Below, piece after piece: positions 1 through 64,000 of a DNA stretch of 64,000 nt (positions are counted from its first letter, which is position 1; each line of letters begins with the position of its first letter). The stretch covers positions 1 through 64,000 of the forward strand of contig CT868032.1 in the NCBI GenBank assembly GCA_000165425.1, given 5' to 3'. Position numbers and translations under genes: made by a program. Under the pieces are notes generated by a model. The model had not been told where the DNA came from and searched no databases. It saw only the letters and a program-made list of their open reading frames with translations. This stretch comes from Paramecium tetraurelia (taxonomy: Eukaryota).

Positions 1-292
1 TATGGTATTATTTACAATAGATTGAGAGTGAACTATTAGATTTGCAATTTTCATTCTAATATTGTATTCAGGGACAAACAGACAATTTAAAGTATAGATA
101 AAGGACAATAAATAATGTATGCACTTTATTTATCGATAGGTTGAACGATGAACGTTTCAAAACGTTTAGAAGAAAATTTAGTAAAATTAACGTAAGGAAC
201 CAGTTTCTTGGTGTGTAATTCAACAATGCTTGATGAATTCAATAGATTATTGATGATTGTTGACTCAAAAAAAAGAAAAAATAAATAAATGC

Positions 293-1858
293 TCATTTAT
301 TTTATAATTCATATATGGAATATCCTTGATTTTTGTTATCCCAATACACCAAATATTGTCCATTATTTGTGATAGTTCCATATATACTAAATGTAGCACA
401 ACTCAATTAATCAACTATATTGTATTTCCCATCATTAAATTCTCTAAGGATATAAATAATCATTTTATATCTTAGGACTATCAAATTCCTCTCTTTATTA
501 TAAATAATTGGAAAATGATATTCATCATAAATTTTATTATTTGTCAATAAATGAATAGTCTTACTCTAATTCACTTAAAAGTCTTCTTTTGTTCTTTCAA
601 AAATAAAAATTTTATCTATCTAATTAGCATTAGTTACCAAAATAAATTAATTTTCTTTAATAAATTTAACTTTATGCCCATACTCTTAAAATGGTTATGT
701 AACAAAATATTTGAATTCAAACTTATCTTCTTCTTTTCTTTCCCAAATAATAATTTAATTGTAACCTTTTGCACAGGATACTAATAAATTCTCTGATTAA
801 TTTAAACTCAAATTAACAACATCATTATTATGGTTATTGAGTGAATACAGAAATTTCAATTTATTTTGGTTAAAATCAACCTTCCAAACTTTGATAGATT
901 TATCAAAGCTTCCAGAAAATAGTAAATCTTCATTTGAATTCAATACTATACATATAACAGAATCTGTATGTTATTAATAAGGTTATGAACAATTCCATTC
1001 ATTTAAGTCCAATTGCCAGCACCTTATTGTTTTGTCTTAAGAACATGAAATTAAAGAATCTTATTTGTTACTATAAACTATGCATAATACCTAATCAGTA
1101 TGTCCTTATAAAGTATTTAATATATTAATTGTTCCATTTAGAAAACTCCATACTTTAATGTCATTCTTTTCTGTTGATACCATAATTGACCCAGTTCTAT
1201 TAAAAACTATTGCTTAACATTTTTCCCATTATTTAACAGATTAATTAATTAATTATAATTTTATCGAATATTGTTGTGATAAATTAGATTAACCGATGTT
1301 CATAATTTGTTCATAAAATTTTTACAAGTTTAATTTATCTTTATTTTGATTAAATTAGATTAAGGTCTTGCTTAGCTTTGTTATCCAAGATTTATTAATA
1401 GTAGTAATGAGCTTGATGTGAGAATCAAGATTTTTATTCTCTTTATTAATAAGGTTATCTAACTCATCATAGAAACTGTATTAATTGAACTTTTATCTTT
1501 ATGATTATAAATTTTAAGTCCAATCTTCAGCTGTTCTAATGATTGAGTCAAATAATTTCATAAAGTGTCTCTTTATTTCCTATACACTAGTTATACACAG
1601 TTTTATTTTTTGAATTGTGTTTGAAGTAATAGCTTCTAAGGTTCTCACATTAGTTTCAATAACATCCTCAATTTTCTTGATTATTATTTTTATTCCAACA
1701 ACCCTGGCATCTGTTTATAAAATCTACATGCAACTGCTGCACCAAATCCTTTGTTTCCTTTCAATATTTTCATCAAGCACAACCAACTTATTTTTATCTT
1801 CGTGTTTATTTACACAATGAAAATCTTTTTCATCTTCTATCATTTAGGGTTTAAACAT
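293..1858 (-). CDS. WD40-repeat protein, Paramecium expanded family with Cys/His N-terminus (MFKPQMIEDEKDFHC..H..C..C), intronless, 521 aa
   Basis: Open frame in table 6 from ATG 1858 to TGA 293 (1566 nt). WD repeats such as GHTDQVLCIVYS..SCSQDKTIRCW and HTDSVICIVLN..SGSFDKSIKVW. Confidence 0.88.
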
Positions 1859-2019
1859 TTAATTGAAACAATAAAATTTATTGATTGAGTAATAATATTT
1901 TAAATCAGATTAGAACATAAAATTTATAAAAGTGATTACCTCATCAATACTTAAAAGGGGTATTTAATATTTTTAATGATCAAAAATGCTCTATTCAACT
2001 ATCATATTATCTACTAAAT

Positions 2020-2880
2020 GAAACTAGTTGAGGGCTTTGAGAAAATTCATAAATTATCTCTCCTTTATGGTTGAACTTCTTATAGATTGCTTGAGCAGGA
2101 TTTATTCTACTTAACAAGGCAAGATAGAGTTAAATAAAGAATTTAGATCCAAAATATTCAAACAAAGAAGAAATAAAGCTGATAAAAGCAGATTGTAATC
2201 CAAATGAATAAAAATTTAATATTTAATGTTGAATTTCTTAATTGGATCAAAACCACACTTTAATTGTACTTTCCCTTATATTCCCCCATAGGAAATTGCT
2301 GAATTATAAATGTATATTACAACTTATTAAAATAATTAGTTTAATTATGATTACACTGATCCTTATTAAATTAAATATGAAGCTTAATTAAAATCCAAAA
2401 TCTTGCGTCAAGTTTTAGATAATATACCTAATTATTGATGAATGAAATTGATTTGGATGGAAAATGAAGTTGAATATTCATTCATTAGATTAAGTCGATA
2501 ACATAAAACGTTGAGGTATTCAATCAAAAAATTCTTTTTGGATCATAGTGTTAGAAATACTGAAGCATTATACATTTTGTCTGTATCACTTATAAAATGG
2601 AGTAGATAAAAAGAAAGCGCCCACATTGGTAAAATTATTGAAAAATATATTATAAGATCTTGCTGAAGGAAATATTACTACCAATAAGAATCAAGGAGAT
2701 TTGAAGATATTTTAATTGATTAAAAGACAAAAAGAGACAAGCAAATCTAACGAGCCAATAAGACTTTGGAAAGAAGCATCAAAAAAGAATGTGAAAATAT
2801 AATGCCACAGCAATTATTATCCTAAAAATTGGATTATTACTACTATAAATTATGCGGAATTAAACTGTTCGTGATTCAAA
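2020..2880 (+). pseudogene. Degenerate coding relic, family not identified
   Basis: Stretches of plausible ciliate codons (FPYIPPQEIAELQMYI..LRQVLDNIPNY) broken by in-frame TGA codons and frame changes. Confidence 0.3.
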
Positions 2881-3291
2881 TACTCCTGTCTATGAAGTTT
2901 CCTCAATATTTTAAATTAATAATTAATTCTTCGTATTTTATTACAATATAATATATAAGAATGCAATTAAAATACTTAAATAATTCATTCCCTTTAAGCT
3001 TTAATAAAAAAATAGGAATAAGACATTTTTATAACCATCATCACTTGAGGTCTGAATATTTTCAAATTCAATATTTTTATAATTCTCTAATAAATTTATA
3101 GTTTAAGATCTAGAGATTTCAAAAAGTACCAAAATAATCAAAACACTCATGGGATTAGAGAGTTAGGTTTTAGAGGAATATAAGGTTTAGAATAGATATT
3201 AAGGATAGTTTTATAAAAGACCTCGCAACTATTTGCTTAGAACCATATTAGCAACCGATTTAAGTAAAAAATTTGCCTAAACCTATGATAA

Positions 3292-3340
3292 ATTCATGTA
3301 TTTTGTAAAAATGATGGTAATTTTTACAAAATACATGAAT
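3292..3340. repeat. Perfect 21-bp inverted repeat with 7-nt loop
   Basis: attcatgtattttgtaaaaat (3292-3312), loop gatggta, atttttacaaaatacatgaat (3320-3340); the arms are exact reverse complements. Confidence 0.95.
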
Positions 3341-5548
3341 GCCCCAAATTACAACAATCATTTGACCTAATATAATACATTTGGTGTTAAATATCTTGAT
3401 ATACATAATAATGTAATAACTATTATTATTTTTCATTATTTATTAAATCTATATATATATATATATAACTACTACGTCCTTCTCCAAAATCAAATTCGAA
3501 TTCAATTAGCAATCGCAGCCATCTTATCTCAGACTAGCTTATCAGACTTCATAGATCGAACTTTTTTATTTTCAAAAAGATAATAAAATAATCAATTCTA
3601 ATTATGATGATGATCTTAAATAAAATCGATGACACGTTTATCGAGATCAGTAAATTTAAGTATTATAAGGAAATTGATCTTTAATGATAACTATTGTTTG
3701 TTCTTTACCACAAATCAAATTTCTCTTACTTTGTATCAGAACAGGAGAATATGTTTAAATTTAATTGTTAAGCTCAACTGTTACAGTTCGGTCTATTTCT
3801 AGAGAACAGCAATTAATTTATATCTTATTCTAATTTCAGAATGAACTTTTGCAATTATGAACTAAATTAAATTACTCTTAAATTAATTAAAGCATAAAAT
3901 TTGAAATCTAATCAATATAGTTAATCTTTATTTTTACACCACAGGTTGGTTTTATTTAAAAACAAGTCTTCAAATTATTGAGAAAATAGATTGGACTAAT
4001 TAGCACAATATAAAGATTTGATTAAATTATTATTATCTAAATTCTCATTTAGGTGCTATTTAACAAATTTCCAAAGGCAAATGCATACAAATACTTGTTA
4101 AGGCTGGTAAATTACAATAAGATATCAACAACAACAGATTCGCCATATATCCACCCTTCGAAAAATACCTCCTTATTTTGATTTCAAATTAGATAAAGTC
4201 TACTTTCTACCTTCTATTCCTCCTTCTGCTTACAATAATTGCATTCCATGATAAAAATATTTAAATTGGTTTCTTCTATTTAGTTCCACAAATATAATAT
4301 ATCCTCCTTCATCTTCTAAAACAGTCAAACCTTAGGATTAATTCTTACATGCATGCTTACTGTGCATCTATTTTCTTTTTACTGAACATTAAGTCTGAAC
4401 CATAATCTCGAACCATTATAAGTATTTTATCATTAATCTCTAAATATAATTAAATTTATTAGTATATTACCCCACTTTAAATGATATAAAATATATCACA
4501 TTTATTATTAAATAATAGATCATATTATTATATATTTTAATTTTTCATTCTTAATAAATAAAGGCTTTTCAGTGACTCAGTTAGGAGTGTGATAGAATTA
4601 GGGAATTTTTTCTTTGATTGTGCTTAGATTAATTCTCATTTAGGAAGAACACTTTTACAAGTATTTTCAATTACTCCAATATATTAATATTGAAAGATAT
4701 AAACTATAATAATTTAAAGAATTATCTCAAATTAACCAGAAAGTGCTTACATCAGAAATATAGATTATAAATTTAAGTAATTGTTCTGATCCTTTTGGAG
4801 GATAAGCTTATGATTATTTCAACATTTAAAATCGTATGGTAATATAGACAATATTAGAAATGATAACATTGCTTTTCACTTTAAGAAGTTATTTACTTTC
4901 ATAAAAAGAACCAATCCATAAATTAAATCAAAAGTTAGTTAAACTCTATACCATGTTGGGTCCTAACAAGGGATTTATCATAATATACATAATACAAGGC
5001 ATAAGATTACTTCTTTTTGTGAATGGTACATAATATATCGCTAATGATATCATATCAGTTACCCATTAATACAAGAAACAATGTTGTCAATATTAATGAA
5101 AATTGTGATTGTATCACTTCAAAACTTTTATATCATAACATTATCACTATGAGATAACTTTATTTATAATAAAAAGAAATCTCCTGAATTCCAAACCCCC
5201 TTTATCTATCCATTCAATCTTAATAGGAAAATGATTTCATATCCTCTTAATGGAAAAGATAATTGAATTTAAGTAGATTAATACCTATCAAAAAATAAAT
5301 GATTCTAATTTAGTTGAATTAGCGTAATCCTTAAGCAACACATTAAGTTGTTCAATTGAGGTACATCCACTACTAGTAATATAAACAATATTAATAATAG
5401 CGATTTTTGAGAAGAGTCTTTTACTTACTCTAATTAAAGATCATTGCTTAGCCTTTAGATCATAAAATCTATTCAGAATCAGCATTCATTTGACCATCCA
5501 TAAGGCCAACAATGTTATATTGTAATATATTATAATGAATGGTAGTAG

Positions 5549-5698
5549 NNNNNNNNNNNNNNNNNNNNNNNNNNNNNNNNNNNNNNNNNNNNNNNNNNNN
5601 NNNNNNNNNNNNNNNNNNNNNNNNNNNNNNNNNNNNNNNNNNNNNNNNNNNNNNNNNNNNNNNNNNNNNNNNNNNNNNNNNNNNNNNNNNNNNNNNNN
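5549..5698. other. Assembly gap (150 N)
   Basis: Run of N. Confidence 1.
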
Positions 5699-7369
5699 TC
5701 AACTAATAAAACACACTTGAAAGCAATTTAATTGCAACTCCAAACCAACTCTTGCCTTTAAGGCCGTATGGATAAGAAAGAAATAGAACAAATGGGTAGC
5801 CTATGTAGCCAGTGCCTCTCACTTGATGGAAAATTAATTAAAAGAGATGAGAAACGCCCCTGGTAACTCAAATTATTTAATTCACAATTCTTTAAATATT
5901 TATTACTTTAATCCACTAATCTCAGGTCATGGTGAATAACGTCTGAAGAGATAATTAACCTGATAAGAGTTAAGAATTAAATTATCTAATTAATTAAAAT
6001 CTTAGGTATCTTTGAATCATCAATTTGAGCTAAAAGTTAAGAGATCATGTAAACTCAAATTACGGAAGATTATTGTATAGAATACAGCTTACAATAATAG
6101 AAAAAACCACATAAATTAATAAATAGTGACTATTTTTGTGTAATACTTAGCTTACCTTAATAATAATTATGATTAAATTGGTTAATTGTGAGATTGAAGA
6201 TACTGTCCTGAAAGTTTTTGGTTATTTCAATCTATGTAGAGTTTTCAAACGGGAAAGACTATGAAATTATTGTTGTAATTAAATGCATTCCTCAGTTTAT
6301 TATTAGAGATTGGCTGAAGTTCATTGAGCATAAATTAACAATTAACAAGTTTGAATTTGCCTAAATCTTCAATGTAAGTGTTGATAGTTTCTATAACATT
6401 AAAATATCACGACTTCAACTTCTTTTCTAGGAACTCTCTTTGACGATATACGGCATTTACACTTCAGAGACCTTCTGCCCTTTAATGGCATTAGATGTGG
6501 TTCTCAAATGAGAGAGGATATATCAATTAAAAATATTATTATAAATAACCATAAAGTCAAATGTCCATATTAAAGTGATTGAAATATTCACCTTATAGAG
6601 GAAATGCAATAAGCATTCAAAAAATATATGATCTTTTTTATATACCCTAGAAATTTATTTTACGGAAAGTGGATTGATGAGAGTTATGATTTGCAAAGAT
6701 TTTAATCATCAAAAGGTTGAGTTTTGATGGGTTCTTTAAAATTATGGAGCTTCGAGGTAAATAGTTTATATAAAAATAACGGAGCGTACGAAAACTTCTT
6801 CATTAGGCTATCCTGATTTTACAATAATCAAAAAAATGAGAGTAGTATGATAAAATTTGCAAGATTTATTATTAAAAAGATCAATCTTTCAGTAGTGAAA
6901 CAATATCCATATATTTTAAAATTAAACTAAAATGAATTTGAATTAGTCTCATTCTGAAAAGGGGCATTTCAAAATTTTCTTATGTTCCACATTCAAAGTT
7001 ATAAAAATTTAACACGCTAAAATGTTGCTAGGATTAAAATCAAAAGAATTTACATCTACTTTGTCAATATATTAAATAGAAAAAAAATTATGAAATTTCT
7101 CTATAGGTTAAGTTGGGAGCTTAATAAAAATCCTAATTTTTAATCTCAATTCACTGAAATACAGAATTATTTATCATAAGAAATATTGCATGAGCTGTTT
7201 TCTGATAGCAAAATCAAAATAAATCTAAACTTATGTAAAGACTATCAAAAGTATCTTAATTAAGTCCTTTAGTAGAGTATAAATAAGTTAAATAATTATT
7301 TAAAGTTGGTTGAAGAATATCATTTTTTGTATATTTAATTCTTTATAAAAATAAAAAGTGAAATTTTGT

Positions 7370-9975
7370 ATGGCTTGCTTAATTACATAAAATGAGGAAA
7401 TAAAGCTTGCGTTATTGAATATAGTTTGTGAATACAAACAATTTTCAACTCAAATGATAAACAGGCAACATGAAGAAGTAAAAAAAGCTGAAACAAGTTC
7501 AATATTTCTAAATTATTTCTTTTAGTTTTAAGAAATAACAGAATAAAATGGTTAAGAAGAAATATGCCAGAAATTAAAAATTAATACATTGCTAATTAAA
7601 CTCAAAAAGTAATATTAATATAATAAATAGGGTGTATTAATTTCTGAGAATTCCAATCGCCAAAATGAGCCCCTATAAAAGCAGAATACTTGCACTGATT
7701 AAACAACCGGAAACGGCGATGATAATGATCAAATTTATGGTTAGAAATTATCAGGCATTTTTAAGGAACCTTTTTATAAGAAATAGAAAATTTCCTAAAA
7801 GCCAACCATTTTAGTTTGATCCCAACGTAAGAAAAAATGAATTTCAATAAAAGTATATAACTCAATTAAATTATATAAGGAGAGGCTTTACATTTAATCG
7901 AATAGAATCGATTAGAGGAAGCTTTGGTTGTGATTGACGAGGCAATTAAGAAAGACTCTAGTAATCCAAGAAATTATGAATTAAAATGTAGAAATAATAA
8001 ATGATTTCCAGCAAATGTATTACTATTTATGAACCGGCTTACAGAGTCACTAGAATTTGCAGAAAAAGCAATAAAAAATGATATCTAAAATGCTAAAAAT
8101 TATGCAAGAAAAGGTTAATATTATTAATTATATTCAATTAGCTTACATATTACTATAGCTCAAAAGAGGTTTAGATGCTTTAGAGTATTTCAATATAGCT
8201 ATTTAAAAAGACCCTGATGAATATGAATTCGAAGTTGGAAAAGGTATCCATCAATTTAAATTAGCAAATGCTTTATTACATTTGAATAAATTTGATGAAT
8301 GTTAAGCTAGTTATGATGTTGCCATATAAAAGAGCAACAATAAACCAGAAATATATTCAGAAAAGGGTAAATATATATTATAAAATTAAAGCTAATGCAT
8401 TAAGAATACAAAAAAAACACAAAGATGCTTTGATTTCATATGGTAAGGCTATTGAGCTGGATTCTTAATAACCTAGTTTTCATTCAGGAAAAGGTTGAAT
8501 TATATTTCAAAAATATAGCTCATACCTTACAAGAAATGAATCGGTTTGAAGAAGCCTTATTAGAATGGTAAAAAGCAATTGATTTAGAGCCTTCTAATTC
8601 TAATTATTATTCTGGAAGAGGTAAATTAATCTTTTTATTTTAGCATACACTTTAAGATAGTTGAATCGAAATGAAGAAGCCGTAATATCTTACGATTTAG
8701 CTATTCAAAGGAATCCTTAAAACTATGAGCATCACTCAGGAAAAGGTTAAATTAATAATTTTGAAATTAAGCCTATTCGCTAAGATAATTGCAAAGAAAC
8801 ATAGAAGCCATAGATTCTTTCGATTCTGCAATAAGCCTCTATGCTGATGATGCATATATCTATGCATAAAAAGGTTGAGCAATCATAAACTGAAAATTAG
8901 GCCTCGCCTTAAGAGAGATGATTCGCTATCCAGAAGCTGTCAAATGTTTCGAACAAGCTATTGAAAAAAATCCAGAAGATTATGAGTACTTTATTCATAA
9001 AGGTTTTTCTTAAAACTTATGAATTAGCTGACACTTTAAGAGCCATGAATAAGGCCAAGGAGGCTCTGGATTCTTATAATCAAGCTATTCAAAGATTTCC
9101 TCAAGATGAAAGAATTTACGGAGCAAAAGGTAAACTAACCTAATACTCTTTATAGCATAGGCATTACGTCTTCAGAAAAATTATGATGAAGCTCTGAAAT
9201 ACTTTGATAAAGCAATTTAAATGAATCCGGAAAATCCAAGTTTTTATGCAGGAAAAGGTTGATACTAATAAATTCCAAAATAGGTGACACTCTAAGAGAT
9301 CTGAATCGTTATCAGGATTGTTTAAAATATTTTGATCAAGCAATTCACTACCATCCTGAAAATTCATTTTATTATGGAGCCAAAGGTAGAACTTATTTAA
9401 TAATTAAAGCGGATGCATTACGACACCTCGATCAATTTGATGAAGCGCTAAAATATGCCAACCTTGCTATAAATTGGAATCCAAATCTAGCTGATAATTA
9501 TGAGCTAAAAGGTAAATCACTATTTGTCAAATACTAGCAAACATTTTAAAATTCTAGCTAAAGATTGATGAGGCTTTGAAAAATTTTGACAAGGCAATTA
9601 AAATAAATCCTGAACCTTCTAAATACTATGCAGAAAAAGGTATTACTAAATTAATTTATAATAACTTCAGCTGATACTTTAAGAGCGGTTAATCGAAATG
9701 AAGAAGCCTTGAAATCTTGCGAAATTGCTCTTAATAAAGAACCATATAACCACAATTATATTGTAATTAAAAGTATAAATGAATTTATTTACTTAGTGAT
9801 TACTTTATTATAGATGTGTCGCTGGAAAGAATCATCAGAATTATATAAAATATTAAAATAAACATATCCAAATTAGGAATTTCTGAATCATATAAATTGT
9901 AAATATACAAAGATATTTTTAGGGAATATAATAATTTAAATGGAGTAATGTCTTAAAAGATTGGTCAATGATTGA
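7370..9975 (+). CDS. Tetratricopeptide-repeat (TPR) protein, about 16 repeats, 20 introns
   Basis: Spliced table-6 frame from ATG 7370 to TGA 9973-9975. Repeats such as ADTLRAMNKAKEALDSYNQAIQRFPQDERIYGAK and GDTLRDLNRYQDCLKYFDQAIHYHPENSFYYGAK match the 34-aa TPR consensus. 5' exons are less certain. Confidence 0.88.
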
Positions 9976-10811
9976 AATATATTTCAAAAGAAATATAAAT
10001 ATATTTATCATTAGAAAATAACTTATACATTCATCTAACTGAATACTAAAGCTTTAAATTGTAGTAAGTATTATACTCAATATTTGGTGTGGTTGCCACA
10101 TTCAAATTATTCATTATTTAATAAAATACCAAGTTTTATCCCCTCTATCGTGTATTAATAGATGATCTTCTTTTTCTAAAGACACTTTACACACTACAAA
10201 CAGCTTAAAATATTCATAACCAATTACTCTTCTACAGCTTTGTATAAAAACTATATTATCAAATTTTCACCTTTGTTCCTTTCTTTAAATGTCTTTAGTT
10301 AAATTTCGACATTCATTTTTTTAATCTCTCAGGTTTGATATAGTTATTATTCATTATCCATTATTGCTTAGTAAAGTGTTTAAATCTTCCTGCTCTCCAT
10401 ATTAATTTTTTACTATCCAATCAGCCAATCAATCAGATCAAACCCAAACATCTATTTCATAGAGCTATTAGCAAATCATATTAGTCTACAAACTTAACTT
10501 TCAATTGGCCAAAACCTAAACATAAATAACCAAGAAAAAAAAAGTTTAGTAGTGTGCCTATTCAATAGAAGTAGCTTAAAAATTTAAATTATTATTAATT
10601 AACCAATGGTTTTATACAGTTTCAAGTGAAACTAAAACGATCAATCTAGAGTATAAGTCCATAAATATACTCATCTAAACTCTGTTATTGATTGATTAGA
10701 GATGTCAAAGGTGTGCTTCTGATAGATTTGAATTATTCTTTCAAAGTAATTAATAATAAATTAAGATATTAAGATATTAAAATTATTATATTTATATTTT
10801 TGTATATGAAA

Positions 10812-11453
10812 TCAAAATATTAGGCACTTTTCTTTTCCATCGCTTTTTTTACTTGAGGCATTTTAAGAGTTGACACCTTTACCTAAAGCTACATTTCTAA
10901 TTGCCAAGTCAAAAATCTCTTTAACACCTTCCTATGTTTATGTAGAACATTCTAGATACTAACATTGTAATTAATTTATGTTTGACTTAGCCTTATAATT
11001 ATAGAAATATATGTACTGCTTCATACTAAACATGATTTGGATTTGCTACATTTCTCATGTCTTTATTATTTCCAACAAATATTTTTGGTACTTATTTTAA
11101 TTCAGGAGTTTCCACTTCTTAGTACCATTTATTGATTGCATTTTTAGAAGCTTTCTTGATCAATAACTGAGAAGATGATTAAAAAGACATCAGCCTTACC
11201 ATAACTCAATTACCTTAGTCTGTTATATGTTTCTTATCCTGCAGTATCCCATAAACTTAAATTAACTGTCTTGCCTTCAAAAGCTGTTTAAATCGTATAA
11301 TTTTCAAACACCTAAGGGACAAAATCTTGTGTTAAATGATCCTTTAAATAACTAAAGTTGAATAAACAAATACCTCAACAGAATGTCATGTTTGCCAACA
11401 CCACCATCACCTAAGGCAACTAACTTTATTGAAATTGAATTTTTTTCAGACAT
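10812..11453 (-). pseudogene. Rho/Rac-family small GTPase, degenerate (frameshift in T5 run near 11141-11145)
   Basis: IKLVALGDGGVGK, VFENY, LSLWDTAGQETYNRLR, YLECS and C-terminal CAAX CLIF; two tiny introns. One extra base breaks the frame. Confidence 0.8.
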
Positions 11454-11709
11454 CACACAAAATTTATATTTAATAATTATATATATCCTTTGAATATGTT
11501 AAGTAATGCTGAAAGGCTGTTGTAAAATTAATATTTGAGAAGGTGTACTGAGTGAAATCCTAAATTATGGTCTGCTTTTGGTTCTATCGTAATGAATACG
11601 ATCATGTTATAATTTAAAAAAAAATCGAAGAAAATGCACAAAATTTAATACATATATAAAATAATTAATAACAATATAAAAATATACATCAAATAAATTT
11701 CTCTCGCGT

Positions 11710-11900
11710 ATAATGATCTCCTATATTGCTTTTCATACTTTGATGTACACAGAGCTTGACATTAGAATAATGATGTTAATTTCAATCAATCTATGAAATA
11801 TTAAACTCTAAAATAGTTAATGAATTGATTTTGGCAAGAGCGATGGCCATAATTTATTTATAGCTTTGAGCTCTGCCTTTAATTTGCTACTTTAGTGTTT
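11710..11900 (+). pseudogene. Degenerate coding relic, duplicated at ~18180-18360
   Basis: Close sequence match between the two copies; no intact frame. Confidence 0.35.
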
Positions 11901-13450
11901 TCCAAATAGCATTTGAGAATGTAATATCTGTATCATGTTTTAAGAAGTGATTTAGCTGCTGAATTTTTGAAAATGGGAAAAGTTTTAAGAAGTTACATTT
12001 AAAAACCTCAACACATCTAATAAATATAAATTTTAATAACAATCGCAAGCTATTTTAATATTATATTTTATTGACTAATAGATTTTATGATTTTGAAATT
12101 AAGGGTAATTATGCATTATAAACTTCATTAAAAGGCATGGTTATATTCCTTCTCAAAAATAGTTTATAGAGAAACGAACATTGATTAGCGCAGACTTTTA
12201 ATATAGAAAATTCAATTTTAAGAATGTTTAGATAAAATAATAATCGTATAAGTGGATCTATTTTATTCATTACTATCGATGTCAAGCCTAATAATATTAT
12301 TTCTAAACTTATAGACCAAAACTGTAGATTTAAGAGAACTCATATTAATTACAAATTACAATTTATACTTATATATATTAACAAAAGGAAAATTCGATAT
12401 TACAATTTCTCTAATTTATATTGTAATAAATAAAAATCATAATAAAATATTAATTCTTAATATTCCAATTGAGGCTGAAGCTTTAGAGATTCATTTTTAT
12501 TAATTATTTATAGAGTCTTTAGCGTAAAAAAAATATTAATCATATATAATCTCACAAGAATTTAATAATTCAAACTAAAATATTTTCAAACTATTTGAAT
12601 ATATACATAATTCATTTTTGGAAACAACTAAATTAGACTATTGATATCCAAATTTAACTACTTGACATTAAATTGATGTATATCAACCTAAAGATGGATT
12701 ATGTTATTTGATTTTTTATGTATTTATTATTAGAAAAAGCAAAAATAGTTTTCAATCTAATATTAAATCAAGATCATCTTGCATAATAAGACTATCTTTC
12801 TTTACTAATATATTCCAATAATATTACATTATATTATTTCTGTATAAAAACAATTAAGAGTACATAAACTGATTTTTTGAATTGTAAAATAGTGGAAAAT
12901 AAAAAAATTGGTTTATTCTTTTTCTCTACCTATCTTCAAAGAGCTGATGAAAGGATTAATTATATTCCATAAAGATGTTTGACAATTTACTAGATCTGTT
13001 TTTATTCTTGCTGGAAAACATAAATGATTTAAATATATTGCCAAAGAGATGCAAAAAAAGAAATAAGTAAAATAATAACTAATGTTTCAAAATATTTGTC
13101 CCATTCAAAAAACTCCTTAGGATAGATATTAGGCCACTGAATTAATCGAATCTCTATGAAATTTGAAATAAGCAATTCTGATTTATTAAGAATTGAGAAT
13201 TTATTTTAAAATAAAGAATAAATTTATTTCCTTGAGGTAAGTGGAAGGCTTTTGTTTATTTAACTGGATTTGAAAATTTAAGTTGAAGTAATTCAAAATA
13301 AATTCAAAGCAAACTTGATTGTTACATAAATTAAAAAAATTTATATTGCTAATCAATAATAAATTCGACCAAACACCTCAAATTTGGTTCATATTTGCTG
13401 AATTTCTTATTCATTTTCAAAATTAAAATTAACTTTAAACGATACATCAA

Positions 13451-14995
13451 ATGAGTTCTGCTCCTAAAATTCAAAGACTCGTATTCTCTAGTGAATTACC
13501 AGAAAATCCTATGGCAAATAAAATGACATTAAAGAAAGACAAAACTTGTGGAGGAAGGATCAGATGGAATTTGGTTTTTAATGTAGTAATGATTGCAATG
13601 GCAGGCTTCCCTTTTTATCTTCCCTTAGAGGCTACTTTGGGAGTTAACTGTTTCTATGCTTTATTGTGGATTTTATTTTTAGTTTTGGCTGCCAATACAT
13701 AATCAAAAATCCACTAAACGATGAAAAAGGTGTCTAACAACTCTTAATAACCTCCAAATCCTACACCTATCAAATTCATATTGATGACATTTATATACAA
13801 AGAACCTTTAGACTTGCTAGTAAAAACACTCCAAAATATTCAACAACAAAGAATAGCCAAAGAGATCATCATGGTTGTTTGTATGGAGGAAAAAACTCCA
13901 GAGAAGGAAACCAAAATTGATGCAGTATTTGAATAATTCAAAGACTGTTTCGATTAACTCATAGTTACTGTTCATCCTTATGGAACTCCTGGAGAGATTC
14001 CAGGAAAATGCTCTAATACTAATTATGCTATTAGATCAGTGTTGGCTCATTTAAAATAAAGCAACCCTAACTTTGACCCAAAAAAGTACTTTGTAACTAA
14101 TTTTGATGTGGATACATTATTTCACAAAAACTTTCTAGATATTTAAATGATGAACATACTGAAAGAGAAAGATAGAAACAATTTTGTTTGGTAACCAGTT
14201 TTATTTTATAATTGGGGACTTGATAAACTTAGTTTTTTCACAAGAATTACAGGATTAGCTAGAAATATGTTAATGATGGGAGCGTTAATTCCTTTAAACA
14301 TAAATATTATGAGTGTCTACACAGCTTCCTTATAATTACACATAGAGGGAGACTTTTGTCATCCAGCATATTAAATGGATGACATAATCTGCTATATTAG
14401 ATGGAAGACTTTAAGCAGAAGAGCTCTTAAGATAAAACCAATTTATTGTCCTACTATTTCAGGACCTACTTCTGGTTCAAATATGTGGTAAGAATTCATT
14501 GAATGGATCAGGCAGAATAAGAGATGGAGCATAGGGTCAGCTGAAGCTTTCCATTATTTCATAATTAAAGCTCCAAGAATAAGGTTTTGTTAAGCATTCA
14601 CATGGGCCTGCAATTATCTTAACTATTATGCCTCCTTCATTTGTGTTTAAAGCTTATTATTGATTACAACCACAATAAGACTCTTTGCGATGGAAACTGA
14701 TCCTAATTTATAACAATATTTTTGTATCCCTTTGGGTGTCGTTTATATCTGCCTTTTTTGCATGATGGTCATGAATAAAATCGCAGTAAAATATCTCCTA
14801 AAGGATATTGTAGTTGAAATTATACCAATATGGAAAGACTTCATTCATTGGATATTAAGTCTCATAGTAATGGTTGGGTATGGACTGATAGTGTTTTATG
14901 GGTTCTGGGAAATTTTCTTTTGTGGTAAAGGAGTTTGTACCCATGAACCTTCAAAGAAGAAAGTACTTGATGCCAATTGTTTAGCGTAAAGATGA
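13451..14995 (+). CDS. Membrane-bound processive glycosyltransferase family 2 (copy 1), intronless, 514 aa
   Basis: Two N-terminal TM helices, YKEP, HPYGTPGEIPGKCSN, DVD (14105-14113), MDD, QNKRW (14513-14527), then several C-terminal TM helices. Confidence 0.88.
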
Positions 14996-15844
14996 AACCG
15001 TGATAGAGATTCATCAGTAACAGAATAAAATTTGATGTAATTATGTTTATTATATGATAATATATTTTATAAATGGTGTTTTATTATATATTTATTTAAA
15101 ATCTCTGATTAAGCCCTTATTTTAATTGAAGCATAAGATTTAAACTTTAATTATAAAACACATAAATATTAGATTAATGTTTAATTGGATTTAATAGTCT
15201 ATTCTGAGCAAAAATTGAAGCATATTTTTCCTATATTACTAGATTTTAAGATAATATTAATAAGATAAAAGCATTAATTTAACAAAGAAATTTTATTTTG
15301 TTTCTTATTTCCAACAAAAGAAAATATAAACAAAAATTAATCAAAAGAATCGATTTGTCTAATATTTAAGTATCTCTTCATTTAATCAGAACTCAATAAT
15401 CTCAATAATCTCAATAATCTCTGTGTTATCTCGCTGGAAAAATAAAAATATCAAAATAATTCAATATTTAGAATTATATAAATGCCTAGCGTCTATTGAA
15501 AAACTCATAAATCACGTTGGAAACAAAGAAAAGTACTCTCATGATTTAAACATTTTATATCTCTTTAGAATTTTCAAGTAATTTTGTGTAAATTAATACA
15601 GAAGAAATTCGAAACTAAATTATATACCATTGGTTTGAAGTTTCCATTCCTTTAATTATACTTTTAAAATCAATTTATGAATTTGGATACTATTTGATAT
15701 TCGTATCATGTTATAAAAATATTAGATAATTTAAGAAATGTATATATATTATGACTAGTATTAAAAGTAATCTAGAACAAATTTGTATTACAAGTATGAC
15801 TATGAATGATTAGTAAACTATCAACGACTTATTCAGTATTTATC

Positions 15845-15994
15845 NNNNNNNNNNNNNNNNNNNNNNNNNNNNNNNNNNNNNNNNNNNNNNNNNNNNNNNN
15901 NNNNNNNNNNNNNNNNNNNNNNNNNNNNNNNNNNNNNNNNNNNNNNNNNNNNNNNNNNNNNNNNNNNNNNNNNNNNNNNNNNNNNNNNNNNNNN
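15845..15994. other. Assembly gap (150 N)
   Basis: Run of N. Confidence 1.
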
Positions 15995-16638
15995 GCCGAA
16001 ATAGATAGGCAAGCCTTTGAAGCCATTTCAGTCTCTTTCTCAAAAAAAGTTTCTATAATTGCACCTCATAGTTTAGATGTATATATTTTTTATAGAAATG
16101 TAAGAAAAGATAATAAAAAGCCAAATTGAATGCTCATTTTAATAGAATTCTATCAGTCTGTTTCTCTCCTGACGGTACTACATTAGCATCTGGTAGTTAT
16201 GATAACTCTATTGGTTTATGGGATGTTAGAACAGGATAATAAAAAGCCAAAATAAATTGTCATACTGACTAAGTTATATCATTCTATTTCTCTCGCGATA
16301 GTAATACATTAAAATCCAGTATTGATGATCACTCGTTTCGTTTGTGGGATGTTAAAACAGCAAAAGAAATTTAACCTCAACACAATATTTTTATTAGTTA
16401 GTTTGAAATACCACTTTATAGTCCATCCATTATATAACCTGGTATTTATTTTTATTATACTGAAGCTAACATTGATCATGGAATATTCAGAAAATGTAAA
16501 TACTTAACCTTGCAAGCTAAAGGAGCATTAATTTTGAAAGGAGAATTTATAAATTAGTAAGGCTTAGATTTAAGATACTTATTCAAATCTAAAGGTAGTT
16601 TGATTTTAGAAAACTAAATACAATAGGAAATTTATTGA
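15995..16638 (+). pseudogene. 3' part of a highly repetitive WD40 gene (Paramecium HET-E-like/NACHT-WD40 type), partly decayed
   Basis: SVCFSPDGTTLASGSYDNSIGLWDVRTGQQKAK repeat, a decayed second repeat, and tail LQAKGALILKGEFINQQGLDLRYLFKSKGSLILEN; TGA 16636-16638. 5' end is lost at the gap. Confidence 0.75.
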
Positions 16639-16914
16639 ATTATGAACATTTTACAATATCAATTAAATGTAATTAATTCAGTATGACATCTTTTCACCTC
16701 TTACTAGGATTTTGATAAAAAAAAATGTCCCAATCTATCTTATTATAAGTGATGAATAAGAATTTAATCATGAAGGCAAGTACAATATAAATGATATTTC
16801 ATATAATGTTGCTATAGTATTATAAGACTTCGCAATCATCAGTAATTTAATTCAAAAGGAATTCGCAGCAATTAGTATTATGAATCAATTCGAGGATATA
16901 ATTAATTTAATTAA

Positions 16915-17210
16915 TAATTTCAGCTGACACTCTTAAGAGCAGTTTCGAAATGAAGAAACCTTGAAATTTTAGGAAATTGTCCTTATAGAAAGATCCACGT
17001 AACCAAAATTATATTATAATTAAAAGTATAAATGAATTTATTTTTTTAATGATTACTTTATTTTCAAATTAGCATTTATCTCCTTCTATTATTAATGTGT
17101 CGTTGGAATGAATCATCAGCATTATTGAAAATATTATAATACATGTATTCAAATTAGGAATTTCTGAATCAAATAAATAGTAAATATAAAATGGTATTTT
17201 AAGGAAATAT
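16915..17210 (+). pseudogene. Orphan decayed copy of the last TPR exons
   Basis: Aligns to ~9662-9930 with indels, a lost AG acceptor and a short insertion. Confidence 0.8.
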
Positions 17211-17559
17211 AAGAAATTCAAAAATTCAAAAAGTTAATTCTAATTTAAAGGCAGTAATTAGTTAAGGCTAATTAGAAAATAACAAAAATGCTCTAGAATA
17301 TTTTAACGTACAAATCTTTGATTTTCCATTTTATTAGCTTAATGTAAAATCAAAGATATATATTTATTTACACTTTTGATTTAGAAAAATGGATCACTTA
17401 AAAAATTTCAAATTATTATTCACTATTTGGTTTTTCATAGTTTGTGGAGAAAATAAAACGATATACATCAATTCAGAGTGGAATTCCATAATATTCCCAT
17501 CTGTGTTTTGTTTAGAGGAGACAATATTATACTTCCGACTTATGAGATCAAATAATTAA

Positions 17560-17960
17560 TCATTTTTTTTTCCATCGCTTTTTAATTTGTACTTGAGGTA
17601 TTTCAAGAATTGAAACTTTTGCCTAAAAGCTACATTTCTAATTGCTAAGTCAAAAATCTCTTTAACACCTTTTTATGTTTATGTCGAACATTCTAGAACT
17701 AAATTATAATAATTTATTTTAGATTTCAACCTTATTATTGTAGAATTATATGTACTTCTTCATATTAAATATGATTTGGATTTGCTAGCCTTCTCATCTC
17801 TTTATTATATCCAACAAATATTACTGGTACTAATTTTAATTCAGGAGTTTCAAAATCTTAGTACAATTTATAGATTGCATTTTAGAAGTTTTCGAGATCG
17901 ATATGATTAAAAAGACTTCAGACATACCGTTATTCAATTATCTTAGTCTGTTATATATTT
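17560..17960 (-). pseudogene. Rho GTPase pseudogene copy 2, 5'-deleted
   Basis: Aligns to ~10830-11230. About 220 nt containing the start codon, P-loop and WDTAG are missing, and the CAAX tail is lost. Confidence 0.8.
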
Positions 17961-20677
17961 TGTCACGCAAAATTGATATTTGATAATTATATATCCTTTG
18001 GACTGAAAGGCAGTTGTAAAATTAATGTTTGAGAAGGTGTAATGAGTAAAATCTTAAATTTAATCTGATTTTGGTTATATCGTAATGATTACGATCATAT
18101 TACATAATATTTTTTTTTAAATTGGAAAAAAATTCACAAAATTTATTATATTTATATGATAATCAATAAAATTAAAAATTAATGATCTCCTTTATTGCTT
18201 TTCATACTTTGATGCACACAGAGCTTGACATTAGAATAATGATGTTAATTTAAATCAATTTATGCAATATTAAACTCTAAAATAGTTAATGAATTGATTT
18301 TGACAAGAGATAGGCATATTTTATTTATGGCTTTGAGCTCTGCCTTTAATTTGCTACTTTTGTGTTGTTCTAAAAACATATATTTCTAAAATCACATTTT
18401 GGACAAACAAAATTATAATGGTATTTTAATTTCCAGTTTTCTTGTACACTCGTTATATTCCGTATAAAAATAGTATTAGCCTTACTATCAGAGGTCAATT
18501 TAATAAAATCAGAAGAGAATGATACTGATGAATAGATAATATCAAAATATCCTTCTAATGATGATTTTTTTTATCCTTTTTTATATCTTAACTTTTAATA
18601 TTATCAGGGCTTTCCAATGCTTATCAGAACAAGCAATATAAATTGATTGAAGAAACCAGCAAAAGTACCTAATTTATGATTTAAAGCAATAATTTTATAT
18701 GAAATGTAAAAAAAATTATAATTCTATAAGCATTTCTTTAGTTGAAAATGATTTTACAATTATTATGAATTATCTATTTATTGACAAAGATAATGGATTT
18801 AGAGGACCTATCTCATTAAACAAATTGATAAAATAGCTAAAAGAAAATAGGATTTATTCATAAAAAAATACTGATTTTTATCTTTTAATCAAAATGAAAA
18901 TATACTATCATAATTTCCTATATTACAAGGTAGAGTCCTAATATTTATAACGGATTGAAAAACCTTGTAACAATTTATTTCTAATATCTGATAAAATTGT
19001 AAATTCTGAAAGTTCAAGATTATAAATATCAAGTGAGATTATTAATAATTTCTTGATAGAAAATAGGTGAGGAATAGTGCTATAAAAAATTACTTCAAAA
19101 TCATTTCGCTGAGCCAAGATGTTAAGATTAGCCTAATTATAAATAATTAATCTATATATATAATACTAATTTGGCAATGACTTCAAATTACATTTCATAT
19201 TTCCTAGTCCATCGAACTATTTAAGAGCTGCTTTACATACAAGGTTAACAATCTCAATATATTCTTAATTTAGAGTTTGGTAATAATAACTTGATTTAAA
19301 ATTAGATTCTTTGTCAAAATAAGCCTAAGAGGTGAAAATGGCTTACCAATTGAAATAATTATAACTTAGAATAGAGACTTGATTTGGTTAATCAAAACGA
19401 ACTTTGATTAGCGAAAGCTGTGAATATTGAAAATTCAATTTTAAGAACGCACAAATAAAAAATTATTTAAATGGATCTTGCACATTAACATCATAAATAT
19501 CAATATCGAGCCTTATTAATAGTATTTAAAAGTTTATAGGCTTAAAAAGTGGAATTACGAAAATTCATATTTTAATTACGGATCAAAATTTATACTTATA
19601 TGTATTAACAAAATAAGGTTTGATATTACAATTTCTCTAAGCAATCTTGTAATAATCAATTGAATCATAAAAAACACTAATCTTTTTAATATTCCAATCG
19701 AGGCTCAATCCTTAGAGATTCATTTTTATTAATTATCCATAAAGTCTTTAGCATAAAAAATATTAATTCGTCATATGTAATCTCTACAAAGAAATTAATA
19801 ATTCAAATTAAAATTGTTTCACTCTATTTGAATATATATAATTCATTATTGGAAACATCTAAATCAAACTATTGATATCCAAATTTAACTACTTGACATT
19901 AGATTGATGTATATCATCCTAAAGATGGATTTTATTATTTGATTTTTTATGTATTTATTATTAGAAAAAAGCAAAAATAGTTTTCAATCTAATATTAAAT
20001 CAAGATCATCTTGCATAATAAAACTATCTTTCTTTACTAATATATTCCAATCATATTACATTATATTATTTCTGTATAAAAACAATTAAGAGTACATAAA
20101 CTGATTTTTTGAATTGTAAAATAGTGGAAAATACAATAATTGGTTTACTCTTTTTCTCTACCTATTTTCAAAGAGCTGATGAAAGGACTAATTATATTCC
20201 ATAAAGATGTTTGACAATTTACTATATCTGTTTTTATTCTTGTTGGAAAACATAAATGATTTAAATATATTGCCAAAGAGATGCAAAAAAAGAAATAAGT
20301 AAAATAATAACTAATGTTTCAAAAGGTATATTTCATCAAAATTACTCCTTAACATATCTATTAGGCCCCGATAAGGGCAGAAAAATTAATCGAATCTATA
20401 TGAAAATTGAAAATAAGCAGTTGAGATTTGTTGAGAAATTTTTTTGAAATAAAGAATAAATTTAGGTAACTGGAAGGCTATTCTATATTTAACTGGATTT
20501 AAAAAACTAATTTGAAGTAATTCAAAATAAATTCCAAGCAAACCTGAATGGTAATTAATTTAAAAAATATATAATGTTAATTAATTATGAATATGACAAA
20601 ACAACCCTGTTAGCTTATATTCTCTGAATTTCTAATATCGTTTTCAAAATTAAAATTAACTTAAAACGATTTATCAA

Positions 20678-22261
20678 ATGAGTTCTGCCACTAACAATCA
20701 AAGGCTAGTATTCTCTAGTGAATTACCAGAAAACCCTATGGCAACTAAGATGACATTAAAGCAAGACAAAACTTGTGGAGGAAGGATTAGATGGAATTTG
20801 ATTATCAATGTAGTAATGATTGCAATGGCAGGCTTCCCTTTTTATCTTCCCTTAGAGGCTACTTTAGGAGTTAACTGTTTCTATGCCTTATTGTGGATTT
20901 TATTTATATTTTTGGCTGCCAATACATAATCAAAAATCCACTAAACGATGAAAAAGGTTTCTAACAACTCTTAATAACCTCCAAATCCTACACCTATCAA
21001 ATTCATATTGATGACATTTATATACAAAGAACCATTAGAATTACTATTAAAAACACTCCAAAACATTCAACAACAAAGAATAGCCAAAGAGATCATCATG
21101 GTTGTTTGTATGGAGGAAAAAACTCCAGAGAAGGAAACCAAAATTGATGCAGTATTTGAATAATTCAAAGACTGTTTCGATTAACTCATAGTTACTGTTC
21201 ATCCTTATGGAACTCCTGGAGAGATTCCAGGAAAATGCTCTAATAATAATTATGCTATTAGATCTGTATTGGCTCATTTAAGAAAAAACGACTCCAACTT
21301 TGACCCTAACAAATACTTTGTAACTAACTTTGACGTTGATACAATATTTCACAAAAACTTTCTAGATATTTAAATGATGAACATACTGAAAGAGAAAGAT
21401 AGAAACAATTTTGTTTGGTAACCAGTTTTATTTTATAATTGGGGACTTGATAAACTTAGTTTTTTCACAAGAATTACAGGATTAGCTAGAAATATGTTAA
21501 TGATGGGAGCGTTAATTCCTTTAAACATAAATATTATGAGTGTCTACACAGCTTCCTTATAATTACACATAGAGGGAGACTTTTGTCATCCAACATATTA
21601 GATGGATGACATAATCTGCTACATTAGATGGAAAACTTTAAGCAGAAGAGCTCTTAAGATAAAACCGATATACTGCCCTACTATTTCAGGACCTACTTCT
21701 GGTTCAAATATGTGGTAAGAATTCATTGAATGGATCAGGCAGAATAAGAGATGGAGTGTAGGGTCGGCTGAAGTTTTCCACTATTTTGTGATTAAAGCTC
21801 CAAGAATAAAGCTTTGTTCAGCCTTCACATGGGCCTGCAATTATCTTAACTATTATGCCTCCTTCATTTGTGTTTAAAGCTTATTATTGATTACAACCAC
21901 AATAAGACTCTTTGCGATGGAAACTGATCCTAATTTATAACAATATTTTTGTATCCCTTTGGGTGTCGTTTATATCTGCCTTTTTTGCATGATGGTCATG
22001 AATAAAATCGCAGTAAAATATCTCCTAAAGGATATTGTAGTTGAAATTATACCAATATGGAAAGACTTCATTCATTGGATATTAAGTCTCATAGTAATGG
22101 TTGGGTATGGACTAATAGTGTTTTATGGGTTCTGGGAAATTTTCTTTTGTGGTAAAGGAGTTTGTACCCATGAACCTTCAAAGAAGAAAGTACTTGATGC
22201 AATTGTTTAGCGTAAAGATGAAACCGTGATAGAGATTCATCAGTAACAGAATAAAATTTGA
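20678..22261 (+). CDS. Membrane-bound processive glycosyltransferase family 2 (copy 2), intronless, 527 aa
   Basis: Paralog of 13451-14995 with the same DVD, MDD and QNKRW motifs; ends ..VLDAIVQRKDETVIEIHQQQNKI-TGA. Confidence 0.9.
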
Positions 22262-23978
22262 TGTAATTATGTTTATTATATGATAATATATTTTATAAAT
22301 GGTGTTTTATTATATATTTATTTAAAATCTCTGATTAAGCCCTTATTTTAATTGAAGCATAAGATTTAAACTTTAATTATAAAACACATAAATATTAGAT
22401 TAATGTTTAATTGGATTTAATAGTCTATTCTGAGCAAAAATTGAAGCATATTTTTCCTATATTACTAGATTTTAAGATAATATTAATAAGATAAAAGCAT
22501 TAATTTAACAAAGAAATTTTATTTTGTTTCTTATTTCCAACAAAAGAAAATATAAACAAAAATTAATCAAAAGAATCGATTTGTCTAATATTTAAGTATC
22601 TCTTCATTTAATCAGAACTCAATAATCTCAATAATCTCAATAATCTCTGTGTTATCTCGCTGGAAAAATAAAAATATCAAAATAATTCAATATTTAGAAT
22701 TATATAAATGCCTAGCGTCTATTGAAAAACTCATAAATCACGTTGGAAACAAAGAAAAGTACTCTCATGATTTAAACATTTTATATCTCTTTAGAATTTT
22801 CAAGTAATTTTGTGTAAATTAATACAGAAGAAATTCGAAACTAAATTATATACCATTGGTTTGAAGTTTCCATTCCTTTAATTATACTTTTAAAATCAAT
22901 TTATGAATTTGGATACTATTTGATATTCGTATCATGTTATAAAAATATTAGATAATTTAAGAAATGTATATATATTATGACTAGTATTAAAAGTAATCTA
23001 GAACAAATTTGTATTACAAGTATGACTATGAATGATTAGTAAACTATCAACGACTTATTCAGTATTTATCTTTACTTTAGTATGTATTCGTTTATTCGAG
23101 TATAAAGAGACAGTTTAACAGATAGTGACTAAAATATTCACTTTACTAATTGAAATATTAACCAAAACTTATCTTTTTTTGACAATTTATAATGATCAAA
23201 TATTTAAGTAATAGAATGGAGATCAACTAAGAATATTTTTTCTGATATTTTAATTATATTATTTAATATCAGATAATTATAACAATATTAGTTTAAATTA
23301 ATCAAAATTATTTAATATTATTATGCTGGAATAGTTATGTTACTTTTACATTTATTATTAATCACATAATGTAAGGTGTCTAGAATTCAGAAGGAATATA
23401 ATTGATAATTTTTTACAAAATTTTTTAGCAACAATTTAAAGTTATTGTTTGAGAAATTGATTGTGATGCTTTGAATCATGTCTCATTTTACACCAATTCT
23501 GGTCTAATTTTCTGAACAACCAAGTAGTTAATAATAAAATATTATTTAGAATCGAATTCAATAAATGTTGATATTGCCCTCAGAATAACTTGTACTTCTT
23601 TTATTATAATACCCAGATAATAATTGTTAGATTAGTTAATTCTATTTTGAAAATCTAATACATGAGAGTAGAGAAGAATATTAATTTTTTATGTATGATA
23701 AACCTCTGTTAAAATCAACCTGCATTAAATTTAATTAATAGTTATAAGCACACAAAAGTTTGAATTTATATATGTTCATTGCTGAGTCTTTGGTTTATCA
23801 AATAAATGCATTAATTTTACAATCCATTTTAGATATCGTTCTGGATGATCACCCAGAGAGGTTCTCTATATTGAGGTCTTATTGATTTTAATTGAATAGT
23901 TCTAATGAACCGATAGTAGATAGGGTTTTAGAATTATAAATATGAAAGGAATGAATATATTTTATTTTTTTTATAAAA

Positions 23979-24847
23979 ATGTAAAAATTGTTGTTCACGG
24001 AGGAAGGGTTACAGATAATGAGAAGTAGGAATAGCGATCCAATAAAACAAAACACTGAAAGTAAAGGGATATCAATAAGACCAAAATGTTTGCGAATTCA
24101 ATCGTTATCAAGATAATGTAACCGTGTCAGAGTGGGGACATTGAAGAATACATTTAACTTGTCGAGCCCAGAAAATCTACTTTAAGTTCTGCCCTTCACA
24201 AGATAGAAGCACAAGGCGACTAGTATACCTTAGGTGCTTTCGGTTGATCAATTGTACGGGAGATAGTAGGAAGATTTGTTGTAAATGGCAGCAAGTCATT
24301 TGCATTTGCCTAATGGAATAGGGAAGGATGGAATGGGAAGACATCACTTACAGTCAATTCGGTTGAGAACTGGCGATTGGTATCAATGGAAGAATATTCC
24401 GATGCTGGCATGCGTAGTGGACGATTTTCAGAAGAAGTTAAAGTATAGAAATTTGATCATAGAGATTGTAGTAAACATCTGAGGAGGAAGAACATATGAA
24501 AGCAGAGAAACGATAAATACAGCATGAGTTTGAGATGAAGAAGGTCGAGCAGATTCAAAGAAAAACGTAGTAAAATTTGAATCAGGTTTTGGAATAGAAA
24601 TCATTGACTTATAATATAGATCTAGACGAGTTTTGGAGGTAGATGAAGGAGAATGTAATGAAATTATATATATAAATAAAAGAGCAAATACTTTTAGCAT
24701 CATACAGATGAGATGGTGAAGAGTAAGGCTAGCAAAAGAGAGAGATTGGAGAAATTTTAGAAGAAATTTACAGATAAAAAGGTCTACATCCCACAAATAC
24801 AGAAGCAGAATGTTAATAATAGGGAAACAGCATATTATGATATATGA
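23979..24847 (+). CDS. Hypothetical protein with short coiled-coil C-terminus, about 3 tiny introns
   Basis: Table-6 frame MQKLLFTEEGLQIMRSR.. joined through GT-AG introns of 20-29 nt to ..RETAYYDI-TGA. One junction is uncertain. Confidence 0.6.
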
Positions 24848-24859
24848 AAATAATTAATT

Positions 24860-27030
24860 ATGGAAAAATTAATACCATTCATTAATGATCTGCACGTATA
24901 GAATTAATAATACCTTTCGTATAGGATATCCTGAGTTAAGCAGGATTGAGCAGCGAATTGAATTTGCCTTCAATAGTTGTTATTGGGTCTTAATCAGTTG
25001 GAAAGTCCTCTCTTCTTGAAAGTATTGTTGGCAGAGAGTTTTTGCCAAGGGGTAAGGGGATTGTGACAAGAAGACCGATCGAGATTCAATTGCATTAGGT
25101 TTTGGATGCGGAGCTGGGATGGTTTGAATTTATGGATAAGAAAGGAGAGAAGATATTCGAATCAGAAGATATACGGAAATTAATAGAGTCAGAGACGGAT
25201 AAGGTGGCAGGGAAGAATAAGGGGATATCGCCTGCGCCAATTAAAGTGAAATATTTTTCAAAAGACATCCTTGATCTCTAACTAATTGATTTGCCAGGAA
25301 TAACAAAGAATCCAGTTGGGGATCAACCACTGGATATAGAATAGAAGGTTCTGGACATTGTGATGCCGTTTATCAACAATTAAAATAGTCTGATATTGGC
25401 AGTGTCCAAAGCATCTGATGATTTAGCAACGTCAGATGGGTTGAAATTGGCGAGAAGTGTTGATCCCAATGGTGTAAGAACTATAGGAGTGATAACTTAA
25501 TTGGATCTAATGGATGAAGGGTCTGATGCTTTAAATGATCTGCTTAATCAAACGTATCCATTGTAGTTGGGATACGTGGGGGTAATAATGAGAGGGCAGA
25601 AGGATATCCAGAAGAACAAGACCATTTTTGAGCAGCTAAAAGACGAAAAGGCATTTTTTGAGAATCACAAGTTGTACAAAAAGTATTCTGAAAAGATGGG
25701 TGTTAATTTCTTGGTGAAGACTCTGAACATGAATTTTATTCAACATATCAAGAAGGCTTTACCAATTATCAGAGAAACCATTATAAGTTTAGTGTAAATA
25801 AAGGAATTCGATCTCAAGTAGTATGGAGACTATGACAATTTGGAGACTAAGGAGAATAAGAACTTGCTTGTTTTGACTTTAATATCAAAATTTTCCAGTT
25901 CTTATAAGGACATGCTGGAAGGGAGATGTTTGGATATCACAAGTAAGGAATTGATTGGTGGATCTAGAATAATTTATGTATTCAATGAAACTTTCAGGAG
26001 AACCATATAGAGAATGAATCCATTTGATGTTTTAAGTGATGACGAGATAAGAACAGCAATCAAGAATGCAAATGGAATTAGGCCAACTTTATTTGTTCCT
26101 GAAGGAGCATTTGAATTATTAGTAAGATAGCAGATTTCAAGATTGAGAATGCCTTCAATTGAATGTTCTCATATCGTATTTGAGGAGTTGAGGAGAGTGA
26201 TAAACTAGATTTCGATTCCAGAGATAGAGAGATTTGATACTCTGGCTAATAGAATTTCGGAAGTAATTGAAAATCTTTTAAACAGATGTTTGAGATAGAC
26301 TGAGGAAATAATATCCAGTTTGATTGATATTGAATTGGGGTACATAAATACAAGTCATCCAGATTTTGTATCTGGGATGGACATGGTGCATAAGGATGAA
26401 CAAAGATAATAATAATAAATGTAATAATAATAGAAGGAAAAGTCTCCTCTGTAGAGTGAGAATGAGTCCAATAGGTTCTTCAATTTCTGGCCATTCAAAA
26501 ATAACAAGCAGACTGAGTTATATGATAGCAAATTGGACAATTTGAATAAGAAGAGGAAATCCAACATCATCAATCAGAAGCAGCAAAAGTTATAATAGGT
26601 AGAGGAGAGTCAGATCCTGTAGCAGCAATCGGTGATCAATAAGATCGTGTCTGTGAATCAGCAGTATTTTGTGAATGACCCAAAAAGACAGTTGCCTCAG
26701 GTTCCAAATACGATCAAGATCACCGACAGACCGTCGAAGAGAGAGCAGACAGAGATGGACATGATTAAGGATTTGTTGGTTTCGTACTTCAATTTGGTGA
26801 AGAAGAACATTTGCGATTCAGTTCCGAAGACTATCATCACGTTTTTGGTGAATCAATCGAGGAACTTTTGTGAAAGGGAATTGATTGGGATGTTGTACAA
26901 GCAGGAATTGGTGGATGAATTGTTGTAGGAGAATCAATTCATACAGAAATCACGAGCGGAGACAAAGTAATCTTTGATTAGCTTGAGGACTTGTTTGAAT
27001 TTGTTGAATGATTTGGATTCTAAATTCTGA
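24860..27030 (+). CDS. Dynamin-related GTPase (DRP/Vps1/Dnm1-like), 713 aa
   Basis: [41 protein letters not shown], middle domain and GED ([18 protein letters not shown]). One 29-nt intron at 24896-24924. Confidence 0.96.
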
Positions 27031-27114
27031 GATAATTTAATAATAAAATTAATTGAAATTCGTTAAAAAACACATATTATAATTAATCTTTTAATTAATA
27101 TTTTTATTTGTTCA

Positions 27115-28352
27115 ATGCTCAATCCAGACCTAATCTAAGAATTCGAAGTGAATGGATACAACTTACCAAAAATGGACAAAGCATAATGCATCAATCAAAT
27201 TAAATACTTACTCTAAACTCATCCATTGGATTTCGACTTTATTGTAGCCAATACGAAACTAACAACCAACTAGATGAATATTCTGTAATAAAAGACCCAC
27301 ATTTCAACAATCCTCAACTCTCCAAACGATTATAACATTTCAAGTCCCCTTTTTGATTTCAAACAATTGAATGAATTACTTCCTAATAAAAATAGATTGA
27401 AGATTAATGAAATTAAGTCCAAAGTCGAAAACCTTCTCAACAGTAGTCACATAGATCCCCCACAGACGATCAAAAAAAGGTATCCCCCAATATCCCATAT
27501 CCCTTTAGATGGTGGACAGAGGAGGAAGACCAACAACTCAAAGATTTGGTGTCTTAATATGGTGCTAAAAATTGGAAGAAAATAGCATCCTTTTTTTAAG
27601 ACAGAACCGACGTACAATGTTTGCATCGTTGGCAAAAGGTTCTCAACCCAGATTTAGTAAAGGGTCCTTGGACTCAAGAAGAGGATGAGTTATTAGGTAG
27701 ATTGGTGGTTGGCTACGGACCCAAGAATTGGAGTCAAATTGCCAAGCATCTCCCAGGGAGGATTGGGAAGCAATGCAGAGAGAGGTACTCAAATTTAAGT
27801 TAAGAAAGATTCCATAATCATCTGGATCCAAAGATCAATAAGGAGAGGTGGACCGACGAGGAGGACCAAACCATAATTGAGGCTCATAAGAAACTAGGAA
27901 ATCGCTGGTCTCTGATTGCTGGATTATTGAAAGGCAGAACAGATAATTCAATTAAAAACCATTGGAACAGCACATTGAAGAGGAGACTCAAGATGTAGAA
28001 CCGATGGGAAGACTTGCAGGTGTTGTAGAATCAGGATGACACCTAAATCAAAGGAATTCCTAGAAGACATATGCAAAGAAAAATCATCTATTAAAAGACA
28101 CCAGTGAAAATGATCAAACACGATCCCGTGTCCAGATAATTGAATTTTCAAACTCCATAATAATCACCATCAAGTAAACAGAATTACTTATCATTTAATT
28201 TAGAATTGGAGTCACTTTCCAAGAGTTTATTTATTGTATTCCCAAATTTCAACTCAAAGCTGATAAGTCTTTCAAGTGCAATTCTTATCAAATAGTTGGG
28301 GGAGTTGGTTAATTTTGATCTTGATTTCAATAAATAATATAGTTATGAATGA
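27115..28352 (+). CDS. Three-repeat (R1R2R3) Myb transcription factor
   Basis: [67 protein letters not shown]; two tiny introns. Confidence 0.95.
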
Positions 28353-28458
28353 GTTTATTATTCAATTAAAATAATATTACAACAGAATATAATAGATTTC
28401 ATATTATATAATTAAAAACAGGTTCTTGTAATAAATTATAAAGATAATTAAAATTAAA

Positions 28459-29587
28459 ATGGAATATCGAAGATTAGGAGCCACAGGACTTAAGGTATCT
28501 GCCATTAGTTATGGAAATTGGGTCAATTCCGATGACAAAGACACTCAAGATCGAAATACCAAGATCATTTAGAAGGCATGGGAATTAGGAATCAACTTCT
28601 TCGATACCGCTGAAATTTATGGAGATGGAAAAGCAGAGATACATCTCGGTCACGCACTCAAAACACTCAATGTCTAAAGATAAGACATTGTTATTAGTAC
28701 CAAAATTTACGGAGGTGATGGAAATGATTTTCCAAATTCCAAATATTTATCTAGGAAACATCTCATAGAAGGTACTCATTTTCATTATTCTTTAGGCTTG
28801 AGAAACTCTCTAAAAAGATTGGATACTCCTTATGTGGATATTGTTTTCGCCCACAGATATGATTATTAAACTCCTTTGGAAGAAACTTGCAGAGCTTTTG
28901 ATTGGATCATTAGACATGGTTTGGCTCATTATTGGGGAACAAGCGAGTGGACAGCCTAATAAATCCATCAAGCCATTGGTATCATTTCTATTTGATTATT
29001 TTAGGAATCTGTGATCGATTATCCTTACACAAACCAGTTGTTGAATAACCATAATACAATATGATGGTTAGAGATAGATTTGAATGGGAATACGAAAGTG
29101 TTTTCGCTTCTGGATATGGATCCACCATCTGGTCGCCTCTCTACTAAGGTTTGTTGACTGGCAAATACAATGACGACATTTTGGCTGACGGAAGGTTTAA
29201 CAACTCCGATAATATTTATGTTAAACACTTTTACCAATAAATTCTAGGTGATCCTGAAAGTATGATATATCAAAATATAATTAATTAGAAAGAACTAAAA
29301 TCTAAAATTAATTAAAATAACTAGGTGAAGTAGCCAAAGAGTTAGGAGTCACATAAGCACAACTCTCTCTCGCCTGGGCTCTTAAGAATAAGGATGTAAG
29401 CACTGCCATTACATCAGCCACAAGACCTGAATAATTGGAAGAGACTGTGAAATCCGTTCAGGTGGTTAAGTTGATCACCAAAGAAGTTGAACAAAAAATA
29501 GAATCCATTCTTTCAAATAAACCCACTACATCATTAAACTTTAAGCAGATGGCACCTTATCCCACAAGAAGAGATTTGTATGTTTGA
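28459..29587 (+). CDS. Aldo-keto reductase, voltage-gated K+ channel beta-subunit-like
   Basis: MEYRRLGATGLKVSAISYGNW, GINFFDTAEIYG, ISTKIY, YWGTSEW, WSPLYQGLLTGKY; three tiny introns. Confidence 0.93.
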
Positions 29588-30393
29588 GAATATACAATAA
29601 TTATCATATAATATTATTATTATTAAAGAATTCTCTTTTGCACCAAAACAGATTTTAATCATTTCTACTTTTAAATTAAAAGTGCGTGCTTATATGTTGC
29701 TGCCCCAGTTGTGCTTCGGACTATATATAAAACTTTTCTATAAAGGATTATATTATTTAAAATAAGGAATTAGCACCATTCATAATTGTTGGCAAATCTA
29801 AAATATTAAAATTGCTTATAGTCATATTAATAAATAAAATATATATATTGGCAATTAATATTAAGTTGACTAACTTAAATAATTAATATATCAAGCTGAT
29901 TCGACGTTTAATAATGATGAATATAAGAATCATTAAAATTATGCTTCAATTATTTCCAAATCCTATTCATCTTTCCTTGAATCATATTTTTATTAAATTC
30001 AATTTTGAGTATAAACAACTTCCAAAATATACATAGTTAGCCTTGTTATTTCACTATGCATACATTCCAAGTCATGATTTTAATGTTAGACCCGCATTAT
30101 TTGTAGTATGATCTTCAATTAATTTCATTTAGTCAATTCAAAAATCATATATTAGTCTTGGCTTGAACTGAATTTTCTCTAAAAATATTTCCATTATATA
30201 ATAATAAATATTCCTCACCATAGTCCATTTAACACTGCTTTAATCAAGTGGTTTCTACAATTTAAATCTGATGAAATCTGACGAAATCTGATAAAATCTG
30301 ATTGAATTATAAAAGATTTAATAATAGTCCTGTTATAAATATACCAGTTGTCGAAAGAAATTATCATTTAATTGAGTTTGAATCTATAGAATT

Positions 30394-31110
30394 ATGAGAA
30401 AAAGATTGATTCTTGCGGTTTTTAAAGTATAAGTAACAATTAATATTGATATAAGTTAATAACATCATATTGATCACTTAAGTCACATTTTATCTCAACC
30501 ATATTTGGGAATGCTCTTAATTTGTATTAGAGTATCACTGTGTATACTCTTCTTTAGAATGCACTTGGGATATCAAAACAAAGAATGCAAAAGTTTAGAC
30601 TGTAGTCAGATTTAAATTTACGACTTTTGTTTGCTACAATCAAAAAAATGCTCATGATCGGGTAAAATTGTGTCAAAGTGTCTCCTTGAAATTAACTGAC
30701 TGGGAACAAATAGCTTCAATGCACTATATAAAACCAATATTGTCAAGCTACAAATGGCACTAATTGTGAACCTATTGATTAACTCTAAGCATATATCTCA
30801 TTGAGATCATCTCGTATAGTCGATATCTCATGATATTTATACACATGTGAAATTTATGTTTCACTTGATGGACTATGCATGTGGATATGTGTTTAAGTCT
30901 CATCTTGTGCTCAATACTAAAGCGGAGCCTCAAATTATCCCCCAGCATATTGCTAATTGGTTACTGCTGGTTGTGTTCCATTAACGTGCAGTGCATAAAC
31001 AAATTAGGTGGATTGTATCTAAAAAATGTAATTGGATGCTCTTGGAATTTCAACTCAAATACTTGTGAAGATTATTCACCTTCTTCAAAAAATTATTTGA
31101 ACTGCTAGTG
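30394..31110 (+). pseudogene. Mini-antigen-like Cys-repeat surface protein pseudogene
   Basis: Periodic C..C.W motifs (CSQFVLEYHCVYSSLECTW, GCSWNFNSNTCEDY) similar to 37800-38621, with TGA stops and frameshifts. Confidence 0.6.
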
Positions 31111-31752
31111 ACTATTTTGAGTAAAATGATTATTTAAATATAGAACATGAAATATATCAATAATATTGAATAATTGTATTATGGGTAACGTTAATATCCC
31201 TGATATATTAATGAGTATATTCCAAAGTTAGTAAAATTATTTCTCGTAACAATAACGTCATCAAACTCAAAAAGGCTATATTATATTGTTTCTTAAGTGA
31301 TGAGATTAGAACTTCAGTCATATTATTTTCTACTCCTGTCTAAAGAGCATAAAAATATTTTTAAAAAAAAAAATTAGATCATCTTAGTTTGGTAATAGAA
31401 AATATAGAAGCATACAACATATATTCTAATGGTAAAAATATTTACATTTTTTAACATTGAAGGGTGATTAGCATTTATTAAGTTATATGTAAAAAACAAC
31501 ATAATTCCTTCTCCTGTCTTAATGAAAGCATTCTAAAGAAATCTAAAGCTCTTTAAATCAAAAAGGCGTTCATCAATAAGCTATTTTATAGAACCTGTGG
31601 AATTTCTATCATAATATATTAAACTATTTATATTCCAAATAACAGTGCTAAAAATCTATGTATAGGGTGTTGATTTAAATTGAGAGAAGATCGATGATAA
31701 TATTAAGGAAAACAATTAGGAATATATTAATACATTTAAATTAGGTAGATAA

Positions 31753-33513
31753 TCATGATGGATTTCTGCTAGACATAGGTTGGACGTTAAAAAATAGTTT
31801 GTGGATATCAATTGTTTATTGCTTCAACTGATCGAGAGTTGCATTTTTTAAGAATTTATTCACCTAAGAGGGACAGGTTAGTTCAGGTATTTATAAAGCC
31901 TTTTTGAGTTCAAAAAAATTGATATCCCTATGTTGTTTATTGTTATCAAACTTCAGGTCGAAAATCCTGTTTATGGTCATGCAAATGATGAGTTACAATC
32001 TTAGTCTAGCGTAAAAGAGTCCATCATCTGAATCTCCCTCTTCATCGATAAACCTATCCAATTCATAATAACAATATTGTAGGCATCTTCTATATGGGAG
32101 TTTAAATTAGTCGAATAGATTTAATTAGGAAGTCTTTGTTATGAATAAATACGTACATCCACAAATGCGCCATCCAAATTCAATTGTCTCCACAACGCCT
32201 TCTCTAAGTAACCAGCATTCACTTATTGACAATCGGCTTCTAAAGATAGGGTATCCAATTTTTTCTACTCTTTTTACATTTAATATTTGAGTTCAGACAA
32301 GTGATATTTGAATTATTTTGAATTCTTAATAAAGTTATTCCATTCATCCTAAGATACTTTGAGAAAGTTTATTTGATCCTTGATTAGGCCAAGAAATTCT
32401 CGTTTTAGAATAAGGAGCATATTCAAAAGGCATAATCTGGTCCAAAGAATGTATGAATATTGGGCAATAGAATCCAAAGAGTTGATTTGTTCTTCCATGA
32501 TGAAGAACTTGTAATAATGGAAATGCAATTCTCTCCAAATTTGAGGGTAGAGGTTCTTCTCCTAGACGATTAAATTCAAATATCATACTTCGTCAGATTT
32601 ATTATATAATGGCAAAAAATCTGGTGAGGGATTCTGTAATTCCATCAAGAGTTGAGACTGCTTTTGATATCGCGTACTGAAGATTAGAAGTTTAGTTTTT
32701 TCGTTGAATTCTTTCGGCTATGAATTAGCGATAAATTATTACAATTGCCCATTCAGGATTGAAGGCTTCTCGTTTTTTTATCGAAAATTTTATTTTTGAC
32801 AGACTTTATGGTTTATTGTAGAATTGACATATGTGATCGTTATTTGGGACACATTTGAAGACAGTGTGTAAATCTGAGAAAGTAATTCGTTTCTGCTCAG
32901 CCGGTTGCAACATTTTCATAACAAGGGATGATAATTGCTGAGGCATTCTCTTCTTATCCAATTAAGAATAAAATTTATTATATTCATCAAAGGTCTTAAA
33001 GTTATTCAAAACATTTTAAGTTAATAATTAATAGAGCAGACATCCCAACAACCACATATCGATTCCAAGTGAATATTCATTATTTTTGAGATATTCAGGA
33101 GGTGTTAGCTGAAGGTTTGGATAAAATCCAAATACTGAGAGTTTTATTTGGTTATTGGAAATGTAGGTGTTTTATATTGTAAAGCATCGACCTAAGCTGC
33201 CTTATTGGTGTAACACATACAAACCAATCAACAATTACTTAAATAAGTCAGTTATTTCTTCTACTGATAAATTTGCTTTCGATTTTATTAATTCTTCAAG
33301 GGTGGCTCCTTTTGGATCTGGAAAATAATATAATTAGTTTTATTCGAATTCGCATGGTTCTCTCAAGTGCTATCCAGTAATTTTTTGTTCTGACTCAAAG
33401 ATTACGAATAATTCTTCGAATATCACCTTTGCGACCAGCATTTTCTCTGAATTGAAATTCTTTGGAGTCAAAATAGCCTTAGTTCTGAAATTGAGTTCAA
33501 TTTCTTCAGACAT
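31753..33513 (-). CDS. Protein-kinase-fold protein, probable pseudokinase, with helical C-terminal extension
   Basis: LFKQLLIGLYVLHQQGSLGRCF, IKLSVFGFY, TPPEYL, IDMWLLGCLLYQLL, MLQPAEQKRI; three tiny introns. Confidence 0.8.
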
Positions 33514-33569
33514 TATTATTAATTTAAGGAAAATATATAAATAAACTTAATGAATCTCAATAATTTTGA

Positions 33570-35390
33570 TTATTTATATTGAAAACGAAGATGATTAATT
33601 TGTATATAATTAAACACTGGTGGTTGTGAAATACTTGTTCAAATCCAAACCCAAATCAATATCTTCAAATAAATTAGTATATAATCCAGAAAACATGAAT
33701 TAATTTTATTATCATAACAGTACAATTATGATGTCTAAAGAATTAATGTATCTTTGTTAAGTTTAAATTGTAAAGCAAGTGTCCCTTAATTAAAGAATCG
33801 AATGTCGATTAAATCGAGTTTTACTTAACCATTCAAAAGATCTGTTAATTGATCCTTCCGATATAAAATATTTTTATACTCCCGCTAATACCAAAAATAA
33901 CCATTCTATCCATTAAAATGTATATTAAGTCTTATATTATCTAATATATCGATTTCAATTACTTTCGCATCCAAGCTTTCAATCACTGCATTTTTGAAAT
34001 TATTCGATCTGAGCCTACAGAATCAAAAATAATTTCATTATGGATAGTACAATTATGATGCTTAAAATAAGTTAGTCTTAGATGTAAACTAATCACCTCC
34101 ATCAACTGCTTGTAATAAACCAACTACATAATTCAACTTTATTAATATTATTAGGTCTCATCGTTTGGATGATAGGAATAATGCTCATTTACATATGAAT
34201 ATTGCACAAAATCCTTTGGTGTTATTTGCATAAAAATAATATATCAATTCATCATTACTATCTTTACTATTGCTTTCGCTTTTCTTTCCTTGTTGTTCTT
34301 CTGTATTTTCTTATAATTTTCATATCACCTATCAAACTTATTTTATCAGTTTTCTCTGCCAACCTATTAATCCCAATCAAGTTATCACATTGCCTATTCA
34401 AAGTGTATTTTGAATGGCATACTTCAGGTTTGTCTTCATAAATCAAATAATTTGCTCCAAACTAATGCTATAATATTCCTTTTCTACTTTACCACCTTCC
34501 CTTATATGATAATCCCCAATTTTCGATTGATTTCCCTCTCCAGAATACACTATTTGATCTGTCTTGCAATTCTTGGCCAAAGGTATTTCAAACGTATACT
34601 CAATACCTTCCTTCTTAAATTAATACATTTGATAATATTATCATTTAATAAACATATAAATTTAAGCTGAGTTTAGAAAAAGAAAATAAGAGAAATTCTC
34701 AGTTTCTCGGCTTGTATCTCTATATAAATGAAGAGAGAGATACTATTTTTCATGTTGGTTGTGTATATTACATGTTTTAATCAAAATCTAGCTCCAGTTG
34801 ATAAAATATTTGTCTATATGAAGGTTTCTGATTGATTCTATTAACCATTTGTTTTGTTACTATTTTTTATACTAAAAGGTCCTTCAACTTGAAGATAGCT
34901 GACTAATTCGTTGGAATAGTTAGATGAACTGATTCCTCTAGCAAAGCTATCAACCATAATAATAGCAGAATTTTAAATTTGATTTGCAAAATTATTGATT
35001 TGATTGATTTAAATTTCAGAATAATAGTTTCTATTTTCATCTTCCATGATCATTTTGGAATAAGAAATGATATTATTAATAGAATCACTTATTTTATTGG
35101 AAAGATTATCTATTTTAGTAGGAAAATTACATATTTAATCATTAGGATTTTATTAATTATTAGTATGCTAACGTATCTTTTCTCTTAAAATGATTAATTA
35201 CTGTAAATTGGTATCCAATTTGCTCAAAGTAACTTCAATTTAATAAATAGAATTGTTTTGAATCTCATTAGTTCGAGGCCTAATTATTCTAATTATTGTT
35301 TTACTCTATATTTTCTTCTTGGCCTTCCTCATTAGGATGAATATCATTATTGAATACATTAGCAATTTATTAGCAGCAAGTACTACCCAT
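33570..35390 (-). CDS. Hypothetical protein starting MGSTCC (acylation-type N-terminus), Asn-rich segment; 3' end unresolved
   Basis: Long table-6 open stretches on the minus strand. Splicing was not fully resolved and this may be two genes. Confidence 0.45.
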
Positions 35391-35519
35391 TTGATTTAGA
35401 GATTGAATTTTTATTTGTTTTTATTTAATTTTAGAAATTTGATAAATTCAATTCATATATCACACCCTATTTCTATTAGTGATAAATATGTGTATTTATC
35501 ATAAATTAATAACTCATAA

Positions 35520-36110
35520 TCATTTCTTTTTTGCAATAATGGACAATATCGCAATTATCCAAGATAGCCCTTTCTCCAATTAACTGATATTATCTTTGAA
35601 GAATTTATTAAATCCTCCATCAATGACCATGAATTTCTTCATATGATAAACTGAAATTTTTTCTAACTCTTCTTTCGATAACTATTTTTATTTAGAAACA
35701 TCCAATTTAAACGGAAACGTAGTGTCACCTTTTTTGAATAAGAATTAAATTTCTATCTCCTGTTTTTAAGTTGTTTCTTACTCTTATTAACTCGATTTAA
35801 ATTCATAGTTCTCTTACCCATTGCTGTTTTACTATTATTTGTCAAATTCTATTTTCAGAGATGTGTCTGATAAAACCTATCAATAAATTAAGTCCAATAC
35901 TTAAAATGCTTCTCGAACCTCAGAATACTTCGCTTCATCTTTCGTTTATGATTCTGGATGATACCTAGATGCCAACTTCAAATAGGCAATCCTTATATCG
36001 GCTTAAGTTGCTGTATCAGGAATTTTAAGTATTTTATAATAATCCTTAGTGAATTTCGTAAGACCAGAAAATCGATTAAATGCATAATAGAGTCGGTAGG
36101 ATCTAAACAT
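35520..36110 (-). CDS. DnaJ-domain protein (HPE variant), possible mitochondrial presequence
   Basis: KDYYKILKIPDTATQADIRIAYLKLASRYHPE..YSEVREAFQVLSD; one 24-nt intron; Arg/aromatic-rich, acid-free N-terminus. Confidence 0.85.
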
Positions 36111-36152
36111 TATATTTAAATGAATAATTATTTTTATTCTTAAAACAAATAA

Positions 36153-37604
36153 ATGCCAATATAAGTAATGGGTTTTTAGTTTAATGTATATCCTCATTAA
36201 CAAGAAGTGAGATGACAAAGAATTCTAAATTAAAAGAGAAAGATTGACAACAAATTGATTATGAGATTATTCAACCCAATATGAACAAGAGATACCCGAT
36301 TTCTAAGGGGTAAACCTAATGGAATTCCCTATATAACATCTATAATTAAAGTGAATAAATTTATTATATGTTAAAATAACAAACCTAGCTTAATACACCT
36401 TCAACTTAATTCACTGCAAGAACTCCAGAAAAGAATATGGCTATAAAGCCTCCCTAAATAGTGCTTTATTTCTCTTATTTTTTAGTAAAGCGATATCTAT
36501 AATTATACTCCTCATGAATCGAGAGGAATTATTTTGCTCCCATATCAATAAAACTATCAGTTGCCAGGAACTCTGATTCCTCAATAAGATGTGTAAGCAG
36601 ATATTCAAAGTCCTGCGAGAGGGTACGAAATAAATTCACTAGCAAATATCTCTGACAATATTAAGCATATAACACAGAATCTTGAAGAATTATAAGTTGA
36701 ATTGAAGTAAGAAAAACAAAAGCGTTTGGACATTGAAAACAAATTCGAGCAATTGCAATAATAAAACCAAGAGTATTTATAGATCTATAAAAACAGGTTA
36801 GAATAAGAGTTAAATAAATAGAAACAAATATGTAAACAAATGGAGTATTTTAGTAAGGAATTGGAGAGTAAACTATAAAACTAAGTTACCATCACTTCAA
36901 GTCACTCCTCAGTAGAAAATGAGAATTAACAGAATATCTTCAGATAAGTGGAAACCCAAATGATAGAATTAAAAAAACAATTAGAGCAGGAAAAATTAAA
37001 ATCCTCTAATGAATCAGATAAACTTATTAAGGAATTCAAGATAATATATCAAGAACAAAAAAATTTAAATCAGAAATTGTTAGATGACAATACTCAATTA
37101 TAAAAAGCAATACGTTCTATTGAGAAGAGTTCGAAGAAAGCGTAAAAGTAATCTTCTAACTTATTGGAAGAGGCAAAGCTTAGGAAAATTGTAGAACTAT
37201 TTTACTTTGATAACAATGAAGAATGCTTGATTCAAATTCCTACTGAACAATAATTGGAAGCCATTAAGATACTCAAGTAAATTTCCTAATCTTAGAATTC
37301 TAAAACATAGAAGGACTAAACAGACAAGAAATGGAGTGCTAAAAAAGAACTCAAAAACTAATAAGAGTAATTGATAGGGGAAATTAAAGGTCAAATGGGT
37401 AAATTCATTGATCAGAAGGTAAACAAATAATTATATTATAAGAATATTTAACAGAAGGATGTAATCAAATTATAGAAGGAGTCTGCGGAACTGATACGAT
37501 AGTTGGATTAGGTGGAGAGTTATAAGTAGGAGATTGAACAGAGTTCAAAGCATAATTCTCACAAGAATAGTAATGTTTCCTTTAAAAATAATAATTTTTA
37601 TTGA
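36153..37604 (+). CDS. Hypothetical coiled-coil protein; 5' structure uncertain
   Basis: Long E/Q/K/L heptad-rich table-6 frame from ~36670 to 37550, with tiny introns. Confidence 0.55.
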
Positions 37605-37799
37605 ATTATAAATATTAAAAATTATAATTTCATTTTAAATTTTATGTAAATTAGATAAATGTTAAGAAAAACCTTAAGTCCTGTTTAAAATTATAAAAAT
37701 AATCAAACAATATGGAATATAACTAAATTAATGTACAAATAGTATAAATTTAATCACAAGAATATTTGAACTCAAATTTGTCATTAAAAATAAATAGTA

Positions 37800-38621
37800 A
37801 TGAAATTCATTGCTTTTATCTTGATAATTTGTACAGCCCCTGTTATAAACTCATTATCTTTGGATTTTAGGAACAGTTGCAATTGTTCTGAATTAATCTA
37901 TTTAAATGATTGTATAGCTGATAGCTCGGATTGCGTTTGGAATTCCTATACTAGCGAATGTACTGAGACAGCCTGTTCGAGCATAGAACGCTCGAGTCAC
38001 TGTCTATAGTCGTCTTAGAGATGCTATTGGTACAATAAGAAATGCAAAAACTTCTCGTCTTGTGAATCTATTCCAGGGAAAAGTCAATCAGAATGTCTTT
38101 AAGCAAACATTTATTGTCCTGCCTCGAATGGTATTAATTGTTTTTCCACGGATTTCTTACAGAAATGCTCAGATATAAATGATCCAGACATTTGCAATGA
38201 CTATTATTCCTCAAAGGGTAAGTGCATGTGGAATGGTCAGAATTGTATCATACTTAAATCATGTGCAGATTTGTGGACCAACTCAACAAAATCCTGTGAG
38301 TAAAGTGGGTGCTATTTTGATTAATACTCCTATTAATGCCGAGACATGACTTGTTCTTAGCTCGAATTGCAGTCTTAATGTGAATTGGGGGCACCAACAA
38401 TCGGTCCATATTTAAATAATGTCATTCCATGTACTTGGGATACCAATAGTGGGTTGTGCAAAAATGCGAAGCCTTCGGACTACAGCGTTGATCAGTGCTA
38501 TACTTACAGTGCAAGGACTTACCATTGGGGCAGTAGCAAGCCTAATAGAGGAGGGTGTGTGCCTTGTGAAAGTTTTATATTTTCAATTATAATCGTGTCA
38601 TTGATGACGATTATTATTTGA
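37800..38621 (+). CDS. Mini-antigen (Paramecium surface-antigen-type Cys repeats), 273 aa
   Basis: Intronless; signal peptide MKFIAFILIICTA, repeated C-x-W motifs, hydrophobic GPI-type tail FIFSIIIVSLMTIII. Confidence 0.85.
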
Positions 38622-38869
38622 TGAATATAACAATATCATAAATAAACCTAAACACAAAAGCAAATTTATAAAAATTATAGGATTGCAGTGACATTCCTTC
38701 TTTTTGAAACCTCGATTTAGGAAATTCAAAATATCTTGTGATGCATCCGTGAGTAAAAAGGAGGTGAGGAGGTTGTTAAAGGGAGTCCTTGAGATGAGGA
38801 GGGGGAGGGGGGTTTTATTGAATGAAAGTTGTTTAATTAGGGGCATTATTATAAATTTTTAAATATAAT

Positions 38870-41800
38870 ATGTTAAACGAATTAATCCAGCTATTTTGCA
38901 GCAATGGGACTCATTCCAGTGAGTTGTTTTACAATGCGACGTTGCAATTAAATGAATTCTTGGATAAGAAGGAGATAGTGCGCTGTTTTGCGAGAGTGTC
39001 AGAGAACCTTGGAGATCAATTGGTATAGGATATAGGTGGATAATTCATAGCCAAATCTGAGGAAGGCATCCCATCAGCTTTTTCAGGCGTATATTCGTGC
39101 AAATGAGAGTTTCGATGCTGTCCTATCGGCGATGCTAAGCAGAGGACTGGTGCATCCGAATGTAAGAATTTTTTGTTATATAATATAAGTGGTTGGTGAG
39201 ATAGAAGAATGTGAATTCGTTGCAGTCGTTGTTTTTGTCGGAGGGATAGCACTTGGAGGCAGGCAGCGGAGTGGTCAAGAATATGGTGGAGATGTTGTTA
39301 GAGAAGTTGTGTGATTGTAATTTAGCAGTTTGTAAGGCTACGGAATAGGTACTAGTGGTTTAATATTGATTAGACTCTGATATCCTTAATAAGTTTGAAT
39401 TAATATAAGCAATGTCATGCTCAGTTGCCTATGGGGGTTCAATCTCAAGTGGAGCATTTTGCAGAGCAGATGAAGGAAACCAATCAGATAAGACACGAGT
39501 TGAGATTGCGAGAGCCCACCTCCAATGGATTGCCATTTGACAAGTTGGAAGACTTGAAGGATACATAGTGGTAGATGAGAGCTGAGGCCATACAAAGAAT
39601 ATATGAGGAACTTTAAGATGTGGTCTTGACTCCATTGCAAGTGGAGGTCTTGTTTGAGCATATTGTAAATTTAGTGAATGATCATAACTTCAATATAGTG
39701 TTAACTACTCTATAGATTATGCAAAGATGTTTGTAGTTCAACATAGTGAAGAGTAGCAACATAGTTAATATATACACTAAGCTAGGGGATTCAAAGTCAG
39801 CAATCAGAACTGCTGTCAGATAAGTGTTGGTCATGTATTTGTAGAAAATTGGGGATGCTGAATTACTGATTCAAATCTTGTAATGGCCCAACAAGAATTC
39901 TTTCTACAAAGAAGAGTTCTTGGATCTCCTCATTGACTTGGTCCAAAGAAATAAGATGCTGGTAACCTGATTCCTCAATATGCAGCTTTCACAATACCTC
40001 GAGTTGGCCATCAAAGAAGTGGCTCCTTTCCTCGAGGACCAGAAACAGAAACTGCGTTCTAAAGCCATCGAAACCCTTACTCAGTTGGCCACAATCAATC
40101 AGCCTCTGACCAAGCGAGTGTTCTCACAACTCGGCATCACTGAAGATCTCTTCAACCAAATCGATGTCAGTACTGCCTCCTCCAACAAGTCCGATCTCCC
40201 CCAATTGCGATTCAAAAAAGAACAAAGGGAACAGAGAGACCCAAAGGAACAATACACTCAATCTTTGCCTGAACCCAAGAATCTGTAATAATTTGATATA
40301 CCCATCTTCCAATCACAATAACAAGGATACGTGCCCACCATCATCTCCCAACCCTAAAAACAACAAAGGAGTGCCCAAAAACCAGAATCTCACCCTCAAT
40401 CTTCCAGTGTCGAATTCAGACACGTTCAACAACAACAGGAGTACAACCAACCTCCAGCCACTCAACAAAGCAAACCCTTCAGAATAGTTAAAAATCCCCA
40501 ACAAGACATCCCAGATCAAGACACCGGTCTCACCTACACCAAACCCTTCCAAAGGAAACCCAAGACTGAAGCCGATAAAACATTCTAACCCATCTATTTG
40601 GATTCCGTCCTCCCTTTGGATCAACCTGAATCTGTCCTAAAGACCCTATTGAATGAACTCAGATACGACGATTGGATTAGATAGTTTGAAGCCCTCAACA
40701 ATCTAAGAAGGTTGGCCAAACACAATACTGAATTACTCAAAAAATCCATTAATTTTCCACAAATTCTGCAAGAAATGGTCAAACAAATCGAAAACCTAAG
40801 GAGTGGAGTCTCCAAAAATGCTTTGATTTCTCTCTAGGAACTTAGTGATATCTACAAGAAAGACTTAGATTGCATTATGGATCAAGCACTTCAGAAACTC
40901 ATCAAAAAGGCTATTGATCTCAACGCATTCATAAGCGATGAAGTCAGAAAAGCCACAATTTCATTACTGCAAAACTGTACCGAATCCAAATCTATATCTC
41001 TGATATCCCAAGTCTATCAAAGCAAATCCATCGCAATCAAAGTGAACATCTGCTATGCCTTGAATAATCTATTGGATCCCAATAAGCAACAGTTCGAAAA
41101 GATGCTGCAAATCCTTTGCATCTATGTTTGTGACCAAAGCCAAGAAGTGAGACAAGTCGCCAAAGAAGGATTGCTTAGTTTAATGAGTTAAATCGATAAA
41201 AGGGAACTAGAATCCCTGATTATCAAATTGGCACCTGATGGAGAATGCAAGCGTATAATGACAATCATAAACGGTGAATCTACCACCACTTCAGAATTTA
41301 GAAAATTTGGTGCTACATTAATAGAAGGAAGCCAGAACTACTGAACTCAGAAATAGGACACCCAATAACAAGAAATTGTCAGCTGATTTTGAATAAATGC
41401 CGAATTATATGAATCAGGCTGAAATAGCAAAGGATTGGAAGTAGAAGAAGGAGGCTATTGATTGGCTCTGCACTTTTGCAAAAAAAGAGGCTCAAGCTTT
41501 GAATGGCCATAAATATTCCAATAAGTTCTTGGATTTGTTGTGTAAACTTATAGATGATGGAAATAAAAACATAGCTCTGTATACCTGCGAATAGTTCATC
41601 CAATTAGTTGAACCACTTAAAGTATTCTAATTAATTACTATCATTTAGCTTCCTCTATAAAACAACTATGTTAACATATGGAATGGGGTCTTTAAAGTTG
41701 TCTCGTCGACAAATAACTCAGTAAGGTAATCAGCTGAATCACTATTTCACGAACTTATGATACATATTGACATTCAATATTCATTACCTTAAATCTAACA

Positions 41801-42058
41801 TCTCATATTGTATGGTCCAGCCAAATCTAAAGGCATAGCCATCACAATGTTAGCAAGTATTTTACATTATTATGTTAAGATTTTGTATAATAATTTTATG
41901 ATGAACGACCGTAATTAGTGGTGAAACACCTTGTACCTTTGGCTAAGAAGTTACAAGAGGAATAGAAACCAGACATTAAAATAGCTTCCTAGAAACTATT
42001 CTAAGCATTGGTCTCTACATGTCCAAACGATGTCGCTCATTTGAAGTTATTAAAATGA
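38870..42058 (+). CDS. TOG/HEAT-repeat microtubule-binding protein (crescerin/TOGARAM/CLASP-N-like)
   Basis: ENLGDQLPNLRK, KLGDSKSAIR, DDWIRQFEALNNLRRLA..ENLRSGVSKNAL..FISDEVRKA, KDWKQKKEAI; several tiny introns. Start codon is tentative. Confidence 0.82.
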
Positions 42059-42298
42059 ATATTATTATTTATTATAATTTTAGTTAATTTTACTCATTAG
42101 TTAATTCTTCAAGTAATGTTAATAACTATAAGATCTATTTAAAGGCTATAATAGAATATATATATAATGTAATAGTGATTTACTAATCATTCTTTTATTA
42201 AGTGACACTATAAAAAATTGAATGTTCAAAAAACTAAAAATACAAAGTGATTTTGAATTATATTATATTAATTTTTCATATATATTGAGAAACGGATA

Positions 42299-43473
42299 AT
42301 GAAAACATTTATGTTATTAGGATTGTTGTCCCTCACTTTTGCAGTGAGCATTAGTAATCAAGGCACCTTATCAAATCCAACATCAAGAGTGGAAAGAATA
42401 ATGAGCAAGTTTATGCAATTAAGTGAGATGAGCACACAATTTAACTTTAACAAACTTTTCGATGCCATAGATTAATTGAGTGCTTAATTAAAAGTACATT
42501 TGAGTAGTTTATACTGATAGCAATCAGAAGTAGATGAGAACAACCTTTTTGATGCAGACTTTGCTTAATATGTTGAGGATTAGGCCTTTTACACAGATTT
42601 AGTTACTTTCTACACAGCAGAAGTTGCATAACACACTGAGGATCTGAGATCATTGAACAACCATTTGGAATCATATCAATAATAATTGACATAGAGACAA
42701 GAGGAATTGGACAGAACTCAAAAGCAAAAAGCTTAATTGGAAGAGACCATCAGATAAAATGAAATCACCTACAACAAATAAATTAGTGATTTCAATACAG
42801 CAATAGATGTTTTAGACTAGGCCATTTAATTGTTGTCTGGTTTGAGAAGTACATTAAAGCAATATACATTTGATTAGATCCTGTGTTAATCCAAACCGAA
42901 TAAGATTAACTCAAGACCTTGGCTGGCAAATTCAGTTCAATCAATTTGAAGAATCACAGAGTATTGTACTAACCAATCATCGATATCTTCATGTAACTCT
43001 CATAAAATAAGTATGAACATCAATTAACATTAGCTTGGCCAATCAAGATCTCCTCAAGAAGGTGTTGGGTATGTTGAATGGACTCAGAAACTCATTAGAT
43101 GGAGGCAGAAATGCATTAACCAGCAATTACAATAGTGAAAGAGCCTCAAATTTGGAGTTGTTGGAGTCTTACACTAAGAAGATTGATGCACTAGTCAATG
43201 AAGTGATTCCAATGTTGTAAGATTTGATTGCCAATACAATTGGTATTTATTAACTTGATTGATTTTATAGAATAGATTAAAGTGAAGACCGAATTGTTGA
43301 ACAATGCCCAAGCCAATTTGGATGAAGCAAAAGAAACCTTGTAATTCATTGAAGATAGATGGGTGAAAAGAAAGGCTCAACATGCAGCATTGTTAGCAGA
43401 ATATGAGAAGGAGTAAGCACTAATTGCTTAGACGATAACTGTTTTACAAAGAGGTGGTGTAAGAAGATAATGA
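42299..43473 (+). CDS. Trichocyst matrix protein / granule lattice-like secreted coiled-coil precursor
   Basis: Signal peptide MKTFMLLGLLSLTFA followed by two acidic coiled-coil blocks around a basic linker; four tiny introns. Confidence 0.75.
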
Positions 43474-43491
43474 TTTAAATTTTATTTTATT

Positions 43492-43930
43492 TCACATCGG
43501 AGGCATACTCATTCCTGCAGGCATCATAGTTTATTACCCAGGCAAACCCATTCCCTTTGGCTAAGAAATTAAACCAATATTTGGTGCTCCTGTCACTCCC
43601 TGTCTTGTTATTGGTTGGGCTTTTCCTGGTCCTGGTTGTAATTCTTGTTTCTTTGGAGGTTGATGAGGAGGGGCTTCAGCTGACAATGATATTATATTAT
43701 CGCCTCTCACAATGATCATTCCCAAAGTTCTTTTGGTTTCGATTTCGTGGATTCCTACCTTAAAATTAACTTCTACCTTGCTTTCTTATTCTGTATTCTT
43801 CGCATTCACTCAGAATCACATTCAAATGTTTGTCAAATGCTAAAAAGGTTCCAACCAACATACGTCCGTCACCCAAAGTAATACGAACTCTGTAATCAAT
43901 CCACTAAAAAAACTTGCTTTTCTAAGACAT
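43492..43930 (-). CDS. SNRPB: Spliceosomal Sm protein B
   Basis: [61 protein letters not shown] plus G/P/M-rich tail; one 22-nt intron. Confidence 0.95.
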
Positions 43931-43998
43931 ATTTTAATATTTTAATAAATATATTACAAATTTCAACATTTAATAATTTCAATTTAATTAAACCTAAA

Positions 43999-44676
43999 TC
44001 ACCGCTTAAAACAAAAGTTTCTAATCTCCTGAAATGCATATCTGTCTGGCTCCTAAAACATCTGTTGCACCGTCTATTGGGCAGTCTTCTTAACATTCGG
44101 AGTAGACTGATTCTAAGAATTCTCCCTTTAACTAACAGTCTGCACTCCAATTGAACTTGTTTGTTTTGGCTTAGGAATCTGACTAATCAGAAACATCAAC
44201 CCCGCATTAATCTACTCCAACATCTCCTAATCCTTCTCCCTTTGGTTTAGTAAATAATCCATCTTCTATTTCAATTCAGTCTAAATGAATAAACTAAATG
44301 AAATACCAATTCACTTGAATCTTGGGATTGATTTTATTAAGTCTTCAATTGAGATTCTTTGGCAGGTTTATCTGTCCTTACAATAAAGTCACTCAAATTC
44401 TCAGAAATACTTGAGTGCTTTGATTATTCTCTTTACAAACTGAATTCATTGGAATTACCGAAATTGTTTAACTAAGGTTTCTCTTTTTAGGTCTCTCTGA
44501 ATTCATTCCACTGATCTGATTCACTAATTCTAGTAGTTTTCATCATTCCATTATTGGTTCGATTTGTCTTTACTAGACACTTATAATCATCACCTCTTAC
44601 TTTTCTGTTGCAAGGCAGAAATCAAATTGATGATCTAATCCTCATTATAATTATCTTATTCCTCATCAGAACTCAT
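43999..44676 (-). CDS. Hypothetical protein (MSSDEEQDNYNEDQIINLISALQQK..)
   Basis: Table-6 frame with tiny introns ending ..RNFCFKR-TGA. Confidence 0.6.
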
Positions 44677-44726
44677 CTGTATGTCGTTAAAAATATAAAT
44701 TAAATTATAAATAATATATTAACAGC

Positions 44727-46547
44727 TCATTCCCAATAATCCTGAGATTTATAAAATATTGTCTCCCCTCCATAACCACCCACAATTATCTATTAATTAT
44801 TGTTGCTTATCGAAATCTAACTAATCATATAATTCTACTGGAATTCCCTGTGAATCACCCATCTATTAGACATGTTCTACCTCCAAAACTTGATGGTGCA
44901 ATCCTTACTCCCAGTGACCAAAATAGATGAGTCCGAATTAAATATCACCGAAGTAATAGAAGCTTTGTGACCATCCAAAGTCTAGACCTTTTTATACTAT
45001 TGATTCTACTCCATTTCCCACACTTTAACAAAGCAATCCTAACTACCAGAAACTAAAATATCTCTCAATTTGCTAAAACATAAGGTTGTGATACTCCCCT
45101 TATGTCCCTTCAGTATTTAATTTTGGCTCCATTCCTAATTCCTAAAGTTCCATAACACTATCATCTGATCGAACCCCCCACTTACAATAACATTAGAGTT
45201 TCTATTAAATTGAACCGCTTAAATTCCAGACTAGTGACCCAATAGTGTGTACTTTACTTCCCAATTGATTTAATCTGCCTTTTCAACCCAAAGCTTGGCT
45301 GTGCAATCATCACTTACAGAAACCATTCGTCTATTCTTAGCATCCACTTGAATACAATTCACTCCCCTCTAATGTCTCTATGCCTAAGTAATTGGTCTCC
45401 ATTTTGGATCATCTCTCAACCAATACACTATTTCTCCATTTTCACATCCAGCAAAAAATGAACACTTCTCATCAGAAATACACATGCATTAAATTTGATC
45501 AACCTGCTTTAATTAACTTTAGAATTGCCATTTATTTTTATTTTCATTCACCTTCCACAAAATTAATTATTCCTGACACACAGTTGACAATGCTATTTCT
45601 CCATCATAAGATATCAGAACGCTTTAAGCCATCTCTTTCCTAAAATGTTTCAAATGTACATTCACTAATTGATATTCATACAATTTTAGTAATTTCGGAG
45701 TGAACTTTCTATATAAGTCCTAGCAAAACGAATTCAAATTGAAATTCAATACACTTACTTGTTCTTATTACTTTTTCAACTTATCCACGAGATGCTGCTC
45801 ACTCTACTTCCACTTCTCAGTATTGCTTTTCTCACTTGCCGCCTGTATTTAGGCTTGAGTCTTTTACTCTTCGATGGTGCCCTATTCCTTCTTCAACTTA
45901 GCCAACTCTTGATCAAGTTTAAACAATTTCAAGTCCTTCTTGTCTATTGCCACTTCGTATCTCTCTATCATGCATTCATATTTCACTAGCATCTCTGATA
46001 TATTCTTATCAATCCCCTTTGCCTGAAGCACCTTATTGATTGCACTACGAATGACCTTCCTCTGCCTTGGCTTCTTATCTATTTTCCCCTAGTAGAATTT
46101 CAGACTTTTCATAATGGCAGTTTTGAATTCGTTCATTTCCTTGTAGTAGTCATCATGAACCCTTCTCAATTCCATCAATTCCTCTCTGTTTTTGAACTGT
46201 CTAACGAATTAATTTAAGTCCTCCATGAATTGTTCGTATTTCTTTATTGTCACTTCTGTGCAGTGTTGTTAAGAACTCAATAATTGGTTTTGCTACTCCA
46301 AGTTTTTATCCAAGGTCTAAGTGACTAAGGACTGTCTTTACTACATGAGCTTCGCAATCAACTCGAATTGCTCTTTAATTTTATCACTACTATATTTGAT
46401 ATACTCCTGTGTCATAATATCTAATTAATTCGCCTGATTCTTTCCCTCATTTTAAGTTAACCATAAAAATTAAATTTATTATTGGAATTTATCGATCCAT
46501 TTTGAATAGTTCCCCTAATGATACTCCCCTGTTGTTGAGCCTTCCAT
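44727..46547 (-). CDS. Coiled-coil plus WD40-repeat protein
   Basis: N-terminal heptads, then WD repeats (GHKGSITTLCFSKLRDILVSGSQDCFVKVW; GHKASITSVIFNSDSSILVTGSKDCTIKFW). Confidence 0.85.
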
Positions 46548-47086
46548 ACTTTAATTATATCAGAACAATTATTTATTTTAATTAATTTAAAATTCATCTA
46601 TTCATTCCCACATCGTATCATTTATATTTGGTCCTCATAAATACAATATTAATCCTCCCTTTCTACTAATTTTTGCATTTTTTTTTTTTAAAAGAGGGAA
46701 GCCAAAATATTGAATGCATTGAAAAATCAAACACCTTTTGGCGATATTTAAAATGATTTATTTCTTAATAATGAAAACCAATACCATATTGGATTCTCAT
46801 TTTTATTATAAAAAGTACATAATTAATATCAATATAAAGCCAATTCATTTTAAACTTCCTTAATGATAATTATAAAATTTATATAATAAAACTTTAAGAT
46901 AATCGATTATTTAAAAATCATCGTTATATTAGAATATATAATAAATTGATAGTTTTTTGAAATTATCAATCTAAGTTCATTATCATTTCATACTTATATG
47001 GATATGATAATCTATTGTATGAACTTTAACAATAATTTGCGAATCAATCCTTTTTTAAATATTATAAATACAAAAATTTTATTACT

Positions 47087-50000
47087 TCAGATTTAATTCA
47101 ACTAGATTTTAATCTTTTTCACTTATTTAGCAATTAATTTGATCAAAATACAAATTAAAGTAATTATAATTATTATTATTTGAAAGAAACTCTTAGGTTC
47201 TTTACCATTATTAAATTAAATTTCTATTAAAATTTCTGATACTTAATTACTCAACTTTAAGTGAGCAGGTTTAGAACATTATCCTTAACATTCAACCCTT
47301 AATTTACCAAGTGTGATTAAATGGACCTTCTACTAATCTTTTGCGATCTTCTCAATCATTACAAAATGAGTTTTATTGTATCTTTCTATTGCTGTATAAT
47401 TATTAAATGGTAGCTTTTAGGTACTATCAATATTGTTGTGCTCAAACGGATGGCTAATATCAAATACGTTAATAAACAATTATTCATTGCATTCAAAACT
47501 TAGAACTGCATAATTATTATCAATGAAGAGCATCTTAGTAAATGCAGCTCCCTATTAAAATCTTAATATCCCTAATTATTCTACCTTAGTATTATTTTAA
47601 TCATCTAGATTAAATGTAAACTTGATTAAAAAGGCGAATTAAGAATTCGTAATAACGATGAACCTAACTTCTGTTTGACTGTTAATTGTATTCACCCAGT
47701 AGATTTAAGTCTTGATAAGTTTGATCAAAAGATATTATGTCTAAATATTAGCAAGCAAGTCTTCCCAATTAAATATTTTATGATAAAGGATATCATAGTT
47801 AACCTTCTCATCGCCTTTTGTAAAATTTATAATCCTTATTTCAAAATAGTTAAACTCAATATTCAAAAACAAATAAATGGAATTATTGAGTTTGATAGCA
47901 TCAAGTTACTAACTTTGGAGGGTATTCGTTAACCTTCTATCTTAAAGAGGATAATATTAATAAGCGAGATATAGGACTCTATTTTCTGATTTATATATCA
48001 GCAAATCATTTATTTACCTGATATCTTCATAATTCAAGAATGAATCCATGTCATCAGTTCTAATTTTATAATTCTTTTCTAATTTAGTATTGTTATTGCA
48101 AAGATTGAACTCATTTACTTTAATAAAGTTGTGTCCCTGTATATAGATGGCATGATTACAAGTATCTGGATTATGTCCAATTCCAATTAAGGTGAATGCC
48201 ATATTCTCGTATTCTAGTGGAGCAGATGTATTTAAATCAAAAACATTTGTTTAAATACATGTTGGTCTGACACAGAGACCAAATCGATAAACAAAGCAAT
48301 TTATTGAATTATTTGTAAAAGTTAATGGTAGGTGAACTTAATAATCTTCTGGTCCATTAATCTATGTATCATCTATATTACCAAAAATATTCTTCAAATT
48401 AACAATATTATTAGGGAGAAGACTTTATTACTAATTTAATAATTATAATTTGTAGTTTTCGTTGAATCTAATGAGATGAAAGTCTAAATCGATACTTAGA
48501 TTGCTAATCCAAGATTAGGTGGTAATTTTGGTCTTCTTATCCTAGATGAAGTTATAACTTTCATCAGACATATTTAAGGTAAAACATGGGGAATCTAAAT
48601 TTTGAATCCTCAATTATCCCTGATATTAGTAAATGTACTCAGTTTCATTGACAAAATTAAAAGATAGTTTTTCCTCTCGATCAATTTCTGTAATTTTCAC
48701 CAAGGATTCTACAGCTGTGTATCTTAAATCATATATCAATATTACAAAATCTTAATCAGAACTCTATGCTTTTATCATTAGAATGAAAGTCAAAATATGA
48801 TATTAAAATGGATATAAAATTCGAAAATTATATGTAGGGAGTGTGTATAGATAAAGAAATTCTTCTTATTAGATTTAATATAATTTGAGATGGTATTCAT
48901 TATCATGAAAAGTAAACATCAAAATATAATTATGATGTACATTTCTAACTTCATAAATCTATTCTTTTAGGGTTATAATCTATTTATATTACAGTTTATA
49001 TTTGTAATGTATAGAATGCTTGTCAATATATAAGTCCTCCTTTTAAAATTGAAGAGAAGTTTTACAATCAAATCGATACTATTTACTACCTAACAAAAAC
49101 CAATTCTGAAAAAATTGAATCGACATTACACTACAATCTTCAATTAGATAATTCACAAAGTATTTTAATTAAATTGCTGATATTATCCTTAAAGCACTAC
49201 TTCTTATATTCTTCACTACTTAACTATCTGATATTTTGTAAATTTCTATTTAATATTCATAGATTATTATTAAATGCATGAAGTCTCTTAGAAAAAATAT
49301 TTTGATTACATTATCAAGTAATTTAAGTAAGTGTTTATTTTATAGTCCGCTATTTGAATATTAAATCAATTTGATATATTTGTCCTCTATTTTCTATATT
49401 ATAAGTATTTAATCATTGTTGGTTTTATGCAAAAAAAGAACCTTCCCAGCTGATACGATATGATCGATATAAGATAGAAATTATGCATTTTAATTATCTA
49501 GAATTGTAGATTGTTTTCCATTCTCTACTATCTAAGTTAACTTGAGAGGGAGTGTTCTTTTATACCTCTAGTATGATAGACATAGATAATAGTTGGAGTT
49601 GGTTATTAATTGATATAATTTTGTTTGATCAAAGTCTTGAATTGGATTGTTTGGATCACCTAGTTTAAAATTAATCAATTTATTAGGAGTAGATAGTAAT
49701 GTAGCATGTATAAGTTACACTGTGTCAGAGTTGTTATAAGAAATTACAGATTTTGGTAAGATTATTTTAATTAATTTTAACTTTTAGTTAGAGATAGCCA
49801 TCAAATAAGGTAATTAATCAATTTAAATTATGCTATTTGAATTTAAGTATATGACATTGGAGGACCAGCTATCAACTTGAGCAATTAACTTATTTTTGAA
49901 GTGATATACAATAAAGTTTTGTTTTATAATAAATATATCCAAGAAATCCTAGCTACTCAAATCTAATTAATTATCATTCAAAAAGAGTTATTAAGTGTCT

Positions 50001-50870
50001 GTCTTTACTTTAGCAATTAAAGCTTGTTTTTAATTGGCGAAAAACAAAAATCTCTTAATTTCAAATCCAGAATTCTAATTGAAAATTGATATTTCCCTAT
50101 TTTCGAGAAGTAGGTGAAGTATTTAATTGGTATAAGTTATGTATAAATTGCCTTAGATAATGAATGTAATATCAACAAGTTTTGCATTATTTTCAGTAAA
50201 TCCTTGTAAATCCATTAAATCAAATAACTCAATATTCTGAAATGATTAATTTAGTATTTACACTGAATAAAATTTAGTTGTTTAACATTATTTATTAAAT
50301 ATTATTAATGTCTATTAATAAAATGTTGAATCCGACTTGCAAAATGGTTAAATAGGAATCATAATTTCATCAAGTATTTTTGATTAATTAACAATTTAAA
50401 TAATAGAATTGTTTTCATTATATTGACATTAAACTATGTAAATAGATGTTTCCAATTAGTGTAATTAATAGCATTAAGGGTGGATTAACAATATTTGACA
50501 TTCTTTTTTTTCCATAATTATTTCACCATTCTACAAGCAATTCTTAACTTGATATAAACAGTCAATGCTCTTATTACTTAATAACATCACATCTATATTG
50601 TCCCCCTAAGTAAACTTAAATATTCTTTCATCTCCACTTAATTCGATAGACAACTAATCTTCTAATGTTATCTCTTTTAGTATTTCAAGATTTAAGTTCT
50701 CAATATTCTTTTCATCAAAATTCTCTTTGTTAACATCAATTTAATAAGCCATATAATTTATATATATATTCTCATCAGGATATATCCAAGTGGTTGTCTA
50801 AAATAACTAAATTTTTTACTGATGTACAAAAAGTGACTCTAACTAGCAACCATATTTTCAAGTACATGCT
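47087..50870 (-). CDS. Large single-pass transmembrane protein of a ciliate-expanded family; start uncertain
   Basis: About 1250-codon nearly continuous table-6 frame (e.g. YLYTLPTYNFRILYPFQYHI) ending in a TM helix FFQIIIIIITLICILIKLIA and a short basic tail. Confidence 0.7.
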
Positions 50871-51891
50871 TATGCAAATATACTTCATTAGCTCCAATAT
50901 ATATCAAATTTATTAATAATTTAATAGCTTACAATTAGTTTAATTTTTTTTATAATTGGCATTGCACCTTCATTAGATTAATATCAGAATCAATAATTTA
51001 AGTAAAAATACGAAAACAAGAAATAATTCATTTTCTATTAATAAAATATATTAATGATAGCAGAAATTCTATTGGTATTTTTGCTGAAATTTTGCTGAAA
51101 TTTTGCTTGAATTTGTAAGCTAATAAAATTATAATGCATTTATAGATAAATTATTACAACTTTTTTGGTATTAAATCCTATAATGCCTCTCACTTAGAAG
51201 TTGCTTTAAATATAAAAGGCTAATAAGTATCCAAAAACAAATTAAAATTTACAACTTTAAAAAAAAAATCTTTTATCATTTTTTTTTGATTTTGATTAAA
51301 ATTGAAAATTTTTAATTATGTTAAGGTTTTTCAATATGAGGTTATTTATTATCTAAATACAGATTGAATCGAGTGAGAAGAGGAGTAAAACTAATTATCA
51401 TGAATTCATGCTATAATCATGGTGATACTGAATTTAAAGGATAAGATAACTTACATAAGCTTATGTCGATCAATTCTTATGCTATTTAAAGATATATATG
51501 ATAAAATAGGAAAAAATTAGCTAGTATCCATTTTAATCCAACTATTAGGATAAGTAACAACTTAGTTATCTCTAAAGTTGATATATGATTTATAATTATA
51601 TATATATAGAATTTGATTTGTTTCTACTCTAATTAAGGCAGTTTAAATTTGTTGAAAACTTAAATATCAAAAATTCTTATTGAAATTCTTAACTATTATA
51701 ACATTCATAGAGTAACTCAAAAAAGAAATACACTATAAAATGTAATTCGAAAGTGAAAGAGGTGTTAAGAATTACAAATGCAAAAATTCTATAATTTTAC
51801 TATTCCATTTTTAATATGCACTAATATTTGGAATTGAACTTCTTTAGTGAGAGGGAAGGATGAAAATAAAGAATAAATGGCTTAAAATGTA

Positions 51892-52394
51892 TCAATCTAA
51901 TAATTCAATATTCTTGACAGCATTAATTATGACTTACTTGGAGGTTTCAATAATTTCTCCACCGATAATCATCTCATCGAAAATTGAATATGCCTGAAAT
52001 AAAGATTGCTGTTACTTTGTTGAAATTGAAGACGATATCCAATTCACAGACATTTCCAAAGTATTTGTCAAGGACTTCAACATAAAGGTGTATTAATTCA
52101 AGCATGGTGAGTTCATTGTCTGAGACATCAACGCACAAAGCAAAAAACAAGCCAGCATAACGTTTGTAAATGATCTTATAATTCCTGAACTATGGCAATG
52201 AATGGAGTAGTGTACTTCAAGGAAATTGGTGTGTTTGGTGTCTCTGCAGACAATCAATCGATGGACCTCATTTTGCAGTTTGATTTTTTCGGCATCATCG
52301 TAATAGACATACCACTTGGACAATCTGGTTTTGCCCTATCTATTCTAAAGTAAGATGAATCTGATCTATGCATAATATTGCAGAATAGTACCAT
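51892..52394 (-). CDS. AP2S1: AP-2 adaptor complex sigma subunit
   Basis: [60 protein letters not shown]; three introns, the first directly after ATG. Confidence 0.93.
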
Positions 52395-52441
52395 TAGATT
52401 AAAATACACTAATGAATAAATAATTAATATATAAATTAGAG

Positions 52442-53463
52442 TCATTTTGTGATCCAAGGATGATTCAATATTTGAGTGATTGAAGGTCTCTTGTTGCAAT
52501 CATGCTAGAGAATTCCTTTCACAAAATTCTGAAAGTCTTTGCTGCACCAATTGGGAAATTGGAATATCAAATTCAAAATCCTCTTTTTTGTATCTTACTC
52601 GTTGCGAGACTCAAAGGGAGGTCTGCCTAAAAGACGATTAGAAAGAGATGATACCTACTACCAATTCATAAGCCAACACACCAAGAGTCCACACATCCAC
52701 TCGATTGTCATGAGTCTAGTAATTGATCATCTCAGGACATAAATAATCTAGAGTACCACATAACGTTCTCCTTTTATTTGAAGGAGTGTGTACACTCCAT
52801 CCGAAATCAGAGATCTTGAAGATGTCATTATGAAAACAGAGGATGTTCTCTGGTTTCAAATCTCTATGGATCACATTCATCGAATGCATATATCCAATTG
52901 CCATTGTGATTTACTTAATGATTGTGGATGCCATTTCTTCGCTAAACCTTCTGTTGGTCTGCTTCTTCATCAGCCCATAAAGATCCCCCAAAGGAGCCCA
53001 TTCCAACATCAAATACACTCTCTTCTCAGTCTAAAAAAAACCATAAAATCCAATTATATTTGGATGTCTCAGATGACTGAGAATTTCCACTTCTCTGGTC
53101 AATGAACCTGTTAATTGACACAAAATTAGTTGTCTCTTACTGATTACCTTCAGAGCCAATATGAATTTATTCTCACGCTCCCTAATTGGATATAAACTAA
53201 AGTGAATACCTCGCCAAATATACATGTCCAAATTTACCATTACCCAAATAACGACCCATTTCAAACCTACTTAAACTCCATTCGCGAGGATCAAATTCTT
53301 TTGACTACTCCTTATTCATATCTTCCTCCTCACTATAATTATTCCGCGTTTCTTCCTCCAAAACTTCCTCCACTGTTTGTTTCTTCTCTAAACAATCATA
53401 ACCTCTAGTGTTTTCTTAACTATTTGTTATATTTGACAGCAAAGAATTTGCATTATGCCACAT
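52442..53463 (-). CDS. Aurora-like Ser/Thr kinase
   Basis: [77 protein letters not shown]. Confidence 0.93.
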
Positions 53464-54181
53464 AAATATAACAGCAAAATTCTAAATATATATTAATTAA
53501 GTATCAAAACACTCATGCTATTTAATACTGACCCAGCTGAATAAATCATTTTCCATTTAACTATCCCCCCACTCTCCTGCTTCATGCCACTCCTTCTGAA
53601 TAAAATGTATTATTCCCTACTTTGAACCAATTTCAACTTATCTCAATATGTACAATCTAAAGATTAATATTTATATTAAATACATGGTATATTGGTATTT
53701 TACTACATCAATCAAAGCATATATGTAGTATTTTAATAATTCATTATTATATCAATATATTATTTAATCTTACACAAAAATCACCTTAATATAACATAAT
53801 TCTAATTATCTTTCTAAGTTCCTCCTTTTATCTATTAGCATCAATTTAAACTCTACTTTTTCTTTAGATTTATTTTTTACAATTTGTTCCACTTAACTAT
53901 TAACTAACCTTTATTAATTAAAAAATGGGATTACCCTGACACTATTTTCTTCCCATCAATTGCACCCTAAGAATTTCCCATATTATAAAATTAAAAATAA
54001 TTGTATGTAATATCAAAATGGGAATAATGATACTATTGTGATTATTTCAAGAATTGAGAATCGAAAGAAGAGAGTTAGGTATATTATGAGATAATATAAT
54101 ATGTGAAAGAAATTAAAATATATAAATAATATAAATTATTAATGTAGAATAATTAAGGTGGTTAGAGTTTGCGAATTGAGA

Positions 54182-57100
54182 ATGGTGCTGATGATCGGCG
54201 ATTGGAGAGATTGGAAAGTACGTATTTTAATTTTGATTAGGTAGTCAAGCCAATTAATTCAAATATTTCGAGATTTAATTCAATGATGTAGGTGTGGAAG
54301 GAACATGAGATACCCGAGTGTCATTAGAAGTACTACTATAATGTGATATTGAAACATTAGCAATAAGCTGATGAATTGATGAGAATTGAAATTGACAGCA
54401 TCTCAACCAACAAAAGTGTGGTCAGAACTTTGCATCAGCTGACCATAGGGAGGGATAGGTGTCTGAAAGAAATATCCAGAACTAAGCAAGGGAATATTTC
54501 AGATTTCTTGAAAACAATTTCAAAATTTATTTATGATCTTCGCAAACTCACTTTGAATCTAATTGAATTCCATAGGAAATGGATGAATTCTCTGAACTCT
54601 AGGTTCGAGTACAACTACATCTGGAGAATCAAGGACAGAAATTATTTGCATTAAATAAAGGAAGATCATAAGTTCATACAGAATCACCATCCCAAGATGA
54701 GACAATATTTCTAATTCAGTGACGAGGACATCTTCTACCTGAGTGTCGTCAAACAAGCAGAATAAGACGACGAATAGAAGTACGAGCATTTGATGAAGCA
54801 CAAGATGGATAAGAAATACATTGAGAAGATGATAGATCTCCAGGAATACTTCAATAAGCAAATAAAAGATTACAAACCTGTGAATCTTGGGAATCCCTCC
54901 TCCTAAAATTCAGAAATGAATCATGCAGGTTCTCCAGGATTTTCAGGTAAAAAGAACATCAACTTGGGGAATTATGCAAGCAAAGTGATATACACAGCAG
55001 AGGACTTTCAGTTTAATTTGGTTTCGTATCCATATAAGGATTTGGAGGCAATACTCGAGAATTGGTCAGCTCAGAATGTACAAGAATTGAATGACAGTTT
55101 TAAATATCCAATTAATCACGTCAAAGACTTATTGATGTATTGGCAGGAGGCTGCCATTGTGAGAATCAATTAAAATGGACTGATACTATGTTCAATCGAT
55201 TAGGAGTTCAATGGAAGAAGGTGGATTTTGCATTAAATATATTTGTAAAAGGAAGTGTAATGGCAATAGAAATTGAATCTTGTGATTCAACATTTTATCA
55301 AAATGTTGATAATGTAAGGAGACTCTTTTACCTCATTGGCAATTTGCTGCAGCAATGATTAGTCTATCAAAAGAGTGTTGATTGATTTGAAATTCACATT
55401 CTCAAAGAACATAACATATAATCAATTTAATGTGGTCATTTATGAATAGAAAATCTAAAATGCTTAGCAACATAATAATCGAAGATATTACACTCCTCTG
55501 ACTTTGAGAATGCTCAGAATTTACGCAACCGAAACTGATTCAACTCTGATAACAAACGAGGAATTGCTTATTGCTTAATATTGTGCAAATCTTGGAAAGA
55601 ATTAAATTATCAAATTTGAAAACAACATCTTGGCATTGGCTCCATATTTGAGTGTAAGCATTAATATTAAAAATATTAGAAAAATAAATTGTATGGTCAA
55701 GACTATATGTTAATTTAGAAACCAGACGATGTGAAAAACAAATTCCAGATTGACTTCAGTTCTCCTGTTACCACTCCAGTCTATTTCCAACAATTCAATG
55801 TGAAACTCAATTTCAAATACTTCAGTAGTGAGTTCTATCGAAACAACACTCAGCCCTACCTTCGACTTACTGCTGTAATTATTAAATGCATTAATTATCA
55901 TAGCATCCGACCATGGATAAACAGGAACCCTCCATTCTGTAGTTAAATTCCTCGGAAAACTCTAACGGCGTGATTCATCTGATCTCCACCATTGACCCAT
56001 TTATCAAGATGTATTCAATTGTCACTCAAACAATAGATTCGTCATGGAAGTGCAATCCAATTAGATATTTTAATTCCAACATTCAAACCTTCATCAACCA
56101 AACCTTTGAGAAATTTGACAAGTAGCAGGAATGCCATCAGCATCTCTGGCTACCTCAATTCAAATGTAGTGGGAAGTAGCTCAAATTAAATGACACAAAT
56201 ATTGATGCCTACTTTCAAAATGATACCTATTTGTCAGTGACATATCCCAGGAATCCATCATTGCACACCAACAAATAGTTTAATGATGCAGATAAGATCA
56301 TATCGCCTCCATTTCTTTTTGGGATTGTGCAGAGTGATCTGGAATAAATAAATAAACCCTTATTCTCCATTCTGATAGACAAGTAGAATATCATCAAGAC
56401 ATCTGAAAAATTAACCAATAACAACGCTTCTCTTCCTGTCCCAGTTCAATTATAGCCGAAGGAAACTGAGTCTGTTCTCAGGGAGTTAATCAAAAACACA
56501 GATTAGGATATCAAGAGATCGTTTTGTTCGGATCCTGCCATTTTGATCTACAAATTAAATTATTCACTTGAATGTTCAGTGATTAATCTAAACATTGGCC
56601 ATGCAATTATCTACGTTGACGAGAATCATATCCTAGAGAAAAGGTGGGTCATTGAATCAATCATGGTTAACAATCTAAACAATTTGTCTCCATTGCTCAC
56701 CAAATTGATCGAATACATCTTCACTATTGATCCCTCAGCTAATGAAATCCAAATCTGTTAGGTAAGATATATATATAATGACATTAATTTAGAATCATTA
56801 CTAAGAGCAAGGAGAGTTGGTTGCAAATACCACTATAATGAATTCAATCAAAAAGGCTAAGTTCCGATGGAGACTAGTTGACAATGATGCCAAAACCCAA
56901 GTCAGAAGGACTATCTATTATCTTAAGCGATCCCTTGCAGAATTGTATCCTATTCGAATATGATTATGTAGTCCCAACAAAACACAAAACCAAGTCTCCA
57001 TTTAATTCAGATCCTACTATGCCACTCAGACGAGTGAAGTGAGAAACCAAATCCAAAATCATTTAGAATATCTTCACTCCTCCAATGTATAGTAATTCTT

Positions 57101-57876
57101 TGAGGATTGCTTCTAATGTCATGTCAATGGACAAGTCCCTGATTCCAACTCCTACCTCCAAAAGAAATTGCAATCCATCCAAGGCAAACTGCCTAATTCA
57201 GAATTCCTGAGTATTTAAACTCCTGAAGATCTTAGATCTTAAATCAAATTCTCAATCAATTTGCCTTCATTTGAGAGCAGATATTAGAAGGTATACGAAT
57301 AGACACATATCACCATTAGTTCGACTTGCTTCAAATGATTACGCAACTGAAGATCAAAAGGTAGAGACAAGTGAATTATAAAGATAAGACCTATTTAGAA
57401 ATACCCAATTACAATGGATTGCAATAGATATTTCAATCTGAGAATTATCAATTGAATTAGAAGATCTTCTTCATTGCTACTCAGGATCCCCTCTATTTCC
57501 TGTATTTTATAGAGTTGACCAATCAAACTTTGATTCAGCAGATTCAGAATGATCAACTCAGTGTGGTCAGCCAAGTTTCACAAGTACTTATAAATTATTT
57601 TGCAAGGCCTTCGTGACCAAATACCTAAGCAATCACTAATTGGTGTGGATTGAATAGTTTTAGAAAATCATTCCCATCCACCAAAAATAGAATTTCTTGT
57701 ACATTGATTTTGCACTGAATTCACAATTCTCAATCGAGCAATCTGTGATCATGGATGACGACTCTGCCCATTTGGAAGAAATCTATAAGATCAACTTGCC
57801 TCTGTTTTGTGGACTCTTGAACACCAATGTGAGAACCCTATTTGAGCGTCCATTGATAGGAATGATAATTGATTGA
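54182..57876 (+). CDS. Large multi-exon hypothetical protein (possibly more than one gene)
   Basis: Long table-6 frames joined by tiny introns, including LRKLTLNLIEFHRKW..YIWRIKDRNYL; ends ..FERPLIGMIID-TGA. Confidence 0.6.
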
Positions 57877-58062
57877 TTGATGATTAATCGATTTTTACTC
57901 AGAAATAAAACACCAGCATTGTAAAATATCCTCGTATTCTCAAATATCTACTCAGTATGTTATTTCGTATCCCAACTTCCATTGGTTTAACCAATACAAA
58001 TATACCAATTTTAGATCCTTTTGGTTTTATGTTAAATAAATCGTTAAATTAAAATTCAAAAA

Positions 58063-61000
58063 ATGAATGCACCCAAAGCCATTCCTTTCATAAAATACAT
58101 CAACAATCAATTCCAAGTGGATCCTCAAGCTGAATAATTTCTAACCTCCCTAGGATCAGAAAAACTGGGAGTTGTCTCCATTGTAGGCAAATATAGAACC
58201 GGCAAAAGTTTCTTCGTCAATCGAGTCCTTCTGAATCAACAAGCAGGAGGCTTCTCAGTGGGTCCCACCATAAATCCTTGCACCAAGGGTTTGTGGATCT
58301 GGAGTCAAACTATCACAGCCCAAAATGCTGAATTCCCAGATATGAAGGCCATCATCATCGATACTGAAGGATTCGGAGGCATGGATGAGAATGTCAATCA
58401 CGATACCAGGATATTCCTGTTCAGTCTCCTCTTGAGTAGTTACTTCATTTACAATTCTGTTGGTAACATCGATGAAAATGCCCTCAACACTTTGAATTTG
58501 ATAGTCAATCTTGCGAAGGTAATTGTAAATTCATAACAATTTATAGGACATTTAATAAAACAACGAAAATACATTCCCTCAATTCCTCTGGATCGTCAGA
58601 GATTTCGCACTTCAAATGGTCGACCAATAGGGAAACCCCATCAATCCAAAGCAATATCTGGAAAACAGCTTGGAATTGCTCAAGGGATTGTCTGACTCTG
58701 TCGAATAGAAGAATCGAATAAGGAGAATGATCAAACACTTCTTCAAAGAACGAGATTGTATGACGATGGTCAGACCAGTTGAGAGAGAGGAAGATCTCCA
58801 AAGATTGGACACTCTGCATGAAAACAGTTTCAGAGGAGAATTTGTGTAGCAATTGAAAGAGGCCAGATCTAAGATCTTCAAACGAGTTAGACCTAAGTCT
58901 GTTTAAGGAAGCATGGTTAATGGAATTTAGTTATTGCAATTGGCAAAGGCCTATGTTGATTTGATCAATGGAGGTAAGGTGCCAAATGTGGAATCTGCAT
59001 GGGGTTACGTATGCAAGGCTGAAGGAGAGAGAGCCCTCAGAGAATGCATTAACATGGCTGAATAATCTATTGAAAAGCTGAAGAATCAGGTGATCTAAGA
59101 CTTGCCTGCTGTCAAACAACAATTACTGGAATAGGTTAGGAAGTAATTCAGATTGAAAGCCATAGGATCTGAGGATGACCTCAAACAATTTACAGAGAAG
59201 TTAGCAGAATAATTTGAAGATAAATTCAAGGAACTCAAATAGAGCAATAAACGAAATCTCAAGGTATTTTTGAATTCGTTATTTAGAACCATCAATCCAA
59301 AGTTTTGTAGCCTCATATTGAAAATATTCTGGAGAAATTGAAGAATGACGAATTTTCCAACTATTATGAATTATAATCAGAAATGTTTAAAATTAGAGAT
59401 TAATTCCAGAAAGAGGTTGGCAGAAATTAACAGGTTTCTTAGTTATTTGATGAAATGAGTTTATAAATTTATCAATAGGCAGCTGAGAAACTCACCAGGA
59501 AGGCTTCCTAACAAACTAATTAAGAGAATAAACAGTTACAGTATAAAGTATAGAATTTGGAGAAGGAATTGAAGGCATTATAAGATGATAAGCATTAATT
59601 GGAATTGCAAGCTCATAGCAAATTGGAGAAGTTAAGTAAGGAGAATGAATTACTATCTAAAAGTGAATTACAACTTAAAACACAATTCTAATAAATTTAA
59701 CAATAGACACATTAAGTTCAATAATAGAGTCAACATCAAATACAATAACATGATAAATAATTAGCCTTAGTTACTCAAGAAAATGCGTTCTTGTAAAAAG
59801 AAATACAAAGCTTGAATGATAGATCTTCTCAATTGGACAATGAGAACAAGAAACTCAGATAAGAATTGATCACATAAAAAGCTGCCAATGAATAGTTATA
59901 ATAAAAGTGCCATTCTTTAGACTATGGAAGGGCTTAGGAGATACAAAAGTTGCAACTAGAATTCGAAAAAAAAATATAAGAATTGAATAATGATATCGAT
60001 TCAAAGAAATAAACTGCTAGATAACAAAGCGAATGGATGGTTGAAAAATCTTATTTAGAAAATTAAGTGACCTTCTTGAAGAGTTAGTTAGATGAAAACA
60101 AAAGATTGCATGATGCCCTATTAATTGCCTTGTAATGTAAGTATTACCATCTAATTTTAAGCTTAAAACAATCCAAGCAATGATTATTAGGAGTCAACTC
60201 TTGAACTCTTAGAAACCAACAGAAATCTCTCTGCTGCCATGGATAAAATGGAAATGAGATGCAAGTAATTAGAAGAAAAAGTCACTAAACTTAAAAAATT
60301 CAAAAAGATCTTCAAAAATAGTTCCAGTATTGTTTGCATAAATTGTAATAGACAATATTAAAGTAATGGATTTAGTTAACATTTATCAACTTGCATTGAT
60401 AATAATCCTTTGTAATCCAATAGTTTAAACTTAATAACGTATGAACAACGAATCTATAATAATAATAATAGTAATAACAATAATAAACAAATTAATCAAA
60501 TAAAAAAGCACACAATCAATCACTTAGTCATCCTCTACCACCTCCAATTGATTTAAGTCAATTGTAAATATCAATCAATCAAACCATGGTTAGAGAAACT
60601 CCTGATAATAAACCTTACACTGAATACATGATACGAGTGCAATATAATTTGAAGAAATGGACTATCTCCAGAAGATACAAAAACTTTTGTGAATTACATT
60701 AAGCTATCATTTAATAATATCCCAATTTGAAAATGCCAGAATCAAGTTCAGCCATCATCAATACAGCTGATATTGGCAGTGTATTTAATGCTAAGCGACC
60801 TACAGTCATTGAAGACAGAAGAAGAGCCTTACAATCATATATCAGAGATTTAGCTAAACTAGACCCAGTTAGAAATTCCACAGCTTATCGTAAATTCTTA
60901 GAATTAGACACTATAGATCAGGTTGAACAACCTAGCAGAAGCATGTCACAAAGTAAGATATATTTTTATAATTTTAGTGGGCTCACCCAAGAATGAAGGA

Positions 61001-61354
61001 CTTCAATCTTCTAGAGATTATGGAAGAGAATCTCTATCAGTTATGCCTAAACCATTTTGGAAATAGTCAACCTAATAAATTGCCATCGGTGCTTCCACTT
61101 CAAGGGAATAGAAATATGAAGACGTTCCTCCTTAGAATAACTATGCTAGATAGAAAGAAAATTAACCAACTTCATCTACCTCCAATTTAAACACCAAAAT
61201 TGACAGAAAATTGTTACCTTAATCACCTTAATCATTCCTAAAGGCATTTTAGAAATAATAAGAAAGTAAAATATTATTGTAATTAAAAGCTTCTAAAGTC
61301 TATAAGATGCATCATTAACATTCATTACTAGAAATATCAGGAGACATATAATGA
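58063..61354 (+). CDS. Guanylate-binding protein (GBP/atlastin-type GTPase) with coiled coil, Cys/His motif and PX domain
   Basis: GKYRTGKS, CTKGLWIW, IDTEGFG, LWIVRDF; CINC..HLSTC; PX: YTEYMIRV..WTISRRYKNFCELH..IEDRRRALQSYIRDL..YRKFLE. Confidence 0.92.
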
Positions 61355-62688
61355 TCCTATTTTTAATAAATTATTATTATTATTAAAACTCATTAGATTA
61401 TTATTTATAATCAACTTACTGTTAAATCCTGTTCAATATATCATCTACAAATATAATTGCTTTAGATTTTAATAGAAATTTTATGGTTTATGGTTTTAAT
61501 TTAATTTATCCTAATAATTTCTAAATTCTTTTAATTCAAAGTTATATTTTAGATCTCTGATATATAATTTGTACATTTAATAGTGATAGATATATTGCAT
61601 CTAGCTCTATTAAAGATGTTTTTATGAGTTTATTCCTCTCATTGTAATTTCCAAAAAGATAAGAATTTTTCGGATTTTAAGAACTGAATTATAATAATAG
61701 AATGTAATTATAAAATAATTTGATATATAAACCAAAAATTTGTAAAATATACAATTGAAATAATAATAATATTAATCCTAAGTCAAAATAGTGGTATTTT
61801 GTTAGAAAATCAGATCTTTCAGTTTTATTTTTTACTTAATGATTTAATACCAAAAAGATTACATTGCTAGAGATAATATTATAAGTGTTATAAAGTTATA
61901 AATCTTTATAATAATCTTTAAAAGAACAATAGTTTCAGATTATATATTTAAATTGAAACTATTGAAGATATTGATTAATTATTGGGATAATTTTTTTTAA
62001 AAGGTTTTATTGAAACAAAAAATAACATTTTGTAGCTTCAAATGAGTGTAGCTGAGAAAAGATTTAAGTAATAGATTTAAGATTGTAACAACCATTAATA
62101 AGTCTAGTAATTATAGTAATTAGATAAGCATAGGTATGTAAGAATGAAGAAAAAATCTCTCAGTTTTATCTGAATCTCCCATAAAGATAAACTAGGTTTT
62201 ATCTACCATAATATTAAATCTTTATGTATTAAATATAAACATACTGAACCTATAACTATATTTAACATGTTTTATTAAATGAAAATTTAATTTCTTTACC
62301 AATATTTAGAATTATATTATAATTTTTAATACTCAATTATTTCGCAATTAACATAATTAAATAAAATCTTTATTACATGCATATTTATTTCAATTTCTGA
62401 CATTCTAGAATTCAAGGATGATAAAAACTCTATTCACTGCATATGACTAGGAGTGTTGGTAAGAAAACGACAAACAAAGAACCAATCTTTTTAGGAGACC
62501 CATATATATAGGTACTTGGAATATCAAATGATAGTGTATTAGCATTAAAAATCAAATGATAGATATGAGTACATGATTATTTTAATGTATAGCGTAATAG
62601 CTAAGAAAAGATTACGTCAGAATTGGTGTTTTAGTTATCATTTTGGTTGATAATTCTGAATATAATTATATAAATTTTAAACAAATAG

Positions 62689-64000
62689 ATGCTGATATTT
62701 TCTATCTTGTCATATTTGGTTAGCGCAAAATTGCAAATCTTTATTGATGGGCAATCGAAGAATTTGAATTACTCGTTAGCAAATTTTGGACATATTCCAT
62801 ATGGACGCACATTGGGTGGATTTTTGATAGCACCCAAAGAAATCGAAGATAACTAGTTAGATCTATGCAACAAATCGAATCTCCAGCCATTATCAGATTA
62901 GGGGAATGTTTGGATTGTCGCCCGAATTGGGAATTGCTCAGCGACCACAAAAGTACATTCTATATCTTAATATTAGGCATATGTGGCACAGGAATTGGGA
63001 GCTCAGTTGTTGGTGATTATAAGTAACAAGGTGAGTTTGACCAACGGAATGGAGTTGAACAATGATGGGATGGGTTTCAAGGTGCATATCCCAACAATTG
63101 AGATTAGCAAATCGGATGGTGAATAAATATTAAAGGAAACTGCGAGTTCAGAGGATCCACGACAATATGCAATAATATCATTCAATGATTCAAAGAAAGT
63201 CGAAAAAGTATGCAACTTAAACATATATTACAGCCTGAAGTAATTTTGTTCATCACCCTTAATGATAAGGCAGGCTTTAAATTTATAAGGGAATTTCAGT
63301 AATACTATAAAATATTGGAGAAAAAGGTGAAGTTTTCCATAAGTTTTGAAGTAGAAGTGAACAAGAGAGATAAAAGATTGAATTTCACACAGCCAAACGA
63401 TCAATGCATGGGAGGTGGAAGATATTGCATGCAATCAAGGGGAGATGGTTAAGGTAGATTGATAATAGAGGAGCAATTGAGACAGCATTGTATTTGGATT
63501 AACAATGAAACTCAATGGTTTGAGTATATGGTAATAGAAAGTCTAAGAAAATTTAGGATTATTTCGATAAGAATTGTTTTAAGGTTCTAAATTACGCAGC
63601 CTGTTCGAGTGAGAGTTAGATAGCCTAACAGAAGGTAGTGAAGGATTGTGTGGAGAATTCGTATGAGAAGGACTCAAAAAAGGCAAAGGAATTAAAAGAA
63701 AACACAATAATGGATTATTGGGTCGGAAACAAATCATTAAGTGGAATAATATATTTCCCAGGAGTTCTAGTGAATGGCAAGCCTTACCATGGTAATTTGG
63801 AGGCTGAGAGTGTTACTGAGGACATATGCAGCAGTATGATTATAATGATATGATTTAGACATGTTGGATTAATCAGTTTGTTCGGCTTTGTAATAATCAG
63901 AAGATGATTCTCCAAATAGTGGAAGTGAAATCAATTGGGCTATGATTGCATTCGCAGTAGTGAGTTGTATACTTTTTGGTTTGTTCTTGTTTATGTGTTA
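62689..64000 (+). CDS. Vacuolar sorting receptor-like protein (PA domain, lumenal domain, TM); runs off the window
   Basis: Signal peptide, SLANFGHIPYGRTLGG, RIGNCSATTKAYVAQELGA, HIPTIEISKSDG, QCMGGGRYC, EQLRQHCIW, LVNGKPYHGNL..ICS, TM at the window end. Confidence 0.88.

What the first reader, a model, noticed from the sequence alone, without database searches (positions are those of the whole stretch)
7853..9922. TPR gene built from exact 102-nt, one-repeat-per-exon cassettes
Seen directly: introns at 7988-8011, 8114-8141, 8244-8264, 8367-8391, 8494-8518, 8621-8643, 8746-8771, 8874-8900, 9003-9027, 9130-9155, 9258-9283, 9386-9409, 9512-9537, 9640-9670, 9773-9796 and 9899-9922 delimit 15 consecutive 102-nt (34-codon) exons. 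All introns are phase 1 at the same repeat position (usually ..K-G/A..). Exons are symmetric, so any can be duplicated, lost, swapped or skipped without frameshift, and their sequences are highly diverged from one another. This parallels the fixed 90-nt-exon LRR genes known in Tetrahymena. Inference: a modular, exon-shuffled TPR receptor repertoire, possibly immune-like.
Basis: partly seen in the sequence, partly recalled or inferred. Interest (0 to 1): 0.78.

Follow-up and report, generated by a model that had tools for sequence, protein, structure and literature searches.

The report
Paramecium TPR gene, one repeat per exon
This is a Paramecium gene for a protein made only of TPR repeats, in which every repeat sits in its own 102-base exon between tiny introns; the layout is real and striking, but it belongs to a TPR gene family already known in Paramecium and shows no sign of an immune-type role.

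Summary
Sixteen GT..AG introns of 21-31 nt, all phase 1, delimit 15 exons of exactly 102 nt. Spliced under the ciliate code, 7837-9972 gives an open 576-residue protein that is nearly all TPR repeats.

The organism is an aurelia-type Paramecium. The nearest database protein is a P. octaurelia TPR fragment, 81% identical and collinear over units 8-12.

The kind is known. P. tetraurelia TPR genes are described as dense in germline-only inserts (IESs) sitting at the 5' end of "TPR coding exons" (PMC6771405). In that paper's table, 26 of 29 successive IES spacings in four TPR genes are 122-131 nt. This window's units measure 123-133 nt.

Shuffling and an immune role are not supported. The exons are old (mean 52%, maximum 67% nt identity). 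No second copy lies in the window. The protein has no signal peptide, membrane segment or effector domain.

New here: the invariant Leu of every repeat is coded xTA, giving a fixed TA at exon bases 10-11 in 15 of 15 exons. This may be the IES junction.

The parts
7837..9972 (+). Whole coding span of the TPR gene: ATG 7837, TGA 9970-9972, 17 exons, 16 introns, 576 residues after splicing under the ciliate code
   Evidence: the nearest upstream in-frame TGA is at 7726
7837..7987 (+). Exon 1 (151 nt): 14 N-terminal residues plus the first TPR
   Evidence: Pfam TPR_11 E 0.0015; own-unit HMM hit at 7900-7986
7988..8011 (+). Intron 1, 24 nt, phase 1; in-frame TGA if retained
8012..8113 (+). 102-nt TPR exon, unit 1
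8114..8141 (+). Intron 2, 28 nt, phase 1, shifts the frame if retained
8142..8243 (+). 102-nt TPR exon, unit 2
8244..8264 (+). Intron 3, 21 nt, phase 1, 3n without in-frame TGA
8265..8366 (+). 102-nt TPR exon, unit 3
8367..8391 (+). Intron 4, 25 nt, phase 1
8392..8493 (+). 102-nt TPR exon, unit 4
8494..8518 (+). Intron 5, 25 nt, phase 1
8519..8620 (+). 102-nt TPR exon, unit 5
   Evidence: TPR_11 27.1 bits, above the cut-off of 26.8
8621..8643 (+). Intron 6, 23 nt, phase 1
8644..8745 (+). 102-nt TPR exon, unit 6
8746..8771 (+). Intron 7, 26 nt, phase 1
8772..8873 (+). 102-nt TPR exon, unit 7
8874..8900 (+). Intron 8, 27 nt, phase 1; in-frame TGA if retained
8901..9002 (+). 102-nt TPR exon, unit 8
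9003..9027 (+). Intron 9, 25 nt, phase 1
9028..9129 (+). 102-nt TPR exon, unit 9
9130..9155 (+). Intron 10, 26 nt, phase 1
9156..9257 (+). 102-nt TPR exon, unit 10
   Evidence: TPR_1 35.3 bits, above the cut-off of 27.8
9258..9283 (+). Intron 11, 26 nt, phase 1
9284..9385 (+). 102-nt TPR exon, unit 11
9386..9409 (+). Intron 12, 24 nt, phase 1, 3n without in-frame TGA
9410..9511 (+). 102-nt TPR exon, unit 12
9512..9537 (+). Intron 13, 26 nt, phase 1
9538..9639 (+). 102-nt TPR exon, unit 13
9640..9670 (+). Intron 14, 31 nt, phase 1
9671..9772 (+). 102-nt TPR exon, unit 14
   Evidence: no Pfam hit at E<=1 when scanned alone; matches the gene's own unit profile, of which it is a member
9773..9796 (+). 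Intron 15, 24 nt, phase 1, 3n without in-frame TGA (weaker support)
9797..9898 (+). 102-nt exon, unit 15: degenerate, capping-like, no TPR hit
9899..9922 (+). Intron 16, 24 nt, phase 1, 3n without in-frame TGA (weaker support)
9923..9972 (+). Last exon, 50 nt including the TGA stop
8021..8022 (+). Example of the invariant TA, the last two bases of the Leu xTA codon at exon bases 10-11. The same TA stands at that offset in all 15 102-nt exons, and at 7889-7890 in exon 1. Proposed germline IES junction.
   Evidence: and for 7889-7890; a variant contig of run X16 carries 31 extra letters between 8026 and 8021

Best explanation
This is a macronuclear gene of an aurelia-type Paramecium. It encodes a soluble 576-residue protein made almost wholly of about 16 tetratricopeptide repeats, and it belongs to the genus' expanded TPR gene family.

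Shown: each repeat is one 34-codon exon. The tiny intron always splits the codon for the small residue at TPR position 8. The exons join in frame only after splicing.

Inferred origin: the array grew long ago by tandem duplication (unequal crossing-over) of an exon-plus-intron unit. The exon length stayed at exactly 102 nt because a TPR tolerates no insertion or deletion. The intron positions are inherited rather than re-acquired.

Inferred function: the product is a TPR superhelix that acts as a protein-binding scaffold in the cytoplasm.

Inferred germline state: in the germline each unit probably also carries a short IES at the invariant TA near the exon's 5' end. If so, each repeat needs one DNA excision and one RNA splicing event before it can be expressed.
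For: Structure and frame:
- Introns, exon lengths, phase and the open spliced frame are confirmed.
- 13 of the 15 102-nt exons, and exon 1, have a TPR family as best Pfam hit when scanned singly (E 8.5e-9 to 0.049). Two exceed the curated cut-off. Exon residue 1 aligns to TPR position 9.
- The column pattern fits a TPR: L 15/15, A 14/15, I 13/15, P 11/15.

Organism:
- Ciliate code: 24 sense TAA/TAG in this gene, and an intron-free dynamin frame with 29 such codons.
- Mean intron length is 25.3 nt, against the '25 nt' given for P. tetraurelia (PMC8997360, abstract and passages).
- Six of the 150 best profile hits are Paramecium proteins. One, from P. octaurelia, is 81% identical.

Family:
- In its Table S2 I read 46 of 152 TPR rows, covering 12 genes. 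Four genes with 6-12 IESs give 26 of 29 spacings of 122-131 nt, and those IESs are 25-29 nt long. The window's units are 123-133 nt.
- PMC3464196 (passage) reports multi-copy IESs that arose from expansion of TPR repeats.

Age and stability:
- Maximum exon-exon nt identity is 0.667, with no dependence on lag.
- The gene is collinear with the P. octaurelia fragment.

TA site:
- The Leu codon is xTA in 15 of 15 exons, against 22 of 45 other Leu codons in the gene (P about 2e-5). It is the only exon position with TA in 10 or more exons.
Against: - No transcript evidence: one search showed no joints. An 81-nt contig of run X17 crosses intron 11 unspliced, but that run may be DNA.
- Four 3n introns cannot be told from coding sequence by the reading frame alone.
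- The fold was not predicted, because the spliced protein could not be handed to the folding tool.
- No full-length orthologue was found. The profile search and two word searches gave only a 185-residue fragment, so repeat number across species is untested.
- The IES claim is indirect, because no germline DNA was available. The one insertion seen adds 37 nt, outside the 25-29 nt of the periodic IESs. It lies in a copy with 5 other differences in about 130 nt, so it may be a paralogue. Its place is ambiguous between two TAs.
- The invariant xTA could instead reflect codon preference or a splicing signal.
- The scaffold function is inferred from the fold class only.
Confidence: 0.78

Rival explanations
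1. One reading: the gene is one member of a modular, exon-shuffled TPR receptor repertoire with an immune-like recognition role. Symmetric cassettes are duplicated, swapped or skipped to create binding diversity.
For: - Phase 1-1 exons of 3n length allow any gain, loss or skip in frame.
- The family is expanded and repeats the same unit in P. tetraurelia.
- Multi-copy IESs show that some TPR units duplicated recently (PMC3464196).
- Two precedents link one-repeat-per-exon arrays to candidate recognition genes: the Tetrahymena LRR genes (PMC6564038) and the Ectocarpus NB-ARC-TPR genes with 42-residue TPR exons (PMC3341825, abstract and passages).
Against: - In this gene no exon pair exceeds 66.7% nt identity, and neighbouring exons are no more alike than distant ones.
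- Unit order is conserved against the P. octaurelia fragment.
- There is no NB-ARC, kinase, signal peptide or membrane segment.
- No clustered paralogue lies in the 64 kb.
- Introns of 21-31 nt cannot hold the spare or inactivated exons seen in Ectocarpus.
- No variation or isoform data exist.
Confidence: 0.07
2. The introns were gained independently in each repeat, after the repeat array already existed. Each gain occurred at the same protosplice-like site (AAG|G at the K-A/G junction), so the exons were never duplicated as units.
For: - 14 of 16 exon ends read AAG, AGG or GAG followed by intron GT, and the next exon mostly starts with C or G. This is a plausible target motif.
- The introns share no similarity visible by eye in the listing; I did not align them.
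Against: - Sixteen independent gains at the same codon position, with none elsewhere in the gene, is far less economical than inheritance through duplication.
- The same period appears in at least four P. tetraurelia genes.
- Introns of about 25 nt at 19% G+C lose detectable similarity quickly, so their dissimilarity says little.
Confidence: 0.05
3. The intervals are not spliced. On this view the region is a decayed or non-coding TPR-like repeat, or some of the 16 'introns' are pattern-matching artefacts in AT-rich DNA.
For: - GT..AG candidates are common: 535 on the + strand of the window.
- No RNA junction was seen.
- Four 3n intervals are open in frame.
- The P. octaurelia relative is annotated only as a 185-residue fragment with a frame-shifted tail.
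Against: - Fifteen exact 102-nt spacings occur here, against a background of about 2 per length in 64 kb.
- The spliced frame is free of TGA over 576 codons, P 1.2e-5.
- Conserved TPR columns are kept in register across three DNA frames.
- Intron G+C is 18.8% against 31.1% for exons.
Confidence: 0.03

Closest known systems
IES-dense TPR-motif gene family of Paramecium tetraurelia (IPR019734 genes; example PTET.51.1.G1500001; Vitali et al. 2019, PMC6771405)
   Same: - The genus matches by protein similarity.
- Both are TPR arrays encoded by tandem 'TPR coding exons'.
- The unit period is the same: 123-133 nt here, against IES spacings of 122-131 nt in 26 of 29 cases there.
   Different: - The paper describes the IESs, not the exon rule. 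I found no statement of exact 102-nt exons or uniform phase 1 in the passages and table rows I read.
- Whether this gene carries IESs is untested.
- Some annotated relatives have long N-terminal regions without TPRs, which this gene lacks.
Tetrahymena LRR genes with tandem arrays of exactly 90-bp exons (Xiong et al. 2019, PMC6564038)
   Same: A ciliate repeat-protein family with one repeat per fixed-length exon, one uniform intron phase, and a junction codon shared by neighbouring exons.
   Different: - The repeat is LRR, not TPR; the exon is 90 nt, not 102; the phase is 2, not 1.
- The Tetrahymena arrays include young, nearly identical exons and clonal expansions. The exons here are old (maximum 67% identity).
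- The paper places the origin of the 90-bp exons after the Tetrahymena-Paramecium split, so the two systems are independent.
Ectocarpus NB-ARC-TPR genes (Zambounis et al. 2012, PMC3341825)
   Same: One TPR per exon in a lineage-specific expanded family; proposed cassette evolution.
   Different: - The exons there encode 42 residues (a TPR plus a linker).
- An NB-ARC domain is present there.
- Spare and inactivated exons lie in long introns there, and positive selection was reported.
- None of these is seen here.
Widespread TPR class named SPINDLY/O-GlcNAc-transferase-like by its sources
   Same: The repeat sequence class is the same. The profile of these exons hits 36,414 representatives at E<=0.001. 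Among the top hits whose names I looked up are proteins named SPINDLY family, and a P. tetraurelia relative named SPINDLY by UniRef.
   Different: No glycosyltransferase domain is present here. Those names come from the TPR part only.

Membership tests
Tetratricopeptide repeat (TPR) proteins | Tandem repeats with a 34-residue period | tested here: met
   15 units of exactly 34 codons, with no insertion or deletion
Tetratricopeptide repeat (TPR) proteins | Match to curated TPR profiles | tested here: met
   13 of 15 102-nt exons, and exon 1, have a Pfam TPR family as best hit when scanned singly (8 of the 15 at E<0.001). Two reach the curated cut-off; units 14 and 15 have no TPR hit. The whole spliced protein could not be scanned.
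Tetratricopeptide repeat (TPR) proteins | Conserved small and hydrophobic residues at positions 8, 11, 20, 24, 27 and 32 (canonical pattern recalled, not from a call) | tested here: met
   Position 8: A/G 13/15. Position 11: L 15/15. Position 20: A 11/15. Position 24: F/Y 11/15. Position 27: A 14/15. Position 32: P 11/15.
Tetratricopeptide repeat (TPR) proteins | Helix-turn-helix repeat fold forming a superhelix | not tested
   The spliced protein is not a contiguous translation of the window, so it could not be given to the folding tool.
Paramecium IES-dense TPR gene family (PMC6771405) | Sequence kinship with Paramecium TPR proteins | tested here: met
   P. octaurelia P0108 is 81% identical over 142 residues. 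P. tetraurelia P0002 is 35% identical over 494. Four further Paramecium proteins are 30-41% identical over 213-470 residues.
Paramecium IES-dense TPR gene family (PMC6771405) | Tandem TPR-coding exons with a unit of about 125-130 nt | tested here: met
   Window periods are 123-133 nt. Published IES spacings are 122-131 nt in 26 of 29 cases in four genes.
Paramecium IES-dense TPR gene family (PMC6771405) | A short germline IES at the 5' end of most TPR exons | tested here: inconclusive
   No germline DNA was available. Indirect evidence only: an invariant TA at exon bases 10-11 in 15/15 exons, and one 37-nt insertion at that place in a variant contig of run X16.
Tetrahymena 90-bp-exon LRR genes (PMC6564038) | LRR repeats in exons of exactly 90 bp separated by phase 2 introns | tested here: not met
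   TPR repeats, 102 nt, phase 1. The likeness is in design only.
Ectocarpus-type NB-ARC-TPR candidate receptors (PMC3341825) | An NB-ARC (or other signalling) domain joined to the TPR array | tested here: not met
   The frame is closed by TGA at 7726 upstream and at 9970. None of 52 + strand frames across 4000-12500 (frames lying wholly inside the array, 7851-9959, left out) had a Pfam hit at E<=0.001.
Ectocarpus-type NB-ARC-TPR candidate receptors (PMC3341825) | Signs of exon shuffling: near-identical or inactivated spare exons | tested here: not met
   Maximum exon identity is 66.7%. No further TPR unit lies anywhere in the window on either strand.

The most novel reading that the evidence does not exclude
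The unit amplified in Paramecium TPR genes is a three-part module: a tiny phase-1 intron, a 102-nt exon, and a roughly 27-nt germline IES. The IES is anchored at a TA that selection holds in place through the choice of an xTA codon for the invariant Leu of each repeat.

Every repeat of the protein would then depend on two independent excisions, one of DNA during macronuclear development and one of RNA. Incomplete IES excision is reported to be temperature-dependent in this family. It could therefore disable or alter single repeats, giving somatic, heritable-by-epigenetics variation in a large set of binding scaffolds.
Probability: 0.3. Interest if true: 0.6.

Novelty: new member of a known kind. 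Interest (0 to 1): 0.36.

Why it matters
Fixed-length, single-phase repeat exons are rare, and they are clear footprints of how repeat proteins grow. Ciliates now show the pattern twice and independently: 90-nt LRR exons in Tetrahymena and 102-nt TPR exons in Paramecium.

In Paramecium the same units are also the densest sites of germline inserts. The family is therefore a compact system for asking how introns, IESs and repeat duplication evolve together.

The invariant TA suggests that a DNA-elimination site can constrain synonymous codon choice. That can be tested directly with existing germline assemblies.

For this particular gene the practical message is modest. It is an ordinary member of that family, and its gene model needs all 16 introns to be right. 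Relatives in public annotations look truncated, or appear to retain 24-nt introns.

Tried and rejected
- Whole genome of the window: none is held, so the genome-wide exon-length histogram could not be made.
- Pfam scan of the full spliced protein: not run. The exons were scanned one by one instead.
- RNA evidence: runs were found. Laying X19, X17, X16 and X1 gave no joints; X19 laid nothing and cover was patchy. This is no evidence for or against splicing.
- Loose ends of X16 contigs at 8150 and 8152, on the invariant TA of unit 2, may come from paralogues. They were not used as evidence.
- Word search with exon 1 for longer proteins: none found.
- Word search with the exon alignment: the 33-residue query is below the tool's 40-residue minimum.
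- Word search with P0108 for longer proteins: only 22-39% identical TPR proteins came back; the named ones are bacterial or archaeal.
- Metagenome scan with P0108: two loci, at 29% and 35% identity, not followed.
- Earlier notes of this scan: nothing on this genome.
- Literature searches for '102-bp exon', '102 bp exons', '102-nt exon', '102 nt exons' and 'exons of 102', and for Paramecium with TPR and exon terms. These found no paper stating the 102-nt phase-1 rule.
- PMC3520747 matched only through 'TPRT'.
- PMC13685798, on ciliate intron evolution, does not mention TPR.
- Supplement of PMC6771405: the file is cut when stored. The IES rows of the paper's example gene PTET.51.1.G1500001 were not in the stored part, and only 46 of 152 TPR rows were read.
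- Higher-order repeat structure among exons: none.
- Telomere repeats in the window: none.
Full report
What is there

All 16 listed intervals start with GT and end with AG and are 21-31 nt long (mean 25.3). The 15 stretches between them are each exactly 102 nt. The start codon is at 7837, not 7853, which makes the first exon 151 nt and every intron phase 1.

Under the ciliate nuclear code (TAA and TAG read as Gln), the spliced message is 1731 nt. That is 576 codons followed by TGA at 9970-9972, with no TGA inside. For this base composition that has a chance of about 1.2e-5. The frame holds 24 sense TAA/TAG codons against 12 CAA/CAG.

Ten introns are not multiples of three. The repeat units therefore lie in all three DNA frames and come into register only after removal of exactly these intervals. 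Introns are 18.8% G+C and exons 31.1%.

More than chance

I listed every AT-rich GT..AG candidate of 18-35 nt in the window and counted open stretches between any two of them, by length. On the + strand, 102 nt occurs 14 times. The mean is 2.1 per length and the next-best length has 9. Thirteen of the 14 lie in this gene. The other two of its 102-nt exons were missed because intron 8, which they flank, falls just under my AT filter.

A profile built from 14 of the units finds no further unit on either strand of the 64 kb, apart from one more repeat inside exon 1.

What the protein is

Scanned one exon at a time, 13 of the 15 102-nt exons and exon 1 have a Pfam TPR family as best hit. Eight of the 15 are at E<0.001, and two are above the curated cut-off. 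Unit 14 has no hit and unit 15 only a weak unrelated one.

The alignments place the first full codon of each exon at TPR position 9. The split codon is therefore position 8, the small residue of helix A, and it reads A or G at 13 of 16 junctions. Column conservation fits a TPR: Leu 15/15, Ala 14/15, Ile 13/15, Pro 11/15.

The protein has no hydrophobic segment; the highest 19-residue Kyte-Doolittle mean is 0.78. The frame is closed upstream at 7726. None of 52 + strand frames across 4000-12500, leaving out those wholly inside the array, has a Pfam hit at E<=0.001. The protein is thus a stand-alone, soluble, all-TPR protein. I could not fold it, because a spliced product is not accepted by the folding tool.

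Whose gene it is

Several lines point to Paramecium:
- The genetic code.
- Introns averaging 25 nt, the figure given for P. tetraurelia (PMC8997360, abstract and passages).
- G+C near 25-30%.
- Ordinary eukaryotic neighbours: dynamin, WD40 proteins, a kinase, a CLASP-like protein.

A profile of the exon peptides against 1.84 billion representatives gave 36,414 hits at E<=0.001, because this TPR class is widespread. Of the 150 best, six have ciliate-like composition, and all six proved to be Paramecium proteins: three from P. tetraurelia, two from P. octaurelia and one from P. bursaria.

One of these, a 185-residue P. octaurelia protein, is 81% identical to residues 295-436 of the spliced product. 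The others are 30-41% identical. No full-length orthologue turned up.

Comparison with what is published

The one-repeat-per-exon layout of Paramecium TPR genes is not new.

- Vitali et al. 2019 (PMC6771405; passages and the legend of Fig. 8). TPR genes are the most IES-dense family in P. tetraurelia, holding 1135 IESs. [quoted passage not shown]
- Their Table S2. The stored copy is cut, and I read 46 of its 152 TPR rows, covering 12 genes. Four genes with 6 to 12 IESs carry IESs of 25-29 nt at regular points. I dropped two long IESs (130 and 60 nt) that lie between regular ones. After that, 26 of 29 successive spacings are 122-131 nt. The other three are 93, 246 and 247, and the last two equal two units. 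Since 122-131 is 102 plus 20-29, the same exon-plus-intron unit recurs there. The units in this window measure 123-133 nt.
- Arnaiz et al. 2012 (PMC3464196, passage). Some multi-copy IESs arose by expansion of TPR repeats.

I found no paper stating the exact 102-nt length or the uniform phase 1. Anyone looking at the public gene models would see it.

Two other systems resemble this one in design:
- Tetrahymena LRR genes have tens of thousands of exons of exactly 90 bp separated by phase 2 introns. The authors date their origin after the split from Paramecium (PMC6564038).
- Ectocarpus NB-ARC-TPR genes have 42-residue exons, each with one TPR and a linker. They have spare exons in long introns and signs of positive selection (PMC3341825).

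Shuffling and immunity

The arithmetic is right: any of these exons could be gained, lost or skipped in frame. This gene shows no trace of recent traffic, however.

- Exon pairs share 34-67% of bases (mean 52%), and neighbours are no more alike than distant exons.
- The P. octaurelia fragment matches units 8 to 12 in order at 81% identity, and only 36-41% in shifted registers. The order has held since those lineages, or paralogues, parted.
- There is no signalling domain, no secretion or membrane signal and no local cluster.

I rate the immune-type repertoire reading at about 7%.

A new detail

The invariant Leu of each repeat (TPR position 11) is coded TTA in 13 exons and CTA in 2. A TA dinucleotide therefore stands at exon bases 10-11 in all 15 exons. 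It is the only exon position with TA in ten or more exons. The first-exon repeat also uses TTA, at 7888-7890. Other Leu codons of the gene end in TA in 22 of 45 cases, so 15 of 15 has a chance near 2e-5.

Paramecium IESs are cut out at TA (recalled knowledge). The family's IESs lie at the 5' end of the exons. I therefore propose that this TA is the excision junction, and that it constrains the synonymous site.

One thin observation fits. In run X16, a contig that differs from the window at 5 other places carries 31 extra letters between 8026 and 8021. This is a 37-nt insertion flanked by a 6-base repeat that includes this TA.

Three points weigh against it:
- 37 nt is longer than the 25-29 nt of the regular IESs.
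- The copy may be a paralogue.
- The junction could equally be the next TA, three bases on.

Codon preference or a splicing signal could also explain the invariance.

Verdict

The gene is a member of a known Paramecium family, and its design parallels two published systems. The array most likely arose by old tandem duplication of an exon-plus-intron unit, probably with an IES, and has since been stable. Its product is most likely a cytoplasmic TPR scaffold.

Splicing itself, the germline inserts and the function remain inferred. I read both papers myself.

Noticed in passing
window 8021-8026: In run X16, a contig that differs from the window at 5 other places within about 130 nt carries 31 extra letters flanked by a repeat of 8021-8026. 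This is a 37-nt insertion at the 5' end of the first 102-nt exon. It could be a retained germline IES or an insertion in a paralogue.
   Followed up: partly
window 5549-5698 and 15845-15994: Two runs of exactly 150 N, either assembly gaps or withheld stretches.
   Followed up: no
window 13319-14995 and 20597-22261 (+): Two open frames of about 555 residues, 7 kb apart. Their translations look nearly identical by eye, with several hydrophobic stretches, and have no Pfam match. They look like a local duplicate pair of an uncharacterised, probably membrane, protein.
   Followed up: no
window 24889-27030 (+): An intron-free 713-residue frame with full dynamin architecture (Dynamin_N, Dynamin_M, GED) and 29 TAA/TAG sense codons. 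It is a clean internal control for the ciliate code.
   Followed up: partly
protein P0108 (P. octaurelia), residues 141-185: The tail of this annotated 185-residue relative reads like a frame-shifted translation of the next TPR unit, and the model starts in the middle of a repeat. The orthologue there is either broken or mis-annotated.
   Followed up: partly
protein P0062 (P. tetraurelia GSPATT00009802001): Some repeat boundaries in this annotated relative carry short extra stretches of about 4-8 residues between the K-G junction and the next repeat. They look like retained small 3n introns in the public gene model.
   Followed up: no
Table S2 of PMC6771405, scaffold 100: Two IES-rich TPR genes, PTET.51.1.G1000001 and G1000002, lie back to back at positions 203-1994 of their scaffold. 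The paper's example gene is also the first gene of its scaffold. This suggests such genes gather at chromosome ends. This window has no telomere repeat.
   Followed up: no
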